This document shows positions 1-3,786 of a stretch of DNA of 3,786 bases, piece after piece (the stretch's first letter is position 1; each line of letters begins with the position of its first letter). A model generated the notes under the pieces. The model had not been told where the DNA came from and ran no database searches. It saw nothing but the letters and a program-made list of their open reading frames with translations. The DNA is taken from the IMG/VR virus record IMGVR_UViG_2548876938_000007; one strand, given 5' to 3'. Both the position numbers and the translations under genes were made by a program. Origin of the DNA: a virus (lineage: Duplodnaviria; Heunggongvirae; Uroviricota; Caudoviricetes).

Positions 1-996
1 TTATGGACGCATTATGGACATTCCTGACACCGGGTTAAGAGTCACAGCATCTTGTAAGAAATCCGGTGCAAAGTGTGCGTAGGTCATAGTTTGCTGAATG
101 TTAGAATGACCCAGGATGCGCTGCAATGTGATTATGTTACCTCCATTCATTATAAAATGTGTGGCAAATGTATGCCTCAAAACATGCACTGCCTGTCCGT
201 CAGGTAAATCGGGTTTTACTTCCCTGAGAGCGTTACGCACTTTGTAGTAACTGGCATTAAAAAGCCTGCCTGAATTTTTGGTCTTGATCCGTTTAATCAG
301 ATCCTGCGAAACGGGAATTGTCCTGCGCTTTCCGTTTTTAGTTTTCATAAACGTAACCATCTGGTTAATGATGTGTTCAGCTTTTAAATTAGACACTTCA
401 CTCCAGCGTCCACCAGTAGAAAGGCAGACCAGAGTTGCATTTAATTCATCACCATCGAGCATGGATAACAGCCGCGTAATCTCTTCACTGGACAAAAAAG
501 CCATTTCCGTAACAGCTTCACGTAACCGCTTAACCTCACGGAACGGGTTATGAGAGTGGTATTCACCGGCGTCAATTAACTTGGTGAACATACCGCTCAT
601 TATTGCCAGATGACGATTTACGCTGGCTGGTTTTAGACCATCGTTCATCATTACAACGCGATAATCAGTTATCGTTTTCTTTGTTAGCTGGTCAGCTCTG
701 GACACTCCCATTTCTGCAAATTTGGCGATTATTGTCGTTAAACGCCCCCGTTCAATATCCCCCCGCTCATGCGATTTTCCGTGATATATCCACCATCGGC
801 CTAACAACTCGGTAAGAGTTCGGCGATCGGCTGGTTTCTCTATCCACTCTTTGTTGTGGTAGTTAACCAGAACATGACGCTCGAATGCTTGAGCTTCACC
901 TTTAGTTTTAAATTTCCGCCTGATACGTTTTCCATCTGCACCCTGCGGCCTGACGTCCACTTCATAACGACCATCATCGAGCTTTTTAATAGACAT
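1..996 (-). CDS. int: Tyrosine-type site-specific integrase (phage integrase family), 331 aa
   Basis: Complete ORF on the minus strand: ATG at 996..994, stop TAA at 3..1. SD-like GGAGGG (complement of 1002..1007) lies 4 nt upstream of the ATG. The C-terminal region carries the tyrosine recombinase signature (VLRHTFATHF ... LGHSNIQQTMTYAHF with the presumed catalytic Tyr). N-terminus MSIKKLDDGRYEVDVRP resembles P2/186-type integrases. Confidence 0.93.
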   Translation of the reverse strand: MSIKKLDDGRYEVDVRPQGADGKRIRRKFKTKGEAQAFERHVLVNYHNKEWIEKPADRRTLTELLGRWWIYHGKSHERGDIERGRLTTIIAKFAEMGVSRADQLTKKTITDYRVVMMNDGLKPASVNRHLAIMSGMFTKLIDAGEYHSHNPFREVKRLREAVTEMAFLSSEEITRLLSMLDGDELNATLVCLSTGGRWSEVSNLKAEHIINQMVTFMKTKNGKRRTIPVSQDLIKRIKTKNSGRLFNASYYKVRNALREVKPDLPDGQAVHVLRHTFATHFIMNGGNIITLQRILGHSNIQQTMTYAHFAPDFLQDAVTLNPVSGMSIMRP

Positions 997-1089
997 AAAG
1001 CCCTCCGATGATGCTGTTTACTGCTACTACTTGAAAATTAATGCAATTTTCTTTCGTACATTTACTGCACACATATGCTGAATAAATCG

Positions 1090-1389
1090 TCAGCCAGTCT
1101 TTTGGTCTGAGTGGTGCAAGGTTGTTGAGTCTTGCCCAATGTGTGCGAGAGCTGGGGCTATTTGACCAGCTGCGGGATCAGTTTCATCAAACATGAACCA
1201 ATCACGGTATTTACGGAATCTTGGATGTTTTAGAAGTCGCACCACTGCATCATGTGAAATAGATGATTTCCCATTTTCGTACCCTACATACGTAACGTAA
1301 TTAATACCTGTCATTTCAGCTACTTCCTTCTTCTTGAGCCGTTCAGACTCACGGATAAGTTTTAGCTTTTCACGAATCTCAATTGACAT
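1090..1389 (-). CDS. C: Immunity repressor, P2 C-like, 99 aa with N-terminal helix-turn-helix
   Basis: ORF on minus strand, ATG at 1389..1387, stop TGA at 1092..1090. Length is exactly 99 aa, as in P2 repressor C. HTH-like segment KKEVAEMTGINYVTYVGYENGK. C-terminal GQIAPALAHIGQ...SDQKTG matches my recollection of the P2 C C-terminus. Position immediately upstream of int and divergent from cox is as in P2. Confidence 0.85.
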   Translation of the reverse strand: MSIEIREKLKLIRESERLKKKEVAEMTGINYVTYVGYENGKSSISHDAVVRLLKHPRFRKYRDWFMFDETDPAAGQIAPALAHIGQDSTTLHHSDQKTG

Positions 1390-1493
1390 AATGAATCAGA
1401 TCTCTTATTTTTAATCCGTTGTGATATTCCACATCTAACTCTAGTCAACTCCAACTAGCTTTAGTTAGTGGGGCCAATTAGGAGAATAGCAAA
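1383..1493. promoter_or_regulatory. Lysis-lysogeny switch region: candidate early promoter (rightward), candidate repressor promoter (leftward) and operator-like repeats
   Basis: Rightward candidate: -35 TTGACA at 1383..1388 (overlapping the repressor start codon), 17-nt spacer, -10 TATTTT at 1406..1411. Leftward candidate: -35 TTGACT (complement of 1443..1448), 16-nt spacer, -10 TATCAC (complement of 1421..1426), a weak -10. Repeats: AACTC at 1437..1441 and 1447..1451 (10 bp apart), AACTAG at 1453..1458, and an imperfect inverted repeat CTAACTCTAG (1435..1444) / CTAAAGTTAG (1459..1468). Exact promoter and operator assignments are not resolvable by eye. Confidence 0.5.
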
Positions 1494-1850
1494 ATGAATG
1501 TCGGATCTGAAATTTCTGACGAGACAAGACAAGAACTCTCCGTTCTCACAAAAGCAAAGCGTGATTCCGTTAAATTGGCGGCGGCACCATCAGACTTGCT
1601 GTCGAAAGAAGGTTTTGCGCTTTACATCGGCAAGACACCACGAGCGGTGGCTGAAATGGCGAAAGCAGGAAAGCTGCCAGCCTTTTACATGACAGACCCA
1701 TTAAAGCCGGGAGGTCATGCTGAGTTATGGATTAATCGGCGTGAGTGGGACAAGTACGCAGCACAGCTAGTCGAAGAAGCTCCATCAGAATGGCACGACT
1801 GGAAAAATCGCATTAGTTACAGCAAATCAAGACATGGCCGTGCGGCTTAA
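1494..1850 (+). CDS. cox: Cox-like excisionase / early-promoter regulator, 118 aa
   Basis: ATG at 1494 is preceded by AGGAGA (1480..1485) with 8-nt spacing; stop TAA at 1848..1850. The central segment FALYIGKTPRAVAEMAKAGKLPAFYMTDP...AELWINRREW resembles the P2 Cox HTH-like core as I recall it. It is the first gene of the rightward operon, divergent from the repressor. About 27 aa longer at the N-terminus than P2 Cox (91 aa). Confidence 0.75.
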   Translation: MNVGSEISDETRQELSVLTKAKRDSVKLAAAPSDLLSKEGFALYIGKTPRAVAEMAKAGKLPAFYMTDPLKPGGHAELWINRREWDKYAAQLVEEAPSEWHDWKNRISYSKSRHGRAA

Positions 1851-1860
1851 GGTGGACAGG

Positions 1861-2031
1861 ATGAATGAGCCGCGTTGTATTGCTCAGTTATTGCGTAACG
1901 AAAGCCCCAGGGCGATTGATTTCACCATCACCCACGGGAAGGGTCGCAAAGGAATCATTATCCGCACTAAAAAACAGAGTCCATTAAAGAAGGCTCTGAC
2001 CTTTCTGAAAAGCCGGAGGGTATGGAAATGA
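1861..2031 (+). CDS. Small basic hypothetical protein, 56 aa (position equivalent to P2 orf78)
   Basis: ORF-track ORF 1834..2031, but the ATG at 1834 lies inside cox with no SD. The ATG at 1861 is preceded by AAGGTGGA (1849..1856). Stop TGA at 2029..2031 overlaps the next start (ATGA at 2028..2031), suggesting translational coupling. No recognisable domain. Confidence 0.45.
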   Translation: MNEPRCIAQLLRNESPRAIDFTITHGKGRKGIIIRTKKQSPLKKALTFLKSRRVWK

Positions 2032-2528
2032 CAGTGATGACGCTCAATCTCGTTGAAAAACAGCCAGCAGCTATGCGCCGGATAATTGGTAAGCATCTGG
2101 CCGTCCCTCGCTGGCAGGAGACATGCGATTATTATAATCAGATGATGGAACGCGAACGGCTAACGGTTTGCTTCCATGCGCAGTTAAAACAGCGTCACGC
2201 AACGATGCGTTTTGAAGAAATGAACGACGTCGAACGTGAACGACTGGTTTGTGCAATTGATGAATTGCGTGGCGCATTCTCAAAACGCCGTCAGGTCGGC
2301 GCAAGTGAGTATGCATATATTAGTTTTTTAACAGTCAGTCAGCGTCGTACTTTATTTATGCATGCGGGATTGACAGAAAAAGAATTCAATCAGCCGTACT
2401 GGCGAATTAATGAAGAATCATGTTACTGGCGTGATGCTTTATTCCGTGCATTACGTGAATTATTCAGTCTGTTTGAGTATGCACCGACAATTCTGACGTC
2501 GGTAAAACCAGAGCAATATCTGCATTAA
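2028..2528 (+). CDS. B: Replication gene B-like protein, 166 aa (assignment by synteny and length)
   Basis: ORF track gives 2022..2528 (168 aa), but GGAGGG at 2015..2020 is only 1 nt from ATG 2022 and 7 nt from ATG 2028, so 2028 is the likelier start. It overlaps the upstream stop as ATGA. 166 aa equals the size of P2 gpB and the position between cox and the small-ORF cluster is the same. I cannot confirm sequence similarity from memory. Confidence 0.65.
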   Translation: MTVMTLNLVEKQPAAMRRIIGKHLAVPRWQETCDYYNQMMERERLTVCFHAQLKQRHATMRFEEMNDVERERLVCAIDELRGAFSKRRQVGASEYAYISFLTVSQRRTLFMHAGLTEKEFNQPYWRINEESCYWRDALFRALRELFSLFEYAPTILTSVKPEQYLH

Positions 2529-2549
2529 ATAATTAACCAGAGTTTTTAA

Positions 2550-2577
2550 CGCACTTAATCGTGCGGGGCTTCTTTTT
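2550..2577 (+). terminator. Weak hairpin followed by T-rich tract between the B-like gene and the next ORF (possible attenuator or partial terminator)
   Basis: Stem CGCAC (2550..2554) pairs with GTGCG (2561..2565) around loop TTAATC, followed after GGGC by TCTTTTT (2571..2577). Short stem and a gap before the T-run make this weak. Confidence 0.2.
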
Positions 2578-2591
2578 GCCTGGAGAAAGTC

Positions 2592-2816
2592 ATGCATACA
2601 GTTTCTGAAAATCAGTGCGGTAAATACGCATTACTGCTGCAACAGGCCAGAACCGAAGCACAGGCCGATGCTGCGACGCGCTTTTCTTCTCATCTTGACG
2701 CCATGATTCGCCACATCACCAAGGCGGAGTTATCCCGCGTGGAGATAGTTGAGCTGCTCAGTCAGGAGTCGGAAAAATTTCACAATATCGGATTGTCTCG
2801 CGGGGAGGTGCTTTGA
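2592..2816 (+). CDS. Hypothetical small protein, 74 aa (position equivalent to P2 orf80)
   Basis: ATG at 2592 preceded by GGAGAA (2582..2587); stop TGA at 2814..2816 overlaps the next ATG (TGATG). No domain recognised. Confidence 0.7.
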
Positions 2817-3118
2817 TGTCCTGTTCTCGTTCGGTTGTATTACTGAATAACGCCTTAAAAATCGCCGTTATGAAAAATGGTGATTTGTCTCTTATTCAAC
2901 TTGGTATTGATAAAGAGAAGCGCGAAATAACTGAATCTGTTATCGCGATTTATCAGAGTGAATTAAACCTCCTGTCTGATGTGGTCAATTTACTTGTTAA
3001 ACGCGCTGTATTCCACAAGCAAATTTCCTCAGTGGATGAACTGACAAAATTAACGACAGAACTCGCCAGTTATTGCGCTGATGAATTTAAGAAGCTGAAC
3101 GACAAAAGGAGCTGGTAA
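2816..3118 (+). CDS. Hypothetical protein, 100 aa, AT-rich, predicted helical (position equivalent to P2 orf81)
   Basis: ORF track starts at TTG 2813, but ATG 2816 is preceded by GGGGAGGTG (2802..2810) at 5-nt spacing and overlaps the upstream stop. Stop TAA at 3116..3118 overlaps the next ATG (TAATG). Hand-counted GC is about 33-38% in three 60-nt blocks (2821..3000) versus about 47-57% in neighbouring ORFs. Confidence 0.7.
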   Translation: MSCSRSVVLLNNALKIAVMKNGDLSLIQLGIDKEKREITESVIAIYQSELNLLSDVVNLLVKRAVFHKQISSVDELTKLTTELASYCADEFKKLNDKRSW

Positions 3119-3342
3119 TGCCGGACAACGTGGATTTTATTCAGGAACAACAGGCTGAATTACTGGAGCGCCAGATTAACGCGGCAAGGGTAAAACATTG
3201 CGGTGTTTCTGCGCTGGTTTGCGAAGAGTGTGACGCGCCAATACCTGCTGCCCGTCGTGCGGCTTATCCGTCAGCCACGCGTTGTGTTTCCTGTCAGTCA
3301 GTCTTTGAAGCAAAAAACAAACATTACCGGAGAACGGCATGA
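3118..3342 (+). CDS. TraR/DksA-family C4-type zinc-finger protein, 74 aa (position equivalent to P2 orf82)
   Basis: ATG at 3118 preceded by AAGGAG (3106..3111) at 6-nt spacing. Two Cys pairs, C-x2-C (CEEC) and C-x2-C (CVSC) about 20 residues apart, plus the motif PIPAARR...C..CQ and a C-terminal KHYRR, closely resemble F-plasmid TraR and phage TraR-like proteins. Confidence 0.85.
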   Translation: MPDNVDFIQEQQAELLERQINAARVKHCGVSALVCEECDAPIPAARRAAYPSATRCVSCQSVFEAKNKHYRRTA

Positions 3343-3614
3343 GTATTCGTATTGAAATTGGCGAACGTTATGTCGTTACCAGTGACAGCTTTCAGTTTAT
3401 TCTCCACGAGAAAAAGAGAGCGGAAAGCGGTAAAAACGCCGGTCAGGAATGGCTGGCGGTGGTTGGTTATTACCCGAAATTAGGCCAGCTCGTTTCCGGC
3501 CTGATGCATCACGATATTCTGACCGGAAGCGCAAAATCTTTTGCTGATTTAAACGCGCAGGTTGAGCAACTCAGCAAGCGTTGTTCAGAGGCTTTTGGCT
3601 CATATGGCCGTTAA
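3339..3614 (+). CDS. Hypothetical protein, 91 aa (position equivalent to P2 orf83)
   Basis: ATG at 3339 overlaps the upstream stop (ATGA); GGAGAA at 3329..3334 lies 4 nt upstream. Stop TAA at 3612..3614. No domain recognised. Confidence 0.7.
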   Translation: MSIRIEIGERYVVTSDSFQFILHEKKRAESGKNAGQEWLAVVGYYPKLGQLVSGLMHHDILTGSAKSFADLNAQVEQLSKRCSEAFGSYGR

Positions 3615-3773
3615 AGCCTCCGGGCGTTTTGTCCCTCCGTCAGCATTTACCGCAGGCACCGGTAAGGCGTTTACCGGCACCGGCTCACCAAAGGTGAATG
3701 CCTCCATTTTCGGGGCGCTGGCGGTCATTTTTTTTGCCGCAGGTTGCGGTGTTTTCCCTTTTTTCTTGCTCAT
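3600..3773 (-). pseudogene. Q: Possible 5' fragment of a portal protein gene (P2 gpQ-like N-terminus), 57 codons then stop
   Basis: Minus-strand ATG (complement of 3771..3773) is preceded by GGAG at 8-nt spacing (TGGAGTTTTACTGATG, complement of 3771..3786). Translation MSKKKGKTPQPAAKKMTASAPKMEAFTFGEPVPV resembles the N-terminus of P2-family portal proteins as I remember them, then diverges (NALPVPAVNADGGTKRPEALTAI) and stops at 3600..3602. Too short for the ORF track. The assignment is from memory only. Confidence 0.3.
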
Positions 3774-3786
3774 CAGTAAAACTCCA
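3604..3786 (+). CDS. A: 5' end of a replication initiator gene A-like ORF, open to the window edge; possibly truncated or chimeric after about codon 25
   Basis: ATG at 3604 overlaps the end of the upstream ORF by 11 nt. The frame is open to position 3786, which is why the ORF track did not list it. The first 25 residues MAVKASGRFVPPSAFTAGTGKAFTG match my recollection of the P2 gpA N-terminus; the following TGSPKVNASIFGALAVIFFAAGCGVFPFFLLISKTP is Phe-rich and hydrophobic and corresponds to the antisense of a lysine-rich ORF start on the other strand. Confidence 0.5.
   Translation, partial: MAVKASGRFVPPSAFTAGTGKAFTGTGSPKVNASIFGALAVIFFAAGCGVFPFFLLISKTP

Follow-up and report, generated by a model that had tools for sequence, protein, structure and literature searches.

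The control region described here raises the question of which of its parts sets the immunity of the prophage that carries it, and of what is recognised in the cluster of short repeats lying upstream of cox. The DNA analysed (referred to as the window, 3,786 nt at its full length) contains the int–C–cox–B early-control region of a P2-like (Peduovirus) prophage and, judging from homology and gene order, it is a P2-like prophage lysis-lysogeny control region. The integrase gene int occupies 1–996 on the minus strand (ORF and Pfam match) and is followed on the same strand by the C repressor gene at 1090–1389, which encodes a 99-aa helix-turn-helix protein recognised from its ORF, a Pfam HTH_3 match and a structure match, and then by cox, the first gene of the early operon, at 1494–1850 on the plus strand, which encodes a 118-aa protein. 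With the C start codon (CAT on the plus strand) at 1387–1389 and the cox ATG at 1494, the C–cox spacer is 104 bp in length, and beyond the 3' end of cox there are B-like, DUF2732, DUF5405 and TraR/DksA-type genes and then the start of a replication gene. The sequence-only reading of this DNA had recognised a P2-family C/Cox switch and this identification is well founded: C matches the P2 C structures 2XCJ/2L49 over its full length (E 2e-25, 48% identity), and Cox matches Pfam PF10743 Phage_Cox (E 5.4e-30) and the P2 Cox structure 4LHF (E 6e-7). The region is an ordinary though uncharacterised member of the well-known P2-type switch family, and an Rfam scan of the window found no family match. 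Cox itself has a winged-helix core homologous to that of P2 Cox, preceded by an N-terminal extension of ~30 residues that is poorly conserved; Nilsson et al. (2011) reported that a second, larger group of Cox proteins exists (PMC3448106), and the 118-aa protein fits this larger group.

In complete E. coli genomes the prophage is positioned at the 5' end of pflA, which is the reported attachment site of phiD145 and phiD160 (PMC3448106, Table 1). The exact 231-bp switch was found in 13 of 5,426 complete E. coli genomes together with one 94% variant. The 50,697 phage records contain no copy of it, their nearest spacer being ~71% identical. The exact C protein was also absent from the sequenced phages in this 50,697-record collection and was found on 489 public contigs, and the repressor class to which it belongs is widespread, with representatives in prophages of at least seven genera. 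A scan of genome contigs yielded only six loci.

We compared the repressor class of the window with those of YpM_117/MS1494, pro483/LR-24 and AR_0006, plus three more in Scandinavium and Pseudescherichia. These have the C-terminal half of C and essentially the same Cox winged-helix core in common, and diverge in C residues 1–55, in the spacer and in the first ~30 residues of Cox, and alignment likewise placed the class-specific part of C in the N-terminal ~55 residues. The sequence-only reading had suggested that immunity here could be unlike that of the characterised P2-like types, and this is in keeping with a DNA-binding half of C which is 40.6% identical to P2 and at most 70.3% identical to the best of the 50,697 phage records. 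The recognition helix of the window, INYVTYVGYENGKSS, is common to ten sequences (from E. coli, two Citrobacter, Erwinia psidii, Pectobacterium atrosepticum, Enterobacter, Serratia, Salmonella and one metagenome contig). The nearest named repressor is the P. atrosepticum SCRI1043 C with 89% identity overall, an identical recognition helix and three differences in residues 1–69 (counted by hand), and we infer this to be the repressor of the P2-like prophage phiECA29 because it is located at the same pflA-type site.

It should be noted that phiECA29 C was reported to be unlike those of immunity groups I–VII and was expected to represent a new class (Nilsson et al. 2011; PMC3448106), and the exclusion of classes I–VII for the window rests on this statement. 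As regards P2 immunity class I, the window C is 48% identical to that of P2 and there is no GTTTAGAT in 1383–1493. The features of the phiECA29 type are found in the window, namely the identical recognition helix and a common TTGACAT...ATCAGATCTC...TATTTTT block, and the overall C identity of 89% falls below the rule of thumb of at least 95% within an immunity class (PMC3448106) because the C-terminal tail differs. The predicted immunity type of the window thus matches the phiECA29 prophage class, which is a proposed class, and our literature search found no experimental characterisation of a switch of this class.

The position of the early promoter can be predicted from the sequence. A scan of 1000–1900 returned TTGACA-N17-TATTTT as the sole promoter-like match (10/12 matches), with the −35 at 1383–1388 and the −10 at 1406–1411, both on the plus strand and separated by a 17-bp spacer, and with a −10 that is invariant within the class. 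The P2 record annotates a Pe whose −35 overlaps the start codon of C and whose −10, at +17 to +22, is flanked by O1 and O2; the window promoter has the same offsets from the C start as this annotated Pe, base for base, and the two have similar scores (13.3 for the window vs 13.6 for P2). The consensus −35 overlapping the repressor start and the rightward −10 proposed in the sequence-only reading are thus positioned like P2 Pe, and an equivalent is present in 17/17 related switches. On this positional homology we take TTGACA-N17-TATTTT to be Pe, predicted to fire toward cox.

The conservation of the DNA around Pe suggests where the repressor may act. In all ten same-helix sequences TTGACAT, ATCAGATCTC (1395–1404) and TATTTTT (1406–1412) are invariant, and in a six-sequence alignment (A4) window positions 1382–1415 are invariant across E. 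coli, Citrobacter and Erwinia. Outside this block there are differences at roughly one column in four of the C coding flank and at almost half of the columns in the right half of the spacer. C proteins of the P2 family bind two direct repeats around Pe, with spacings of 22, 26 and 34 bp in P2, P2 Hy dis and WPhi, respectively (PMC1904268, PMC2995052), and in the window two candidate half-sites, neither assigned to a strand, can be proposed. The first, O1, is TGAATCAG at 1392–1399, which has an ATCAG core belonging to the invariant ATCAGATCTC block and lies at the position equivalent to P2 O1, and the second, O2, is TTAATCCG at 1411–1418, 19 bp from O1 across the −10. O2 is partly conserved within the class (AATTCG, AATCAA and AATCCA, with GGTCTC in Enterobacter).

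The match between TGAATCAG and TTAATCCG is 6/8 at the 19-bp spacing, for which P is ~0.4 in the window alone, and a search of the window found no 8-mer direct repeats around Pe better than 6/8. The same +5/+24 geometry gives matches of at least 6/8 in pro483, AR_0006 and L026, and half-site repeats summed over eight classes exceed those of shuffled sequences (9/5,000), with the excess coming mainly from P2 and AR_0006. We note that GATCTC in the O1 region probably doubles as part of the ribosome-binding region of C and, since 1395–1404 serves as this region and as the Pe spacer as well, its conservation alone is not proof of an operator. The C half-sites are probably in the 1383–1412 block with Pe, and the C operator is in this sense localised, not defined. 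A third C site was considered in the 7-nt inverted match of TCAGATC (1396–1402) to GATCTGA (1504–1510) and was ruled out, as different repressor classes retain the copy on the cox side, where the variation is synonymous (TCT/TCA Ser codon). The N-terminal extension of Cox was also rejected as a part of immunity, since prophages that agree in the C recognition helix differ widely in this extension.

Immunity had instead been assigned in the sequence-only reading to the repeats upstream of cox, and all of the motifs it listed are present where it had placed them. The window has AACTC at 1437 and 1447, AACTAG at 1453, AGTCAA at 1443–1448 (TTGACT on the minus strand) and the inverted repeat CTAACT/AGTTAG at 1435–1440 and 1463–1468. 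There are four copies of AACT/AGTT in 1431–1470 vs 0.36 expected per 40 bp. No other 40 bp of the window are as dense in this motif, and the cluster also contains two of the three CTAG sites in the window. According to this explanation immunity is set by repressor (and Cox) operators consisting of the AACT/CTAG repeats and the inverted repeat, with Pc formed by TTGACT/TATCAC, and besides the presence and density of the motifs it can draw on the score of TTGACT-16-TATCAC, which at 6.5 is near the 6.8 of the real P2 Pc. We nevertheless regard it as improbable. The boxes formed by the repeats, TTGACT and the inverted repeat all change while the C recognition helix stays identical, and when the window is compared with E. 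coli strain 10, which has an identical C protein, 6/6 spacer substitutions are within 1429–1472. The inverted repeat, rejected as an operator, is lost in both strain 10 (AGTTTG) and Citrobacter, and the C proteins of P2, P2 Hy dis and WPhi bind direct repeats that flank the Pe −10 or −35 (PMC1904268). Furthermore, the box motif is common to at least eight repressor classes and is also found at attL/attP, so the repeats are most likely Cox boxes and not immunity determinants. The part of the spacer which is invariant with the helix is 1383–1412, and immunity specificity more probably lies in 1383–1418, ~40 bp to the left of the repeats, together with the C N-terminal domain.

The periodicity of the repeats is real and becomes clear when they are read as three boxes on the plus strand, CTCTAGTC at 1439–1446, CTCCAACT at 1449–1456 and CTTTAGTT at 1459–1466, which are exactly 10 bp apart and have the consensus CTCTAGWT. 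Written in register, 1439–1468 forms the 10-bp units CTCTAGTCAA / CTCCAACTAG / CTTTAGTTAG. Candidate Cox box 1 is the positional equivalent of the P2 cox boxes, box 2 is also seen in alignments as the variants CTCTAACT in E. coli strain 10 and CTCTAAGT in Citrobacter, and the AGTT of box 3 is invariant in the six sequences of alignment A4. The Cox boxes of P2, which overlap Pc, begin at intervals of 10–11 bases, and a stretch of at least 70 nt is protected by Cox (PMC3936717). All the related switches that we examined have arrays phased at 10 bp, 25–55 nt ahead of cox, including pro483 (CTCTAGATGG / CTCCAGTTGG), YpM_117 (CTCTAAATCG / CTCTAGATCG), AR_0006 (CTTCAAATAG / CTCTGATTGA), L026 (CGCTAATTGA / CTCTAACTGG / CTCTAATTGG) and Citrobacter (CGCTAAGCGA / CTCTAAGTAG / CTCTAGTT). 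Arrays of the CTCTAGWT type span at least eight repressor classes, all with nearly the same Cox DNA-binding core, and box sequences drift among prophages with an identical C recognition helix.

We scored the window with a weight matrix built from the boxes of other phages only, with no window box included, and in this boxes 1, 2 and 3 ranked 5, 7 and 1, respectively, out of 7,558 positions. The phased triple scored 26.0, a value reached by none of 2,000 simulated sequences (maxima with a mean of 4.9 and sd of 3.2). The training boxes were chosen by eye and some of the switches are homologous by descent, so the box tests are not fully independent, and the arrays of more distant relatives (Serratia and Pectobacterium) score weakly. 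It might be argued that the repeats are chance occurrences in an AT-rich spacer or functionless inherited filler: the motifs are short, two-copy repeats of this size often arise by chance, the 6-nt inverted repeat and short direct repeats are alone at chance level in window-only repeat searches, and the AACT/AGTT density is matched somewhere by 4.7% of Markov-1 simulations (a window-only P of ~0.05). We find this scarcely credible, given that no simulation reached the phased triple score, that the phasing and consensus are kept even where the spacers otherwise fail to align, and that a 29-kb phage genome yielded just two prominent loci, both of them expected Cox targets.

These two loci were found when the whole 29,237-bp pro483 genome was searched on both strands using a matrix from the switch boxes of other phages only. 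Two phased triples stand out, one on the P' side of attP (29.4) and the other in pro483's own switch (22.9), with the next unrelated match scoring 8.3, and the switch and att side were again the top two in scans of the Enterobacter, Salmonella and Citrobacter loci. The second array lies immediately outside the int stop codon in both the lysogen and phage pro483 (CTTCAATTGG / CTCTAGTTAA / CTCTGGTT) and runs directly into the Int arm-type repeats TTATGGACGCATTATGGACA (window 1–20), in which TATGGAC at 2–8 and 13–19 forms the P' arm within the last 20 nt of int (the reported arm-type consensus is tgTGGaCa; PMC3448106). The P2 record likewise has the P' arm over the 3' end of int, and annotates a Cox-binding region between the attP core and the P' arm. 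Box variants also co-vary between attL and the switch, as with CTCTAAGTAGCTCT in Citrobacter, and a metagenome contig with a more diverged Cox has GCTAAG/GCTAAC units at both sites. This distribution suggests that the repeat cluster is most likely a Cox-box array with a consensus unlike that of P2. We found no published recognition motif for the larger Cox proteins in the literature, and no paper which defines operators or Cox boxes for the larger-Cox (group 2) phages.

The position of the leftward promoter Pc is harder to establish. The candidate put forward in the sequence-only reading, TTGACT (1448–1443) with a 16-bp spacer and TATCAC (1426–1421) on the minus strand, we judged to be weak, as relatives that have the same C N-terminal domain carry TTGGCT (strain 10) or TCGCTT (Citrobacter) in place of its −35, the −10 is without the conserved final T, and the pair occurs in the window only; it is very unlikely to be Pc. 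A second candidate is the −10-like TAGAGT embedded in the boxes of the window (1443–1438), strain 10, Citrobacter, the YpM_117 class, L026 and L028. Its end is 46–48 nt from cox in strain 10, Citrobacter and the YpM_117 class, close to the P2 TATAAT at 38–43. Erwinia, Pectobacterium, Enterobacter, Serratia and pro483 either lack TAGAGT or have it in spoiled form, and the copy in window box 2 reads TGGAGT, and we think it unlikely that Pc is found here. Pairing a −35 of TTGGCC (1477–1472) with box 2 was also tried and rejected, as the −10 in the window is this TGGAGT and the spacing is an inconsistent 19–20 bp in Salmonella, Enterobacter and Citrobacter (read by eye); the strain 10 version, TTGGCT-18-TAGAGT, scores 9.4.

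The embedded TAGAGT also bears on whether the boxes might be core or upstream elements of Pc, or else sites for a host protein of the IHF or Fis type, with the copy by int reflecting a common need for a host factor. The occurrence of TAGAGT in the boxes of six switches or classes and the binding of host IHF to P2 attP (P2 record) would fit such an explanation, but the element is absent or spoiled in the five relatives just listed and in window box 2, the IHF site of P2 is on the opposite side of the core, and we could see no match to the IHF consensus in 1431–1470 when this was read by eye. In addition, direct repeats phased at exactly one turn are the reported signature of Cox and Apl (PMC3936717, PMC7498355), and we accordingly give this alternative a low probability and retain the Cox-box reading.

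The third Pc candidate, and the best of them, emerged from comparison of the switches, and is an extended −10, TGCTATTCT at 1491–1483 on the minus strand, with a −35 of TTCAGA at 1511–1506 and a 17-bp spacer. This element, TGnTAT(T/C)CT, is the sole leftward one conserved in 17/17 switches, where it ends 10–12 nt upstream of the cox start, and in 13 of these it is the top leftward match, always equally far from the cox start. All four bases occur between TG and TAT, which are themselves invariant. It also overlaps the cox Shine-Dalgarno sequence and first codons, and its conservation is thus confounded; the Shine-Dalgarno is AGGAG at 1480–1484 on the plus strand, 9 nt before the ATG, and is kept as GGAG or GAGG in nearly all relatives and as GAAGG in Citrobacter. 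We consider it quite possible, though short of probable, that the extended −10 is Pc, and doubtful, though with more than a slight chance, that Pc lies elsewhere than at any of these candidates, each of which would face Pe. As a tentative conjecture, Pc in the group 2 Cox phages might generally be the extended −10 (TGnTATYCT, 1491–1483) on the cox ribosome-binding site and not box-embedded as in P2, which would leave the CTCTAGWT boxes between convergent Pe and Pc in a 186-like arrangement with a new Cox-box consensus. If this is true, polymerase at Pc and either cox translation or read-through from Pe would compete for the same ~30 bp.

The explanation which best accommodates these observations as a whole, and which we consider fairly probable, is a P2-type C/Cox switch with Pe and the C half-sites on the left and the Cox boxes on the right; in this, the Pe geometry, homologies, conservation and box distribution are read from the DNA itself, and the binding and repression steps are what we infer. 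The prophage would have a bistable switch at the 5' end of pflA with two functional halves. In the left half (1383–1418) a strong Pe would drive cox, B and A rightward, and C would most likely bind ATCAG-core half-sites on either side of the −10 (~1392–1399 and 1411–1418), so that this half and the C N-terminal domain would set immunity specificity. In the right half (1439–1466) the boxes, one helical turn apart, would most likely act as a nucleation array for an oligomerising Cox, and Cox bound there would block leftward C–int transcription, either by occluding a box-embedded promoter as in P2 or by obstructing a promoter just to the right. Cox at the attL/attP array beside int would direct excision.

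The known picture of P2-type switches is unchanged by this analysis. What is corrected is the part of the spacer thought to determine immunity specificity, which becomes 1383–1418 plus the C N-terminal domain instead of the repeat cluster, and CTCTAGWT phased at 10 bp becomes a concrete candidate motif for the larger Cox proteins, from which Cox targets can be predicted at both the switch and att in many P2-like prophages of enterobacteria. Both may be of use in predicting superinfection immunity and excision control.

The window resembles P2 in having a divergent 99-aa C and cox separated by a spacer of ~100 bp with int downstream of C, in a Pe with its −35 overlapping the C start codon and its −10 at +17 to +22, and in having about three phased boxes upstream of cox (24–51 nt in P2) plus a second array between the att core and the P' arm. 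It differs from P2 in a C protein which is 48% identical overall and 40.6% identical in the DNA-binding half, in the absence of GTTTAGAT half-sites from the window and a candidate half-site spacing of ~19 bp vs 22, in a 118-aa Cox with an N-terminal extension and 33% identity, in boxes of CTCTAGWT vs the P2 TTAAA(G/C)NC(A/C), and in having no conserved equivalent of the P2 TATAAT Pc −10 at the P2 position. To our knowledge, the sequence recognised by WPhi Cox has never been defined. P2 Hy dis and WPhi follow the family rule of two direct-repeat half-sites around Pe that differ between classes in sequence, length and spacing (8 bp/26 bp and 10 bp/34 bp, respectively; PMC1904268). The window would follow the same rule with its candidate half-sites, which are unlike the reported lengths and spacings, and this comparison is drawn from published descriptions.

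Phage 186, with its pR-pL switch, has face-to-face promoters, as predicted for the window. Its Cox-like directionality factor, Apl, recognises direct repeats spaced by one helical turn, which occur at att as well as between the promoters (PMC7498355). The boxes of the window would similarly lie between two promoters should Pc be the extended −10. The repressors, however, are unrelated, with 186 CI roughly double the size of C (PMC3448106) and the window encoding a 99-aa P2-type C. In phiECA29, Cox and the right half of the spacer have diverged from those of the window, and it has a C that is 89% identical with the same recognition helix, the same TTGACAT...ATCAGATCTC...TATTTTT block, and the same integration by a pflA-type radical-SAM gene.

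The window opens with two Int arm-type direct repeats, TATGGAC (positions 2-8 and 13-19 within window 1-20, 11 bp apart), which overlap the int stop codon and agree with the P2-type Int arm-site consensus tgTGGaCa. As the P' arm annotated in the P2 record occupies the same place as this pair, the window starts within attL. Directly to the left of position 1, the Escherichia coli S65EC locus (L008 2664-2689) contains three phased boxes, CTTCAATTGG, CTCTAGTTAA and CTCTGGTT, placed between the Int arm sites and the att core, with the core lying within the 5' end of pflA, and this triple, which pro483 also carries (L031 77-106), is predicted to be the Cox-binding region for excision. In the S65EC lysogen the original ATG of pflA is AAG, and the gene is annotated as 19 codons longer, with the reading entering from phage DNA.

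The sequence AACCAGAG, whose reverse complement is the third attL box CTCTGGTT, occurs twice at 2506-2513 and 2535-2542 (29 bp apart), where the two copies flank the B stop codon (2526-2528). Scored as single Cox boxes, both copies come within the four best matches of the window, but they are not in 10-bp phase.

We note that in vB_YpM_117, a phage of the plague-typing type from Yersinia, the att core, ACCAATAACTG, is apparently fused straight to GCATTAAAAAGCCTGCC (L016 ~735-760), an internal int sequence corresponding to window ~255. Such a junction would leave the phage with neither the P' arm nor the attP boxes nor the 3' end of int, and it points to a deletion by which integration would be blocked.

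The C repressor gene is a mosaic (window 1093-1230 versus 1231-1389). Codons 1-55 are specific to the immunity class, whereas codons ~55-99 are the same or nearly the same across E. coli prophages of different classes, and the Citrobacter and Pectobacterium members of the window's own class differ in the C-terminal tail, so the boundary of the exchange falls within the gene itself. At the C stop codon the + strand carries a weak hairpin (window 1077-1094; GCTGAATAAATCGTCAGC then CAGTCTTTTG), the only terminator-like match in 1000-1900 and a chance-level result with 0.6 expected.

A perfect 7-nt inverted match, TCAGATC (1396-1402) and GATCTGA (1504-1510), has arms separated by 101 nt, the first at the invariant core of O1, the candidate C operator half-site, and the second in cox codons 4-6. 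A role as a repressor site is improbable, because the cox copy is kept across different repressor classes and its variation is synonymous.

The first ~30 residues of the window Cox (residues 1-30; 1494-1590) form an acidic N-terminal extension which is very poorly conserved, even where prophages have an identical C recognition helix, and in which only the first ~6 residues recur (M-N/S-V/I-x-S-E). For pro483, the annotation (MEDSK...) probably starts Cox five codons too early, since the aligned GTG carries the conserved GGAGGATAGCAAA leader. In contrast to the window protein, the Cox of P2 has 91 aa and is without this extension.

Follow-up and report, generated by a model that had tools for sequence, protein, structure and literature searches.

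The stretch of DNA under study, which is referred to below as the window (3786 bp), comes from an E. coli prophage of the P2-like (Peduovirus) type and spans its early region from the integrase gene to A. The minus strand carries int (1-996) and the C repressor gene (1090-1389). On the plus strand lie cox (1494-1850), orf78 (1861-2031), and replication gene B (2028-2528), which starts the B...A replication module in which the gene of interest here, orf81, is always found. Just 3' of B, a terminator-like hairpin on the plus strand (2550-2575) matches the "putative rho-independent terminator" which the P2 annotation places between B and orf80. Next on this strand are orf80 (2592-2816; DUF2732 by Pfam match), which is the invariable upstream neighbor of orf81 in 66/66 loci, and the AT-rich ORF of 100 codons that is our subject (2816-3118). 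The latter is followed by orf82 (3118-3342), which encodes a TraR/DksA-type zinc-finger protein according to Pfam and NCBIfam matches, and by orf83 (3339-3614), which overlaps the start of gene A. The window ends within the 5' part of A (3604-3786), the rolling-circle nickase gene, as seen from the ORF list and the P2 annotation. Megablast with the window matched 77 phage records, the best at about 96% identity over 88% of the length; phages pro483 and vB_YpM_46 are among the best matches. From position 1847 on, the window is 96.5% identical to P2, whereas the immunity region differs and the window cox is only 34% identical to P2 cox.

The AT-rich ORF, which a preliminary description of this DNA had regarded as unannotated, is the early gene orf81 of phage P2 and hence a feature already known. 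It is 95% identical to P2 orf81 at both the nucleotide and the amino acid level, with the same length and the same neighbors. P2 Orf81 (AAD03303.1 / NP_046792.1), annotated since the genome record AF063097, likewise lies between orf80 and orf82 with overlapping stop and start codons, and the differences between the two genes are allelic only. The window protein matches Pfam DUF5405 (PF17399) with 118.1 bits (E 2.3e-34, profile positions 1-88 of 88) at a gathering cut-off of 21.6 bits for the whole-protein HMM score, and 11/11 diverse members of the Orf81 family match the same profile. It also matches PHROG 265 with 182 bits; identity and syntenic position together place it in the P2 Orf81 orthologous group that this PHROG represents.

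The existing labels for this protein disagree. PHROG 265 is named "replication initiation protein," and RefSeq NP_046792.1 copies that PHROG label; PGAP assigns "DUF5405 family protein." We were unable to trace the replication label to any evidence, and searches of the accessible literature on orf81, DUF5405, and PF17399 yielded no experiment or functional study.

Comparison with close relatives gave a dN/dS of 0.13-0.23 for orf81. Because of this ratio, the homologues that extend down to about 30% identity, and a confident AF2 model, orf81 is shown to be a real protein-coding gene under purifying selection. Its synonymous divergence (dS 0.13-0.25) is as high as or above that of B, orf80, orf82, and orf83 (0.04-0.17), and its dN is the highest of the block (0.017-0.058 vs. 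at most 0.009).

The gene is tightly embedded in the early operon. At its 5' end, the orf80 stop codon TGA (2814-2816) and the orf81 ATG (2816-2818) share one base in the motif TGATG (2814-2818), with the Shine-Dalgarno sequence GGGGAGG (2802-2808) 7 nt before the ATG. At its 3' end, the orf81 stop TAA (3116-3118) and the orf82 ATG (3118-3120) share one base in TAATG (3116-3120), and orf82 has the Shine-Dalgarno sequence AAGGAG (3106-3111); all of these elements were read from the plus strand. Both overlaps had been pointed out before, and each start indeed has a good ribosome-binding site. The arrangement is kept in a set of diverged loci (66 IMG/VR loci with 53 distinct proteins of 37-52% identity): the orf81 start overlaps the orf80 stop in all 66 (offsets 0 to -7), and in 62 of them the next gene begins 0-8 nt past the orf81 stop. 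No promoter-like site was detected within or just 5' of orf81. Translational coupling to both neighbors means that the gene is expressed together with the early operon, as the preliminary description had also concluded: orf81 is read from the Pe early transcript along the chain orf80 > orf81 > orf82 > orf83 > A.

We then recounted the base composition, as the low GC content had drawn attention to this ORF. The blocks 2821-2880, 2881-2940, and 2941-3000 have 38.3, 33.3, and 35.0% GC, and an upstream block (2641-2700) has 56.7%, all in line with the hand counts reported previously (about 38, 33, 35, and 57%). The downstream blocks have 46.7, 56.7, and 58.3% (47-55% in the previous counts). The 3' half of B (2341-2460) has 40.0% GC and not the 35-37% given before. 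The dip is real: the GC content is 38.3% in orf81 and 45.4% in the window as a whole, and the pooled value of the six other plus-strand early genes is 47.7% (orf81 vs. this pool, Fisher p=0.003). Of all 303-nt segments, only 3.9% have a GC content equal to or below that of orf81. The stretch with the lowest GC in the window is not orf81 but the C gene with the Pe/Pc control region (37.0%, from 1217).

The dip arises mainly at codon positions 1 and 2. GC1, GC2, and GC3 of the window orf81 are 0.455, 0.297, and 0.396, compared with 0.552 (p=0.08), 0.421 (p=0.02), and 0.458 (p=0.28) for the other early genes; the third position thus does not differ significantly. Orf81 is rich in Leu, Lys, Val, Ile, Asn, Ser, and Glu, and the first six of these residues account for a GC content of about 0.3 at the second position. 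When codons for the Orf81 amino acid sequence were re-drawn from the codon usage of the early region, the expected GC was 0.414, while 0.377 is observed; hence, about two thirds of the deficit is predicted by the amino acid sequence alone.

The same pattern is found across the family. In the 66 diverged loci, orf81 is always below its pooled neighbors in GC (0.396 vs. 0.482) and always below them in GC2, whereas GC3 is lower in only 46, by 0.05 on average. Prophages of Scandinavium and Pseudescherichia have an orf81 with normal GC3 (0.52-0.55) and a GC2 that is still 0.28-0.30. In Serratia and Buttiauxella, orf81 is the lowest or nearly the lowest gene of its module in GC. As the LSJC7, Serratia, and E. 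coli lineages also have an orf81 GC3 under that of the neighbors, amino acid composition is not the whole cause of the dip. The low GC of orf81 comes mostly from its amino acid make-up and is common to the whole family; the dip is ancestral and has persisted in homologues that have diverged to about 30% identity. A local dip of this kind can stem from amino acid composition through codon positions 1 and 2, and for this reason GC3 needs to be checked before a gene is called foreign.

The orf81 branch is small. Searching 1.84 billion cluster representatives yielded 20 at E below 1e-3, all from Enterobacterales except one partial protein labelled Asticcacaulis. The hosts comprise Escherichia, Shigella, Salmonella, Scandinavium, Pseudescherichia, Buttiauxella, Edaphovirga, and Serratia. 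Among the P2-genus phage records that carry orf80, 75/75 have orf81, and the orf80-orf83 block is present in 1672 of 5426 complete E. coli genomes (31%).

A second DUF5405 gene, more widespread than orf81, lies in the same operon. Orf83 also exceeds the DUF5405 threshold (48.9 bits), and it corresponds to CP83 of phage 186 (PHROG 154). Pairwise BLAST of Orf81 against Orf83 detected no similarity, and the alignment of the two family profiles with hhalign spans nearly their full length (probability 86.6%, E 4.5e-6, 85 columns) and includes a Cys conserved in the last helix of both families. On the basis of these profiles, orf81 and orf83 are ancient, diverged paralogues. Both proteins are small and near-neutral. 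Unlike orf81, orf83 occurs in P2-type, 186-type, and ENT4-type modules and lies close upstream of A, whereas orf81 is confined to B-carrying modules, is located 5' of orf82/orf83, and is much more AT-rich.

The gene order B-orf80-orf81-(orf82)-orf83-A is present in 66/66 diverse viral contigs, 45 with and 20 without orf82, and also in prophages of Serratia, Buttiauxella, and Scandinavium. In Buttiauxella, orf81 directly adjoins orf83. The immunity region attached to this module varies: in E. coli prophages it is of the P2 type (C/Cox), and in Serratia prophages it is of the 186 type (CI/CP76/Fil).

Related modules exist that do not have orf81. Phage 186 lacks both B and orf81; its orf80 is followed by a zinc-finger gene, a DnaQ-like exonuclease gene, CP83, a PAPS-reductase-like gene, and A, and the small genes in this part are annotated as "not essential." Accordingly, B was found in 0/80 and orf81 in 0/80 of the 186-type contigs. 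An ENT4-like lineage (about 50 contigs and one isolated phage, Enterobacter phage ENT4, whose GenBank record is marked "UNVERIFIED") has a full-length B as well as orf80, orf83, and A, and its orf80 is followed by orf83 without any gene in between. Since these modules have a full-length B and lack orf81, the minimal module is (B)-orf80-orf83-A. What separates orf80 from orf83 is a slot that can be empty or can be occupied by orf81, by orf82, by both, or by other inserts. In one lineage of E. coli and Yersinia phages, for example, an additional ORF of 81 aa is inserted at the orf80/orf81 junction, before orf81, and the N-terminal half of orf81 has been replaced, giving an intragenic mosaic with the breakpoint at the start of helix 1.

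Because it is absent from 186-type modules, from phage 186 itself, and from the ENT4-like lineage, orf81 is not a core gene but an old accessory one that occupies a variable slot; within the P2 genus and most of its Enterobacterales relatives, it is fixed. Obligate partnerships with single neighbors were considered and rejected. Partnership with B seemed plausible because 146/146 orf81 loci carry B and 80/80 186-type loci carry neither gene, and it was refuted by the approximately 50 ENT4-like loci. Partnership with Orf82 is incompatible with the occurrence of orf81 without orf82 in Buttiauxella and in 20 of the 66 loci, and with the presence of orf82 without orf81 in 186-type modules.

Orf81 is a soluble protein of 100 aa, for which no signal peptide or membrane segment is predicted. 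The AF2 model built from an 11-sequence alignment reached a pLDDT of 87.2 and a pTM of 0.73. It has four beta strands (residues 6-10, 14-18, 24-32, and 37-46) and after them a hairpin of two helices (49-66 and 73-99). A model from the single sequence was all helical with a pLDDT of 54; it is unreliable, and the alignment-based model was preferred. Helix 1 is nearly invariant (ELNLLSDVVNLLVKRAVF) and includes D55, K62, and R63; variation among close relatives falls on loop residues and on the C-terminal helix. No solved structure and no characterized family resembling Orf81 was matched. Its only structural relatives are predicted structures of uncharacterized phage proteins, some of them labelled DUF5405 (TM 0.56-0.67). 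These proteins belong to unrelated phages (Salmonella phage TR2, Morganella phage MP1, and Lactobacillus phages LP65 and Bacchae), and their predicted structures show four beta strands and two helices as in Orf81, at 13-17% sequence identity.

An exonuclease remnant of the DEDD or oligoribonuclease type was also considered and rejected. A single-sequence search of the PDB matched an oligoribonuclease at E 0.012 over 38 residues; the family profile gave 0 hits at E up to 10, Orf81 does not align with CP82 of phage 186, and its predicted fold is unrelated. The DnaQ-like CP82 in the equivalent region of 186 had been a further prompt for this idea.

Taken together, the ORF is P2 orf81, an old accessory gene with a low GC content shared by its family, and we consider this explanation as a whole probable. 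As a best guess, Orf81 would be a small, dispensable binding protein without enzymatic activity, which is produced from Pe in lytic growth only, and helix 1 with D55, K62, and R63 would contact its partner. We infer the dispensability from the natural absence of the gene in related lineages and from the annotation notes on 186. Two directions are conceivable for the partner, and our analysis gives each of them a similar and rather low likelihood. Orf81 may, like its paralogue Orf83, be an auxiliary factor of the A-dependent rolling-circle replication. Alternatively, it may act on a host protein in host takeover or counter-defence, like Orf82 and the 186 proteins Fil and Dhr. We lean slightly toward the second direction because the slot holds interchangeable accessory genes.

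Several neighbors provide models for such an activity. P2 Orf82 is TraR-like and was found by experiment to bind RNA polymerase, and its overexpression halts cell growth (PMC9239242). In the equivalent operon of 186, fil and dhr act on the host according to the 186 annotation. These genes resemble orf81 in that they belong to the same operon and size class and are dispensable and early, with interchangeable positions in the stretch from the immunity genes to A. In contrast to Orf81, the targets of these three proteins are known or partly known, and they have no sequence or fold relationship with it.

Roughly one in three complete E. coli genomes carries orf81. Its paralogy with orf83, its confinement to a variable slot beside the gene for the RNA polymerase-binding Orf82, and a confidently predicted fold that lacks a solved relative make it a well-defined and inexpensive target for experiments in P2, a classic model phage.

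Replication is the function which the database label implies. Here, Orf81 would, like Orf83, assist gpA and/or gpB at the origin, and we regard this as a tentative possibility. It is consistent with the fact that orf81 always lies in the B...A module, whatever immunity module is attached, and that orf83, in all module types, is found a short distance 5' of A, with many cases in which the two genes directly abut or overlap. PHROG 265 and PHROG 154, the Orf83 branch, are both labelled replication, but we were unable to trace where the label comes from, and the known initiator of P2 is gpA by annotation. Furthermore, orf81 is missing from about 50 ENT4-like modules in which B and A are full-length, 186-type modules replicate without it while the 186 homologues of the region are noted as not essential, and Orf81 matched no replication or initiator protein family or structure.

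A broader version of the host-directed direction is also conceivable. Orf81 and DUF5405 might represent a phage-restricted fold (four beta strands and two helices), without a solved homologue, of early inhibitors of host proteins, serving counter-defence or the takeover of host replication or transcription, with the orf80-orf83 slot carrying interchangeable cargo that recurs in unrelated lytic phages. We consider this somewhat unlikely.

The preliminary description had put forward a different scenario, in which a compositionally distinct gene serves host takeover, superinfection exclusion, or anti-defence. In this scenario, orf81 would be an accessory gene of foreign composition that entered by horizontal transfer, as the P2 morons old, tin, and fun(Z) did. 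Its functional part, anti-defence or host takeover, overlaps with the host-directed direction for Orf81 described above; as a whole, the scenario is unlikely.

The likeness to the morons is in total GC. In the P2 genome (50.2% GC), orf81 has the fifth-lowest GC of all genes, right after the AT-rich morons fun(Z), tin, orf30, and old (37-38% for orf81 and 33-35% for the morons). The synonymous sites differ. GC3 is 0.27-0.36 in the morons and 0.376 in P2 orf81 (0.396 in the window), close to the 0.370 of cox and the 0.383 of B (range 0.38-0.41). The synonymous deficit relative to the re-drawn codons is -0.038 for orf81, -0.038 for cox, and -0.042 for B, compared with -0.071 to -0.077 for tin, old, and fun(Z); orf30 has -0.037. 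Because its synonymous sites resemble those of the core genes cox and B and because the dip is family-wide, orf81 is not a recently imported moron, and its composition is no evidence of recent foreign origin.

Expression and distribution also distinguish orf81 from the morons. The morons form transcription units of their own outside the operons and are expressed from the prophage, whereas orf81 has neither a promoter nor a terminator of its own and is coupled to its neighbors, with the overlaps kept in 62-66 of the 66 loci. According to the P2 literature, the morons old, tin, fun(Z), and orf30 vary from one P2 relative to another. A comparison across P2-like phages for presence or absence, as had been proposed, gave a split answer for orf81: there is no variation among the 75 P2-genus phages, and the gene is missing only in the deeper 186-type and ENT4-like lineages. 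This deeper absence, the high dN, and the mosaic allele with the extra ORF in one lineage would fit horizontal acquisition; purifying selection on orf81 speaks against it. A search of Orf81 against the PADLOC-DB defence-system HMMs, a library that does not include anti-defence proteins, returned no family at E up to 0.1. Superinfection exclusion by a prophage is unlikely since orf81 lies in the Pe operon, which, judging from the P2 annotation, is repressed by C.

A reading in which the AT richness mainly reflects an element at the DNA or RNA level that overlaps the coding sequence (for example, a binding site for H-NS or IHF, a regulatory site inside the gene, or an antisense RNA) is very improbable: the GC3 shortfall in 46/66 loci and a weak terminator-like hairpin inside the gene (2859-2886) could point in this direction, but the stretch has no Rfam match and no meaningful repeats, promoter- and terminator-like sites occur in it at chance level only, GC3 is normal in the Scandinavium orthologues, and no hidden constraint is visible because the synonymous divergence of orf81 is not reduced relative to its neighbors.

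Divergence from P2 is spread unevenly over the early genes. Across window 1861-3614, synonymous divergence from P2 (L001) is 0.34 for orf78, 0.16 for the replication gene B, 0.08 for orf80 (DUF2732), 0.17 for orf81 (the AT-rich DUF5405 ORF), 0.04 for orf82 (TraR/DksA-type zinc finger), and 0.035 for orf83 (the orf81 paralogue). As judged from these sequence comparisons, the strong gene-to-gene spread indicates a history of patchwork recombination within the early operon.

The immunity region (window 1090-1850) is unlike that of P2. The window Cox has 118 aa, compared with 91 aa for P2 Cox, and the two share only 34% identity, in contrast to the 95-100% identity to P2 of orf78 through orf83. 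Phages pro483 and vB_YpM_46 and prophages of Scandinavium share the immunity type of the window, with a cox identity of 77-81%. Such a difference reflects the mosaicism of immunity regions already known for P2-like phages.

Further downstream, an additional 81-aa ORF lies between orf80 and orf81 in Yersinia phage vB_YpM_115 (L017 2250-2495) and E. coli DG343-1 (L020 1728-1973). Winged-helix matches of this ORF were sub-threshold only (E ~0.02). In both loci, the N-terminal half of orf81 is replaced as well; hence, the orf80/orf81 junction is a recombination or insertion point. The public protein sets also contain fused orf80-orf81 and orf81-orf82 products, namely P0003 and P0036 (~175 aa), and P0092 and P0094 (167-175 aa), with P0094 representing 74 member sequences located on 10 contigs. 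The probable source of these fusions is either an indel of one base or the way the genes were called, at sites where stop and start codons overlap by a single base.

The entire interval from orf80 to the rolling-circle nickase gene A is a series of cargo slots. In the 80 186-type modules (L167-L246), which lack B and orf81, variable inserts of 200-1300 nt occupy the orf82/orf83 and orf83/A intervals; in phage 186 itself, these intervals hold genes for a DnaQ-like exonuclease and a PAPS-reductase-like protein. A PAPS-reductase-like ORF is located upstream of A in the LSJC7 prophage, too (L006 5745-6788). Several Serratia modules have a called 38-aa ORF between the zinc-finger gene and orf83 (L013 5533-5649, L014 5545-5661, and L015 1566-1682), which E. 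coli P2 lacks.

The B homologue of a Serratia prophage (L012 4341-4643) comprises only 100 aa, compared with 166 aa for P2 B, and retains the Phage_RepB match. In the GenBank record of Enterobacter phage ENT4, B is seemingly truncated at 117 aa. As this break falls exactly at the record origin and B has 166 aa in related contigs, the truncation is probably an assembly artefact.

Within the 5' end of A, ~130 nt inside the coding sequence, there is a terminator-like hairpin, TGCCGCAGGTTGCGGTG, with TTTTCCCTTT directly after it (window 3735-3760). The phage 186 A gene harbors the annotated terminator tM1 ~85 nt inside, at which, according to its annotation, lytic transcripts are expected to end when A is not translated. 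The hairpin may be the P2-type counterpart of tM1, which would be consistent with how tightly the genes from orf80 to A are coupled in translation.

Follow-up and report, generated by a model that had tools for sequence, protein, structure and literature searches.

The gene at positions 3118-3342 on the plus strand of the window, by which we mean the whole 3786-base stretch of DNA that was analysed, is orf82 of a P2-like (Peduovirus) prophage, and its product belongs to the TraR branch of the DksA/TraR family. We put at about 0.93 the probability that this assignment holds together with the action on host RNA polymerase that we propose below. The identity of the gene, its family membership, its conserved residues and its position in the operon were established directly for the copy in the window. 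They confirm, by sequence and profile matches, a preliminary description that had predicted a 74-amino acid TraR/DksA-type protein with a C4 zinc finger at this location.

Identity of the gene

The reading frame begins with an ATG at 3118 and ends with a TGA at 3340-3342 on the plus strand, as given by the list of open reading frames and by the sequence, and it encodes 74 amino acids. The gene and its ribosome-binding signal are as follows.

3118..3342, plus strand: orf82 coding sequence, TraR-family RNA-polymerase-binding zinc-finger protein, 74 amino acids plus stop (open reading frame list; Pfam, NCBIfam and PHROG matches; identity to P2 Orf82)
3107..3111, plus strand: Shine-Dalgarno sequence AGGAG, 6 nt 5' of the orf82 ATG and within the end of orf81 (read off the sequence)

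The ATG of orf82 overlaps the stop codon of orf81 (TAATG), and its own stop codon overlaps the start codon of orf83 (ATGA). Together with the AGGAG sequence, these overlaps are typical of translational coupling within an operon. Open reading frames that cover orf82 in other frames (3176-3340, minus strand, and 3203-3355, plus strand) matched no Pfam family even at E<=1, and an Rfam scan of the whole window gave no match. Among six P2-type copies of orf82, pairwise dN/dS was below 1 in every pair, a weak indication given the 2-10 substitutions per pair. We conclude that the 74-codon gene is genuine and is phage P2 orf82.

The window protein is identical to P2 Orf82 (NP_046793, P2p38) at 73 of 74 residues, the sole difference being A30V, and the V30 protein is found at 100% identity in phages P24E6b and vB_EcoM-720R8. 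At this position V or I is usual among the aligned homologues (alignment A2, described below), with V in the 186-like ones; the P2 protein that has been studied biochemically has A30. The likeness to P2 extends to equal protein length, the orf81 and orf83 neighbours, the overlapping start and stop codons and the DxxDxI variant of the N-terminal motif. The differences are the conservative A30V substitution and the surrounding int-C-cox module, which in the window is not that of P2.

Family membership

Profile searches, which the preliminary description had named as a check, placed the protein above the curated cut-offs of both relevant family models. It matched Pfam PF01258 (zf-dskA_traR) with E 2.4e-11 and 43.8 bits over residues 34-64, against a cut-off of 24.9 bits, and NCBIfam TIGR02419 (C4_traR_proteo, the phage/plasmid TraR subfamily) with E 5.8e-22 and 78 bits, against a cut-off of 59.7 bits, the latter match spanning positions 1-64 of the 64 in the profile. 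PHROG 54, labelled 'DksA-like zinc-finger protein', was matched with E 5e-33 and 114 bits. The best sequence matches in the PDB were F TraR chains from RNA polymerase complexes (5w1s_M and 6n57_M, E ~1e-10), followed by YbiI. This family match is far beyond chance.

More narrowly defined models fitted less well. The equivalog for F-type conjugative TraR (NF010268) scored the protein at 45 bits against a cut-off of 108, and the neighbours of orf82 are phage early genes in place of the tra operon in which F-type TraR is encoded. The DksA equivalogs (TIGR02420 and NF033459) gave 19.7 bits against 115.5 and 27.4 against 105, and that for YbiI gave 46.4 bits against 96. As these scores lie well below the respective cut-offs, we regard the protein as a member of the TraR-length subfamily that is an orthologue of none of F TraR, YbiI and DksA. 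It has no counterpart of DksA residues 1-68 (alignment A1, described below), and it differs from the coiled-coil form of ~150 amino acids that defines DksA.

Conserved residues and predicted structure

Two alignments were used to identify conserved positions. Alignment A2 contains the window protein, the Orf82 proteins of P2 and L-413C, six distant Peduoviridae homologues (42-50% identity), F TraR and lambda Orf73; alignment A1 adds YbiI and DksA. The segments of the gene that encode conserved parts of the protein are listed here.

3124..3141, plus strand: codons 3-8, D-N-V-D-F-I, counterpart of the TraR/DksA DxxDxA motif (alignments A1 and A2)
3220..3294, plus strand: C4 zinc-finger/globular domain, C35-C59 (codons checked; columns invariant in A2; Pfam match at residues 34-64)
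3253-3258, plus strand: R46-R47, counterparts of TraR R48/R49 (invariant in A2)
3295..3339, plus strand: stretch with conserved Q60, E64 and K68-H69-Y70 (TraR chains aligned by phmmer as far as residue 70/71; A2; low-confidence AlphaFold helix 59-68)

Residues D3, D6, C35, C38, R46, R47, C56, C59, Q60 and E64 are invariant in A2, and K68-H69-Y70 are nearly so. The zinc-finger cysteines C35, C38, C56 and C59 have the spacing CxxC-x17-CxxC and align with those of TraR, lambda Orf73, YbiI and DksA, so that the C4 finger read from the sequence alone in the preliminary description fits on proper alignment as well. A fifth cysteine, C28, lies outside the finger. The acidic residues that correspond to the tip of the DksA coiled coil, for which the same description had suggested looking, are present as D3 and D6, equivalent to D3/D6 of TraR and D71/D74 of DksA. 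According to Gopalkrishnan et al. (mBio 2022; PMC9239242), the two aspartates of the TraR DxxDxA motif reach the active-site region of RNA polymerase, and the requirement for this pair has been demonstrated for TraR and for lambda Orf73. These authors also describe contacts of the TraR R48/R49 pair with the rim helices and beta' Si3, and of the C-terminal helix with beta Si1 (PMC9239242).

While both aspartates of the motif are kept, the alanine at position 8 (codon 3139-3141) is replaced by isoleucine in the window, as in P2-type phages. The residue is valine in the 186-like homologues of ENT90, RE-2010, 4 LV-2017 and ST258-KPC3phi16.1, and alanine in the Eganvirus phages MHG39 and EtG as well as in F TraR and lambda Orf73. 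The P2 protein likewise deviates from DxxDxA in having no A8, which has been suggested as part of the cause of its lower potency (PMC9239242). As P2 Orf82 is active in the absence of this alanine, the last residue of DxxDxA is conserved and not obligatory.

The 74-amino acid length is close to the ~73 amino acids of the TraR type, and the protein aligns with TraR up to residue 70/71. A single-sequence AlphaFold2 model consisted of a helix at residues 5-28, the finger and a helix at 59-68; the model was poor (pLDDT 61), and in a Foldseek search of the PDB it ranked TraR (6n57_M) top at a level that is not significant (E 0.045, TM 0.35), and our reading does not draw on it.

Of the relatives that have been studied, F TraR (PDB 5W1S, 6N57/6N58) is ~39% identical to the window protein over the full length, and the two share D3/D6, the C4 finger and the arginine pair. 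The window protein is also predicted to have the N-terminal helix of TraR, which bears D3/D6, and its C-terminal helix, which ends in KHY. F TraR differs in having Ala8 where the window protein has Ile, and orf82 lies in a phage early operon and not in a tra operon. Lambda Orf73 is likewise of TraR length, is encoded in the early region of a temperate phage and conserves D3/D6, the C4 finger and the RR pair; in contrast to the window protein it has a perfect DxxDxA motif and a different C-terminus, and identity is ~30%. E. coli DksA and YbiI share the zinc-finger domain and the aspartate pair in the portion inserted into the secondary channel, whereas DksA has 151 amino acids, a long coiled coil and a need for ppGpp.

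Operon context

The window corresponds to the immunity and early region of a P2-like (Peduovirus) prophage, and this bears out the placement of the gene in the early operon of a temperate phage in the preliminary description, with the gene order of P2. Its features are given below.

1-996, minus strand: tyrosine integrase (open reading frame list, family matches)
1090-1389, minus strand: helix-turn-helix (HTH) repressor, 99 amino acids (open reading frame list, family matches)
1383..1411, plus strand: putative Pe-like early promoter, TTGACA-17-TATTTT, sigma-70-like (consensus scan alone, 10/12 matches)
1494-1850, plus strand: cox-like gene (open reading frame list, Pfam, PHROG)
1861-2031, plus strand: orf78 homologue (open reading frame list, Pfam, PHROG)
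2028-2528, plus strand: B (open reading frame list, Pfam, PHROG)
2592-2816, plus strand: orf80/DUF2732 (open reading frame list, Pfam, PHROG)
2816-3118, plus strand: orf81/DUF5405 (open reading frame list, Pfam, PHROG)
3339-3614, plus strand: orf83/DUF5405 (open reading frame list, Pfam)
3604-3677, plus strand: replication gene A, first 24-25 codons, cut by an apparent deletion junction (open reading frame list, alignments)

The rightward early operon thus reads cox, orf78, B, orf80, orf81, orf82, orf83 and A, with orf82 placed as in P2. The Pe-like site reaches into the beginning of the divergent repressor gene, as Pe does in P2, and its position matches that of the annotated Pe. E. coli E94, which is 98.1% identical over 1-3677, has its genes annotated in the order and with the lengths of the window, and so does phage P2 for the part that starts at 1847. 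The six more distant Peduoviridae phages examined also place the TraR gene after the DUF2732 gene and before gene A. In one of them, 4 LV-2017, both small genes lack annotation, and the TraR gene was seen solely as a tblastn match upstream of Dam and A. Around the TraR gene, the Peduoviridae examined carry either inserted accessory genes (Dam methylase, exonuclease) or orf81/orf83.

Several further features of the region were observed. The flanking genes orf81 (2816-3118) and orf83 (3339-3614) are paralogues, both in Pfam DUF5405, and neither is found in the 186-like relatives; we saw no support for the name 'replication initiation protein' that PHROGs gives to them. Between B and orf80, at 2550-2580, a hairpin followed by a T-run lies at the site annotated in P2 as a 'putative rho-independent terminator'. 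This hairpin is weak, with a 5-bp stem and a fold of the whole spacer of -14.4 kcal/mol (z -1.24), and because of this weak fold we did not accept it as an operon boundary.

The int-C-cox module of the window (1-1846) differs from that of P2, which the window matches only from 1847 on. It is common to phages pro483 and P24E6b and to many E. coli prophages inserted beside pflA, and the exact integrase protein occurs in 1749 blocks of the public assembly collection. Cox is 118 amino acids long in the window and 91 in P2. As int-C-cox is not P2's while the genes from orf78 to A are P2-like, we ascribe the arrangement to mosaic exchange of the immunity/integration module. The window starts at the integrase stop codon, and in complete genomes no more than 31 bp lie between this codon and pflA. 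Since the window runs from this stop codon to 13 bases past the start codon of Q, the prophage attachment site lies outside the view.

Published activities and proposed mechanism

The preliminary description had called phage proteins of this kind functionally little studied, which does not apply here: the P2 protein, one conservative residue away from the window protein, has been characterised in vitro and in vivo (PMC9239242). Binding to RNA polymerase at the DksA site, inhibition of rrnB P1, promoter activation and dksA complementation, with kinetically sensitive promoters regulated independently of ppGpp, are known from that literature on the 99%-identical P2 protein, and we expect them by analogy of the window protein. 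P2 Orf82 was one of five TraR homologues chosen by Gopalkrishnan et al. (mBio 2022; PMC9239242). The purified protein competed with labelled DksA on E. coli RNA polymerase at a half-maximal concentration of 0.65-1 uM, about that of TraR, and inhibited rrnB P1 without ppGpp with an IC50 of 250 nM, ~5-fold less potent than TraR (~50 nM), the ppGpp-independent effect on this promoter being common to both proteins. It activated thrABC and argI 2- to 4-fold, whereas lambda Orf73, equal to TraR in potency, gave little activation of either promoter. When induced from a plasmid, P2 Orf82 complemented a dksA null strain on minimal medium (PMC9239242). The assay of rRNA and amino-acid-biosynthesis promoters that the preliminary description had put forward is thus already in print for P2 Orf82, with the predicted result (PMC9239242).

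The same paper states that Orf82 is expressed from Pe together with the replication genes, for which it cites the P2 review by Christie and Calendar, and cites Liu et al. 1993 for a report that over-expression of Orf82 halts cell growth. The authors propose that Orf82 diverts host transcription in the lytic cycle. Lambda Orf73 raises burst size and slows host growth, and it is for lambda, not for P2, that such a role has been demonstrated (PMC9239242).

From these data and the alignments we propose the following mechanism. Upon loss of the C repressor, orf82 would be transcribed from the early promoter along with cox, B and A, and would be translated by coupling to orf81 and orf83. The 74-amino acid protein would bind in the secondary channel of host RNA polymerase, at the DksA site. 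By analogy with the cryo-EM structures of TraR-RNA polymerase complexes, we infer that the N-terminal helix would bring D3 and D6 towards the active site, that the zinc-finger domain with R46/R47 would sit at the channel rim and beta' Si3, and that the C-terminal helix would touch beta Si1. Without any need for ppGpp, open complexes at rRNA and ribosomal-protein promoters would be destabilised and promoters of the thrABC and argI type stimulated, so that host transcription capacity would be shifted during the lytic cycle.

The preliminary description is supported in its family assignment, cysteine spacing, acidic tip residues and early-operon location, whereas the role of Orf82 in the life cycle is what we infer. 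Its benefit to the phage would presumably lie in such a role, which we extrapolate from lambda Orf73, whose effects on burst size and host growth serve as the model for it. A point against it in this particular element is the truncation of gene A, owing to which a productive lytic cycle may not exist.

A junction between genes A and Q

From 3678 on, the window leaves gene A; what follows matches the beginning of portal gene Q on the minus strand (ATG 3773) and the final codons of terminase gene P. Homology to A ends after codon 24-25, and the alignments to A and Q overlap in a 6-bp microhomology, TACCGG, at 3672-3677. Judged from the sequence, this signature implies a deletion of ~5.5 kb (in P24E6b coordinates) by which the bulk of A, including the replication origin, would be lost along with the accessory genes, cos and the greater part of Q. 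Searches for the junction in 50,697 phage records, 5426 complete E. coli genomes, PLSDB plasmids, GTDB species representatives, IMG/VR and JGI metagenomes gave no match, and neither did an exact-protein search with the 57-amino acid chimeric reading frame across it. All ten contigs that encode an identical integrase carry full-length A. We take the junction to be an assembly artefact or else a private deletion, the outcome of which would be a defective prophage whose early operon is intact; the reading of orf82 is unchanged by it.

Alternative explanations

A different view of the protein is that it mainly serves the phage's own replication or transcription and not a general shut-off of the host, which we consider unlikely. 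It could possibly do so by tuning P2 promoters or by clearing RNA polymerase ahead of rolling-circle replication; DksA limits conflicts between replication and transcription. In all seven Peduoviridae phages examined, the gene comes after the DUF2732 gene and before A, and a section heading in Gopalkrishnan et al. (PMC9239242) states that F TraR activates promoters of its own element. Synteny is, however, the one line of evidence for this view, and the biochemical mechanism would be unchanged, with the target alone differing. We find it very doubtful that Orf82 natively works for the replication module of the phage, clearing or redirecting RNA polymerase for P2 replication; if true, isoleucine or valine in place of alanine at position 8 would represent lineage-specific tuning of activity and not a defect. 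The junction at 3672-3677 bears on a further reading, in which orf82 is an intact but idle remnant, a silent passenger in a prophage from which A, cos and the portal gene are missing. We hold this to be quite improbable. The fusion of A to Q is consistent with it, as is the lack of the junction in every collection searched. Against this, the nine genes from int to orf83 are full length and the promoter-like site is kept, so that derepression would still express orf82; moreover, the junction could be an assembly artefact, and it has no bearing on the identity of the protein. Related to the replication-linked reading, and no less doubtful, is the idea that orf82, kept intact where A, cos and Q are gone, provides the host with a stringent-like switch that is independent of ppGpp and controlled by the repressor.

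We also considered a DNA-binding zinc-finger activator of the P2 Ogr or P4 Delta type. These are four-cysteine proteins of ~72 amino acids from P2-like phages, comparable to the orf82 product in size and in having four cysteines in two pairs. Yet P2 has an ogr gene of its own, beside D at the opposite end of the late region, and the cysteine spacing and flanking residues of the window protein align with TraR. A Pfam search at E<=0.01 returned zf-dskA_traR alone, and P2 Orf82 competes with DksA on RNA polymerase (PMC9239242). On the family scores and the published binding to RNA polymerase we exclude an activator of this type, the chance of which is practically negligible.

Distribution and annotation of the gene

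Of 5426 complete E. coli genomes, 1603 carry the 225-nt orf82 at >=95% identity, and several chromosomes have it at 100% DNA identity. RefSeq names the gene in E. coli 'TraR/DksA family transcriptional regulator'. The finding made here is correct but ordinary and already known: with the gene in ~30% of complete E. coli genomes, correctly annotated in RefSeq and its product characterised, it has little discovery value. On the contribution of a DksA mimic that acts without ppGpp to infection by a P2-type phage or to the lysogen, a question of modest scope, the window offers one more copy and nothing else that is new.

In two phages, annotation lags behind the sequence. Phage 11W (NC_070902.1) has an intact TraR-family reading frame (L011, 1501-1725) that is unannotated, a 126-nt coding sequence having been called in another frame, and Klebsiella phage 4 LV-2017 (NC_047818.1) has an intact one (L023, 2501-2725) where nothing has been called. 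These are gaps in annotation and not losses of the gene.

Follow-up and report, generated by a model that had tools for sequence, protein, structure and literature searches.

Alignment to intact relatives identifies the last ~190 bases of the window, by which we mean the whole 3,786-nt stretch of DNA analyzed here, as the scar of one collinear deletion, in which nt 68–74 of the replication initiator gene A were joined to codon 34 of the portal gene Q. It is very probable that this was a real deletion that took place in vivo, and we assign a probability of about 0.8 to our explanation as a whole, which combines the deletion scar with a tentatively proposed step in which the prophage integrase starts the break. 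Considered alone, the joint represents the loss of ori, cos, the portal, and the defense cargo in a single event, with immunity and the integrase kept.

The matches of the window show it to be the left arm of a P2-like (Peduovirus) prophage from E. coli, one of the family whose insertion site is the 5' end of pflA. Nucleotide identity to Peduovirus genomes and to E. coli prophages is 96–100%, and positions 1..3677, which carry int, C, cox, B, orf80-83, and the start of A in collinear order, are identical at 3677/3677 nt to locus L019. This is the sole locus with a 100% identical left arm, and three others (L012, L017, and L014) show 1–2 nt mismatches to it. According to the ORF listing, the Pfam scan, and the annotation, the gene order int-C-cox-(orf78)-B-orf80-83-A and the divergent C/cox switch are both present and the same as in P2 (NC_001895; Table 1). 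The exact integrase protein was found in 1749 blocks of public assemblies with pflA adjoining in all of them, and many E. coli assemblies encode identical integrase and Cox proteins, in every case between pflB and pflA. Because the left arm matches E. coli prophages and these int/Cox alleles lie between pflB and pflA, the host is E. coli or a very close relative. All of int, C, cox, B, and orf80-83 are full length in the window, as the earlier note had anticipated for the integrase and immunity genes, and int, C, and cox are identical to widespread alleles. The idea that the window starts at an att repeat was dropped because the 13-nt core GTCAGTTATTGGT is located outside it, at a distance of 92 nt. 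A promoter-like site was noted at 1383..1411, upstream of cox.

Table 1. Positions of the genes, gene remnants, and joint elements in the window.
Feature	Position	Strand	Basis or remark
Integrase gene int, 331 aa, full length	1..996	-	ORF; Pfam Int_N and Phage_integrase; the window begins at the int stop codon
Immunity repressor gene C, 99 aa, HTH	1090..1389	-	ORF, Pfam; position as C in P2 NC_001895; int in the same orientation
cox, 118 aa, excision directionality factor and Pc repressor	1494..1850	+	Pfam Phage_Cox, E=5e-30
Replication gene B, 166 aa in relatives	2028..2528	+	PF26815 Phage_RepB called in relatives with 100% nucleotide identity
orf80-83 homologues	2592..3614	+	Pfam matches; synteny with P2
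DUF2732 gene	2592..2816	+	Pfam
DUF5405 gene, first	2816..3118	+	Pfam
TraR/DksA zinc finger gene	3118..3342	+	Pfam
DUF5405 gene, second	3339..3614	+	Pfam
Chimeric 57-codon ORF, Q codons 1–34 and 23 codons of A antisense	3600..3773	-	ORF listing, comparison with gpQ
A' remnant, codons 1–25 of replication initiator gene A	3604..3678	+	25/25 residues equal gpA of L001 and L019; nucleotide identity stops at 3677
Chimeric ORF, A codons 1–25 and Q antisense	3604..3786	+	Leaves the window still open; predicted 69 aa if P continues as in relatives
8-bp inverted repeat CACCGGTA-N7-TACCGGTG in the intact A allele	3657..3679		Read from the alignment
Deletion joint TACCGG	3672..3677		Once in the window, at both deletion endpoints in intact prophages
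Q' remnant, portal gene codons 1–34	3672..3773	-	34/34 residues equal gpQ of L001
Terminase ATPase gene P, 3' end	3773..3786	-	Annotation under the match; stop codon 3773..3775 overlaps the Q start codon

Both ORFs that run through the joint are chimeric. The plus-strand ORF that starts at 3604 reads MAVKASGRFVPPSAFTAGTGKAFTG for residues 1–25 of the gpA of intact relatives and then continues as a Phe-rich string, and the 57-codon ORF on the minus strand follows gpQ for its first 34 residues before it diverges, so that the earlier note, which had called the former gpA-like for about 25 codons with a Phe-rich continuation and the latter portal-like, was right about both. A megablast search with 3300..3786 against 5,426 complete E. 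coli genomes returned hundreds of 100% matches, all of which end at 3677 in a gene annotated 'replication endonuclease'. In a three-line alignment with the intact prophage L001 of strain H9Ecoli, identity on the A side extends to 3677 and identity on the Q side begins at 3672. L001, L016, and many phages match the segment 3672..3786 at 100% identity, and the annotation at these places is 'phage portal protein' and 'terminase ATPase subunit'; the L001 terminase (11758..13530) corresponds to the window from 3773 onward. The prediction that the terminase gene P would follow beyond Q was borne out in part, with the 3' end of P forming the last 14 nt of the window. The T8 run placed at 3728..3735 is present there, and a terminator-like hairpin at 3735..3751 is a consensus match only.

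What remains of the two genes at the joint is short. The catalytic domain of the initiator, Phage_GPA (PF05840), with ~760 aa of the protein, is absent from the window, which retains 25 native codons, as compared with 755–764 aa including PF05840 in intact relatives. Likewise, the Phage_portal domain (PF04860) with ~344 aa is absent and Q codons 1–34 are left. The Pfam scan gave no hit in the 57-aa minus-strand ORF or in the 61-aa plus-strand ORF. A reading without any breakpoint, in which another early gene would begin, undamaged, with the plus-strand ORF, had been offered as the alternative in the earlier note, and we give it practically no weight. The 115 nt of 3672..3786 are identical at all 115 positions to the start of Q and the end of P in dozens of phages and hundreds of genomes, where this DNA is annotated as portal, and this match, together with the gpA and gpQ prefix identities, excludes such a gene; moreover, the plus-strand ORF belongs to no Pfam family and has no counterpart among 15 billion proteins.

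Since the two flanks are collinear in the intact prophage and share one strand there, the joint is explained by a plain deletion. The portal start had been described as inverted, and it is indeed on the minus strand, which is merely the native orientation of Q. The proposed microhomology deletion from early A to early Q in a P2-type prophage is supported, as the flanks are 100% identical to relatives in which they are collinear and 4.9–6.8 kb apart. The overlap between the two flanks is also real, albeit shorter than the 7 nt (TACCGGC, 3672..3678) previously suggested: it is the 6-nt TACCGG at 3672..3677, with codon 25 of A being GGT in 13/13 relatives. When 200,000 joints between A and Q were placed at random on L001 in a simulation, a microhomology of at least 6 nt arose with P = 0.002. 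The joint shows collinear flanks, a single copy of the short repeat, and zero filler bases, as defined for a microhomology deletion. The break lies inside the 3' arm of the CACCGGTA/TACCGGTG inverted repeat, and 6 of the 8 bases of this arm are left in the window.

As no more than 109 nt of the window follow the joint, we considered an assembly or sequencing chimera at the contig end, with the prophage intact in the cell. The joint is unique in all collections searched, and another joint of A to Q, that of L022, a P2-type prophage inserted at yegR, likewise lies 87 nt from a contig end, both of which would fit such an artifact. We nevertheless consider a chimera improbable. The two stretches joined lie in collinear order on one strand, only 5–7 kb apart in cis, which is rare for random chimeras; a de Bruijn misjoin requires k-1 identical bases rather than 6; and an unbranched 3.67 kb runs into the joint. 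The break on the A side also matches, to the nucleotide, breakpoints that lie inside long contigs (L028 and L029). The contig ends themselves are accounted for by the P/Q region, which is multi-copy in many E. coli genomes (median 2, up to 7 places per genome), and contigs therefore stop there.

Another way to obtain the joint would be to connect A of this prophage to Q of another P2-like prophage in the same chromosome through a large chromosomal deletion or rearrangement. Several P2-like prophages are present in many genomes, and because L019 differs from the Q side of the window at 5/115 positions, the right arm could come from another allele or another prophage. On the other hand, P2-like phages are mosaic, L012 is only 1 nt off on each side, the Q allele in the window is the commonest one, and the large chromosomal deletion or inversion needed here is far less parsimonious. 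We rate this possibility as low, and the deletion within one prophage as the preferred reading.

The position at which gene A is broken in this deletion is not random, as the break at the TA of A nt 69–70 (TTA/C, with the slash marking the breakpoint) recurs independently in two other assemblies. In the window as in L028 and L029/L030, the break is at the TA of GCGTTTA/, each time with a different partner. L028 carries a pflA-type integrase, as does the window, and its joint, GCGTTTA/TGGTCATG, connects nt 70 to nt 531; L029/L030 carries a P2-type integrase and is joined from nt 70 as GCGTTTA/GGGATG. A search with the chimeric ORF and then with native gpA residues 1–110 collected 81 gpA N-terminal proteins, of which ~66 with a gpA start were tabulated, and ~35 were found to be rearranged after contig-end partials and local frameshifts had been removed. 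Within its first 250 nt, gene A shows five breakpoint clusters: after F23–G25 (nt 70; three events, namely the window, P0032, and P0037), after L42/T43 (nt 127; 13 proteins with at least 9 different partners), after L55 (nt 162; 4–5 events), after I58 (nt 172; 2 events), and after V82 (nt 246; 10 events), where protein-level events were counted as independent on the strength of their differing partners.

Several of these joints were read at the DNA level. From nt 127, they are CCCCTTAC/CGGCTCCC in L024/L025 (to nt 1908), CCCCT[TA]ATGCAC in L026, CCCCT[TA]TCCGC in L027, and CCCCTTA/TCCGCG in L031 (to nt 2131); from nt 246, the joint in L032 is CCCGGTG/ATGTGG (to nt 955). The events at nt 127 and nt 246 were found in P2-type prophages only and both pflA-type events at nt 70, in a small sample. 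In L034 (P0006), the break is at A nt 165 and the contig ends 77 nt further on, so that this locus was uninformative. An IS insertion with a subsequent deletion on IS excision was considered for the fixed left breakpoints, and no IS was seen in any joint examined. Other origins of the endpoints were tried and rejected. The hot sites are not nick sites of gpA, as the P2 ori nick is located at A nt 1859 in an unrelated sequence (gcgcctcG/gagtcc), and Chi is irrelevant, the single GCTGGTGG in the 15-kb reference being in cpxR. Restriction followed by religation was considered for the window, where both endpoints carry R^CCGGY (ACCGGT and ACCGGC) and ligation would yield the exact joint; however, this reading does not generalize because the partners of L028 and L029 at the same TA have no CCGG.

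Alignment scores suggest that the hot sites are similar to the att core of the phage. In P2-type prophages this core, present at either end, reads AAAAAATAAGCCCGTGTAAGGGAGATT, and the reverse complement of its central 10 nt is found without a mismatch at A nt 119–128. When the 27-nt P2 core was scanned over gene A with its GTG/TAA point set on the breakpoint, matches of 16/27 were obtained at nt 246 (top 0.04%), 15/27 at nt 127 (top 0.2%), 13/27 at nt 70 (top 0.8%), 12/27 at nt 172 (top 2%), and 11/27 at nt 162 (top 4.8%), with the ranks assigned post hoc over all positions and strands. The five hot sites align with the core in one common orientation, and a score of at least 14 is reached by 16 of ~4,500 position/strand combinations in gene A. 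Two of the partner sites scored similarly (nt 2131, 15/27, top 0.2%; nt 1908, 13/27, top 0.8%). For the integrase of the window, attP was reconstructed from strain E94 as GCTACCAAGTCAGTTA/TTGGTGACATT with the identity core GTCAGTTATTGGT. Compared with this core, A nt 70 matches at 13/27 positions (top 0.65%) and at 8/13 positions of the identity core (top 0.4%), and the Q-side site matches at 9/27 and is not core-like.

This resemblance raises the possibility that the break in the window was started by the prophage integrase at a putative pseudo-att core in gene A, a proposal that we consider plausible at slightly less than even odds. In its general form, which we hold somewhat more tentatively, the putative pseudo-att cores of gene A (nt 70, 127, 162, 172, and 246) would occasionally be broken by the prophage's own integrase, giving rise to recurrent precise deletions that destroy the replication module. 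In P2, int is co-transcribed with C from Pc. The integrase, whose gene follows C directly on the same strand, may occasionally cleave the pseudo-cores, and the broken A end would then be sealed to a distal site with a few common bases, in the window via the 6-nt TACCGG. The distal site might sometimes be another pseudo-core (nt 2131 or nt 1908) and more often have only the TA in common. This integrase step has several weak points. The Q-side site and most other partners are not core-like, most partners have TA alone in common with the A side, and the statistics on core likeness are post hoc. Furthermore, tyrosine recombinases cut at the edges of the core spacer, whereas the crossover suggested by the joints lies in the middle of the spacer of the presumed core.

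The same deletion may also have arisen without the integrase, through a RecA-independent microhomology event (replication slippage, or A-EJ by RecBCD/LigA following a double-strand break) via TACCGG, possibly helped by the 8-bp hairpin, and we regard this as a serious competitor that nonetheless falls short of an even chance. The 6-nt identity at the joint, the lack of filler bases, the break in the 3' arm of the inverted repeat, and a Q-side site without att likeness are all as this explanation would have it. In the summary of Chayot et al. (2010) given in 10.1101/605246, the microhomologies of A-EJ in E. coli span 1–9 nt, a range that includes the filler-free 6-nt joint of the window. A-EJ alone would not predict a recurrent endpoint such as the A-side break seen here. 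Two other independent deletions with unrelated partners use the same TA of gene A, and the breakpoints in gene A cluster at five nucleotides that all appear att-core-like in one orientation, neither of which is a pattern predicted by random microhomology.

Whichever way the break was started, the deletion removed a well-defined part of the prophage. The deleted length is 4,868 nt when measured against L017, 5,645 nt against L019, 6,571 nt against L012, and 6,809 nt against L001, and the lost interval of 4.9–6.8 kb, depending on the reference, comprises A codons 26–761, the A–Q cargo hotspot, cos, and Q codons 35–344. The P2 ori nick, annotated at NC_001895:29892, corresponds to A nt 1859 and is inside the lost part, given that the A identity in the window stops at nt 74. 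In P2, the A–Q locus is a defense hotspot that adjoins cos (Rousset et al. 2022, PMC9122126), and relatives carry varied cargo between A and Q: SIR2 and DUF87, a pair of protein kinases, a reverse transcriptase, or an AAA ATPase together with an S8 peptidase. The earlier note was correct in listing the initiator, cos, and the portal as lost; the lost cargo, which it named as tin/old, may have been something else, as the relatives carry other cargo there.

These losses allow the state of the element to be predicted. gpA acts in cis on the ori within its own gene. Because this cis-acting protein and its internal ori are both gone, the element would be unable to replicate and beyond complementation. 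It would also be unable to be packaged because cos was deleted, and unable to build heads or to act as a P4 helper because the portal was deleted. Since int, C, and cox are intact, immunity is predicted to persist and excision should be possible in principle; judging from P2 biology, the repressor and the integrase can presumably still be expressed. Early transcription would now enter the antisense strand of Q and P. In these respects, the window comes from an ordinary dead prophage, and the feature belongs to a well-known kind, the decaying prophage.

Defective P2-like prophages of E. coli that have been described (PMC13586616, PMC6379469) resemble the window in having a P2 backbone, lost mobility, and a damaged replication gene. 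The published elements typically retain their defense cargo, whereas the window has lost the A–Q hotspot together with ori, cos, and the portal. In the defective P2 elements, the replication genes are the core genes most often pseudogenized (PMC13586616). Compared with the P2 A–Q (tin/old) hotspot (PMC9122126), the deletion covers exactly that locus plus both flanking core genes; turnover of the hotspot normally swaps the cargo and leaves A and Q intact, in contrast to the window, where both are truncated. One known grounding route in lambdoid phages is Int-dependent rearrangement at secondary att sites within the prophage (PMC6379469, which cites Dorgai et al. 1993 for the Int-promoted prophage rearrangement of HK022). 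The window shares with the lambdoid case an intact integrase gene and breakpoints that recur to the nucleotide across independent lineages and appear att-core-like. It differs in that the integrase is of the P2 family, the replication gene contains the sites, and most partners lack att likeness, so that the exchange would not be cleanly site-specific. The secondary att sites of lambda were reportedly described by Shimada et al. in 1975.

What stands out here is the exact joint, which is in no collection searched, and the recurrent att-like breakpoint in gene A shared with other prophages, which suggests a modest mechanistic lead. If this lead holds, it would provide a mechanism for the frequent inactivation of replication genes in defective P2 elements and would help explain the fixation of prophages in bacterial chromosomes. 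If the integrase does act in this way, it would be a built-in driver of prophage grounding, and the window would be one of its products.

The joint is a private event, since it is absent from genome, phage, plasmid, contig, and protein collections alike. It was found in 0/5,426 complete E. coli genomes, there was no record of it in the phage or plasmid collections, and it was not found in GTDB representative genomes or in the contigs of IMG/VR and the JGI metagenomes; none of the predicted forms of the chimeric ORFs was present among ~15 billion proteins. A homology search with the chimeric ORF led to P0001, a protein of L022 in which gpA residues 1–43 are fused to the same antisense-Q string. 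The Q-side length is 115 nt in the window and 89 nt in L022. The L022 joint may itself derive from a joint of the L024 type by a further deletion through the 8-nt repeat ACCGGCTC.

A second A-to-Q joint was found in L022, a P2-type prophage at the yegR site, and it is independent of the joint in the window. Here Q is fused to codon 43 of gene A, and the Q-side point lies about 6 nt from the Q-side break of the window. The L022 joint may have arisen as a secondary deletion from a joint of the type found in L024 (another locus with a gene A joint) through the 8-nt repeat ACCGGCTC. The L022 contig, too, stops close to its joint, 87 nt past it.

The breaks in truncated gene A copies from public E. 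coli assemblies concentrate at five nucleotides, all within the first 250 nt of the gene. All five cluster sites resemble the P2 att core in the same orientation, and when the sites are aligned to the core, the break falls at its GTG|TAA point. Two partner sites of gene A breaks, A nt 2131 and A nt 1908, are likewise core-like. Near the window joint, a terminator-like hairpin and the T-run after it are antisense to the start of Q; the hairpin would now be downstream of the truncated gene A.

Coordinates of joints, breakpoints and other features
Feature	Location	Strand	Source or remark
A-to-Q joint, L022	10001..10215		GCA_020689665.1, contig end
Clustered gene A breakpoints	A nt 70, 127, 162, 172, 246		loci L022, L024-L029, L031, L032
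Gene A break of the window	window 3672..3673
Terminator-like hairpin, then T-run	window 3735..3751	+	consensus match only
pflA integration site, E. coli E94	L021 12079..12095 and 39569..39640

The cargo of the A-Q hotspot differs widely among close relatives (L012-L020, L026, L029 and the intact reference L001), in which the locus holds reverse transcriptases, two Ser/Thr kinases, or one of the combinations SIR2 with DUF87, S8 peptidase with AAA ATPase, and cytosine methyltransferase with ParB-like protein. An extra insertion, a PAPS-reductase gene between orf83 (the last early gene upstream of A) and A, is present in several of these relatives. L019 is the one locus that matches the window at 100% over the left arm. 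The gene A of L019 (12111..14186) is short, encoding 691 aa versus about 760, and this closest relative may thus be replication-defective itself. Other decay is seen in the prophage of E94, a member of the same family, where the tail-fibre genes are fragmented and IS5 is inserted in the A-Q hotspot (L021 18955..21471, 30849..31817).

Phages of this family integrate at codons 2-5 of pflA through the att core GTCAGTTATTGGT. The pflA start is replaced by a phage-supplied 20-codon extension, MSNLTNCNTTENTAAAGATK, so that PflA in the lysogen has a new N-terminus. The window Cox (1494..1850) is a 118-aa protein with the Pfam Cox domain at residues 27-106; compared with P2 Cox (91 aa), it is extended N-terminally by approximately 26 residues.
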